Assembly (NCBI GenBank): GCA_017654855.1
Contig: CM030336.1
Location: 3,720,001 to 3,784,000 of the forward strand
Reading direction: 5' to 3'
DNA from: Podospora anserina
Lineage: Eukaryota
Length of the DNA stretch: 64,000 bases
The notes under the pieces were generated by a model. That model saw nothing but the letters and a program-made list of their open reading frames with translations. It was not told where the DNA came from and ran no database searches. Positions within the stretch are counted from its first letter, which is position 1. Each line of letters starts with the position of its first letter. The position numbers and the translations under genes were made by a program. Of this stretch, positions 1 to 64,000 are shown in pieces.

Positions 1-1258
1 AAGCAAAAAAAGGGTAATGGCATATGCCGCTAGATCCTACAAAAAAAAGCAAAGAGAGAGAAAGAGGAAGAGAGAGAGAGAGACAAGGATAGAACACAAG
101 GAGGTTACCCATTCTTCCATGTGATACACACATATCTTCTCAAAAACATCATCACATCACTCCGCAGCGGAGAGAAAAAGAAGAAGAAACAAGACACTTC
201 CACTGCACTTTAGTCATAAGACAAACATCTTCCCTCAGTCCCGAGGTGAGGCAGCAGCAGCAGGCAGTCAAAGACAAGCGTAAAAACAAGAAAGCCAAAA
301 AGTTCTTGCCCCAATACCCGGTTGGTCTCATATTCATGACTTCGATTAATAATTCTGCTACTTCCCCCCTCTCCTACCAAAAGCTCTCCCGTTGGGTCCC
401 GGCGGCAAGCAGCCGCGCGTGTGTCACCCTCGCTACCCCCGCTCCCACATCCAATTGCCGTTCCGGAAACCAGAGCAGGAGACGGCCCACAAGTCGTTCG
501 TCTTGTGCCCCCACCGCAGGGGAGAACACCACCATACCGGGCAGTTTCGTCGTGCTGACGGTCATAGAAAAATGGTGGGTTGTACCGCAGCAGCTAACCA
601 TTTGGCAGGCAGACACCCACTTCTTCCCCTCCCGGAGCGACGGAGACGGGTAAGATCTGCTACCCGCGAGTGCTTCACAAAACCACTTTACACAAGGCCG
701 GCCCCAGCTGTTCGAGCGGTAGGCTACAGATTCTTTGCACATTGGCCGCGTTTCGAAAGCATGCCATGCAGGGCGTTGTTGGCATGGCGTGGCGTGGCTT
801 ACTCCAACGTGCCTTTCGTGCGTTGCAGCTTGCTTGCGTGCGTGCGTGCGTGCGTCTGCGTGGTGGCTTTGAAGTGCGGAGTAAATGGGCAGGCCATGTT
901 TCGTTTCCGGAACATGGAAGCTCTGGCGGGTTGCATATTCAAGATAGGACAGGACCGGGAAGTTTTCTCGAGATAGATCGAGGACGAATTGTTGGCTGGG
1001 GACTGCTGGGAAGGAGATGGCGAGAGACAACAGAGACAGACACAGCATATCTGAACCACACTATCCGCCGTCGCCGATTTGGTCATAATCCGACGAGAGT
1101 GTGCCTTCGGAGTTGTCTTAGACAACATTCTCCGAACCGACACGAAAGGATGGAGCAAGTGCAGCCGGTCCGGGTGGTTGAAGGCTGTGTCATGGATGCG
1201 GCCTATGTGGTCGAGGTGGGCCAAGATGACAAACTTACTCTCTGCCGCACGGCATGCT

Positions 1259-1872
1259 TCATAGACCTTGGGGAGGGAAGCTTGACGGTTTAGTCGTGCC
1301 ATCGGCGGAGATTTTGACCCAGGTCACGTTTGTGAGGAAGGCCCAGTTGGACCCGTCCCAGCGCTCAAGCATCTCGAGGTTCTTCTCCGAAGAGAGATCG
1401 GGCAGGTCTGTGGAACAGGTCAGCTCGGCTCATTTGAGTCAAAAAGTCAGGCGGTCATGGTAATAAGGTTCGGCTTACAGAAACCATTCTTGTGCTCCGT
1501 CTCAAGAGCCTCAATGGCCATCTTCAGCAGATCCTCTCTTGTGCTGGGTGGGCGTCCGGCACGGCGTGTCTTTTTGATCTCCTCATATTCCTCGTTGTGT
1601 TGCCCAACAAACTCTAGGATCTTGGCTTGGACGGCAGCTTCATCAAGAGGCTTCAGCTCATTCTCGCGTGCGGCCTCCAAGAAGAAGCGAGTACGGCGAA
1701 TCAGAGGCTTGTCTTGCTTCTTGCGGGCAGCAGCAAGAGCCTTCAGACGGTCATCACGAATGACGGCTGTGTGAAGTCGCTTGGCGTTTCTGCTGTTGGC
1801 GTGAAGAGCCTCAATCTTGCCGCCCTTCTTCTTCGCGATGCGTTTTCTCTCCTTTTCAAATGTCTTGGCCAT
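1259..1872 (-). CDS. TMA16: Translation machinery-associated protein 16 (pre-60S factor); exons 1872-1479 and 1407-1259
   Basis: ORF MAKTFEKERKRIAKKKG...HANSRNAKRL...RRAGRPPSTRE; GTAAGC...CTGAC...ACAG intron 1478-1408 joins in frame to FYLPDL...LERWDGSNWAFL, a Tma16-like C-terminus; 180 aa. Confidence 0.88.
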
Positions 1873-2802
1873 TTTGAATGATTGCTGTGTGAGGCGTTGC
1901 TGTGTGAGGCGTTGCTGTGCGATTGTGTTTACTGCTGTCGTTGAGAGGTGGAAGTGTCAGGGAATTTTTTGATGGGGCGGAATAGATATTGGTGGGGCTG
2001 TCCGCGATAAGGTTTAAGTGGCTGCAGGACCCCTAACCCTGGTCGTGGATGCTGGAGGGTCGCATTGCTCCTTGATGTGGGAAGAGGGGGCGCAAAGTCA
2101 AAAAAGCTATCCGTATTGAGAGCAACATCACAGAGTAAACATTGGATTGTTGCTCCTCAGACGAGAGCACACAATGGACCACCCCAACTATTGTCTGCCA
2201 GTGAATAATATTCTCCTGCGATGCCCGTGAATAGCCAATGCCAGTGACGCAATTGGACAGACCCCCAGGCTTCCAGAAGGCCCTACAGACCCCGCATTAA
2301 GGTGACAGGCGTGTGGACCGTCGCGGGGAGCAACGTCCCTGCTCAACCGACGCGTCGCGCCTTCCCCCGTTAATAGTTTAATTTGCAGCGCCAGCGAGGT
2401 CCTGGGAAGGAGCATCCCATTGATCAGCCAGTACCAGAGCATTGTTGGAAAGCCAGCGACTGTTGTTTGGCTTCTCCAAAGGCTCCGTTTTCTATTCAGC
2501 ATCGCCTTTTGGTATTGTTCAACTTCAGCAATAGGGCTACAGCACGCGTCACCGCCCTCGGCAACCCACGGGTTTTTCTGCTTTTTCTGCTGCACCTGCT
2601 GCAACTGAACGAGGAAGCGCGTCTTTCTTGATCTCGACTCTTTTTATCACCACCAACAGTCTCGACTCGAGATCAACCCTTCAACAGCAATTCTTCATGG
2701 ACAAGAGATTGTAAAACAACCCACCTGTTTCCTTCACATCACGGAAACAATCTCGACATCTTCGGCCACTGTTCTCAAACCGCCTCGGCCGATCTCTCCA
2801 CC

Positions 2803-5018
2803 ATGGGTATCCAAGGCCTTTTCCCGCTCCTCAAGTCCATCCACCGCACCACCGAGCTCAAGAAGTATGCCGGCGAGACCTTTGGTGTCGATGGCTACGG
2901 CTGGCTCCATCGCGGTGCCATTGCCTGTGCCATTGAACTAGCCCAGGGCAAGCCCACTCGCAAGTAAGTCGTTCATTTTTCCGTTCACTGCCTGCCAGGA
3001 TCGCTAACATTGTCATGAGATATGTCGACTTCGCCATGCACCGAGTCAGGATGTTCAAGTATTATGGTGTCACTCCCTATTTGGTCTTTGACGGCGACTT
3101 TCTTCCCAGCAAGGCCAAGACTGAGTCTTCGCGTGAGCAGCGTCGTGAGCAGAGTCTGAAGACTGGCCTCGAGCTCTTGAAAGCCGGCAAACCCTCGAAA
3201 GCCCACCTCGAGCTTCAAAAGGCCATCGACGTCACCCCGGAAATGGCTCGTCATCTCATCGAAGAACTCAAGAAAGCCGGTGTCCCGTACCTTGTCGCCC
3301 CCTACGAAGCTGATGCCCAGCTCGTCTACCTGGAGCGTGAGGGTGTCATCAGCGGCATTGTCTCTGAGGATTCGGATATGCTGGTGTTTGGTGCGCAGCG
3401 CCTGTTGACCAAGATGGATCAGCACGGTCAGTGTGTTGAGATTCGGAGAAAAGACTTTTGTTTGGTCCGCGAGATCTCCTTGACCGGTTGGACGGATGCC
3501 GAGTTCCGGCACATGGCCATTCTCAGCGGCTGTGACTATCTGGGCGCTGTTAACAACATCGGCCTGAAGACAGCTTACCGACTGATCCGCAAGCACAAGA
3601 CACCTGAGCGCATCATTCAGATGCTCAAGTTCGAGGGCAAGCACAGGGTTCCCGAGAACTACTTGGAAGAGTTCAAGCAGGCCGAACTCACCTTTTTGCA
3701 TCAGAGAGTCTTTTGCCCCAAGAAGAAGGACATCGTGTTCTTCACCGAGCCCGGACCCGCTCTCAAGGTCGATGAGATGCCCTTCATCGGTGCTCCGGTC
3801 GAGACTGAATTGGCCCGGGCCATTGCCGCCGGAGACGTCAATCCCATCACCAAGAAGCGGATCGTCCTCCCGTCGTCCTCTCGCACCTCGCCGCCGTCCC
3901 CTGGTAAGAGAAGGATCAGTCAGACCATGGCTCCGGTCACTGTGCCGACGAGAAATCCTGGCAAGCCGCCCGGCAAACCAATCAACGAGTACTTTGCGAA
4001 GCACAAGCGGATTCCCTTGGGCGAGATGGACGCCAATTGTTTCACCAACAACAGCCAGAACAATTCGCCCAGCAACTCCCCTCGTCCGATCGTCTTTCCT
4101 CTTCCGCGCCCATACATTGCGGGCGTGGAGGAGGCGACCCGCCCATCTCGCCGGTATGTCAATCTCGAGGCTGCCCTGGGCGGAGAACGCCGTCGGAGAA
4201 GCGAGCCTGTCTCGAACCTCCTGGCGACGTACGAGACCTCATCGAACCGCCGCAGGACCACTGGCCCGGTTGTCGACATCTTTCAGGACGGCACCCCGTC
4301 GACATCGACTACGAGGCCCCCCAAGAAAGCGCGCTTGTGTGATGACGACCTTCCCACTTTGACAGACAACAACACCCCTGTGAAGAGCAAGTTTTTCACA
4401 TCTACCGAGGGAGCCGACTATATTCGGTCGGACGATTCGGTCGAGGAGGCTTTCCGCAGCATCTGCAACCAAGAGATTGTGACCGGCACCCGCATCGTTC
4501 ACGGCTTGCCTTCGCCCGCGCCCAGCATGCTTTCCGCATCCATGGACACGCCTTCTAGCATCGTGGGTACGCCTTCCACTGTCATGAGCACACCCTCTAG
4601 TTCCATGAGCAAGCCCTCGGGTCTCATGAACCGGTCTTGCAACATGATGAACACACCTTCCAGCTCGAAGAGCAGCACATCCAGCAGCTCTCAGACCCCT
4701 ATTTTGACGCCTCTCCAGCGTTTGGGTTTCCAGGCTTTGCAACGCGGGAAGCCCCGGGTCGTCTCTTCTTCGGTCCTCCAACCCACCAGGCTCTCGACGT
4801 ATTCCAAGAGATCGAGCTCGCTTTCGGTCAACCCCGCCTCGATTCCTCTGCCTCGTGCTGATTTGGCCGAGATTGAGGCCCTGAGCCAGCCTGTTGGCAG
4901 CGAAGATTTGATTTTGCCCTCTAGTGATGGGGAGCTCGAGCAGGATGAGGAGGAGGGTACCAAGTATTCCAATGTTTCCAACAGCGGTTTGGATTTGTCG
5001 CGGTTCAAGTACACCTGA
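2803..5018 (+). CDS. EXO1: Exonuclease 1 (XPG/Rad2 family); exons 2803-2963 and 3020-5018
   Basis: MGIQGLFPLLK...VDGYGWLHRG N-domain; intron GTAAGT..GCTAAC..GAG at 2964-3019; YLVFDG, APYEADAQL, SEDSD and LSGCDYL..IGLKTA motifs; S/T-rich disordered tail. Confidence 0.95.
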
Positions 5019-5695
5019 ACTGTACGAGTTATGAAGCTATCTGTGCACAGCGCTGGCGTTTGGGGGTTTGACTCTCCCAGTTTTTATTTTGAAGGGGGTG
5101 GGTTTTGGGTCGGGACAAGAAAGTAAGGCTAGGGTTGTCATGACATCGGAACGAAACATGGCCAGGCGTCAAAGGGCACGAAGTAAAGTATTTTTTAAAC
5201 AAGGTTAAAGACTATGGGTAAAAGGGCGTTTGTAGTCAGCATCAGCATACACATGTATGGCGTTCATATAGTTTTAGTTTTTGTTTTTTTCATGCGGTTT
5301 GGTCTTAGAGAGGCAGCAGGGGAGTGTGGTCAAAGTGTAAGAGATAGGTGAATATCAAAGAAAACATCCAAAAATTATTCTTCAGTCCCATTGTGACTTG
5401 TGAGATGGAAGAGTTGAGGCGTGAGATGAGGCTCTCACCCAATGCCAAGACGCCAATATTCACCGCCCGGCAGAACATCTACACGAAATGTGGGGGAAGG
5501 GACGGGAGCTCCACATTGACCCAAAAAAATCAACGGCGATAAAAATCTCCCCAGACTGCCCACTTCACCCATTTTTCCCACGAGCCGCCTTGCAACAACG
5601 ACTGCCCCCAGACAATTCATCTGCTGGGATTTCCTGACCCGACTCTCCCCGCGCTATCGCCACTGTCACTGTCAGTAAATCAACAGCGCAAAAAG

Positions 5696-7422
5696 ATGGC
5701 GGACGAAGAATTGCAGGTACGCAAATCACCTACCACGGACCAGTTGGGGCCAAGCCCGCGAATCTATCTCTAACCCCCATCTCTTTCTCTCTCTAGGAGC
5801 GTCTCCGCGGCAACTCCCAGGCCTTCAACAGCTTGTTGTCGCTCATCCCCGGAACACTGTACTATGGGGAGGATACCAGTGTACGTGGCCTCCCTTTCTT
5901 GTTTTGATCTATTTCCTGCCCTGAGCCGAGCTGACCTGCGTCTTCTCCCGCGCAACAGGATCAGTGGAAGAAGAAGAAGCAGACCAAGGAGGAAGCCCGG
6001 GCCGCCAAGCGCAACAAGTTGGACCCCGACAGTGAACGTCACCGGAACGCCAAGGATCTCATGGAGGAGAAGGCGCGCAACAAGCGCAAGCTGAAGGAGC
6101 TCGAGGATGAGGACGATAGCCACAACTCCAACGACGAGGACGACGACTTTGAGATTGAGGGTATCGAGAAAGAGAAGCCGCTCGAGGGGTTGAAGAGAAA
6201 GGATACACCCGCCGCCAAGGAGGAAGAGGAGGAGTCGCCTGTCAAGAAGCAAAAGGTCGTCGCCGAGGAGCCAGCCGTCGGGCAAACCCCTAGCAAAGAT
6301 GCGGCCACGAAGGAATCCAAGAAGTCTGCGAAGAAGCAAAAGAAGGAGGAGGCCAAGAGGTTAAAGATGGAAGCGGCTGCGCCAAGCAAGGCTGCTACCA
6401 AGAGGGATGAGGAGCCCGCTGTTCGGGAATCTACCGAAGCCCCCGACAGCGATGGCGAGGATGACGAAATGGTTCCTATTGATGTTTCTGGTCTGGTCAC
6501 AAAGGAGGACGACAACACGTCAGAAACCACGAGAGATACCCCGGCGTCCGACGCCGCCAGAACCGACTCTTTAGCCGCTAGCAGCACGACTTCCATCTCC
6601 TCGGCCGTTCCACCGTCCGAAAGGCCAAAGGGTCTCAAAACTCCAGCTAACCCGGAAAACATTGCGAAACTTAAGGAGAAGCTCAACGCCAAGCTCCTCA
6701 GCCTGAAGATCGCGCGCAAGGCGGCCGACACGGAAGGAAATGCGATCAAGAACAAGGAAGACCTCCTCGAAGCGCGGAGAAAACTCGCGCTCAAGCGTAA
6801 GGAGCGCAAGAACGAGATGCGCAAGCAGGCCAAGATTGAGGAGGAAAAGAAGAGGGAAGCTGCCCTCGCCACAGCCCGGGACTCGCCCGCGTTGTCCTCG
6901 TTCCTCCAAGAAGACGACAATGTCGAGACAAACTTTGCCTTTGGCCGCCTTCGCTTCTCGGACGGCACTCAGCTCTCTCACGACGCCGCCTACGAAAAGA
7001 CACCCGGCTCCGCCAAGAAGAAGGGCCCCTCGGACCCGAAGACTGCGCTTTTGAAGCTGGAGAACCAGAAGAAGAGGATCGCCAACTTGCCGGAGGAGAA
7101 GCAGAAGCAGGTGATTGAGCAGGAGGCTTGGCTGGCGGCGAGGAAGAGGGCGGAGGGGGAGAAGGTGATTGACAATGAGGCGCTGCTCAAGAAGGCGATC
7201 AAGCGGAAGGAGAAGGGAAAGAAGAAGAGCGAGAAGGAGTGGAAGGAGAGGAAGGAGGGGGTGCAGAAGAGCATTTATGACAGGCAGAAGAAGAGGGAGG
7301 AGAATTTGCAGAAGAGGAAGGATGAGAAGATGGCGAATAGGAGGGGAAAGGGGAAGGGGAAGAAGGGGAAGGGGGTGCAGACTAAGAAGAAGGGGGGGAG
7401 GCCGGGGTTTGAGGGGAAGTAG
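5696..7422 (+). CDS. RRP14: Ribosomal RNA-processing protein 14 / SURF6 family; exons 5696-5716, 5797-5880, 5959-7422
   Basis: Spliced N-terminus MADEELQ|ERLRGNSQAFNSLLSLIPGTLYY..|DQWKKKKQTKEE..AKRNKLDP; K-rich SURF6 C-terminus (RAEGEKV.D...LLKKA..KKSEKEWKER...RPGFEG). Confidence 0.92.
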
Positions 7423-8556
7423 GAGGGGTTCTGCAGGGCTGGGCGATGTTGGGGTGCAGTAGCAGGGATCAAAACAAGCGGGTTTGTGTGTTTTTTCTTG
7501 GGGGGAAATTCGGCTGTTTTTGTTTTTGGTTTGGGCGTCTGGGGGTTGCTTATGTATATATGCTCTTTTTGGTTCTTCTCTGTCCTGTTCCGCTGTTTGG
7601 GCTTTTTTACTTGCATTGTTTGAGTGGCATCAAACATGGGTATAGGTGAAGGGGAAGGAGGTGAAAAGTGGAAAGGGGAGCGAGAAAAACACACTTGTCC
7701 GGTCGGCTGGCGTTGTTGATATATATCCTCGGAAACAGGCGTGTAGGCAGGCAAAAAGGAAAAGAATGATATAACTCTCCTTTGGAATTCCCCAGTCATT
7801 GTCCAGGTCAAGTCTTTTTTTAAAAAAAAAAATTAAAACAAACGTTAATTATAAAGAAACTAAACAGACAGACAGACCATACATATCATGACAACCTTTG
7901 GAACAAAACAAACAAACATGAAAAACTCCAATTTTTGCTCCCTACCAAAGCCAACTACAACCTACCAACCTACCTTACCTACCTACCAGCCTCCACCCAG
8001 CCAGACCAGTTTCATCTCCCGTCTTGTTTTTCCAGCGCATTGCAAACAACAAGCCAGAAAAAAAAACAGCAGCATTGAATAGCATAAAAAAACATACAAA
8101 AACCTAAACTTTAGAGTAAAGAAGAAAAAAAATAAAAAGGTGGTATAGCCCACGGCAGCAGTCCAAACCAAACAAACAGAATTCTAAAATAAATAAAATA
8201 AAAAAGCGCTTTCCTGCCTGCCTGCCCCTTTTCTGCTTGTTGTCCGTCTGTCTGCCACCTACCGTCCCACCACCCCTTACATTACGTATCGTTTGACATG
8301 GTAATTTGTCCCCCTCCACCCCCCCCCTTCCCCAGCTGAACATCTCCATCCCCCATTCAGACCCAATGTTTTTGTAGCCTGTCCCCCCTTGCTTCCCTGC
8401 CCGTTTCCAGATTCCAGATTTCTACCCAGCCCCAGCGGTCCAGCTTTGGTAACCGTCATCGTCGACCGCATCGCTGCGTGTTGAAATTCCACATGTCGAA
8501 TGCTGGAGGCTGTTGTCGTTGTTCCCACAGCCCAAGCCTCCCACCAAACCAACAAA

Positions 8557-9822
8557 CTAAAGCAGCGAATCCAACCTCGTAAAAACGCACAAACAAGCCG
8601 CCACAACCTCGAGCTGCAGCTCCTTGTCCTTTGCCTTGTTTACTTCCTATTGTAACCCCTGTCAGCATATCATCCCCCCAATCTCCCCCCTCACCCCAGT
8701 GTACTCACCTCCGTAATAACCCCCGGCAGATTCTCCCCAATATCATTCCTCACCGCCCCCCTCCCAAACGGCCACTGGCTGTACTCGGCCAGCAGCTCAT
8801 CCGTCTGGTTAAACGCCTTCTCCCTCGCCTCGTGCCCCAGCGTGCTCAGCGCGTTCTCCAGCACGTTCGCCGCGTACGCCGCGCACACCATCGCCACCGT
8901 CCTCAGGTACCTAAACTCCAGCCCCTCCGGCAGCCACTGCGAATTGTTCAGCACCACCGTCCGCTGCGTCAACACGTTGCGCACCCGCCTGCGAATCTCT
9001 TCCTTGGCGCCCCCGTCCACGACGGGGTGGGTCGCCATGTCAAACAGCAAAAAGTTGCGCTTTTCGGTGCGGAGGATGCCCTTGTCCACGAGGCCCTTGG
9101 CGAGCCGCTCGCGGACTTGTTTGAGTTGATAGCCGATTTTCATTAGGTTCCATGTTTCGCCTTTTTGTGGCGGTTGTTGTTAGTATTTGTGACAAAAAGG
9201 GAGAAAGAAAGAAAGAAGGATGTAAAATTTACCAGACATGAGATCAATCCAACTGCTCACACTCATCTTTTCACTGCTCTTCATCATCTTGAGCGCCTCG
9301 TCCAGCAGCACCTCCCCCGTCAACGTGTCATCCACCACCTCAATCACCCTGTCCGGCAGCGGGAGGTTCCTCCTCGAAGGGTTCTTTTGCATCGAGATCC
9401 TCCCGCGAAAGGCAAGCTCGAGGACGATGCAGCCGCGGAGGGCGTACGAGATGTTGTCGTTCCAGAAGGAGAGGTAACCCTACCACACCCGACGACAAAT
9501 CAGTCAACCACCCACCACCACTGCTTTGTTATTGGGGGGAAGGGGGAAAACATACCTGCTTATCCTTCAACCCAAGCAACAACACCTCCTCCATCAGCGT
9601 CAACTTGGGCTGCTTCGACCTCTCGGCGCTCTCCGAGATGTCGCGGGGATCAAACGCAATCCGGTGACCGTTCTCCCCCGACTCGTAGGAAGTTTCTGGG
9701 CCGCCGCCACCGCCCGACGAGTTGCGGCCGCTGTCTTCTGTCGGGGTGGATGCGCCGCCCGTGGCACCGGCTCCGGCGGGGGGGCCGCCTCTCCGGCGCG
9801 TTAGGCCTGATGTGGTTGACAT
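8557..9822 (-). CDS. VPS74: Golgi phosphoprotein 3 / Vps74 (GPP34 domain); exons 9822-9556, 9479-9233, 9160-8709, 8646-8557
   Basis: PKLTLMEEVLLLGLKDKQ|GYLSFWNDNISYALRG...WIDLMS|GETWNLMKIGYQLKQVRERLAKGLVDKGILRTEKRNFLLFDMATHP; three canonical introns keep the frame. Confidence 0.95.
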
Positions 9823-10985
9823 TTTTTTTGGGGGGTTTCGGTTTTGTCCGTCTATGCTATGTAGTATTTGTAGAATGTTATGTGGATCGGTGGTTCGTCG
9901 GCCGTGAGAGACTGTTGTTGATCTTCTTCTGTGGAAGAAAAAGAAATTCGACCGCTTTGCTTTCGTTGCTCCGGAGGCGGTGGGTGGGTAGTGTAGTGTA
10001 GTGTAGTGTAAATGGGGAGGAGGGGAGGCCTAGATTGGCCCGAGAGTGAAATTCGCGATTTGGTTTACTCGGTTGCTGATTGGGTCTTCGTAGAAAGCTT
10101 CCTAGCTATCAGAATTACCGCCCCGTTTTGAGACTGGAAGAGAAGGGAGACCAATGTATCAATGTCGTCGTTGTCGTCGTCGGTGCGGTGGTGGTCGAGC
10201 CGATCAATGGAACAAGCGGGCGGTCGTTTCCGCGCGTCTCTCTCTCTCTCTCTCGGTCGGGAAGCTCTGGGACGAGAGAAAGCGGAACGGCTCCTGGTTT
10301 GGCTTTCTTGGAATTGCGCAGCGGGCTTGCTTGGCAGGGTTGCGCCAGGCTTGGGGGGGGGGGGAAGGGTCCAATTCGTCTTCTTGGAGAATCAAAATAT
10401 CTTTGGACCGAGTCGATCTTTTTGTGATTAAGAAACTCGAGCAATACGAATATCCCTTGTGTCTCGAGGGCAATCTTGTCAGATGGCTCCCAGATTTGTG
10501 CTCTCCTCCCTTTTTGCTGCAGCTGCCTTTTCCCCTCAGGCTCAGCAACTGGCAAAAGGGGCTTAGGACGCCTGGCCGATAACGATAACAGGTGGCCTGT
10601 CAGCCTCACGAGCTCCAGTGCGCTCCGTGCGCTGCTGCACTGCATGGTCTTTGTGACCTGGGCTGTGCCGCAAGTTGATGCCTGGCGCCAAGGTGTAACT
10701 AATGTTAGGGTTCGGGTTTGGCGCGACGAATACGAAGAAAAAAGTATAATTCCAAAGTGCTCTACTGTAGATGTTCCCAATGCGCCTCCAAAGTTGTATG
10801 CATGTATATGGCCCCTTATATCATCCCCCGTCTGTCCTCTGTCTTCTCCATCCCCCATCCCCCATCATGCCCACTGTAGAAACGCCCTGGCCCCGTCCGC
10901 CAGTCCCAAAAAATCAGCTATGCAAGTGAACGAGTGTTGCTCCCTGTGTGGTTACGCTATCATGTATCATTCCATTCCTGCCCCA

Positions 10986-12605
10986 TCATTCAAGAATGCC
11001 ATCCATGTCCCAGTTGCCAGCTTGGGCCCGCCTCAGCACCTCTCTGCCCTTTTCTGTGAGCGAAGGCTTACCGGCCTTATCAGTAGCCTGCTCAAAGAAT
11101 ACCGGCGTCCAGGTCTCTCCCTTCTTCTCTCGCTCCCGAGCCTTCTCACGTTGGGCCTCCTCAAGCTCCTGTTTGACTGTTGTAGCCTTGCCAAATTGCT
11201 TGGCATGAATCGCCTTGGTGACTTCACTCCAAAGCTGAAGAGACTCGTTGGGGAGCTGCTTCTCAACAGGCGGGAGGACCTTTGGCGCCACACTCAATGG
11301 AGCAACATCAATGATGGTAATCTGCTGCTCTGGAGGGTGGGATTCCTAGTTGCGTGTTAGTCTCCCAAAAACCCAGTTTGAGCCATGTATGCAAATACTC
11401 ACCAGAGGCTTGTTTCCAACAGTAAAGACAATCTTTTCTTTCCACGCGCCTCCAAGACGAATGAGGATATCCTCTACCGGTACGTCCTTGATTTGAGTCT
11501 TGTTGTCGTTTTCAGGATCATAGCGGAAGATGATGCCCTCCATTTTGTTGGTTGTCCGGCCAAGCCAGCCGTCATTATAGTATCGGAGGATGGCCTTGAG
11601 CTTGGTCTCAGGGCATGTGATGTAGCACATATCACCAACACTCACGCTCAAAGCGCCCGTCAGAATACCGCCCAGATGAGCGGCCGGGTGGGTGAGCTGG
11701 TATGTCTCATGATCTCGGCGGTCCACCGTGATGAAGATACCCAGATTGTGCTCGCCGGGCATAACCTTGATGGAGGTACCGGTGAACTTGGCTGTAATCT
11801 GGTCGAAGCCCTTGGCATGAAGGCCCTTTTCGGGGCAATCAATGTAGAAAGCGCTGACGGGAGGGTGATGAGAGGTCTGCTCTGTCAGGTAGGAAATCCT
11901 CACTGGCTTTGTAGGGTTGGCTGCCGACTGAGTGACTGATACGGTGGAGGCTGCCCGAGGGTCGCTGGAGCCAAGCCCTGCCGGGATGGCAGACTTGGCA
12001 GACTTCATACTAGAAGAGCTACTCCCTGGTGGACTCTTTCTGAGTGCCGAAGTGTCGATTCTCGGAGCATCATCCTCAGTTTCCCAGTTACACTGCTACC
12101 TATCAGCAAAAGTCCACGATCTCTCCCAACATCAAAGTCAACCTACCCGAAAGAACTCGCCCAAGCAAGAGTTGTAGGGCTTGCACGGCTTCCCCTTGGC
12201 ATATTTCAAATCCTTGGTGAACCAGAATCGTAACACCTCGAGCATGCGATCTACAGGCTCATCGGCGGTTCCAATCGCGGCGAAAGCACTCGGGGAATCG
12301 AGGTAGTTCCAGTATTCAAGGTTTGGTGTAGGCTCGAGAAGCTGGGAGGGCAGCGAGAATCGAACGGCAGCGAGATCAGACACGCCGATAAACCTGTTGA
12401 AGGTGTGTGTGGTGTGAGCCAAATGTCACCGCCGGTCTTGGGACTCTCCAAGTTCCATATCGACACAGCCCATGTTTCATACTCACTTCTTCAAAATGCC
12501 AATAAAGGTCTTGAGCTTCGATCCGTCGCTCACATGGTCCTCACCGGCGTTGGCATCGGTAGGTGTCGCCGCCGAAGACGGAGCGGACGAGAACCAGCCA
12601 GACAT
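10986..12605 (-). CDS. Oxysterol-binding protein (short ORP/Osh family); exons 12605-12487, 12393-12147, 12092-11403, 11345-10986
   Basis: OSBP signature EQTSHHPPVSAF plus KPYNSCLGEFFR|CNWE and KQELEEAQR..W.P.FF motifs; three canonical introns. Confidence 0.92.
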
Positions 12606-15600
12606 GATGTAGATGCTGTCACTGTGCAGTCCCTAGACCTTCCTCCACACAGCGCGCGCGGTTCGATGAAGGGACGGTAGGTTATCCAGGGACTCTTCGA
12701 TGATGGGTCGAGCAAGTGTCAACGGTGTTTGGGATATGGTGGAGGGCAAAGCGAGCCAAGTTCGTTCGAAGATTGTTTTAGGGTAGAATTCGAGGTTCAA
12801 AGGGCCAGGCTAGTGATGCACCCGGTGGGCGGTGGGCTAGCGTTGCTGGGGGATTCGCCGAGTCAGCCAATGCGGGAGGCCGGGCGCCACTTCGCGGTGA
12901 TAAGCCGGGGGCCAGGAGCACTGCTGATAAGGAATTTCGATGCGGGGCAAAACCGCCTTCCAGCTTTTTAATGTGTTTTAAAGTTGCGGCCAACGTTTGT
13001 CTTTATGCTGTGCCATGCCCGTTCACCAGGCGGTCCATGCTTGAATCTTTTCAGCTATGGCCTTCCTCAGGACCAGCGGACCAGCGGGCTGGGAAGAGGG
13101 GGCAGATAAAGGTCAAGAGGCCACCCAGAAACATGCAAGTTCAATCCCAACCGAACCCCTCGAGTGAAACCCCAAGGCCTCGGTTACCTAGAAATGGGAG
13201 CTTTCCAGCCAATCAGAGCCCAGGGTTTGAACCACGGGCGTCACCAAGATGCTAATGACTACCTCGACAGTGTTCAGATAACACGGTGATGCCGCCTTGC
13301 GCCATCTATCTAGACTCTTCTGACGCTCTCTTGGCGAGTGATTGGGGAACGTGGGAGCAAGGAAGAGCTGGTGAATTCTTTTGGACATAGCTGAGACTCA
13401 TCCGACCTTCAATACCAGGGGTCCAGCTGGTAGAACACGACATCACGGTTACACAGATAGGTGCGGGATCCTGCTGCAACGAAGAAAAGGTACCGACTTT
13501 TGTATGGCTGTTGGCCTGCGACAATATGAAGATGTACATGAGCTGTGTTCTCTTTCCTGCGGCCGTTGCTACTCAACGCTCAGCTATGCAACCACACTCT
13601 AGCCTTCAACACGATGCTCAGCCAGATCCAACGACAATATTTTGACTTCTGAATGGACCATTCAACGATACAACAACCCGCTGCTCATGGGAGCCATTGC
13701 GAGCTACATCAACACCGTCTTACAAGGAAGGTCGCTTCTCTGATTGCCTAGTCTAGATCCGTCTGACACCACGGCTGACCATTTACGAAGGAGATTCCCT
13801 ATGAGTCCAAGAACTTCTTCAAGCAAGTAATAAAATGTGTGAAGTAGCGTATCTAGCAACAACTGTCCTCGTTCTCAGAGATGTCTTCCAAAGTCCTCTG
13901 AACCACGAGTAAAAGCACCCGAGGTACCTGGAGCCCCTGACCCATCTTCAAAACCTCGATGACCTGGTGCAGACAGTCGAGATCCGCTGAATATCAAATA
14001 TATTCAGTATAGCGCGGCTTGATTTATTACTCCGAATGGTCGCCAGCCAGCCCTGTGTAGCCGGAAGAGCCATGACGCATTACATATGCAGATTCTGTCT
14101 TCGGCCACAATATCCTCTTTGACGATCAGACAGGTGTGACTGTCCTGTCCTCTTTTTGATAGAAATACCATTGTCTCTTCCTCTCCAATATCGACCAGAC
14201 CATAAATGGAAATCTACGGTTGCCAACTCTTATACCTAGAATAATCTACAGCTCGCTTATACTAAACTGAACTACGGAATTCACTACTCTCTCCCGTGAA
14301 CCATATAACTGACCGCTTACCTTCAGTAATATACTCTGGAGACTGTAATTCGAAACGCGGTTTTTTTCGGGGCTATGTAGATATCTCATGTAGCCTCCCT
14401 ACTCTGATCGAGGAGATGGCTTGTAAACGAGTTACAAAGATATTGTTCAGGCCTTTGAGTAGGTTTCAAGACCTAATCTTCGAAGCATCTTCTTAGGGTA
14501 GCTGACTACATAAATACCTTACCTTTTCAGGTTTATGGCTTGAAAGATAAGATAAATGTAGCTCTCTGCGGATAACCAGGTAACTCTGAAATTGTTTTCT
14601 TTGTCATTTTTAGGGCCGACCAACAAATTTCCTTCGCTGATTTGCCCTCATGCTGCTATTACTCGAGATTCTTCAAGGACGGAGCTCGGAATTCCCAAAC
14701 ACAGATTTATATACCCAAGGTATATATGGGTATATATACAGGGAGACAAGAGCGAAACTTTCCATCTGGCAAATATTTGATGTCTTCCTTCAAGATGCCG
14801 CTTCCTCGCATCACCGAACGACAAAGTCAATTTAAGATATGTCGAGGTGAAGCTTGTCACGACCACCAAATGCCATCCTCACCTCTACTCCTCTACACCA
14901 CACCCTCTCCTCCCAATATGCGCCATCATGCATACCGACTACAGGCAAAAATGTTGTATCCCCCGCCCACGGCACATGCAATGCCATTCCATGCCGTACT
15001 CCCAGAAGACGCTCCCCCGTGCGACACCCTTTTGCTGACGGACCCTCCCTGATAAGCTTCCCCTTCCGCACATGCCGGAAGCAAGGGACCAAAACCGACC
15101 GATCACTTGCATGACACCCCTCGGTGCCCTCCTCCCTCAAAGCTCCATCCCGAAATCCCATCCTTTGGTCCCACATCCCATCTCCCGGCTTCCCAACGGC
15201 CCCGTTCCGCAGTATCGGCCTGAGTTTGAACCCAGCTCCCACCTGCCGTTCCATGATCAACATACCCGAAGCCCGCCAGATCCGTACCTTACGCAAGCAC
15301 CTTCAGGTCGGACTCGCTAAAAGACGAAGATCACCTGCAGTCGCCTGCCAACAGGAAACATAAAAGTAAAGATTTTCCTCTCTCCTTCGGCTATCGAATA
15401 CGAGAACTGGTACGCTGTCCTTAACGCCGGTCGACCAGTTCAGTTTGTCTGGGTAGCGAGTTTGGGAATGGGGCACTTGAACTGCCGATCATTAACTTTT
15501 GGGGTGGTCACCGAGTGCCGATGTTGGACTGCCCCTCGGTCGATCACCGCTGTAATACAGACACCACATGGTGTCGGGAGGGCGTATAGAAAGACACCAC

Positions 15601-18600
15601 TTTCCCTCTGGAGTGGCTAGTTTTCGAATCATTCTTGCAATATTCTCATTACCAGCTGATCACCCATTCTCAACAACTCTCATCAAAGCACGATATAGGG
15701 ACAGCAAGAAATTTCGAGAGATTACAACTCCAACCGCTGCTCAGCCACTCTCGGAAAATGAACACTCACAACGAACGCCGCCCATCAGTAACCACGGACT
15801 CCATAGCACGAGATTGGAAATATCACCTACCTGCACAGTAGAAGACCCAGTGTCTCTGTTTCCAGAAGAGGATCAAAGCACCAGCAAGCATGTAATATTT
15901 AACATAACCGAGCCAGGGCTTCATATCACCCCTCTCTTGTACGAGAAAATGCAAAGGCAACCCCCCTCCCCTTCTCCTGCAGCATAAACACCCGTTAACT
16001 GCAACCCTCAACCACCAGCCACGCCCCAGTGTTGAGGCATGGCAGGTGCATGTATCCCCACGCAGGGACGAGGCGGGTATTGATCACCCATCATCGATCA
16101 GCTTCCTTCTCCCCCGTTCTGGAAAACCACGACGATAGGCACGCACGTGGGTCCACAAAAGCAAGTTGACAAAAAACAGTTGTGCTTATACTACTTTAAA
16201 CGGCCATACTATCACCGCTTTTAATATCTGCTGAATGGGATTTAGACAGTACACTCCTCAGTGCTTCAGAGTACTTGCTAAACTTTCGTTGACTTGTTTG
16301 GGCCAGAAATAGGTGGTCATCGCGCCGTCAAGTGAGCAGAGTCGGTGTTGGATTTGCACAACTGCTTGTTGGGTCCCGCGTGGCATGCCGGCGGTGATCG
16401 GCAGTCCTAGCACCACCACACGGTTTACCACAAAGGCAGTCGTCCCCGAGCAATCCCATCATTGTCATGCCATTTTTCAACTTTCCCATGTCCCCGGTTG
16501 CTCCCATCATCCCATTCTCTCCCCAATCTCGGGCTGCATAAGTGCGGCTTACCAACAGGTAGATAAGTAGGTAAGTGCTGGTGATGATCTTTTATAAATA
16601 ACACTTTCGACGTCGCCTTGGGCTGCATCACCCCTTCTAGTAGATACATGATGACAAAAACACGTTTTGACCTTATGGGAAAGTGTTGATAGCCTGACAC
16701 CCCCCGGATTTGTGACAGAATGCTTGAACCCAACTAAGAGTCTTGTTACTGGGATCAGTGTGAAGAGATCGCACTATTTCCCTAGGTAGGTGAAAATCGT
16801 ACCACCCCACCTAACCTCCCTGTGTTTAGAAAACTTCACGAGATGTGCTTTCTCGTGTTTACCTTCTATCGTTGTATCAAACTACAACTTCAAGTTATTG
16901 CTCGAGAAGGGCTTTCCCTTAGTTGATGGCAAGGGTAGGTGCTTGCCATGTGGAGATGTTGTCACCCGTTTGCTAACCCGACAGCGAAAGCTCTCTCTTC
17001 TCAGCGCCGTTGAGAAGGAGAGTGACAAGAGCGTTTCTCGTTTTCTGCCAACAAAATGCACTGGTTGTGTGTTCATCATGTTTGCTGCAAGGACGTTCGT
17101 TAGGCCAACGTGGAAACCACGCCCACCCTGACAACCGTTTTCCACACCACCCAAAGACCACGCAACGAACCGGGGGTGGAAGCGGCGAGGTAGGGAGGTG
17201 ATCAGCGTTCAGCCTGCCGCCCGCCGCGGGGTAAAGAAAGCGCTGCAACGGCGACGGTAGGGCAGAGAGAACGTTGACGGTTGACGGCAGCAGCAAACCA
17301 ACCAGACAGGGAAAGGATTGGCCCACCAGAGAAACCATCATTCATCCAACTTTGGAGAACACAGCGGTGTATCCTGGTTGCTGGCACTGTGGTGTGAGAC
17401 CCCTAAATTATGGTCTTTTGGAATGGTCATAGTTGCCATCTAATAGAAGACGGCCATGGTCATGTCTCTGGCCTCAAGACTGTGAGGTGAAGCGGTCGTT
17501 GAAGATAGAGTCATCTCTCTTATCTACCAATGAAACGACAACCATTCATACCACCCGTACCTACTTAGGTATGACGCGAAGAATGCCTCTAGTGCCCATT
17601 CTCTACCTCGCGCAAACGCCCCTCGAGTTTACATCTCTTACTCAGGCAAGGTAGCCAGTCAGTATCCGTCATCTCTCTTAGCTCTTGCAACACCTCACTG
17701 GAGTAGTGCAGCAGCCCCTGAATCGAATCCAGTCCCCTCAGTCAATATTGTAACCCTCCTCCCCTTCCACAACAACGACCCAGGGCACTCGGGATGGACC
17801 CCAACATTTACCCGTTCCTCTACCTCCACCACCCACCTACATATACCATGTACGCCATCCGCATTGCAGCCCATCCATCGTCCACCCGCTACCGAGACCG
17901 GGGTTCTCAAACAAACAACACCAAAGATGAAAATAAAAAACAGACGATGCCACAATCCACGGGGCCCACCCCCCAGACTCCGAATGCTGTCCCTCTCTCG
18001 CAAGATTAGCTTCAAAAAATGTCCTCTGTGAATATCGATTATGTCAGCCAAGTCTTTTTCCCACTTTAACCCCGAAGTCGGTGAGAAAGTGGAAGTAGTA
18101 TGTATAATCGGTATGTGTGTGTTTTGATATCGCCAGTGGGTTAAGCACCACACTGCGGCATGTACTCCGGGTTCTGTAGCACTGTGCATTATCCTCACCA
18201 CACACACACACGGGCATCCCCCCAGTGCAGGAAAGCAAAGCAAGCAATATCCGCCGTATAAGCAACCGTGAGAAAGAAATGTGGTGTGCAGTAATATCGT
18301 AGCACTGCATACCTAGGTAAAAAGCTCGTCTCCAACCACTGGGAACTGCCGGATTTGACTCCGTGGAGCAAAAAAGATCATCAACGGGTTTCCTCGCGAT
18401 TTCCGGACCCTGCCTGTGTCGGTGAATCCCCCTCCTCGGAGTCAGCCGGCAATTCAGGGTGTTTAGGGTCCCATTGGGAAATATTTTATACACAAAAAAA
18501 AAGCCGATCATCTCGTGTTTGTCCGATCTGTTGGAGAGGTGTGTCGTTCAAGCAGCCCCCTTGCTCGCGTCAACTCGAGGCTCCACCGCGCTTGTCAGAA

Positions 18601-21600
18601 AAGAAACGCACGGACTGATGGGGGTCGGAAGAGAGAAAGGGCCCGTGCCCACCCTTGACAGGTTCAACGCTGACGTCATTTTACGTCTGATATGGAGCCA
18701 GACCCAACGACCTCCCCCCCCCCCGCCCACTAACCGAGAAATAAACGGTGTTCGCTCCGACAAGCGGTTAAGCGGGAATGAAGGGCGGGGGGAGGGATGG
18801 ACGGCTGGAACGGCTGGGGGTTGGGTCGAGACGAAGAAGGACGCCCAGCCTCGTCGCAACCACACACCACCTTCTTCATCAGTGATGAGACGACGAAAGA
18901 GAGAAAGCAATGGGATTTCGGCAACAATCCGATATTGACAACATGCAGAGGTGACATGTCAGAATGACGTAGCGGCCGCAGGAGGACCGCCTCGGCTGCA
19001 GGACCGACTGCTCGTCGGCGAATCACACACAGCGGGTGTTTCTGTGAACACGCGGCAGAGTGATCGCCCACCCTCTCGATTTTACCCCATGATAGGCAAT
19101 GATCTGATGGTGGTTATCAATTTGGCCGCCTCTGATTCGGTGCTTGCTGGCTTTACTGCTGGTATCATCAATCTTGTGATTTGTTCTGAAGCGGTGAAGT
19201 TTGCGACAGAAATGCTTCTGTTGATGAAAATTGGGGGCCGATATGCCACGTAGAACCACCACCACTGGGGCACTGACCACCCGACAGTGAGCAATAGCTC
19301 CGGGGAACGGCTCCTCTCCCGCGACAAAACCCCCCCTCTTTTTTTTTCTTTTTTGAAACGCTCCGGACTGGATGGAGCCATGACGTCATGTTAGTCCAGT
19401 GTCAAATGCTGGGTCCACCAGGTGCTGGGAATAGCTTCACACGCTTCGCAACGAGAGGAGGGTATCCCAGGGATGCTAAACAATGGCGTGCCTTTAGCCA
19501 AGTCGGCAGTGTGTCAAGCAGATATGCAAATACGGTGTAGAGGCTATATCAGCATCAATGACAGTGAGCACGTGCTCACGATCATATATAGAATAGAACC
19601 AACCGTATGCAGCCTGCTGTATTGGGGAACACAGAGGTAGCGTAGCTCACTGCTGCATAGAGATAGTTTTGTAGATGTATGTATGTATGTATGTATGTAT
19701 GTATGTATGTATGGGTGTATAATAATAGATCGTATGTAGAGATAGATCTCAGGGTCTTGCGCCCCCTTCACGACCCTTTTTGCAGCAGTGCTGATATTCT
19801 GCCGGCTTTGGAAGAGCAATGATACCGAATCGTAGCACTGAATCCCGAGAACCCCTTGCAGATCGGGAGATCGAGCCCGTGAACGCAGTGGGTCGATCGT
19901 GATGAGAAAAAAAAGTGTTTGGGACGCTGTGGCTGTGGCTGTGAGTTCATCCATTCTGGCCCTGAGAGCGAGCATTCCACCGCTCTGGTATTTTTCTTCT
20001 ACACGACCGTTAGATCCTCTATGGAGTCTCTGATTCTGGCCAGCTTTCGACCTGGACCCGGGCTTAGCACTGCATGCGATGCAGGTCAAAAGAGCTTGGC
20101 CTTGTTGTCACGGCTGCTGCTCCCGCCGTCCGTTCACCTGCTGCCGCCGGGGACGGCGAGCCCTTTTCGGCAACATGTAAACACTCACTCAGCCTTATGC
20201 GCAAAGGGTGTTCGTGTCTGCTTCTCGCCTTTGTACATACATGCATGCCATCGCAGTTCATGTATGTGGGCATTTCAGACTCGGGACGGATATGGTTCCC
20301 CTTCAAGAGCCGGTGACACGGCGTAAGCGAAGGGGGGAAAAGAGATTGTGTTGCTAGCATTCTGCTACCAGAAGACTTCCAGAATGCCGATACTGAAACT
20401 TTGAGATTCGGGAGCCCAAAAGAAGTTGAGATCGACGTAATCGTGCCTCGAGCCGACACGGGTGTCCCTGTTCAGATTGGACGAGTTTATGCTGTGGGCC
20501 GGGCAGGTCGATACCACCACAAAAGGAACAGAACGAGCCGGCCAAGTGTGACATGTCATTGTCTGCTGATATTTGCTGCTATAAGGTTCATGTGAAGAGG
20601 ATCCCTGGTGGTGTTGCTGCCGATGAGGACGAACAAACGTGATTGTGAAAATAATAATATGTGGAATGTTTTCGCACGCTAGATCAATTGGGCAAGCAAG
20701 ACACAACGGAATAGTGACTGACGTCATAATTGTGAGAATTTAACGTAGCGTTTTTGAGTGCGCATGTGGATGCAGATCCCTGCCAGCCATTGCTGCGCGG
20801 CCGAGTCGACCATCACCAGCACCCCCCGGAGGACCCCAGACCCCGAAAAAGAGGGGTCTTGGTTGAGCGCAAAAGATATCGATTCTGAGACTTCTTCAAG
20901 AGGTGTCTGTAGTTCTGGAGCCATGATAACCAAAATGTCTTAGAGGACACAACAATCGAAGGTGAGGCCGGACTTTTTCGTTGAACAGTGGACAGGCACC
21001 AAAACTTTGAGACGGCCACACGGGATAGAAACGGTGTGGCTAGGATAGCCCTGCCAATTCCTGCGCCCGCTTAAGGGCTAAGACGGAACCCCATACCGCA
21101 ACGAGTCTCTGCCACTTCTTCGGGTGGGGTGGAGAGGGGGGGAGTTTTGGCACTCACTCACGCACTCACACAATCCATCAAAATTTCAGCAGGACATGAG
21201 TGAGGTGTTCGACCGAAGTTGCCATTTTCGTGGCGAACCTGGGTGCTGTATGTAAGGCAACGACAGAGCCCGTGAGCCCGTTCCCTCAGCATTGCTCAGC
21301 ACTGACAAAAGTTCCCTGCGTACGGATGACTGCTTTTCCTCTGCACGGAGTTTTTCCTAGTTTTCTATCTATCAATTGACAACTGTGGCTAGAACATAGT
21401 GATCTCCTCTCCTTCTAGACCGCACAGATAGACGATGCTTCGCAGGCTTCGCAAGCTCGAGGCGAGTGGCTGAGCACAGCCACATCTCCTCTCTGGGTGT
21501 CTGGGTAGTCGGTCGTCTGTGGTAGTCCTGGAGAATGTAGCTGTACTTTACCCGACGCACCACCTTCCCAACGATATTTACCTTAATAGCCGTGCTATAT

Positions 21601-23423
21601 GTATAACGGCGGTGCGAGGCATTGGACAATCGGATTTCCTCTACAACCAGCTCCTGACACTTTCGGAAAAGGTTGCCGTCTTACAACCTCAATTGAGAAC
21701 GGACGGCCGAACCGCTCCTGCCAGATGTGGACGGAGGCGCGGGCAATCTCCCATTCCGAGGGCCCCGTTACCTCGATCTCGATCTGTTACCTTACTCACC
21801 TTGAAACCACGACGAGATTGCGCGTGGGTTTGCGGTCGAGATTCATGACATGACAGCATGAGGAAGATGAACAGGCAGCGGCACAGAGGATGATGCATGT
21901 TTATGGTTTTGTTTGATGATGGGTGAACTTCCCCGCGCCTGCATCGAAATGGTTTAATGGGTGGATGCGACACACCCTGGTGTGGGTCAAGACCGGTATA
22001 TTTCATCCCTCCTTCAATCTTATTATATTCTCTAGCTGCATGCTGTCACCGTTGTCGAGGTCCTGGTCACAATGAGAAATGCGGACAAGGTATGGCGAAG
22101 GACTCGACCACCCATCCCTCCACAGCAGCCTCGTCTCCTCTCCTCTCCTCTCACCAGCAAAATCATGATAATAATTATTGCACCACTATTTTGTGCGGTG
22201 AGATACCCATGTATCAAAAGTGTCGACCGAGTAAAGACACACCCTTGCCATTTTTTGCGGGAGAAGCACGGGAAAACCCCGCACCAGGTGTGATGTGCCC
22301 GACATGCAATTCGCAATGCCCATACAGAAGTGTTCCATGTGCTTGATGAGAAGTGCCAGACGAGATGGCCGCGTCAGGCTGAGATGGGGGGTACTTCCAT
22401 CCGCGCCGCTCTCTCACTCTCTCGCTCTCTCATCAGTTTCTTTAGTTCTTTCTTGATGGCCTGTCGTCTCCCGCTCTCCCACATAAAGATAACCAAAATA
22501 TTCTTGCAGCCATCGACCGGCTGCAGCTCCAGTGGCAACCACCTGACCCTCCCGAGCGGTACGGTACCCTTCTCGCAAACAAATTTCCCGCATCGTCGAG
22601 TCTCCTCTCGTTCTCTCGGCCCCGTTGTTGCTCTCTCTCTCTCGCTCCATGCATGGATGTACCTCGACATCGCCCAGCATTTCCGGCCCCACCCCCCCTT
22701 CGACTCTGACACTGGATTACTCTTTCCAGTTAGACCACCCTATAGCGCACCACCTTTTTCACGCATTCCCCCCATCCCCCATCCCCATCTCCATTAATCC
22801 ATAACTAAGGTAACAAGGTACCTCTTGCCCCGGCCACACCTCCACCTCGGCCTGTCAGTCAAAACTCTGAACTCAGGCCTATCCCTCATCAGTCCTCAGT
22901 TCCCTCAGTTTCAATCTTTTTCTTTCTCTGGTCCACAGACGAGCCTGAGTTTTCGCGCTTATTAGCTGAGCTTGTACCAGCCGGTATATACAAGGCCGGC
23001 CGCACCTCTCGTCCAGTCCATGCACCCGAAAGACCTACTGGACCTTCCGAATACCAGACAATAATAACCTTACCCTCCTCTGCCTGGCAACTTTGCCGTT
23101 TTCCCTCGCTTGCTGGCTTTCTTTTTTTTTTTTTCCCCACAGCTCGTTCCGTTTGTCGAGCGAGCATATACATCCTCGAAACATCTGATCTCGTCGATAA
23201 GGTAGCTTGTTCCCTACCTGCCAGAGCTCTACTCACCTCCCCCACCATCCCACCGTCGCTTCCCGCCCACTCACCGTACGGTACACACACGTTCAAGCTG
23301 TCTTTGCAACGACCCACGATATATCTCACAACACGGTGCGCTTGACCGAGATAAAAGAGCGCTCCACCAAAGAGCTGTTGCCCGCAGTCGCTACCACCGG
23401 TGCAGTGTCTCCTCGTCGCAGAC

Positions 23424-23748
23424 ATGTTTCGACAAAGGTGAGTCGTCGAAGCCCTGTTCGAAAAAATAAAATAAAAAGATCGGACTGCCCAAAGGAGGTC
23501 CGCGCAACTCGCGCTCGACTATGACCTCGGCCCGTGAACTTTTGCTGACACGAGAATTTCCACTCATTAGGACGAGCTCGCAGAAGCCTGGGGATGATCT
23601 GCTGGCCAATTTTAGACAACAGTTCCCTGAGGTTGCCGCTGTCACTTCATCAGCCGGTGCAGCCCAGCCAGCCAGCACCGCCACCGCTAGCCACCCCGCA
23701 GTTGCTGTTTCGGCGCAAGAAACGTATGTTCTTTTTCTCCTGTTAACC

Positions 23749-23782
<34 letters not shown>

Positions 23783-26116
23783 AAGAAGTCTACCAAAAAG
23801 CCAAACTCGGCGCGGGGTCAACGTCTGATTCCAGACAGTCAGGGCTTGGCGCCTCACCGTTAGCAACCGTTTGACTAACACGGCCGTGGCAGATCTCAAA
23901 CTCTAAGCCATGAGGCTTTTCGCGACCAGGACCCGACTCCTCGGGCAGCAGCGGCCAACGAGCCGTGGAGATTCACGCCGTCCTTGCTAGACCCGGGCTC
24001 GTTTTCTTTTGCCAACTTTCCCCACCAAACCGGCGGGTACTATACCCCTACCCCAGGAGGCACGAATACACTTTACCATCCTACCGCTGGCGACCTCCAC
24101 ACACCCACCCTCGGTCTGGGAATGGGGCTTGGGACACCGTTGTCCCTGCCGACCTCAGATGGAGCTATTCACTCCGGGACTACCGCAATGGACGTGGGTG
24201 ACTTTCACCATGGATTTGGCCATCCTCAGCAGTTTCATCAGTTCCACCCTTTCATGCAGCATCAGCCTCCGCAACCGTCGTTTGCCCCATCATCGATATT
24301 CCGCCAGGATACCGGGTACGAGACCATGGACCAAGATGACTCTCCCATGAATTCCGACCCTGCAGATGAGCATATGGTGTCTATCGACAGCAAATTCCAC
24401 GGCCAGTCTCCCATGGTTGCCTTCCAGACAAGACAGTTTGGAATGTCCATGTCGGTTCCTCTCCCGGCGTCTGCGGAAAAGTTCCGCTTCCACACTGCTT
24501 TGAATGCCCCAACAGCCATGATCAAGCATGCCGACGAGATTCCCGTGACATATCTCAACAAGGGTCAGGCCTATTCGCTCTCAATTGTCGATACCAACCC
24601 GCCGATGCCCATGGCGCCTGGTACCCGTTTCCGCACCTTTGTCAGAATCTCCTTTGAGGATGAGCAGCAGAGACAAAAGCCGGGCGTGTGCTGGAGCTTG
24701 TGGAAAGAGGGACGCGGAACTAACGAGGCCCATCAGAGAGGAGGAAAGCTGCAGGCTGTCGAGTACGTTGAGGCTGGACAGCCTTCCGAAGGCGACGATA
24801 AACGGGCCCGTATCGAGCTGGAGACTGCTTCATTTGACGGCTTCTCCGTGGTTTGGACTCCGGGCATCAACGGCGCCGTCGAGTGCAACATTGCTGTCCG
24901 CTTCAACTTCCTCTCCACCGACTTTAGCCATTCCAAGGGCGTCAAGGGCATTCCTGTGAGGCTCTGTGCCAAGACACACATCCTCCCATCGGATCCTTCC
25001 CAGTCACCACCGCCTTCGTCCCCTGAGGCTGAGATCTGCTACTGCAAAGTCAAGCTGTTCCGTGACCACGGAGCGGAGCGCAAACTCTCCAATGATGTTG
25101 CGCACGTCAGGAAAACCATCGATAAGCTCAAGCAGCAGATCGCCCAGGCCGAGAGTGGGATGAAGGACTTTGGCAAGCGCAAGAGACCCAGCGCAGCGCA
25201 GTCCAAGAGCAGCTCGGCAGTCCAGAGACCCGGCAAGGTGCAGAAGCACAAGCGTACCTGGTCCATGTCCTCAGCCAGCTCTGCTGGAGGCGGTGGCAGA
25301 CCGAATCTTGAGGAAGATTTGCACTTCAAGCTACAGACTCTCCAGGACATGTTTACCAGCACCCGTCCTGTGAGTGTCCTGTACCTTCGGGGTGACGATA
25401 TTGACGACCCTGATCTTCATCCGGTGTCGCTTCCCGGAGAGCCCGTCGATCTCACCAGGGTGGACACGGACCCGGCCGCTTGGAGAAGCGAACGTAGCTC
25501 CATGGCTGGATCTTCGCTGGTCTCGCCATCACCGAGCTCACTTTCTCTTCATTCACAGGCCTCTGTAGCCGGTAAGCCGAACTGGCAAGACTATCAGATT
25601 GGTTCCGATGGTTCCGCACAGGGTGGCAACCAGCCCACCAAGGTCAGGAAGGTGGACGAAGCTGGTCACCTCACGGGGTGGATTGAGGCCTTGGGCGTTG
25701 ACTCTTCTTACCGACCACCACAGGAGCGCCCTCCCAAACCTGTCGCGTGTTTCTATGTGGCGCGACGAAACTTCTCGGAGCCCTCTGGCCAGGAACTGCA
25801 CCGTGCCGTCTACTTGATGCAAAGGACGCTCTCCGATTTTGTCGGAAGACTCTCTGTGAAGTACAACTTTGACGTTGGTAGGGTGATCCGAACAGTACAC
25901 GTCTTGCCTCGTGGCATCGAAGTCGAGATGGACGACGACGTCATCCGCGAAATTCCCGAGGGCCAGGACATGACACTGGAGGTCATCGAGACGGGCGGCT
26001 GTGGTGTCAAGCGCGAATGGGAAATGGCGGTCGACGCCCCTGGGGAGTCTGACATGCCTTCCCCATCCAACAACACGGCGCCACAGAGGGGTTATGAGCT
26101 TCGATTGCGGTATTAA
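23424..26116 (+). CDS. grhl: Grainyhead/CP2-family transcription factor (Neurospora grhl/csp-2-like); exons 23424-23437, 23571-23723, 23893-26116
   Basis: CP2 DNA-binding domain motifs VTYLNKGQAY, FNFLSTDFSHSKGVKGIPVRLC, CKVKLFRDHGAERK; spliced N-terminus MFRQR|TSSQKPGDDLLANFRQQF..QET|SQTL..WRFTPSLLDP stays in frame. Confidence 0.92.
23752..23779. repeat. (GT)n microsatellite in intron 2 of the Grainyhead-like gene
   Basis: Run of about 14 GT units seen directly. Confidence 0.95.
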
Positions 26117-27974
26117 GCGCCATTTTTGCCTACGACACACACACGCTTACGGTAACGAGACACGCAAGGAGAGCAATATGGATTTGGCTGTTTTAACGAG
26201 GCAACAAGAAACAAACATCGAATTGGGCTGGTTCTAGAAGGCGGGGGAGTTGTAGGTTCGCGGCTTTTTTTTCGAACCGGGCACAATCTGTTTTTTGAAC
26301 ATCAAAATTGCAGGCATGATATGGGGAAGGGGAAAGATGGGAACCATCGTGCTTTGCTTTGGCGTTTGTGAAACGAGTTTTGTTTTCCTTCTGAGATACC
26401 AAGTCCCTCGATGGGGCCAACTTTTTTTGGTTTTTTTGTGTTTTTTTCTTCTTGTGTATTTGATTGGAGGAGATATATAGGGGCCCGAGATCAGTGGCCA
26501 TCTGTTATTTCTTTTTCTTTTTTGTGGGTTTTAGTTTGGGATTTTGTTGAGTGGTTTAAACTTCTTGGGGTGAGTGATGGATGTGGTGTGTCACAATACA
26601 TGCCATATTTGAGTATTTTTCACTTGCGGCTATACTATTTACCTACTTTGTGTACCACATGTACTGGTCTATAGTGTTTTTCGGGCGGGTGGGGGGGGAA
26701 GATTTTGCGGGATGTAAAGACAGTGGACGGTTTGAAATGAGACTACTTTGGGGGTTCAACATCAACATTACCTAGGGATGTGTTTGCTCTCTCTCTCTCT
26801 CTCTCTCACACACGTCAAATTGAGGAAGCAGATCTTTCTTGTTTTTTGGGATGATATTACATGATGTTCTATTGGTTGTTTTGTGATTTGCATGATCTGA
26901 GGTACTGATGTTGACATTAGACGGTGACATTGTCTGCCGCCCGCGCGCTGCGCTCACCGAGGTCAGTGGTAGTGGATGGGATAGCAAACGCGCTTCGATA
27001 TGCGGCCTATGGTCCAATGGAAGGAGGACAACCCGTTTTGATAGTGGGACCGTTTCAGACTGACATTTATTGGGCTTTGGCGGACAGGGATTCAGGGAGG
27101 TGTTCCTGAATGAGCGAGAGAGAGAAGACGTTTTCGTCCGACATGAACCAGGGCGGGGGGGAAAGGGGAGAATCTCTTACCCTAGGCGCGCGGAAAATGG
27201 GCTGACACCACCCTGGGAGATTACAGAACCACCTTACCGCGACTGCCGGTTGTAAGGAACGCTAGGAATAGGTAAGGTTCAATGTTTTTTTCACCACGAA
27301 ACGGACAGATATGGAAACAAAACGATGAAGCCAACCCCCCCCCCCCAACCCCCTGGTAAGGAAGGAACAAACTCTCCGGAGGACTGGCTGAGGGGGGGGC
27401 CGGGGGGGAGGATGAAGAGGTTGAAACAAAACGAGCATAACAAATGTTGATGCGGCTGAGGAATGATCTGACTGACGGTGGATGTACTGTTGGCTCCATT
27501 GGGAATCGACTGACAACGTGGCCTGCTTGTGCTGGCGAAAAGAGAACGGACGGGATGGGGGAAAGAAGTCGGTGTCAGGGGTTGCTGTTGTTGAGAGAGG
27601 CTGATTGGGGGGGGGAGGGAAGGGAAGGGGGTCAAGATCTCGATGATGGATGGGGTGGAGGCTCAATTGGGTTGGTTGGGATGAACACACTGGCGTGTGA
27701 TGGTTCTCTCGGAAACAGCCTGAGCCGGTGTGTGGTATGATACCGTGTGTGGAGAAACGGAGATTGACAAGAGGGGACTTTTTGTGTGGCGATGGGAAGG
27801 GGGAGGTGAGAGTGGTTGAGTGGTTGAGTGGTTGACAGCGAATGGACGGGACATGCGGCTCCTCGGGGGCATGGGGCTGTTTTGGTGGATGGGGGTGGTG
27901 GTGGTGGTGGTGGTGTTGTTGCCGGACCGAGCTAGACCTACCTACCCAGAGGAAGGATTATACGGGGGGAGCCA

Positions 27975-28639
27975 ATGGTGGTGAGTAAACTTGGTGGTGG
28001 AGGTTTAAGGGGGCTGATCGGGAGGTTGTTACACAGGCGCGGTAGTTGAGGGTTGGGTTTTTTCTTGCTGGGAATTTATTACTATCTCAATGTTGACTAA
28101 CACCATCACCACTTGACCGCAGCCAACCTGCAGGACATCGATCGACGAGAGGAAGCACAATCACGGTAAATCTTTTATATTTTTTATTTTATTTTTAGAA
28201 TTTCGTCTTTGTCTAGATTTACATACAAAACTAACATTCCTGGTTCGCAGATCAGTGTCGTCGTTGTTTTTGCCGATCTTTTTCCTGTTGTTCTCTTCCT
28301 ACTTCCCGAATCCGATCCAAAATGTCACGACAGCCACAGATGATCGACAGTTATGCACCCACATTTGCAGAGATTTTTGAGAGTTCTAGAATTGTGGCTG
28401 TGCGGTTTTGGCCCTCCGTGGAGGGGGAAGAAAAAAATCGCAAGCATCTCCCTCCCTATTCTCGCTCCGTTCTCATATCATCTACCAGATTGAAGGATGG
28501 GACGCGCAAATCGCCTCAAGTTCCGTGCAGGATTTTCTCGCAGCGGGAGGAAAGGGAAAGCCGAATTAGTTGCGACAAGCACAGCCAGTTTACTTCATAC
28601 CTACCTCGATGGCATAGGAAGAACGATGAGGGGGTTTGA
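27975..28639 (+). CDS. Possible spliced orphan ORF (145 aa; exons 27975-27980, 28123-28165, 28251-28639), or part of a spliced lncRNA
   Basis: Two canonical introns (GTGAGT..CTAAC..GCAG; GTAAAT..CTAAC..GCAG) join ATG 27975 in frame to ORF 28322-28639; no recognisable domain. Confidence 0.3.
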
Positions 28640-31236
28640 GACGGACTGAGGCTGGTGGTACAGATATCAGCCCAGGTTTCGGATCATGCCGTTCGCCTTT
28701 TTCCGTCGCAGGTTCGAAGTGTGATTGATGATGCCGAATAGATGGAGGAGCACACATACCGGAGAAGCTGAGATGTGTCTTTCGGACATGGAACATCATG
28801 ATGTTGACCTTGACGTCTAGCTTTCACCATCGCTTGTTCGTCTTGACTTACCCCCTTTTATTTATTTATTTTTTATTTTCCTGTCTTGGCGCTCACCAAA
28901 CAACTATCACCCAGTATTCAGGACGATTGACGGATGCTTGAGACAATGTCATGATCAGCTTGTGCAACGACCCCTAATCGCAAAGAGCTGGGGGCCATGG
29001 TTCATGATCCTCAAGCGGTAAGCTTTCGACAGATGGGACCCTGGAAAGTGACACAAACTCTTTTCTCCTAGGTCCTCAACAACATATCACGAGCCACCAC
29101 CACCACCGGAGGAAAAACATCACATCGTGCAGCAACACACAGTTCGAAGCAACGTAACGTTATGCACACAACGCAGCACGCATTGCGTACCCGTGAGCTG
29201 CATGTATGTATGTACAGGCCCGGGGTTGAGGAGGGGGAGGGGGGAGGGATATATACACACTCTCTCCTCAATATATCTTTCCCTCCTCTCCTTATCGATT
29301 CGGGGTCACTCGCCACATCTTGCAGGATGGGGTGTGTGTGCCACGGGTTCCGGTGTCAACTGCTTGCTGCCCAGTGTTGGTTCTCCCCCAAATGTCTCAC
29401 CCTATATCTCACATGGCACTACCTAACCCTACCTACACACCACCCACCCATCCCACTGCCGCGGAGGGACGGGAAAAGAATATATGGGGGTTTGACCAGT
29501 CAGGTGGGAGAAAGGGACCATGGGGTTCAGCTCCCGCGGGTATTGTGCGACGGGAGATCTGCGTGATAACAACGGGTGTGCACGCATGGTCGGATACCAT
29601 CTGTACTCTTGTGGCTTGTAGGGGGATGTGGCGAGTAAGTGTTGTGGGTGACAGGGGTGAATTTAGGGGTTGGTCCGACCAACCATCATCAGAAGTAATA
29701 ATCTGGGATGAACATCACCTCCATCTCAACTTTGCACGAGAAGGAAGATCATTTTCTAACAATAGTTCGTTCGTTCCCCCTTCAACCGCGACAAAAGTGA
29801 AGGAAACGGAACCTCCCGACTTTTTTTTTTTATAACCTTTTTTCAGCAGGCGAACTGTCACCATTCGCCACCCCCTCACCAGCCACGTCTTCCTATCGCA
29901 GCAACACAAAGATTGTGGCTTTGCGTCATCTGGACATCACACAGACAATTGCACAGTTGAGCCACATTTCTGGCCCAAAAGTTCCCGGGTTTTCGGCACT
30001 GGGGGGGTGAAATGAAATGGTGGTAGTAAATGCAGAGATCTCAGATAAACCTCATTGTTTTCGCCACAGCGTCTGTTCGGGGCATCTCACAGCCACTCTT
30101 TTGGGTGCTCCTGAGCAGTGCAGGAGCCTCAAATTTAAGGTTGGAGAAGAGAAGAGGACGAATCAGAGGGGGGAAGATGGGTGTGGCGAGTGAGGTTCGT
30201 CCCTTTTGGGGCTTGACTTGACTGGGGGGAACGTGACGGGAAAGGATAAATGGAACCAGAGATAAATGGATAGATGCATTTGCTTCCTCTTTGGGCAACT
30301 CTTTTACAGTGATGGGAGAGGGGGTTGTGGCGAGTGAGGGAGGTACTGGTACTTATTTGTTCTCCGAAGGGATCGGCGAGGGGATGTACGGCTTTTGGGT
30401 AGGTATGGGGTGGTGCCGCACCGGACCGGCATGGGAAACCCGTGGGATTGGACAGAGGGGCTTTTTCGGAGAGGTGGCCGGTGGGAGGGTTTGGATTGGT
30501 GATTGGCCAGCGAGGAGGAAGGATTCGTTTGGGGAGTAACTAATCCTCTGTTTACATACTTGGGAGACTGATCGTTCAGTGACTTCAAGAGAACCCTCTA
30601 CATGAGTCAGGTAGAAGTCAGGTTTAGGTTAAAAAAAATAAAGATCCCTAAATTTGTGCTCTCCCAGCAGCAACAAAAGGTACAAGTAGTCTGAACCAGA
30701 TCGGCGATCGTCCGCCCTTCCTGAAAACCTCAACAGACTGTTTTGACACGTGGAGAGCCCTTGGCGAATACGTGAAGCACATCCCAGGAAAAAGAAACAA
30801 CAGATAAAAATCTCTCTCGAGCGAGCAAAGAGTTTTCCCAGCCATGGGATTGTTCAAAGTCTAAAAATAACAAGATGGGAAAGTTGAGGGGCAAGAACAT
30901 CTGGGTGGTGGGTGATCGGCAGGTTCTGCATGAAGACGTCACCACTTTGGAATATCAATCGTGAGGCGTGAATAGGAAGAAAACACCATGAAAGTATCCT
31001 CGAATATGAAATTCAACAAGATTTTCTTTAATTTGAGATCCGTGACTGTCACGGATAGTCTGAGACGGTGTGACTGGCGATGGTTCTGATGAATCGGTTC
31101 ATGGTCGAGCTTCGTAATGGTTGTATAAACCACGAAGGCGTCTCTGTTCTCTTGTCCATGGCGTGCCGTAGTTACCAAGTTGGTATGTATACAATCGCTC
31201 ATTAACGCTGCCAAATCCACCCCACCTCAGAACCCC

Positions 31237-33060
31237 TCAGATCGTAACCCCTTTCCTCACCTCCCTATTCCTCCTCTCCTTACGCTCCTCCGGACTCCCA
31301 CCATCTCTGTACTGCCACAATCGACTCAACTCCCTGACCCTCATCTTCACCACCCCCTCCCGCCTAAACGTTGCCCTCTTCCTCAAGATCGTAGGACTGA
31401 CACTATGAATCTGCACCTGTTCCCCCTCCAGATCCCCCTCAATATCAGCCCCCTCGTCATTCCCAATGATGACCTCACTCTCCATGAACTCATTATCCCC
31501 TTCTTCTACACACCCAACCAATTTCCCGTCGCTGTCGCGTAGGAGCTTCCCGTTGGCGTCGCGCTGGAGGGGGAACATCCCATCGAGATAGTGCTGCACA
31601 AACTGGTGACCGCCGCGGGGGCTAGACCGGGCAAAAACTCTTCCTATGAATCTGGGCATGGTGGGTGAGTCGAGTGTGGAGGTGGTGAAGTGGAGGACGC
31701 CCCATAAGGCGACAAAGTCGGTTGTGTGGGCGTAGTGCTCGATGTGGCCGATGGCGCGGTCCGAGAGCTGGGATGGGCGGGCGGAGCATGTTGAGGAGGC
31801 AAGGGAGGTCAAAGAGGGGATCTTTTCCTCTTGTTGTTCGGGAGTGAGATTGGCTTTGGCATTGGCATTTGGGGCTGTGTCGTCGGTGACGTTGGTGATT
31901 GTCCCGTCATTCTCCTCCAGAGTGGAATCTGTCTTGGCAGCCAGGGGGTTTCTCAGGGCGGCTCTCTGGGACCGGACGTGACGGTGGGGGTTGTTGAAGT
32001 GGTTGGCTGCGTTACCGAAAGTGTAGACTTCCAGCTTGGAGAGAATGTCTTGGGGAAGTTCTTGAAGCAGCCAGTCGATAATCAGGCTGCCCTGGATTCC
32101 ACCCTGAGAGTGGAGGATGAAGACGACTTTGGTGTTTTGAGGATCGTAGAGCTTTTCTTTGATGATGCGGTAGCAGACTCGGACGTCTTTAGTGGCATCT
32201 GAAGAAGAAGTTAGCAACACGGACCCGGGCCGGCAACGGGATATGACACTTGCACTGCCAGTTTCGCTGGATACAGCATTCTACAACATCGAAAAGTATA
32301 CCCGCTCTGTATTGTTGTCAGCCCTCGGTTCGTCTGTTGCCATTTGCTATTGAGAAGACAGACGTTTTGTTATGGATACCCAAGATGGGCCGCTTGAAGG
32401 TGACAGCTAGACGATTCAAGTTATTCTTCATCCAGTGTTCCCTATTCCATGTCAGCAAAACGCCCCCACAGCACCTCGAGAGGCATACCCAGCAGCAACA
32501 CCATTGATAAATATCCACACCTCTCCCTCATGCTCCTTTCTCGCCTCGGCATATTCTGGATCACTGTGATACTCGACCTGGCCTCCTCTGCCATTCAATA
32601 TCACACACAGCAGTTTGTTGACCCCCATGAAGCCAGCAATCGACCCTACCGCCGTCCACACTGGCAAGATGATCATAAACGGCAACGCAACAACGAAGGC
32701 CAGCTGTAAAACGACCAGGACCAAATGGACCGCCAAACTTAGCACGTTGCCATAAGTAAAAGACAGCTCAGACAGCTCGGCCGAGTCGGTTGGCGTCACA
32801 GGCCAAACAACATAGAATATGGCCCAGAGATAATGAAAGAAATAATAAACATCCCACATCATCAACGTCCACGGGAGATCCGTGTAGGAATAGTTGATGA
32901 CCGACTCTCCTCCCGTCTGCGAGCCGATAAACGCCGTCGATGATAGCATCTTGGTGATGGGCTCCAGAGCCGACGCATCTTTGCGCCGGAAGAAGGCCAT
33001 GATGGCGACGCCCAGGAGAAGAGTAGCCAAGGTGAGAAACGAAAGGGAGATCAACTCCAT
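31237..33060 (-). CDS. Fungal membrane-anchored protein with an alpha/beta-hydrolase-like HSQGG motif; exons 33060-32489, 32441-32364, 32306-32254, 32198-31237 (start may be ATG 33003)
   Basis: Hydrophobic N-half; WIFINGVAAG|EHWM..GIHNKT|AGILFDVVECCIQRNWQY|ATKDVR; VFILHSQGG, LEVYTFGNAANHF, HIEHYA..DFVA; third intron needs a GC donor. Confidence 0.85.
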
Positions 33061-33740
33061 GATGAGAGAAGAAGAAGAAGAAAAGAATAAGAAGTATGTA
33101 CGACGAAACCAAGAAATTAAAAATACCCAGATCCACGAGGGATGCTCACATGCCCAATGACTTTGATCAGAATGGGTGCACAGTTAAGGCTGAGAGGGAC
33201 GCTTGGCCGGTGACTTGGGGTGCCTTTTGTTGGTGTCAGACGCATAGTGACGAGTGACGAGGGCTCAGAGAATTGATGCCAAGCTGAAGCACTGCAGCGG
33301 CGGGGGTCAATGTCACTTCTCTCTGCCACCTGAGAGGAGCTAACTGCTTGGCTGTGGATTCCTCTACAGCTATCTTTCAGACGTAAGAATGGAGGAGAAA
33401 AGAGACTTGATACACTGGTATCATGGTGTGCCTGAGCTGTGCCTCCCTTACCCGCGCCGGCCCTTGAACCGAAGATCTGACCAAGATATCAACCAGGGGC
33501 AACGGCTCAACGGCAAACGGAGATGACGTTGGATCTGGATCAAAGGTCCGGATTTCTTTTGGGTGAGGATGGTTGCAGAGCAAGGGTTAGGGTTGGTGCG
33601 GGCTGGTTAAGGCGGGCGCATCTTGGGCTTGGCACAAAAAAGTTCTTATCTTATCGGAGCTCACCAGCATCTTTTTTCGCAAAGGTTTCTGTCCCAGGTC
33701 AACATCATCAACCAGGTACATCACCTCCCACACCGACACA

Positions 33741-36281
33741 ATGGGCAAAAACAGAAAGTCCAAGCGCCAATTGATTCGTGACGAAAAACGCGCCAAGAAG
33801 CGCGGCCACGAGAACGCCGAAGAGGAAGTCCGCGATGCGAAACGCCAGCGCCGCACCGACGGCGACGAAGAGCACAACGCCGATTTCATCCCCCTCGACG
33901 GCGGCAATGGAGATATCCCCGGATTCGTGATTGATACCGTCGGAGACAAGCGCAGGGCTCATAAATATGAAGGGGGAGAGGTAGAGGCAGAGATCAACGG
34001 CCATGGCGGTGACGGTGGCGGTGGCGGTGGTCCGGGAAGCTTCGAAAGGGAATTCTTTGGCATGCTCGCCGAGGAGGAGCAGGAATATTTCCGACACGCC
34101 GACGAATTACTCGAGTTGAACGATTTCCCATCCGAGGAGGAGAAGACCATCTTCTTGGCGAATGTCTACAAGGAGGCCAAGGGCAAGGAGTTGAAGCTGG
34201 CCAGCTCGCAGTCTTGCTCGAGGCTGATGGAGAGGTTGATTCTGCTGTCGAATACGAAGCAGAAGAAGAGCATGTTTGATGCGTTTTCGGGGCACTTCAT
34301 CAGTCTGGTCACGCACAGATTTGCGAGCCATTGCTGTGAGAAGCTGTTTTTGCAGAGCGCGCCGGTGGTGACGCAGGAGTTGGCTGGGGAGGTGCCTGAG
34401 GAGGTGCCGGTGGAGGGTCAGGAAGAGGAGGAGTTGACCGAGAACCAGAAGATGAGCATGGAGGATCTGTTTCTGTTGACACTGGATGAGTTTGAGGAGC
34501 ACCTTTCGTTCTTGCTGTCGGATCGATATGGGTCGCACGCCCTGCGTGTGCTGCTATTGGTTCTGGCCGGGAGACCTCTGAATCAGGCTGGTGTCAAGTC
34601 ATTGCTGCAGGGCAAGAGCAAGGAGTATGTTACAGTCGAAGGTGCTGCGGCTAACGCGAGCGAGCTCATTTCACAGACAAGGACTGTTCCGTCCTCATTT
34701 ACTGCCGCTATCCAGAAGATTATCGTCGATTCGACAGCAAACCTGGATGGAGCCGCCCTGAGAGTCCTGGCCAAGCACCCTACTGGAAATCCGACTTTGC
34801 AACTTTTGTTGGACTTGGAGCTCTCCATGGCGCCAAAGGGCAAGAAGAAGGCGAAGAAGGGCGAAGAGGAGGAGAGGCAGGAAGAGCCAGTCAAGGAGAC
34901 ACTACTCGAGAAGCTTGTGCCCGGCGCGCCGGCATCGTTCGCCGAGGAGACCTCGCCGGCATGCGAATTCGTCAACAGCATGGTCTACGACCCAATCGGA
35001 TCCAGACTTCTCGAGACGCTCATCACCCACTGCCCAGGCAAAGTCTTCAAGGGCCTGCACGCTCACATCTTTGGACCACGGATCCAGAGTTTCCTCAGAA
35101 ACGACATTGCCTCGTACCCAGCCATCAAGGTTCTCAACCGTCTCAGCAAGGAAGATTTGGCCGATGCTGTTGAGAAGTCCCTCCCCGAGTTCGGGGCTCT
35201 TCTTGAAAAGGGGCGCCTCAATGTGGTCAAGACGTATTTTGAGCGCTGCCATGTTCGTAACGCGACTGCACAACTCGACCAGCTTCTTCAAGCGCTGACC
35301 AAGGCCTGCAACAACAACTGGAAGCACATCGTACCCAAGCTGTGCCCTCTTGAGGAAGAGAACGAGGAGGACAAGTCCAAAGAGAAGAAATTCCAGCCTG
35401 CTGAGGTCAAGAACAAGACTGCTCTCCTGTCGCATGGTTGCCAGATCGTCAGCACTCTGCTTTCCATCCCAGGGAACCCTGCCAAGGCGATGCAAACCTC
35501 TCTCTTGGCCCTCCCAGCTGACAAGATTCTGCGCATGGCAACCTTGAATGCTCACACTGCTGGCATCGTCACCAAGGCTCTCAGCACGCCACCTCAGCTC
35601 CCTCACTTCCACAAGTTGTTTGTCGCCGCCATGCTGCCCAACATCATCGATATGGCCCTGACTCATCACGGCAACCCCATCGTCTGCTCCATCATCACAA
35701 TGGCCTCCAAGGGTGACAAGGACGTGCCGGTGGTGCCTTTCCACCTGAAGGAGAATGTTATGGCTAAGCTCGAGCAGCGTGAGTCACAGCTGAGGGAGAG
35801 CTGGCTGGGGCGAAATGTGTGGAGGTCGTGGAAGGGTGATCTGTGGTCTAATCGCCGGCATGATTGGGTGAGGTGGGCAAAGGAGACGAATCCGGAGGAG
35901 TTGCGGCTGGCTGCTGCTGCTGGGGGCGCCAAGACTCTGGAGAAGCAGGAGGAGGCGCTCAAGAAGAGGACTGAAGCGCTACAAGAGGAGGCTTTCCCTG
36001 AGGAAATGGAAGAGGACCAACCAGAAGAGTCGGAGCCGGTGAAGGTGAAAAAGGAGAAGAAAGAAAAGAAGGAGAAGAAGGAGAAGAAGGAGAAGAAGGA
36101 GAAGAAGGAGAAGAAGGAGAAGAAGGAGAAGAAGGAGAAGAAGGAGAAGAAGGAGAAGAAGGAGAAGAAGGAGAAGAAGGAGAAGAAGGAGAAGAAGGAG
36201 AAGAAGGAGAAGAAGGAAAAGAAGGAAAAGAAGGAGAAGAAGCCAAAAGTAGAGGAGGACGCGATGGAGATTGATGGTTGA
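33741..36281 (+). CDS. NOP9: Nucleolar protein 9 (Pumilio/PUF-repeat pre-40S factor) with C-terminal KKE repeats; 846 aa, intronless
   Basis: FFGML.EEEQEYF, KELKLASSQSCSRLMERLI, HRFASHCCEKL, YGSHALR, IGSRLLE and GRNVW motifs typical of fungal Nop9. Confidence 0.92.
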   Translation: MGKNRKSKRQLIRDEKRAKKRGHENAEEEVRDAKRQRRTDGDEEHNADFIPLDGGNGDIPGFVIDTVGDKRRAHKYEGGEVEAEINGHGGDGGGGGGPGSFEREFFGMLAEEEQEYFRHADELLELNDFPSEEEKTIFLANVYKEAKGKELKLASSQSCSRLMERLILLSNTKQKKSMFDAFSGHFISLVTHRFASHCCEKLFLQSAPVVTQELAGEVPEEVPVEGQEEEELTENQKMSMEDLFLLTLDEFEEHLSFLLSDRYGSHALRVLLLVLAGRPLNQAGVKSLLQGKSKEYVTVEGAAANASELISQTRTVPSSFTAAIQKIIVDSTANLDGAALRVLAKHPTGNPTLQLLLDLELSMAPKGKKKAKKGEEEERQEEPVKETLLEKLVPGAPASFAEETSPACEFVNSMVYDPIGSRLLETLITHCPGKVFKGLHAHIFGPRIQSFLRNDIASYPAIKVLNRLSKEDLADAVEKSLPEFGALLEKGRLNVVKTYFERCHVRNATAQLDQLLQALTKACNNNWKHIVPKLCPLEEENEEDKSKEKKFQPAEVKNKTALLSHGCQIVSTLLSIPGNPAKAMQTSLLALPADKILRMATLNAHTAGIVTKALSTPPQLPHFHKLFVAAMLPNIIDMALTHHGNPIVCSIITMASKGDKDVPVVPFHLKENVMAKLEQRESQLRESWLGRNVWRSWKGDLWSNRRHDWVRWAKETNPEELRLAAAAGGAKTLEKQEEALKKRTEALQEEAFPEEMEEDQPEESEPVKVKKEKKEKKEKKEKKEKKEKKEKKEKKEKKEKKEKKEKKEKKEKKEKKEKKEKKEKKEKKEKKEKKPKVEEDAMEIDG
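36048..36236 (+). repeat. 9-bp coding tandem repeat (mostly AAGAAGGAG) encoding (KKE)21
   Basis: 189 nt = 21 units, counted from the sequence. Confidence 0.95.
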
Positions 36282-36653
36282 GCGTTGTAAAATGATACCC
36301 GGGTAGCGTACCCGTACCCTGAATATTCCATGGTAGAAGAGCACACCACGTAAGCTTGGTCTGACTGAGACAAGTCCAGAATATAAGCAGCCTTTCTCAT
36401 AAACCCACCCTTTTTGGGGCCATCCGCCTTGCTTACATTGACTGCATTCGGCATATTTTCTCCTCGGGGTCGTGTTGGGAGACTTAGCGGCGATCATATG
36501 ACGCGGGGTAGGCAGACGTTAGCCGGATATCACCCCAGCTTCTTCTGATCTCGCTCACGTTCTGACATCAACTCACGATAAATACCCCAGCGTTTCCGCC
36601 CCCATTCATTTCCTACCCCATTTTCACCCACCACGATTTTTGTTTCTGTCAAA

Positions 36654-37397
36654 ATGCCTCCCAAAACCGTCATCGCCTTCGACCTCTACGGCACCGTCCT
36701 CTCCACCGCGTCCATTTCTTCCTCTCTCTCGTCAGTGTTATCCCTCCCGGCAGAAAAAGCAGGAGAGCTGGCTGGGTTGTGGCGGCGGTATCAACTGGAG
36801 TACACTTGGCGGTGTAATTCGATGGGGAGGTACACCGACTTCGAGACCATCACCCGCTCCTCCCTCAAACACGTCATCCCTGAGATCACGGCTGCCCAGA
36901 CCGACACTGTCATGGCAAGTTACAATAACCTGTCGATGTTTCCTGAGGTTCCGGACGCGCTGGCGACGATGGCGGAGAATGGGAGGCTTGTTGAGGGGTA
37001 TGTCTTTTCCAACGGGACAGAGCAAATGATGGGTGCGAGCGTGAATAGGAGTTCGGATTTGTGGAGTTTTGGGGCGGTGTTTAAGGGGTTGGTTAGCGTG
37101 GAGGGGGTGGGGAGGTATAAGCCTGATGCAGGGGTTTATGAGTATCTGGTTGGGCAGGTTGGGCGGACAGAGAAAAAGGGGGTTTGGTTGGTGAGTGGGA
37201 ATCCGTTTGATGTGCTTGGGGCGAAGGCTGCGGGGTTGAGGGCTTGTTGGGTTGATCGGGAGGGTGGGGGGTGGAGGGATCAGCTTGGGGAAGGGTTGGG
37301 GGTGGAGGGGCCGGATTTGGTTGTTAGGGGGGTTGATGAGGGGGTTGAGGGGATTTTGGAACGGATCAGATTAGGGGGGGAGGGGGGCGAAGTGTGA
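36654..37397 (+). CDS. Haloacid dehalogenase type II-like HAD hydrolase
   Basis: IAFDLYGTV motif I, WRRYQLEYTWR, FSNG, YKPD..VY, LVSGNPFDVLGAK. Confidence 0.9.
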   Translation: MPPKTVIAFDLYGTVLSTASISSSLSSVLSLPAEKAGELAGLWRRYQLEYTWRCNSMGRYTDFETITRSSLKHVIPEITAAQTDTVMASYNNLSMFPEVPDALATMAENGRLVEGYVFSNGTEQMMGASVNRSSDLWSFGAVFKGLVSVEGVGRYKPDAGVYEYLVGQVGRTEKKGVWLVSGNPFDVLGAKAAGLRACWVDREGGGWRDQLGEGLGVEGPDLVVRGVDEGVEGILERIRLGGEGGEV

Positions 37398-37555
37398 CGA
37401 TGTAGACAGCTAAATGGGTATGAAGATGTACATTTCGACTTCATTACATGTACGTGATACATTGATTGCTACAAGTACATCGACTGCTTCATGGTCGCCT
37501 GGGATATCCACCACCCGACACCACCCATTACCCCTCCTTGTTAGCCCTCCACTCT

Positions 37556-38338
37556 CTAAGCATACCCCTTCCTCTCCAACTCCCTAGCAGTGATAGCATC
37601 AAAGTCCTTCCGCCCCCTCGCAATCTCCCGTCTCCGTTCCCCCTCGAGCCTCTTCTCTTCTTCTACCCGCTCCTGCTCTTGCTGCTCCCTGAGCTCTCTT
37701 TTCGCAACCTCGGGGTGATGATGCTTCCTCGCCCAATCCTCACCACTAGCCTTTCTAGTCAGTTGTTCCCGCTCGTAGGCATCCTCCCGGCGCTGCTCGT
37801 GCTTCTTCAGCGGCCTCTGAACCTCCTTTTTCTGAGAAGGAAACAGGGTCACTTTGGCGAGCTGTTCTTCCCTCTGCTGCTGGAGTTTCTCAAAGGCTCT
37901 CTGTCTAACCCTCTCTCCGCGCTTGAGTGCCCGGTCCGGGTCCTCCGGCTCTGCTCCAGTGAAAGGGATGATGGAGGATGGAGACTCTTTGGTGGAGAGG
38001 CTGGGCGGGTTTTCGGGGACGAGGTCAAGGTAGCGGTTGACCGTTGTCTTTGGGCCAACGTATTTGTATTGTGTGGTTCCGGCCTGGGAGAGGAGAGCTT
38101 GCGCCTTAGTAACACCGAGGGCAAGTCGACGGGCAGTTTCAATGGGGAGGAAGGAATGTTCTGGGAGTTGTGCTGGGTGGGCTGTGGCTGATGGCGGAAA
38201 GACTGTGAGGTTCTCGCGGGCGAGGGTGCCGGGGGGGAGCGAGCGGTCGCTGGTGGAGCGGACTATCTTGGTTGGCCTTGAGTTGGGGAAGGATACCGGG
38301 TGAGGGTTGACGCCGTTATCGCTATAGGAGGGTGACAT
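37556..38338 (-). CDS. Hypothetical protein, 260 aa; P/S-rich N-half and charged coiled-coil C-half
   Basis: ATG-started ORF (GCAATGT context) with an E/R/K-rich helical tail; no family recognised. Confidence 0.6.
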   Translation of the reverse strand: MSPSYSDNGVNPHPVSFPNSRPTKIVRSTSDRSLPPGTLARENLTVFPPSATAHPAQLPEHSFLPIETARRLALGVTKAQALLSQAGTTQYKYVGPKTTVNRYLDLVPENPPSLSTKESPSSIIPFTGAEPEDPDRALKRGERVRQRAFEKLQQQREEQLAKVTLFPSQKKEVQRPLKKHEQRREDAYEREQLTRKASGEDWARKHHHPEVAKRELREQQEQERVEEEKRLEGERRREIARGRKDFDAITARELERKGYA

Positions 38339-39887
38339 TGCTACTGTCGATAGTGATGTCTATTTAGGTGGTATGTTTGTTTTGTTTTGTTGTCTTTCTC
38401 AGGGGTAAAAGTGGAGTCGCTGATGCGTCAAGACAAAAAAGGTCGACTTTGGTAACAAAAGGCCAACTTGAAAGGTGAACAAAGGTGGCGGAATGTTACA
38501 TAAAGGTTGAAGAGCTCGGTGGGGCTTTCATTATTACTGTGAGGACGGTGAGCAAACGTCAGGTGAAATCGAAGCTGGTGATGGTGACGGTCGAGTGGCT
38601 GTTAGCAGCAACAAAGTTAGCGACTACCAGGCCAAAACTCTGCAAGATATAACTAGACTGTTTGGTGTTTGACCAATTTAGAAGATCAGGAAACCTACTT
38701 TTCACCTTCCAGAACCCCCTTGTTGATTCAATCTGCAATATGTACGCGATGCTTTCATCTAAAACCCCCTCTGCAGGCGAGACGCTCCGTCAAAGGACAG
38801 AGTTACGAATTTCTCACTGATTCTCAAGGTAAATACTCAACAATCTAGGTGTCTTGCTTCTTCATATTTATTTCCACAGAAGTGTCTGCGTACCCTAGAA
38901 CGCGTCACCGGTCATCCCAACTAGTTCCAACATCGGCCCCTTATCGCCGACTTCCCTGGTGATAGTTCTCTAGATAAGCTATTGAGGAAAGAACGAAAAA
39001 GCCATCCGGGTACTGTTCGCGCGCACTGGGCTAGGCAGTGCCTGCCTTCCACTTGATATTATCTCGATCAACTTTGGCCTCGCCCTCTCTCTCTCTTCTT
39101 CTTCTCTCCTCACGGCATCAAACAAAAACTGCTCGCCCTGCCCACGCCACAAGTAAGTTGTCATTTCCTGTTTGTTTTGGTTGTTTTCTTGGCTTCATCG
39201 TTCGATATTTTACGGCTGCTTCTTTTGTTTACCTCAAAAGGGGTGGTCAAGTCTTGGGTCGGTCGCCACGGCGATTCGGGACTGACAGACGACTACTTTG
39301 GGTCTGGGAATGCCTTCGACTCCAGGTTTGGCCGTCAACAACTTCTGTTGACACCAGATTCCGCCATCTACAACTTCCATCGACTTCACACTCGCTCGTC
39401 TTCAAGTTTGTTTGGCCTTGGATATGGCCGTTGGCGAGCGTCCTTGACAACAGTACAGGCACCGCCATGTCGCCAGTTTAGATATACTCTAGCTGGGCAA
39501 ATCGACACAACACCGATAGGAGCTCCCACTGGGTCCGAAAATAACCTGCTGGAGGACGGCGTCTACTCCGATGTGGATTACAAGAGAGCTTCATCCATGA
39601 CAATCTGCAAAATACCATCGACCCTCACACTTTGTCCGCTTCTGAGCGCGCCTTGGAGTACATCAAACCGCAAGAGACCACACCATCACCTCTCCTTACG
39701 AGACAAGCGGCTGGGGTTGAAATCTCAGCCACAGCAGCATCTCAGAGTTGGGAATGGTTATCAACATGCTATATACTAACACCTTGTTCTCTAGCAATAA
39801 CACAAACACACACTCCCCCTCTGCTTTTTTTTTTGTTTTTTTTTGTTTTTTTTGGAAAAAAAAGAAAAGAAAAAAGAGGCAAGAAAG

Positions 39888-41354
39888 ATGGGGCGGTCGG
39901 GGTATGTCAGCGATCTACATCTAATGCCAATCTGAAAAGCAAATAAATGCTGATGTTCTACTAGATATGACACGACCAACCTGGGGCCGTTCGGCGTCCC
40001 TGGCTCTTCGGCGCCCCCCCCTCCTCCTCCTGTATGTTTTCACCAAGTCCCGGTTTTTCCTACTCGCGAGCGAACATTATCCTGGCAGCTGGGAGTATAC
40101 CATTTTTTTCCGTTCACGTTTGCTAACAATCTTTTTTTCCACAGCCTCGCGGAGGATCTGGGGTGGGTGACGGTCCCGGCGGCCGCGGCCGGAAGCGCGC
40201 GGCCCCTGGTCAGGGGGGGTCCAGGAAGAGGGCCAAGAAGGCCGTAAGTACATTTTTTCTTTTTTTTCTTGGTGTGCAGATTCTTTTTTTGCTTTTGGGC
40301 AGCCAGTTGGCTTAGTGGCCTTGCTGGAGTTGAGTCGTTGACTTGCTTTCTTGTCGAGTTGAGGGGGATGCTTGTGTACGTCCGAGATGGACGGAACATG
40401 TCTGGTTCTATCTTGGGGCTTGGTGGCGTCAGTCTGAGGACTGTCACTTTCTCCCGTTTATTTTGGATCGGTCGAGTTGACTTGCGGCTGTTTTTGACGG
40501 TTGCATTGTCTGGGTGACTGGTCTCGGACGTCGAGGGATTGTATATGTCTTTGGACTGCTCTGCTTTTCTTTGCAGTTGTTTCCAACTCTTCTTTATCTG
40601 GCTTTAGACTGTCATTGGTTTTGGCTTGGCTTGCTTCAGACATTCGACTACTCGGACTTTTCTGTCTCATCAACACTTGCCTTGTTTATCCTGCCCATTT
40701 GAGTCCTCGCGCCCCGTCACACCACCACTCCATCGCTCCAGCAGAGACGCTGGTATCCCGCTTCTCGAGACTCTCATCATCGACGCAATGCCAGCAGGAC
40801 CACCTACAACAACAGCAGCGTTCGCAAGAGACCTCTCAAGGCGTCTGAACACAACCATGACACTGGGCTTCTCTTCTCCTTCAGGAGTATTACTGATGGT
40901 GTGGTGAAGGAATGGTAGTCAATATGTTGTCGAGGTTGAATTCGACAGTGCCGAAAGCTTCGGCCAACCTTCTTTGCTCTGTTACTTATTCTTCCCAGAA
41001 TAAAATGCCAAGGCAGCTGTGAATAAATATCTTGCTACCTTCAACACAAAGCTAACATCACTCTCTCCTTCCCAGAAAAAAAACAACGCCCGCGAAGAGG
41101 AGGAGGAAGAGGAGGAGGAGGAGAACCCCGCGGTGGCGGCGGTGGGCGGTGGTGGTGGAGAGGCCGGTACTGGTGCTGGTGGTGCTGGCAACGGCGAAAG
41201 GAGCGGCGGCTTCGCGGCTGCTGCCCCCGAGCCCGAGCCTGCTCAAGAGCAAGCTTTTGGTGGCTGTGGTGAGGGTGGAGATGAGGAGATGACGGAGGAG
41301 GAGATGGCGGCGGTGATGGAGGCGTGGCGGAGGGAGAATGGGCTGCAGGAGTGA
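39888..41354 (+). CDS. Micro-exon low-complexity protein (152 aa, starts MGRSGYDTT); coding exons 39888-39901, 39965-40031, 40145-40243, 41076-41354; probable 5'UTR intron 39153-39794
   Basis: Three coding introns with GTATGT/GTATGT/GTAAGT donors and GCTGAT/GCTAAC/GCTAAC branch sites, all phase-compatible, giving one open frame. Confidence 0.7.
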
Positions 41355-43343
41355 GCTCCTTGCTTGCTTGCTTACTGGCTGGGTGTGAGCCTCTCCTGGG
41401 ATTGTGGTGGTGGTCCTTTTTTGTCTCCCTGCTGGGTCTTGGACCTGGCGTTTTCTCTGCTGTGTGGCTGGCTGGCTGGTGTTTTTTTTTAAAAAAAAAC
41501 AGGAACGATAGGACTGGGAAGGGATCTGGGAGGCGCTGGGGCGCTGGGTTTGGCTGGGGTCTGGTTTGGGGCTTTGTGTTGGCTTGGGCTTTTTCCTCTG
41601 GTATTTTCGGTTCTGGTGTTTCTGTGGGGAAATTCTCTCTGGTCTGGGTTATTTGGGCGGGGGAGTGGCTTTTGTGATACAGTTTTTTTTCTGGCCTGAG
41701 AGAAAAAAGTGAATAAACCAGGAGGGGGTGGGGGGTGGGGGGGTTCGTCTTGAGTTATGGTGTTATCTTTCTTGTGAAATGTGTGATAATACGTGTGATT
41801 ATGTTTTGATGTTCTGTTCCTTGCTATGTCGATTTTTTTTATTTTTATTTTTCTTTTGGTGGGGGGGGGGGGCGTTTGTGAGCGCTGCTGAACTTCAACG
41901 TCTCTCAAACATGGGAAATGGCCAGGATGACCATATTAACTCGCCTCAAGGCATTACGAAGAGTGGCGCCCCTTTTTTTTTCGTTTTCGAGTACTTCCAT
42001 CGAGAGGTTTTAGGAACACTTTGGTCCCCATATCAACCTAAGAAGACTCGGCCCTCTCAGAGAGCTGGCTCCTAACCCTGGGAAACCTGTCTGCCAGTTC
42101 TCTTGCGGTTGCTGTATAGCTTGTTGGGCGCTTGTGGACGTATAAGCGCGGTCTTGAAGTTGTTGCTTCCATGGTCAAGTAGTTTGGTGGTCGTTTACAA
42201 ACATGAAAGAAAATCTGTTCCCGAGTTCTTCCTTCACGAGTATTGTATCCTCTTCCACATTTTGTCGAGGCTGGAATTCTGGACGCCCCTTGAGCGAGAT
42301 ACATGTTGAAGTGACGACGTGCTCGGAAGGCTAGAGTAGAGTACCTCAGCTCTGTCAAAAGTCACACAACCACATCACATCACAGGCCCCATAACCAACG
42401 TTTTACACAAGATTTTGTCATTTTATTACTCCAACACCCCACCCTTCGGCAAGGTCTCGAGAGTCTTTTTGCTAAAAATACATCGGCTCTGAACTCTGTT
42501 CATTTTTTTTTTGTCTTCTTATTTCATAATTGTGTTTCAGCCCCCCAACGACACAATTCAACCCAGACACTGAAGCAACAACCTGTCCTGGTCTCCATCT
42601 CTCTGACAAGAGGTACATCACACCACCGTAGACCTCTCTAAGAAAACAATAAAAACCAGAGAAATACACCCTCACCCCACCTCCAGAAACCCCCAACCCC
42701 CCAACTCCTCATCCCCTGTGTCGTATGCTTCATGTGTTGGGTATCAAAATCATCCCACCATGCACAATTCGTAAACCGTAAATGTCGTTGGATGTAAATC
42801 TCCTTCCTCGGGAGAGAGCAGCCTTCGGCTCTCAACCTGCATCAGTGCCCCAATCCGCAACGCCATTTCATCCGCATCCCAAACTCCGCGACACCGTCGC
42901 TTGCCCCTTGCTGTTGTTGTTATCTCTCTTGGAGTGTGCGTGACCATGGTCGCGGGTGACCCTCCGAAGTCTGAAACCCCTCAGTCCTGTCCCATCAACC
43001 ACCATCCTCACCCCTCTACCATTAAGTAGTACCAATACGTTGAAAAGAATCCCTTTGCCCAAATGCAGACCTGTTCCAAAACCTCACCCAATCCCTTGTT
43101 TATTCTTTTGCCCTTTTCCCATGTTTTTTCGCCTCGTTTATCATGTGTATCCCAATCGCAAACAAAAATACCACATCAAGCGGCAAAAAGAAAAAGCCAA
43201 CAAACACGAGTAAAAAAAAACTCGGGATAATCTCGCCCTATTGGCAAAATTAACGAAAAAAACTAATTCGATCGCGTACAAATACAGATTTGAACAGAAC
43301 GCTCGACTCAGCTGTATCACCCTTGGCGTTCCCAGCCTTGGGA

Positions 43344-44583
43344 TCATTGGGAAGCAGTACCGACGTCCTCAAACTCGGAAGGATTGAGAAGATCGTCCCA
43401 GTTGTCCACCGAAGCAACGGGCGATGTATCAGAAGCGACAAATGTCTCCTTGTTTGGCCCGTCACCGGCGATGTGTGACTGCTCCCGAAAGTCATATCCG
43501 GTGACGAAATCCGTATAACCGGAGCCCATGTCTTCAAAACTCATGTCGGCAAAGTAGGCCGTAGGAGAACCATGAAGCTCAGGATCGATTGCCTGGGCCA
43601 AGGTGTCGGGACTGCTGTTGGGCGCGGCAGTCATAAAGTTCTGGAACGACAACTCCTGGGACAGCATAGGTGAGTTGGATGCGCTGAAGTGGCCAAACGA
43701 GTTGTGCCTCGAGGCAGAGGCCATGATCTCGGCGGCGCTGTTGTCGATTTCACCCTCGGGTGAGGTAGGGTTGCTCGACGTACCCATCGAGACCGGTGAG
43801 ACCGATGCAGCTGGCTCCCGGCTGGTTGCTGACGAGTTTGATGCTGGGCTGATTGAGCGACGGGTGCGCCGCTGCCGAGGAGGGTACTCATGCGGCCCAT
43901 ACGAATACTGCATGTTGCCGAGTCCGAAGCTCTGCTGTGAAGCAAAGGACGGAGACTGCGAGAGTGGCTTGGACACACCTGAGTAAACGGGCATCTGAAG
44001 CTGCATTGGCATAGAAGACATGTGTGACGGTGGATACGGCGAGTATGTTGGCGTGAACTGAACTGGGTATGCCTGGACCCGGGGCATTACACTCCCAAAG
44101 ACTTGGTTGAATTGCTCGTCGACTTCCTGATAGCGGGCTCGAGTTTGGTAGTCCATTGTATGTTCGGCCAGACGGTGTCTTGGCAGGTCATCAATCTCGT
44201 CATACCACAGTCCTTTCTCGACATTTTCTTTGGTGATTTTGAAGCGCTTGCCAGTGCGCTGAAAGTGAACCTCGGATGCTTGGTGTGCGGATTTGAGGCG
44301 GTCCTCGAGACTTCGGTCCATGCGACGAGAAGCAGCCACATAGGCTCTTTCCTTGTTCTCCAAGTTGGACTTGACAGACTTGTCCATGGTTGTGTCGCTC
44401 TTGGCTGGCTGAGATGTTGAGGAGGTTCGTCGCTTGTGGGAAACGGTTGGCTTTTGCTGAGGAAGCTGTTAGCCATTGCAAAAAGCGTAGGCAAGCGTGG
44501 AGTCACTTGTGACTTACCTCTCTGACGGCTGTGTTGTCCTGCGGCGTCTCGGACGGTCGTGTTGATGGTGCACGTTTACCCAT
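43344..44583 (-). CDS. Hypothetical fungal protein with a basic helical N-terminal block and an S/P/Q-rich tail (possible regulator); exons 44583-44518 and 44456-43344
   Basis: Intron GTAAGT..GCTAAC..CAG extends the 347-aa ORF in frame; block KERAYVAASRRMDRSLEDRLKSAHQASEVHFQRTGKRFKIT...YDEIDD; acidic aromatic C-terminus. Confidence 0.8.
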
Positions 44584-47500
44584 GAGGACGGCTGTTGATG
44601 GTGCACGGATCACGGATCACAGTTTGCAGGATGGGTGTCAAGGACAGCCGGGCGAAGAGAGAGAGTTTCGATTTGATAGTAGTGGTTGATGGGCTCTTAT
44701 GTTTAAGCTCGAGAGAATTTGGAAAAGCCAAGAGACGAGAGTGGAAGAATATAAAAGGAGACAGAGTTTGGCTAGCCAGAGGAAACTAGTGGAAGTCGCG
44801 GGTGTTACAAACACCGGGCCAGAGAACTGGAGCCATGCTACTGCTTTGGGAGATGGGAAGTGGCGGTGCCTTTCGGGCGCTTCGCTGTCAACGAAACTCT
44901 GTTTGTTTCTTCGATCGATGTTGAAGCTTCGATCTCCGATCTATGGCTGGTACCTTTTGGGCGCGACGTTAGCGACCAAGGTACCTCTTGAGTGGTCCGC
45001 CAACCCCGCTTTTTCTTCTCGTGTACACTGCGTCGGCAGGACTGGATGAGCCCCTAACAAAAGCCGGACATGGTCGAGATGTGGCAGTTTGCGCAGGGTC
45101 TCCAAACTCTAGGATAGCAGCCCCTCCGCTCAGGGGAAGACTCCTCGTGTCTGAGGGGACTCGATCCGAGACAGAGCCCGTCTACACCGGCCCCGTCGTA
45201 CTACGCATCCATCGATGCTTCCAGCATGGTAGCATCAACATGTGACCTGAGCGATTTCCCAACTAAATCGCATTCAAGACTCGATCCCAAAACCTGACAA
45301 TTGATGAAGATGAACCAGTGGCTCTGTCTACATCTTGCGAGTTGCAAAACAAAAAAAATACGTCAGTTCATCAGATGAATGAACGGAGCAGGTGTTTGCA
45401 ACCAATTGCTCTTGGCAGACATGGGCGGAAGTTTTCGTCCGGCCATGGTGAACCAACGGCTGATACCTCACCTGTTAACAGTTGGCGCAACCAATCAAGG
45501 CACGGCAGTTGCTGTGAAGTACCCCTCATGCGTTGGTTTCCTGGATCTGTGACATGCGGTGCCCAGACAACGAGACAGCCCAGCAAGATTCCTGCCGCGC
45601 ATCAGGCTCCTGGCTCCATCGTTCTCTCAAAAATCCACGTGCGACCACAGTGTGAGCGTTTGGGCTAGGATCTGCAATCGTGGCTGGCAGGATGAAGCTT
45701 CCAAGAGCTGGGAGCTCATTCGACCAAAGTAAGGGGAAATTGTTAGCACGCATGCGATTGTCCCGCTTCCACATCAAATTCCATCTTCCAAGGGATGGCA
45801 TTTGGGCTTGGCACGTCAGTGCTTCACTCTGCGCTAGCCTCTTTGGGTCGCGGCCTCTTTCTCTGCCATTAGCTTGACGTCATTATGATTTTCTTTTGGA
45901 GCAATCTCTCAAGGCGAACTCCATATTGCGACCACCGGGCATAGTGCCTGTATCGACCTATTCCCACTCGCCCCATTCGTGACTTGTAGGGGATTTTCCA
46001 TCCATTGCAAAGCACCAGTCACGCTCTTGCTCTCGCTCTCGCTCTTGGTTTCCCCTTCCGGTCCCGCCCGCAATTGGCAAGCAGATGTGTGCAGTTGTGC
46101 CTGGCGTCGGGCAGGTCTGGCGTGCTGGCCCATGTAGACCCGGCTGTCCGGATCCGGGATGGGGTGCTCATGATTGAATGGAAAATGGCAATTCTTCTCG
46201 AGCCGCAAAACCTCCTCGGACCACCACCCGGCCTTCCGCTGCTTGTGATTCGTCAATTGTTTCGGACGACGTTGGGAGAATGACATGGGATGACGGGAAA
46301 TATTGTTAGCGACCTTGGCATCCTCGGCCGGTGGATGCAAAGTGATGCAGGTCTGAAGCGATGTCTTGTAGATGACCCGGCTCTCCACTTGGGGTGATCC
46401 CCTCCCGTCCACGTCTATCAATCAAGATCTGGAGCGACGGGGATACGGTGTGTTGTCGTTGATCCAACAAACTCTGACTGCCCGTTCAAGCCCAGGTGGG
46501 ATGATCTTGGAAATACGTCACAAAGTCCCATCCAATTGAAATCGGCGCGGGACATGTTGGACCCGGGCAAAATTCCCGATCTTCGGCTGAGGACTGGTTC
46601 CGACTTGATTAGCAATGCGCCGCCGCTTTGTCAGAGAATTTTCACTTACATTGGACGATCCACACATAACAGGTCTGTTCATTTTGTCGCCGATAAAGTC
46701 AACCGGCTCTGATATGCTAGCCACTCCCTCACTTCGCCGCCTTCATGTCCGTCTGTAGCCGAATCCAAGGCCTCTTGGACCCTGTATACCGGTCTAAACT
46801 TTGACATAAGCTTCTGTCATGTTGAACAAGGGTCTGGCCCCGTTGAAAGTGCCCGGCAAAGCACGCACAGGTGCACATGCAGAGGGGTTTTCTGTCAACA
46901 TGAGATGAAATACTAATCAAGTTAAATAGATTTGATCAATTTGAGATGTATGGAGCAAGTCGACGGCAACTCATCGTCATCTGCCGGCGCTCAGATCAGA
47001 CAAGCTACCTCTGAGGTATCAATTCGCAGCGGTACTGCCCCCTTCCGAACCGAACAAAGTTGCCCCTCAGATTCTGATTGAGCCAATCCGTCATCAAAGT
47101 TTCTGGACCAAGGTAGAATTCCAAGAAGACATGTGAATGATTTGGTGGTGTTGCAACGGGTAAGGGAGTCCTGTGACTGAAAATGACAGCAAAAAAAAAA
47201 CAAAAAAAAAGAAAACCAGGAAATTTAGAAATAGAAATCGAAAGTAACCATAAGTAAGGGACGAGGTACTGATCTCACTGAGATGACGTACGATACAACG
47301 CACTTGCTCCCATTCAACAAAATAAAACAAGAAACGCGAATCAAACGGAGCATGCCCAAGCCATGTTATTTTCCTGAAGTTTGAGTGTTGAAAGGAAAAT
47401 AAAATCGAAAAAGCCTCCAAATGTGGTGCGAAGAAACCGTTGTGAGAGACTATCGTATCGATAGACGGAAAATGATGCCATGAACTTGCGAGACGAGCTG

Positions 47501-50500
47501 AGTTCAGAAATAAGCCCAGAATTTGCTCGGCAGCTCTCTCCCGACGGGACAGTATTCCCACTGTAGCCAGGCCAGGAATCCAGGAAGGTTCTTTCCTCCG
47601 GAAAATTTTGATTGTCAAGAACCCTGGCTTTCGGGTAGTTCCTTCCTCCAAACACAAATTCGGTCCTTCCAGGAAACCAGCCATCGCGGATACCTAGTAT
47701 CAGTCGTTCCTTCCTTCATCCAAAGGCGGGATGGGCCAAAAGCTCGCCAGGGTCAATGAGTTGATCCAATGGCTCCTTCCCAAACGGCGTGACTTTTGAT
47801 CAAATCAGATCTTTGAGATGTTCATTGACTCATTGAGCAATCCTCAGGCCTCAAGCCACGCCCACATGCCCCGGGTTGATGGATCATGATCTTTCCGGGT
47901 TTCCAGAAGGCAGCAAGGGCAACACTGCCAGAGTCACTTTCACATAGCGACCATGGCGTTATCCCACCCGAGCCGTTTGGTGAGCCCTAATCTTTCAACA
48001 AGTTAGCATTTCAAATTCGAGATCTCGGCACGTGGAGGCCATGAGCTGGAATCAGATGTCGCTTTTACACCTAAACAGCTCACGGTCCAAGACCTTGACA
48101 TCAGAACACTCCCCTGTTGAATTCGAAAATAAACCTGGGTCATTGACGGCAGATCTTGGACGTCTGTTGCTGCAGGATTAATTCATTAGCTTGATATGAC
48201 TCCCACAGAATTGAGAGATGTTGGCCGTAGCATACTCGCCTGTTTTTGGGGAAAGACCTGAGCTCTTGGACATTCCCGCCGTCATTGAGCTCACAGAAGA
48301 GGTCCTCGAAGTTTAGGCCTTGGTGAAGGAAATGTTGGAAGCGTGTCCAATGAGGAAAATAACCAACGCCAGGGAAGAGGGCTCAGATCTTATACTCTTG
48401 AGATTTGAAGCTTGTTTGTAACCTTTGGCAGGCGCAAAGCCCATTCCACACTCCAACCCATACAAGATTTGGCTTGTGGCACCAACATGAACTTTAATGG
48501 TGTCGTATCCTGGCTGCGCTTGGTACTTTACTGGCGTTCAGGTTATTCAAGGTTTCTTTTGGAGCGAAGCTCCATAATGGCACGGAGTAAAATGAACATG
48601 AAGCAGTGGCCGGAGCTTTGCTCTACTTACTATAACTGAAAGCTGGTAAACTCTTGGCGACCAAGAGTTTTCTGGATGCCTACCTGGAGCATTTCCTCCT
48701 TTTTCGGAGATACAGGTCTACGAGGACCACAAGGACGAGAGGCAGGAGGCAGGAGACAGGAGCAAAGCCCCCGACTTCTGTGGGTAACTACAGCCAAGGT
48801 ATCTTGTGTGCGAGGTGCTGCTCCCGGTGGATATCAGTCAGGTTGCTACTAGGGCTTCTGCCCTGTGGGCCACGGGTCACTTGTTGATATAGATAGATTT
48901 CTGCTCTCTGGAGCCGATCTTCCAGTGCGGTACAATACTATCACTTTTCTCGCAATTCTGCTGGCACGCCTCACATCTTGTAATATGGGAATTTCTTACT
49001 TAGATACTAGCCGTCTATTCTTGGCCTCATCAATGCCGAAATCATGGTGCAGATGATGAACCAAGTCCAACAACAGCAAGACATGAAAAGAATATTACTC
49101 TTACAGCCAGCAGCTGCCGGCTTCATCACCAGAGATATGATATTCACCATGGTATTTTACCATGTGGCTCAAACGGCACCGAAACTTCTAAACCCGTCGA
49201 ACGTTTGCGGTGGAAACAATTCAACTCTCACGGTTGTGGCGCTTTTTGAACGTTAAACGCCTAGCTATCGATAGGGAAGCACACCCCCCGGCTGGAATCG
49301 GCATGACACCTTTGCCGTTGGTGAGCCTTCCATTCATCAGCCATCTTCTCCCCGTCAGAGTCTGAGGCATTAGCTTTGAGCCTCATGGCAAGGCGGGCGG
49401 TCTCTCAACTCCCGCGTCCAATCCCCCCACTCAACCCCATCTAAATCCTGCTGAGCATTTTGTCGGCTCCTCTGGAGCACCTGGATATGACAACATTCTC
49501 ACACAAATTTCCAAATCTCAGTCTAGGACCGAGATGCTAGCACAACAAGGCTACATATCTTGGCTTACGAGGCTATCGTCAAACACGAGAGCATCTCCGA
49601 TCCGAACACGAGACCAAAACCTCTAGCGGTTGGCGCCCACAAAATTGTGTTGAGGCTCCACCTGGCTTCGTCTCTATTGTCCGAAACGGTCATGCCGTAG
49701 TTGCCTCTATCCCGTGGACACCTGTCCCCGAGTTCGGCAAGTCCGAAAGGCTCGGTCCCTAAATTTCGGCATGCATGGGACCAAGGGGGTGCTACCGAGC
49801 CGTGACAACTAATTAAGCCACCAAAAGTCTATTCAGCTCCGGGATTCTTGCACAGGCACAAGTGACAACATTGGCAACACGCAGGACGGGGGCCGACGAC
49901 CTCGGAAGATAATGAGAAAGTTTTGGTGTGGTGGTTGGCGCAGAACCTTTCGCAAACACTGGTGAGCTCCTCAATAGGTATTCCCCCATGGATACCCAGG
50001 GTGGTCAATGAGATGAGCCAAGCCAAGCCGAAGGTAATCTCATCTCGGCTTGCCGCCCAGGGCCTCCGCTTGGCTTGAAGCGATCACAGCTTATCTCATC
50101 TCACGGGCTTGCAAGCCTTCCGGTAGTTTTTCCCGCTCCATATTTCGGCGTGAGTGCCTACCCAGTTGTTGTTCGGTATCCGGGATACCGAACAACTAAA
50201 ACTCTGCACGACAAACGACTTATTCCATCCTTTGCATCAGACCAGACGTCCGTCCAAGGTACCTTTAGTCACCGCGCACACCGAATTTCCATTGTCTGTA
50301 TTGCAACCGCACCCACCTGCCGCCTCAAAAAAAGACCATCATCCATGTCACCATCCATCATGCCCGCCCTCGCAGACCCAATCCTCATCATTACGGCCGC
50401 CCTCGTAGCAGATCGGTGGACCGGCGGCCGAAACACTTCCCCTGGCATTCCCATCACCTGGAAATTCATCAGTTGCGTCCCGACACCCCTCGCAACCAAC

Positions 50501-50848
50501 CAGCGGCCCATCCACCTGTCCCACCGTTGAGCTGAGGATGAGGCTTTTCATCACTTGGCCAGATTGCAGACAGGGTATAAGAAACCGAGAAATCCGAAGG
50601 AATATTCTGACATTTTGCATTCCACCACACAGTATGGAGGGTGGTGGTGTTTCTGTTTTGTTCCTCCAGCGGTGCACTGGTGATCAGCCGGAGATGCAAA
50701 ACAAAATCAGGGGGAGAAAAGGGGCTGCCACAGCAACGGAGCCCCACCTTACCTTTCTATTCAACCCCGATGCAAGAAAACGCATCACATAGCAGCAAAG
50801 CAAGCTGTTGCGAAAATGAAAACTTGACTCTCTCTGAAGGGCAAATTC

Positions 50849-50849
<1 letters not shown>

Positions 50850-50887
<38 letters not shown>
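50850..50887. repeat. 38-nt poly(A) tract (poly-T on the tRNA strand) downstream of the tRNA
   Basis: Counted from the sequence. Confidence 0.9.
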
Positions 50888-50890
<3 letters not shown>

Positions 50891-50953
50891 AAATGGTGCT
50901 GATAAATTGTGCAAACATAAATAAAAAAGTAGCGATCGTGTCGCCGGGAATCG

Positions 50954-51040
50954 AGCCCGACGTGGGGGTCGAACCCACAACCTTGAGATTTCGGAGTACT
51001 CCTTAAGAGTCTCACGCTCTACCGATTGAGCTAGCCGGGC
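50954..51040 (-). tRNA. tRNA-Lys(CTT) with a 14-nt intron (51003-50990)
   Basis: GCCCGGC acceptor stem, D arm GCTC-AATCGGTA-GAGC, anticodon stem TGAGA/TCTCA with CTT at 51007-51005, T arm GTGGG-TTCGACC-CCCAC; T6 terminator about 26 nt downstream. Confidence 0.95.
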
Positions 51041-51998
51041 AGGCCAACCAAGTGTTTGATGTCTGACTGAGTCAGATCTTGACATGGTATAGCGAGCGCC
51101 AGAAATAGCTGCCATTCAACAAATATTTTGTTTGCAGGTGCTGATTAGCCCAAATGCAATGAAATAGTGGTGTGCCTGGCTAATCGAGCAGGAACGGTTG
51201 GGGAAGGAAAGTGAGGCGAACAAAAAAGACCAGTCAGAGAAGGCCCGATAAGGCATCATATAATTGCATTGAGGGGCATCATCACACCCGTTGACTGGGC
51301 AAGTTAAAGAGGTAGGTCTTTGTTACTCTGACGCTTAAAAGACGACATCAGGACGGGATAGGAAACTTGGGGTGCTGTAGATGGGCTGATGAAGCAAATG
51401 TTCTAGACCCTGCAGAAATCAGGTGTTCGTCTGTTTGTTGCTGCGCCCCCCGGTCCTTCCCCCCGCCGAAAGGCGCCGGGTTCCGGGTGGGTGGTGGTCA
51501 TAGCTTTATGGGACCGCCGGTGGAATTTAGGGGAGAGCTTGGGATGTTTATCTTGACTTCATCTCAGTGAATTCAGTGATTGGGAGAGGTTGAGGATATG
51601 TGAGGGGGTGATTTGGGATGATTGAAGACTTGATGAGATTGTTCTTCGGAGCCATCCGCCGGGACTGACTGTTTTTCAGCGATAGGAGCTTCGCGGTAGC
51701 AGCACCCTTATTCGCCTTACAACCATCAGACCACCTTTTGTTTCCTGCCCCGGCGGGATGCTCACCTCGCCACCAGCAGCACCACCACTGCGTATACACG
51801 AAAAAGAAGATGGCCAGCGTTTGTCTCCCGATACGGAGCGTGCAGAGCCCCTGCCATAGCATTGGCAAGCCTGGATGGTCCAGATCGTGATCGTCACTCG
51901 CTTCAGAATGTAGGTCAATGTATAAAACAGACCGGCTCTGTATCTCGTTGCTGCTATATCCTTCCTTCTTCAGCTTTCCTAGAAGCTTCAAATCCTAG

Positions 51999-51999
<1 letters not shown>

Positions 52000-52065
<66 letters not shown>
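52000..52065 (+). repeat. (TAC)22 microsatellite 30 nt upstream of the phosphoketolase ATG
   Basis: 66 nt, counted from the sequence. Confidence 0.95.
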
Positions 52066-52094
52066 AATTTACAACATCAATTTGGTTTGCAATC

Positions 52095-54611
52095 ATGGGC
52101 GAACAACAAAGAACAAGCTCAGAACAACCACCACCACCGCCACAACCCAAGTCCATCAGCCCCTATGGCCCCGCCAGGTCAACCGTCCAGGGCGCTCCCC
52201 TCACAAAAGAGGAGGTTGAGCAATGCAATGACTTCTTCAAGGCGTCACTGTACCTTTCCCTGGGGATGATCTACCTCCGCTCCAACCCGCTCCTCACCAC
52301 CCCCCTCGACAAGTCACACTTCAAGGCCCGCTTGCTGGGCCACTTTGGCTCCGCCCCAGGCCAGATCTTCACCTACATGCACTTCAACCGTCTCATCAAG
52401 AAGTACGACCTTGACGCGATCTTCATTTCCGGCCCAGGCCACGGTGCGCCTGCTGTTTTGTCACAGGCGTACCTCGAGGGGACGTACAGCGAGGTTTATC
52501 CTGAATGTTCAGAAGACGAGGAGGGCCTCCGCAAGTTCTTCAAGCAGTTCTCTTTTCCCGGCGGGATTGGATCGCATGCCACGCCAGAGACACCGGGTAG
52601 TCTGCACGAGGGTGGTGAACTGGGGTACAGCATCAGCCATGCGTTCGGCGCCGTGTTTGACAACCCTGATTTGATTGCTGTGACGATGGTGGGGGATGGC
52701 GAGGCGGAGACCGGGCCGTTGGCGACGAGTTGGCACTCGACCAAGTTCCTCAACCCGATTACCGACGGTGCTGTGCTGCCGATTCTGCACCTGAACGGGT
52801 ACAAGATCAACAACCCCACCATTCTCGCTCGGATCAGCCACGATGAGCTGGAGAGCTTGTTCAGGGGGTATGGCTACCAGCCTTACTTTGTCGAGGGCGA
52901 CGATGTGGAAAGCATGCACCAAGCCATGGCCGCCACGCTCGAGCACTGCGTGCTCGAGATCAGAAAGTTTCAGCAACAGGCGAGGACGACAGGGAAGGCG
53001 TTCAGGCCGATGTGGCCGGTGGTGATTCTGAGAAGTCCAAAGGGTTGGACTGGGCCGAGGAAGATCAATGGCGGGCTGGACTACCTTGAGGGATACTGGC
53101 GCTCGCACCAGGTCCCTTTGACGGATGTGCACAAGAACCCGGAGCAGTTCGCCCTGCTGGAGAGCTGGATGAGGAGCTACGAGCCTGAACGGCTGTTTAT
53201 CGCCAACGGGGGCAGGATTTCTTCCTCGCTTCGACAGGCGCTCTGTCCCACTGGCAACAGGCGCATGTCGGCCAATCCGGTCGCGAACGGGGGGATGCTT
53301 CAGAAACCGTTGAGGATGCCTGATTTTAGGGATTATGCTTTGGGGGTCGACCACCCGGCCGAGACGCTTTCCGCCTCCATGTCGAACATGGCGCGGTTCT
53401 TGAGGGATATCATCTCGCTCAACCCGAACAACTTTCGGCTCTTTGGCCCTGACGAGACGGAATCCAACAAGCTCGGCACCGTCTATGAAGTGGCCCAAAA
53501 AGTCTGGATGGGGGAGTATTTCCCCGAAGACCTCAACGGGGGCAATCTCGCGACAGAAGGGAGGGTGATGGAGATGTTGTCCGAGCACACGTGTGAGGGT
53601 TGGCTAGAGGGTTACCTCTTGTCCGGGAGACACGGCCTGCTGAATTCCTACGAGCCGTTCATCCACGTCATTGACAGCATGGTCAACCAGCACTGCAAAT
53701 GGCTCGAGAAGTCGCTCGAAGTGTCGTGGAGACACCCCATCCCGTCCCTCAACATTCTCCTCACCGCTGTTGTCTGGCGGCAGGACCACAACGGGTTCAC
53801 GCATCAGGACCCGGGGTTCTTGGACGTGGTGGCGAACAAGAGCCCGGAGGTGGTGAGGATTTACTTGCCGCCTGATGGGAACTGTTTGCTGTCGGTGACG
53901 GATCACTGTCTCCGGTCGAGGAACTACGTTAATGTTATTGTAGCCGACAAGCAGCCGCATCTGCAGTTTTTGTCCATGGCTGATGCGATTGTTCATTGCA
54001 CCAAGGGGATCGGGATCTGGCCTGGTTTCTCGTCCTGCCCGGCTGGCTCGGCACCGGATGTCGTCATGGCTTCCTGCGGCGACATCTCGACTCAGGAATC
54101 CCTCGCCGCCATCTCGCTCCTCCTTGACCATTTCCCCGCCCTCAAGATCCGCTGCGTCAACGTCGTCGACCTCTTCAAACTGATCAGCCATGAGGAACAC
54201 CCCCACGGTTTGACCAACGCCGAGTACGAGGCGATTTTCACGGGGGACAAACCGGTGGTGTTCAACTTTCATAGCTATCCTTGGTTGGTCTACCGGCTGA
54301 TTCACGGACGGAAGAATGCAGGGGGGGTGGTGGTGAGGGGTTACAGGGAGAAGGGGAACATCGACACGCCGTTGGAGTTGGCGATCAGGAATGGGACCGA
54401 TAGGTTTTCTTTGGCGATGGAGGCTATTGATCGGTTGAGCGAGGCTGGGGGGGTGTTGGAGGGGAAGGGAGGCGAGGCGAGGGAGTTGTTGAGGAACGAG
54501 CAGGTGAGGTGTCAGATGAGGGCTTTTGAGGAGGGGGTTGATCCCGTGGAGGTGACGGGGTGGGTGTGGCCTAGCGAGAGGCGAGGGCTCTGGAGTGAGC
54601 GGAAGCATTGA
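52095..54611 (+). CDS. xfp: D-xylulose-5-P/D-fructose-6-P phosphoketolase (TPP-dependent); 838 aa, intronless
   Basis: LLGHFGSAPG, GPGHG, HEGGELGYS, GDGEAETGPLA, LHLNGYKINNP, FGPDETESN, LSEHTCEGWLEGY and WRQDHNGFTHQDPG motifs. Confidence 0.97.
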   Translation: MGEQQRTSSEQPPPPPQPKSISPYGPARSTVQGAPLTKEEVEQCNDFFKASLYLSLGMIYLRSNPLLTTPLDKSHFKARLLGHFGSAPGQIFTYMHFNRLIKKYDLDAIFISGPGHGAPAVLSQAYLEGTYSEVYPECSEDEEGLRKFFKQFSFPGGIGSHATPETPGSLHEGGELGYSISHAFGAVFDNPDLIAVTMVGDGEAETGPLATSWHSTKFLNPITDGAVLPILHLNGYKINNPTILARISHDELESLFRGYGYQPYFVEGDDVESMHQAMAATLEHCVLEIRKFQQQARTTGKAFRPMWPVVILRSPKGWTGPRKINGGLDYLEGYWRSHQVPLTDVHKNPEQFALLESWMRSYEPERLFIANGGRISSSLRQALCPTGNRRMSANPVANGGMLQKPLRMPDFRDYALGVDHPAETLSASMSNMARFLRDIISLNPNNFRLFGPDETESNKLGTVYEVAQKVWMGEYFPEDLNGGNLATEGRVMEMLSEHTCEGWLEGYLLSGRHGLLNSYEPFIHVIDSMVNQHCKWLEKSLEVSWRHPIPSLNILLTAVVWRQDHNGFTHQDPGFLDVVANKSPEVVRIYLPPDGNCLLSVTDHCLRSRNYVNVIVADKQPHLQFLSMADAIVHCTKGIGIWPGFSSCPAGSAPDVVMASCGDISTQESLAAISLLLDHFPALKIRCVNVVDLFKLISHEEHPHGLTNAEYEAIFTGDKPVVFNFHSYPWLVYRLIHGRKNAGGVVVRGYREKGNIDTPLELAIRNGTDRFSLAMEAIDRLSEAGGVLEGKGGEARELLRNEQVRCQMRAFEEGVDPVEVTGWVWPSERRGLWSERKH

Positions 54612-57088
54612 TGATGGTAATGATGATGGTGATGATGATGATGATTTTTTGATAGGAATTTGCGAGAGATCGGATAGGGTTTTGGAGTTTTTTTTCCCTC
54701 TTTTTTTTTTTTCTTCCGGGTTATTGTTTTGGTTACCTTTTATAGAGAATGTTATAATTCTTACTTTTATCCTGGTTATCGTGATCTACCGCGCGATGAA
54801 AACCTAACGAGATATGAACATGTAGTGATAACCAAGCACGTTCTATTGTCTATGTACGGATGGCTAAACTGCCACCATCAACCACTGCCGGCAACAATAA
54901 GGTATCAACCTGCTCCCCTCTCCAGCATCATCAAATCGGGCTTCATCAACCACAAACAGTAAGACAAACCCCAAATCTCCCAATGTCTCACCCCTTATCG
55001 CCGTCCACACCTCCCCCTGTTCGTACGAGAGTACCTTATAACTCGGGCTTCACCTCATAATTCACCGTCTTCTTTCACCGAAGGGTTGGTATATAACCTA
55101 TTCGGGCCATCGGCCGACAATTCTTTGTTGCAATTGCTCACAACAACGTCAGGTGACACCTCGTCACACACCAATTCTTTCTTCGGCATTCTCCGAATTG
55201 TTTGTTTCTTATCACATCGTTCCATGCTTGTGACGCTGACGGTGGTATGGACAGTAGGCTGTGGTGACTACCTAGGTACGTTACGGACGGTGAGGAGTGA
55301 TGGATGGATTGGGCCCGTTTTTCCCCCAGATAATAATCATGTACGAGAGAGATTTTGACGGGTTTGTGGTTGGGGTAGTTAGTACAACACAGGGTACCTA
55401 TGTATTGTGTTTGTGTGTGTACCCCTAAAATTTACAACAGGGGCATTGGGGGGGGGGGGCGGTCAGAGGTTCCCGAAGGTAGGTATCATGAAAAGAAAAG
55501 ATAGAAGAAAAAGAGTGTGGTTGCACCACCGCCGACAGTCATATCCTTAATTTTCTTAGCCAAGTGCCCCGGATATTCATCTTTGGATGTGAGTTTTTGT
55601 CTTTGTGTCACTGGTATCAAATCCAGACCGAGGGACAGAAACGGGGGTGTGTGTGTCTGTGTTTGTTTTGACAGCTGCTGTGTACAAGTCAGTCCGACGA
55701 GAGATCTAGATCAAATGTTGTAGATTTATCCTTCTCTCGGGTCCCGGCCGAAGGAGGGTGGTGGTTTGTGGAAGGGTATGCCGGACGGCCGTAACATGGA
55801 GGAGGGGAGAGAGAGAGAGAGGGAAAAGAGATCGGGATATTTATTGATTGGGGATTCCACATGTGGAGGTGTGGCGTTGAGATTGTTGGTGTTGCTTCCC
55901 TGATCCTTGGTAGGCAGGAGTTCCAGGCTGTTGGGACGGGCGGGTATGTTTAGCTGAGAGGTTTAGATTTAGATACATGTTTCATGTTTGGCAACTCTGT
56001 CTGCATTTATTGGCAATGCACATCATCAATAAAAAGCCCGAGCGGGTGTCTGAGCGAGGGGCAAGAGATGAGAAGGGAGACAGGGCAAGTTCGGTCGCGG
56101 ATCGTTTCCGCAGATAGATTGAAGACCACCCCGCTATGAAGGTGACGAGAAAAAAATGGCCATCACCGCCTTTTGTAAGGCAACGTGGAGGAGGGGCACC
56201 ACGAGAGAGGGGCACGGTTGTGTTGAACAGGGCAGGGCCAAGAACACCATGGCCGGTCACCAGCCAATCGTGTGGTCCCGGGCCCTGGTGCCTCTCGGCA
56301 TTGCGACAACAAGATTCGCTGACCCCCCTGGGGCCCGAAACACCACCACCACCACCTACAAGTCATTCCCATGGTTGGCCTCCTCTGGCCGCGAAGATCA
56401 TGTTCCCTCTTTGTCCGTTATCCATCCATGTCTTCCTTCCACTAGTCTTGGGCGGGGATGAGGGGTGTTGAAGAGATATCGATATCATAGCTCATAGCTA
56501 CACTACAGAGAAATGCGGCCTTTTCCCTGCGGTTCCAAGGGGCCCCGGTTTGATGCTACCATGCTTGCGCAACCATCATCCGAACCCTTTTCCTCTTCTA
56601 CATATCTGATATATCACAGCCTGGAGAAGTGGAGGAGGAGGGCCCGGGACAGCAGCCAAAACCGTTGGAGGAGCAAGGCGCGCACGGACACGATAAACCC
56701 ATATCTGCTCAGTTATAATTTCCAAAAGAGAGCAGTTGCATTCCCACTCCCACTGCCCCCTTTTCCATCACTTGATCCTCTGTCCAGGTTTTTTATTTTG
56801 TTTTTCACATTTTACTTTTTATTTTCTCCTCAATTCTTGCGCACCGCACTCGGCGGCCGGCATTTCACTGGTCCAGCTGCCCGCCCCGTGATCCCCAACC
56901 TGGAAGTGCCCGCACCCCTCCCCCAGTTGCCCCCGTCCTATCAACAGGGGAGTTCGGTCGACGCTGTGGAATCAGCAAGGCCCCCCCTCCAAACACCAAC
57001 CGGAGGTTTAGTTTTGCACAGGGGACTCCACTGGTGCCCCCCCGACGCGTTTCCGCATTCAACCCCCAAGTTTCCTCTCTCTCCATCT

Positions 57089-57160
57089 CCAGTTCCAGTT
57101 CCAGTTCCAGTGCCAGTGCCAGTGCCAGTGCCAGTTCCAGTTCCAGTTCCAGTTCCAGTT
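57089..57160 (+). repeat. (CCAGTT/CCAGTG)12 hexamer repeat upstream of the RasGAP gene
   Basis: 72 nt, counted from the sequence; a (CA)n run follows at about 57261-57290. Confidence 0.92.
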
Positions 57161-57259
57161 CCATCTCCTCGTTCGCTTCGCCTCGTCTCGCCGCCAACAT
57201 CCATCCATCATCGGCCATCCATTCATCCATCCATCATTGCATCCAACTGCCAGCGGCAC

Positions 57260-57292
<33 letters not shown>

Positions 57293-57839
57293 GAACTCTC
57301 GCGCACACAAAGCCACCCAAAAACAGGCACCGGGCTACCACCCATCCATCCAATCCCCCTTTCATTGAACAAAGTTAGTCAGGGTCTTTCAACAGCAACT
57401 CCTCCGTAGCGCGCATCTCTTTTTCGCTGCCACCCGCCCCACCGCCCCCGACCGACCCCCCGTTTTCCAGGTCTCTTTCCCTCCCTCTCTGACCACGAGC
57501 GACGGATTGAAACTGGCGATTGGAAAAACACACACATCCGGCCCCCCTTTGGTCTTTCTGTATACAACTCTCACCGTCTCCCTACTCCGTATATTCGTTT
57601 CAAACACATACGGACCGCCACACTGTCCCTGTTATCATCTCCAGTGCACGGTCACTTCGCCGACTGCCGAAATCCCAAAACACAGCGACAGCCCAGCACC
57701 CGCCCGCAGCGCTATCCTCGTCGGCCTTTTTCTCAGCGCGCGCGGGTTCCATTCCCTACTGCTACATCATCACCTTCCACCACTCGAATAATCAACTCGG
57801 CGCTCCTCTTCAATTGTCCTCGGCGCGGTTGCGCCAACA

Positions 57840-60341
57840 ATGTCTGTCATGTTACAGACACCTTCCAGAGCTTCCACCGCCTCCTCCTCCTCCTTCCAGC
57901 CCATATCCCGCCAGAACACAATGTCCTCCTACGATGGCTCGCGGTCCGCCCGCCAGTCCAAGCGGTACTCCATGTCCGCCCTGTACATGTCTATGTCGGC
58001 AAACGAGTCGGACCTCGTGATTGAAGATGACCTTGCCAAAGGTTTGTGGTTCGTTGATTGAAGATTGAGCGGGGTGCTGACCTTTTCCAATAGCGCAAAA
58101 GACATTGCGAGACCTGAAAGCCAAGATCTCGTCGCAGTCAAAGAAGAACTTTGTGCTCGAAAAAGATGTTCGGTACCTCGACTCGCGCATCGCCCTGCTG
58201 ATTCAGAATCGCATGGCCTTGGAGGAGGTATGCTCGCTCTGCTTCGAGGCAACATTGGCTGCAATCACTGACAAAAATCAACCACAGCAAAACGAAGTCG
58301 CTAGCCACCTCGAAGATGCCGCCGAAATGCAGGAGGGAGTCTTCCCCAACGACGACAAGACCCAGAGATACGGCAACCTGCTGTTCCTCCTGCAGTCCGA
58401 ACCCAGACACATTGCGCACCTCTGTCGACTCGTCTCCATGTCCGAGATCGACTCTCTGCTGCAGACAGTCATGTTCACCATCTACGGAAACCAGTACGAA
58501 AGTCGCGAAGAGCACCTGCTGCTAACCATGTTTCAGGTATGTCTTGGCCCGAAAGAGCAAGCCGAACCATGCTAATAGCCAGAAAGTCTGTCCTCACGTA
58601 TCAGTTCGACAACACGCCTGAGTACTCGTCGCTCTTGCGCGCCAACACCCCTGTTTCACGAATGATGACGACTTACACCAGAAGAGGTCCCGGCCAGAGC
58701 TTTCTCAAGGCAGTGCTTGCTGACAGGATCAATGGCCTGATTGAGTTGAAGGACTTGGATTTGGAAATTAACCCGCTCAAGGTTTACGAACGCATGATTG
58801 AACAGATTGAAGAAGACACGGGCAGTCTTCCGGCTTCGCTTCCAAAGGGCATCACGGCCGAACAGGCCGCCGAGAACCCCCAGGTTCAAGCCATCATCGA
58901 GCCGCGCCTGACCATGCTGACCGAGATCGCCAACGGATTCTTGACCACCATCATCGACGGCCTCGAGGAAGCGCCCTACGGAATCCGCTGGATCTGCAAG
59001 CAGATTCGCAGTTTGACCAAGAGAAAATACCCAGACGCCAACGACCAGGTCATTTGCACCTTGATTGGTGGCTTCTTCTTTTTGCGCTTCATCAACCCCG
59101 CCATCGTCACGCCCAAGTCGTACATGCTGATCGACGGCACCCCGGCCGACCGCCCCAGGAGGACGCTCACCTACATTGCCAAGATGCTGCAAAACCTGGC
59201 CAACAAGCCATCGTACGCAAAGGAACCCTACATGGCCAAGTTGCAGCCGTTTGTCCTGCAAAACAAGGACCGGATCAACAAGTTTATGCTGGACCTGTGC
59301 GAAGTGCAAGACTTCTACGAGAGCCTCGAGATGGATAATTATGTCGCCTTGTCCAAGAAAGACCTGGAGCTGTCGATTACCCTGAACGAGATCTACGCCA
59401 TGCACTCGCTGATTGACAAGCACAAGGGGGAGATTTGCAAGGACGCGAACTCTCACTTGTCCATTATCGTGAATGAGCTGGGCCCCGCGCCGCCGCAGGT
59501 GCCGAGGAAGGAGAACAGGGTGATCAACCTGCCGCTGTTCAGCAGGTGGGAGACGGCGATTGATGACCTGACGGCCGCGTTGGACATCACTCAAGAGGAG
59601 GTGTTTTTCATGGAGGCCAAGTCGATCTTTGTGCAGATTTTGAGGACGATTCCGGCCGGATCCTCGGTGGCTAAGAGGCCGTTGAGGCTGGAGAGGATTG
59701 CGGATGCGGCAGCAACGAGCAAGAACGATGCGGTCATGGTGCGTAAGGGCATCAGGGCGATGGAGCTGTTGAGTCAGCTGCAGGAGCTGAAGGTGGTGGA
59801 CAAGAGCGACGGGTTCATGCTGTTGCGCGATGAGGTCGAACAGGAGCTGCAGCATCTGGGGAGCCTGAAGGAGGGTGTTGATCTCGAAACCAAGAAGCTG
59901 GAGGAGGTGTACAAGACGATTAGGGATCACAACTCGTACCTCGTCGGCCAGCTCGAAACATACAAGAACTACCTGCACAACGTCAGGAGTCAGAGCGAAG
60001 GCACGCGACGAAAACAGCAGAAGCAGCAGGTTCTCGGACCCTACAAGTTCACACACCAACAGCTCGAAAAGGAGGGTGTCATCCAGAAGAGCAACGTTCC
60101 GGACAATAGGAGGGCGAACATCTACTTTAACTTTACGAGCCCGCTGCCAGGAACCTTTGTCATCTCGCTTCACTACAAGGGGCGGAATAGAGGTCTGCTG
60201 GAGCTTGATTTGAAGCTGGATGACTTGCTGGAGATGCAAAAGGATAACCAGGACGATTTGGATCTTGAGTATGTCCAGTTTAATGTGCCAAAGGTGCTGG
60301 CCTTGTTGAACAAGAGGTTTGCGAGGAAGAAGGGGTGGTAG
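57840..60341 (+). CDS. gapA: Ras GTPase-activating protein (S. pombe Gap1/Sar1, A. nidulans GapA type, with RasGAP_C); exons 57840-58041, 58094-58227, 58288-58536, 58587-60341
   Basis: LLRANT arginine-finger region, [27 protein letters not shown]-terminal [29 protein letters not shown]; three canonical introns. Confidence 0.93.
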
Positions 60342-60746
60342 TTGGGTAAGGGGGGGGGAAGGGGAAAGGCGTTTTTGTTTTTTGAGGTTGACCGTTGATA
60401 CCACTGTCGCTCTGTTTTCTTTTCTTTTTTTTTTCGTTGCGTTTTGGTTTTGGTTTTTTGGTGACGATTGCTTCAGCTGCACATTTGGTCTTTTTTTTTG
60501 CTTTTCCACTCGCGCGCGGTTCTTAGCCTGCGCCCACGGCGATGTTTTTTTTTTACCCTGTCTTCTGCTTTTAACGATGTGATACCTTAGCCATGGGACC
60601 TACTTGCGTATTATACAGTCTTTGTGGTCAGCTGGCTGATATCTAATCTAATTTATGGAGGAGTGGTTCAGATTGGGGGTTGTTGGGGGTGGTGATGGTG
60701 GTGGGTAATGAGGATGATACACACTTGAGGGCTGAATGATATAAAT

Positions 60747-60748
<2 letters not shown>

Positions 60749-60807
<59 letters not shown>

Positions 60808-60872
60808 CACAAAACACACAACACACAACACACAACACACAACACACAACACACAACACACAACACACAACA
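60749..60872. repeat. Compound (CA)n then (CACAA)n microsatellite between convergent 3' ends
   Basis: Seen directly in the sequence. Confidence 0.92.
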
Positions 60873-61314
60873 CCAACGATTGAATTGATTGCACGGAATC
60901 ATATCGGGGCTGGGGAAGAGGGGGGGAATGCATACGCGAGGATTGGGGACGGAGGCGGGGAAGGGGGGAAGGGATGAAGGATGATGATACCTTTTTTTTT
61001 GTTTTGGTTTATTTTGTTACTTGCTCTGGGAGGGGGGGTTGGAGTTGCCGTGTGAGATGGAGGCGTGGGAGAAGCTGCAACTTAGGTTTGGTACGATAGT
61101 TTTTTCTTGTTTTGTGTTTACTCTTGTAAGGGAGGAGGAGGTGATAAAGTTGTGGTTGGCTGGTCCGGAAGTTGAAGTTGGATTGTTGTACACGGCAAAA
61201 ATGGAATGATTGAAGTTGGGGGTTGGACAGGTTCGAATTATGTGTTGTTATTAGGCCATATTTTTGTTTATTCTTTTGTTTGTGCTTTTTGATGTTTTAT
61301 GAAAGGGATTCGCT

Positions 61315-61346
<32 letters not shown>

Positions 61347-61631
61347 GAGTTGATGAATACTTTTGGTTTGCGTGTGCGGTTGGCTGTGTGATGATTTTGG
61401 GGAGAGGTGAGTGTGTGATGGGTGAAGGGGATGGTGGTGATGGAGGTGAGATACCCCAGCAATTTTTGAATGGATAGCCTTTGACGGCAGAGAGTTCAAT
61501 ATGAGGATGTGTTTTCCTGTTGATGAATACCTTTCTTCCTTGCCCAGATATCCAAGTACGTCTTTGCGATTATATACACAGCCATAAATCCCCCTCCTAC
61601 GTGCATTCCCTCCTACCCTTTTCTTATACCC

Positions 61632-63657
61632 CTAAACCCCCATCTCCCTTCCCCGTCCTTTCCCCTCCTCCACTTCTGTCTTTTCCCCCTCCCCCTCCTC
61701 CCCTTCAACATCCCTCCCACCCCTCGCCGCCCTCCTCGCCGCCCTCTTCCGCCTCCTCTCGGCCGTTTTCTCCTCTCTATCCCTCTCCTCCCTCATCAGC
61801 CTGATCACCCTCGACTTCCCCCTAATCCTCTCCCCCCACTTATAAAACAAGAACGGAATCGGCACCAGCATCACCTCCAACCCCCCCAGAAACGTCCCCG
61901 CCCACTGCGGACTCATGGCTTTGTACATCGCCGGCCCCGCCAGCGGCAGCGCAGCCCCAAACACTGATCTCATCACCGCGTTCCCTGCCAGCGCGGAAGC
62001 GGCGTATATCCCGTACGCTCCCGCGAGGTAGTTGCTCCCGTAAATGAACGAAAGCGTGTTGCCCATGCCGAAGGGAACGGAGCCGAACAGGAGGGAGATG
62101 GAAGGGTGGATTGAGGCTGGGAGACTGGTCCAGCTGAAGACGAGCTGGCCGATGGGGGTGAGGACGGCACCGACGCACATGATCAACGCTGTGGCTTCTG
62201 GTGCCGGGCGGGACGGGTTGAGGGGGTCGCGTTTAGGGGAGGAGTTTATCATTTTCCGCCACAAAGGTTCCAGGAAGATGGAGATGAGGGTGCCGAGGCC
62301 GATGCCGAGGAAGGAGAGGCCGGTGAGGGAGGGTGACCAGCCGCGGTGCTGGGTGAAGATGATGGGGTAGGCGATGAAGCAGAGGTAGAGGATGCCGTAG
62401 ATCACGGATATCCTAGGGGGCATTGTTAGCCGGGGATGTTCCAGAGACAACAGGAAGGGGGACGGCAGGCACCAGATATTAAAACACCACAAAATCGGCT
62501 CCGTCACCGCGAGCACAAACGGCCGGGACAGATTCAGCTTCAGCAACCCCCATGTTGAAACAGACCGCTGGTCGTATTTACACCACCAGTTCTCATCCCC
62601 CGTCTCCTTCCTCCTCCGCGCGGCTTTCTGCTTTATCAGCGTGGGCAGGTAGGATTCTCGGACGAAAAAGGTGAGGACAAAAGCGATGCCGGAGAGGATG
62701 ATGGCCAACCAGTTTCCCCACCGCCAGCCGAGGTAGTCGTTGACGAAGCCGCCGATCAGGGGGCCGGTGACCGGACCGTTGAGGGGGGCGATGGACCATA
62801 GTGACATGCAGAGGGCGAGGTACTTGTCTGAGGAGATGTCGACTACTGTTCCGGGAGAGTTGGAGATCATGGCTGAGCCGAAGAGGGCGCTGGGGGATTT
62901 AGCATGCTGACACAAGGAGAGGGGGGAAAGGGGCATACCCGAAGAAACGGACTATTACCATCTCTGACAACGAGTCGGCTAATCCGCAGGGGATGATGAG
63001 AACAATAAACGCGGCGAGGCAGACGAGGTAGACTGGTCTGCGGCCGTAGAGCTCCGACATGGGGGCTACGATCACCGAGCCAGCTGCTAGGCCTAGGAGG
63101 TAGGTTGTCAGGCCCAGGGTGGCGATGGGTTTGGAGGTGATGTCGAATTCGTCCATTATTTTTGGGAGGGTGGCTGTGTAGGAGGTTGAGTAGAGCACTA
63201 CAACCCAGGTGGAGTAGGAGACCGTGAGGATGGTGTAGGTCCTGTACCAAAAGGGCCAGTTCATGGGGTGCTCGGGGTCGTCCGTGGAGATGGTGACTTC
63301 GTAGTCTGGGGGGCGGGAGGCGGCAGAGGTGATGGAGGTGCGGCCGGTGCGGGTGTGGGTGAGGTGGTTGTTGTTGTTGTTGTTGTCGGCATCTTGTTGG
63401 TAGATGGCGTCGGTTTGGGGGATGGATGTGGTTCGGCCGAGGGCGTGTTCGAGGGGGGATAGGGGGTCGCCGTTGGAGGAACCTGAAGAGGTGGTGGTGA
63501 GTTGAGAGTGACGGGAGGAGGGCCGCGAGGGGTGAGAGCGGGACTCCTTTTCTGGGTGGAATGGGGGGCTGTCCAATGTCGTGTTGTTGGATGAGCCGCC
63601 GGTAAGTGTGTGGGATGTCCCGCGGGCAGCGCTCTGGTCGAGCGAGTCGGCTGTCAT
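61632..63657 (-). CDS. MFS multidrug transporter, DHA1 family; exons 63657-62939, 62889-62473, 62412-61632
   Basis: DDPEHPMNW, APMSELYGRRPVY, RFFG|ALFGS, GPVTGPLIGG, WRWGNW, ESYLP, RPF..TEP, YAASALA..RS motifs. Confidence 0.93.
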
Positions 63658-64000
63658 GATGAAGGTCTACCACGACGGCCAGGAAATGCTTGAGAATGTC
63701 GAGGACTGGTCCTAAGATGTGAACATGTTCATACGAATGGTCGGCGGATACACAACAGCCTTGGTTCCTGTTTATTTTCCTTCGGCAGCATGCCTTGGTT
63801 GGGGAACACAGCGGGATTGGATTGGCGGATGAGTTAAACAGAGGTGGTTGAGTGAGGATTACAATTCGTATGTATGTATTTAGTAGCACACTCGGATGTG
63901 AGCTTTATTATCCACTCTCTTCTCTCTTCCAGGCCACTCACATGCAAGTTATCCCCGTCCGCATTTCCGTCCTGTCTTTTTTCCTTCCTTTTTTTCCTTC

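Follow-up and report, generated by a model that had tools for sequence, protein, structure and literature searches.

The locus described here lies on the + strand of a 64,000-nucleotide stretch of Podospora anserina DNA (the window, in which positions are counted) and carries a small spliced gene together with a decayed piece of a second gene upstream of it (Table 1). Read from the sequence, the 4 coding exons (14, 67, 99, and 279 nt) join in phase into a product of 152 amino acids, and all 4 introns have GT..AG ends. Each of them combines a GT donor with a CTRAY branch site and a YAG acceptor, and together they leave an in-frame product, the features by which U2-type introns are recognized. 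Donors followed by a branch site and acceptor occur 4 times on the + strand of the region and not once on the − strand, and 4 or more such pairs appeared in 0 of 500 dinucleotide shuffles (shuffle mean 0.27), a large margin for a region that was picked post hoc. A Markov model, for which 39 genomic stretches of ten kilobases each served as training set, gave the spliced frame a coding score of 0.090, higher than all 138 non-coding pieces and than 90 of the 95 held-out coding pieces, while its shifted frames scored 0.014 and −0.058. Because the reverse complement of the spliced coding sequence (CDS) still scored 0.052, the coding score is inflated by simple repeats. Retention of the 63-nt intron leads to a stop after 15 codons, and skipping of the 99-nt exon preserves the frame. 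The internal exon chain and the 5′UTR intron rest on these sequence signals and not on reads.

A preliminary description of this DNA had proposed a hidden gene of modular design with 2 unusually long introns. Its coordinates, its exon and intron sizes, and its in-phase 152-residue product were all reproduced in the sequence, and the small modular spliced gene is backed by the splice signals, the coding score, and the predicted structure. The 642- and 832-nt introns are indeed long, being 8 to 10 times the published species mean of 79 nt and below the published maximum of 2,503 nt (PMC2441463). The gene is invisible in the open reading frame track, as the description said, but it is not hidden, because it is annotated with the same start and stop as Pa_5_8650.

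Table 1. Features of the Pa_5_8650 locus (window positions)
Feature	Position	Strand	Basis and remarks
Pyrimidine-rich core-promoter-like tract and putative non-coding first exon	39080..39152	+	Sequence
Putative 5′UTR intron, 642 nt	39153..39794	+	GTAAGT donor, branch site 39775, TAG acceptor; outside the published transcript model
Decayed fragment of the conserved hypothetical gene G000:C7:2670031-2671701 (−)	39333..39593 (certain core 39468-39590)	+	DNA search, alignment, profile
Possible further collinear piece of the same gene (CDS bases ~740-915)	39600..39780	+	Suggestive
Exon: 5′UTR (T run, then A run) and first 14 coding bases	39795..39901	+	ATG at 39888
Intron, 63 nt, phase 2	39902..39964	+	Splice signals; branch site 39949
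Coding exon, 67 nt, poly-Pro at its end	39965..40031	+	Sequence
Intron, 113 nt, phase 0	40032..40144	+	Splice signals; branch site 40122
Coding exon, 99 nt, symmetric (0-0), with the Gly/Arg stretch and the larger part of the bipartite-NLS-like basic block	40145..40243	+	
Intron, 832 nt, phase 0	40244..41075	+	Splice signals; branch site 41051
Last coding exon, 279 nt: E10 run, Gly/Ala linker, C-terminal amphipathic helix (predicted)	41076..41354	+	TGA at 41352-41354
3′UTR of the published transcript model	41355..42637	+	Mapping of PMC9801653

The annotated gene Pa_5_8650 and its transcript

The locus is the already annotated P. anserina gene Pa_5_8650. We mapped 11 published CDS around the locus from Table S1 of PMC9801653; their starts and stops land on ATGs and stop codons of the window at neighboring offsets, and the chromosome-5 rows of that table fit the window while the chromosome-6 rows do not. 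The CDS ends listed there for Pa_5_8650, computed onto the window, are exactly 39888 and 41354, and the 2-base start/end pattern of this gene is identical in 5 other + strand genes of the same mapping. Strand, neighbors, and gene order agree as well, and the neighbor Pa_5_8640, a "putative dehalogenase," is in accord with the HAD match at 36654. Small indels separate the window from the published reference, so that the DNA belongs to P. anserina or a very close member of its species complex. In the NOP9 gene (33741-36281), which has a long Lys-Lys-Glu repeat at its end, the repeat accounts for 36 extra bases in the window.

Table S1 of PMC9801653 has one transcript row for Pa_5_8650, from ~39825 to ~42637 in a stranded dataset, with a StringTie coverage of at least 10 and overlapping the whole CDS. 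The method of that study keeps the best-covered models that span a whole CDS and gives transcript ends rather than an exon chain or junctions. At its 3′ side, this transcript and that of the convergent gene Pa_5_8660 (42505-43344) overlap by ~130 nt. At its 5′ side, the sole published model starts 63 nt ahead of the ATG, downstream of the putative 5′UTR intron, and the 3 supplementary tables of PMC9801653 contain no row with a coordinate near the upstream exon. Both points speak for an alternative anatomy in which 39153-39794 is not used as an intron, transcripts begin near 39825, and the relic belongs to promoter or intergenic DNA. Against it stand the perfect donor at 39153, the perfect branch site and acceptor at 39775-39794, and the pyrimidine-rich tract before 39110; moreover, the published start falls inside a T run, where short reads are cut, and contig mapping skips 39789-39880 as a repeat. 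We thus consider this anatomy somewhat less likely than the use of the intron, although it deserves to be kept in view. The T run and A run of the 5′UTR (39810-39907) fold into a long hairpin that includes the start codon (−37.1 kcal/mol, z −3.9, equaled by 0 of 200 shuffles); the hairpin rests on simple repeats and is perhaps incidental, and it could dampen translation.

From 3 runs guessed to be RNA, 7 short contigs mapped to the locus; they leave most exons uncovered and speak neither for nor against expression. In the contigs of 4 runs (these 3 and 1 other), which give scant exon cover, spliced junctions were not seen, and neither was skipping of the 99-nt exon. One contig of depth 2, from a run only guessed to be RNA, runs unspliced across the third acceptor (that of the 113-nt intron), and another from a run of this kind covers the stop codon. 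Four more, of depth 2 to 3 and from 2 such runs, fall within the last intron (40334-40899); their source may be DNA or pre-mRNA.

In the supplements of PMC4835503 and PMC3689799, Pa_5_8650 is labeled as of "unknown function," as an orphan, and as a gene without N. crassa orthologue, and its expression is unchanged in 2 non-self response datasets. The orphan label in the P. anserina tables consulted denotes a single BLASTP match and is carried by 640 genes. A full-text literature search for the gene name Pa_5_8650 returned no relevant paper, and the gene is absent from 7 supplements of PMC6709928.

The gene relic in the upstream intron and the length of the introns

Within the putative 5′UTR intron, the core of the relic is 80% identical over 123 bp (E 5e-24) to an intronless gene of 557 codons on another chromosome (hereafter the C7 gene), and the alignment extends to ~39333-39593. 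The protein of this gene belongs to a widespread Sordariomycete and conserved Ascomycota family (333 matches) with strongly conserved short blocks; it has no Pfam domain or name, and the family is uncharacterized. Against a profile of this family the relic scored 56 bits and showed 3 changes unseen in 118 homologues. Two residues that are invariant in 118 of 118 homologues are altered, and a further invariant Gly is altered in a relative's copy of the relic. Among the 41 relic codons, 10 carry silent changes only and 9 residue-changing ones; 21 of the base changes are transitions and 4 are transversions. The relic has the marks of an unprocessed pseudogene fragment: it resembles part of an intact gene, has lost conserved residues, and lacks a start codon. 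Since invariant residues are broken, including the Gly in the relative's copy, the segment at 39333-39593 is a dead gene fragment, and the 642-nt intron is long partly because this scrap of another gene sits inside it. The flanks of the relic may come from the C7 gene as well: their scores are reached by 4 of 74 and 3 of 74 control gene stretches, the latter figure being that for the collinear piece at 39600..39780, which under 2 scorings is equaled by 2 of 200 and 83 of 300 shuffles. A stop-free frame of 240 codons (39060-39779) spans the upstream intron, and 165 of its codons are open in a relative's contig (156 of 165 identical). We rejected this frame as a gene: it has no ATG before the relic motif, its coding score is 0.003, and invariant residues are lost.

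The length of the 832-nt last intron is unexplained by either Rfam or a genome copy search. A DNA search and searches with 2 of its 13 open stretches of at least 45 codons matched only the locus itself. In Rfam, which covers curated families only, none of 20 matches (E up to 10) reached the gathering score; 16 of them fall on the T/A run and none within the last intron. The − strand of its first half (40245-40685) holds ~146 codons with one stop that look protein-like by eye; this stretch scores as non-coding (−0.051), and the genome contains its 75-codon part only once. Several short inverted repeats, also noted by eye, lie near the 3′ end of the intron (40915-41040), where Rfam gave no match.

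Two broader explanations were considered. One is that the long introns serve to host a non-coding RNA, for example a snoRNA, and that the peptide is incidental. Filamentous fungi have intronic snoRNAs, and the 4 contigs inside the last intron would suit such a transcript, but their low depth and possible origin from DNA or pre-mRNA, together with the Rfam result, make this explanation very improbable. The other sees the entire locus as a copy of the C7 gene that has decayed, with the 3′ half of this gene turned into the last intron and last exon. At the DNA level, 40513-41398 aligns collinearly with that half and scores above 199 of 200 shuffles, and 40742-40840 gives a weak profile match (E 0.035). 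When real gene ends were used as controls, however, 6 of 74 and 25 of 74 reached the same score; for the last intron alone 40 of 74 controls did so and for the last exon alone 12 of 74, and unrelated stretches of the window outscore the 40742 piece on the profile. The score is thus ordinary and duplication of the whole locus is largely refuted, which leaves it hardly any probability.

Predicted properties and origin of the protein

The spliced protein has a mass of 15 kDa and a pI of 4.7, and 95 of its 152 residues are Gly (35), Glu (24), Ala (21), or Pro (15). Net charge is +11 in residues 28-63 and then −9, −4, and −8 in successive blocks. The classical bipartite nuclear localization signal (NLS) consists of 2 basic residues, a spacer of 10 to 12 residues, and at least 3 basic residues of 5. 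This spacing is found from residues 43 and 44 (3 of 5 and 4 of 5 basic), which bears out the NLS-like block of the preliminary description at the level of a motif. The core of an AT-hook is Gly-Arg-Pro flanked by basic residues; the basic block has Gly-Arg-Lys instead, so that an AT-hook/HMGA core is absent, and Pfam gave no match. More generally, Pfam assigned no family to any of the 3 coding exons tested. A single-sequence structure model of the last exon contains one confident helix (exon residues 74-87) and leaves the remainder unstructured (pTM 0.28). Taken from motifs and model, the product is most likely a disordered nuclear polyampholyte.

In the reading that we favor, and that we hold to be probable, Pa_5_8650 is confined to its lineage or evolves fast, has ordinary U2-type introns, and encodes a small disordered nuclear adaptor, and its upstream intron has grown by a piece of another gene. 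Removal of the 3 coding introns would yield the 15-kDa protein in an almost fully disordered state. Its basic block (residues 28-63) could, as the motif suggests, mediate nuclear entry through importin α, and in the nucleus the Gly/Arg-basic block might contact nucleic acid, a role proposed from motifs that lie in low-complexity sequence. The acidic runs and the lone C-terminal amphipathic helix may serve to bind a basic protein, for instance a histone or a ribosomal protein, and the product would act as a minor, dispensable adaptor. The upstream intron, in turn, would have been lengthened when it captured part of a duplicated coding gene, and this part then decayed.

The main rivals to a disordered nuclear adaptor are a proto-gene and a diverged micro-peptide gene. 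A protein search with the last exon accepted 0 of 80 candidates (50-161 aa) as homologues, a search against 1.84 billion representatives returned a single match, a six-fold tandem-repeat open reading frame that looks unrelated, and Atlas gave no usable match. A control gene in the same protein database found 333 relatives, including those of Cercophora samala, Triangularia setosa, and Apiosordaria backusii at 87-91%. Since relatives of the control were found and none of the last exon, the protein tail is missing, left unannotated, or strongly diverged even among close genera, with the reservation that blanks from short queries are weak evidence: a 75-residue query derived from an intron missed its own clear family (1 match among 48 candidates). 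On the proto-gene account, Pa_5_8650 is young and is transcribed and spliced at a low level; its sequence derives from microsatellites, and selection on its protein is slight or absent. The residue composition given above, the missing homologues of the last exon in a database that includes close genera, the flat expression in published tests (PMC4835503, PMC3689799), the pseudogene relic at the same locus, and the repeat-rich lineage-specific genes described for Neurospora in the part of PMC11628664 consulted are all consistent with this account. Yet 3 or 4 near-consensus in-phase introns, an in-frame coding score well above those of the shifted frames, and a capped helix confidently predicted at the protein end suit an established gene better; we therefore regard a proto-gene as unlikely, if by no means negligible.

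The micro-peptide account starts from the N-terminus, for which the preliminary description had proposed an undescribed family with a conserved N-terminal signal. It takes Pa_5_8650 as a diverged member of an old fungal MGRxGY[D/N] micro-peptide family in which the first 7 to 9 residues are active and the repeat-built tail was added by read-through and exon gain. An exact MGRxGY[DN]-type protein start is expected ~0.008 times per 10,800 proteins, a figure that rises once the post hoc choice of the pattern is allowed for, and MGRGGYD-type starts occur among hypothetical Sordariomycete proteins. Pattern searches run on the P. anserina genome and on metagenome contigs found no relative, however. 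In the genome they gave 6, 1, and 12 matches versus 3, 1, and 5 for reversed controls; all were read, and no paralogue was recognized among them, with no relative among the 5 other split-motif and 11 other contiguous matches and nothing but the Pa_5_8650 locus fitting. A split-motif scan of metagenome contigs (introns of 41-71 nt) returned 1 match, in phage-like DNA and unrelated, and literature motif searches turned up no fungal peptide of the MGRGGYN type. In addition, the unspliced donor also reads Gly-Tyr, so that part of the motif can come from splice-site letters. With the orphan labels, no paralogue, and 1 unrelated metagenome match, the proposed family is unconfirmed. Nor is it refuted: a motif of 7 residues would escape orphan calls that rely on BLAST, and the homologue searches took the exons as separate queries. 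We consider membership in such an old family rather doubtful. The fuller version has a fairly slim chance. In it, a conserved fungal MGRxGY[DN] family has been overlooked and Pa_5_8650 represents it in Podospora, where a phase-2 intron interrupts the motif and a disordered, lineage-specific tail with an NLS on a skippable symmetric exon has been joined to it. If the micro-peptide account were true, the locus would show openly how a micro-peptide gene grows into a protein, at a place whose introns take up foreign gene pieces; and if the N-terminal motif were conserved, an annotated and deletable gene in a genetic model would be tied to a micro-peptide family missed by annotation, with a directly testable function. 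As it stands, the finding matters little: Pa_5_8650 is one of 640 published orphans, and the relic is a small example of gain in intron length.

Comparison with known systems

The nuclear adaptor that we favor would resemble prothymosin α and HMGA in its small size, its disorder, the separation of its charge blocks, and an NLS-like motif. It differs from them in having neither sequence similarity nor a Pfam match nor the GRP core of an AT-hook, and in being Gly/Ala-rich rather than Glu-dominated. Compared with the heptapeptide MGRGGYN, the N-terminus of Pa_5_8650 agrees in 5 of 7 residues and differs in 2; it has no stop and continues for 145 more residues, and its motif is split by an intron. 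The Pa_5_8650 annotation has the start codon, stop codon, strand, and neighbors in common with the model built here, whereas the published rows examined give ends only and include neither the upstream intron nor the gene relic in it. What is added here is therefore the relic in the upstream intron and not the gene itself. A near parallel is offered by repeat-rich lineage-specific genes of Neurospora such as NCU04998 and mas-1 (PMC11628664), which combine, as at Pa_5_8650, orphan status, a repeat-built CDS, and fossils of a duplicated gene in nearby non-coding DNA. For mas-1, that paper proposes that the fossil was recycled into the new gene, whereas the relic of Pa_5_8650 sits in a putative intron and none of the coding exons is traceable to it.
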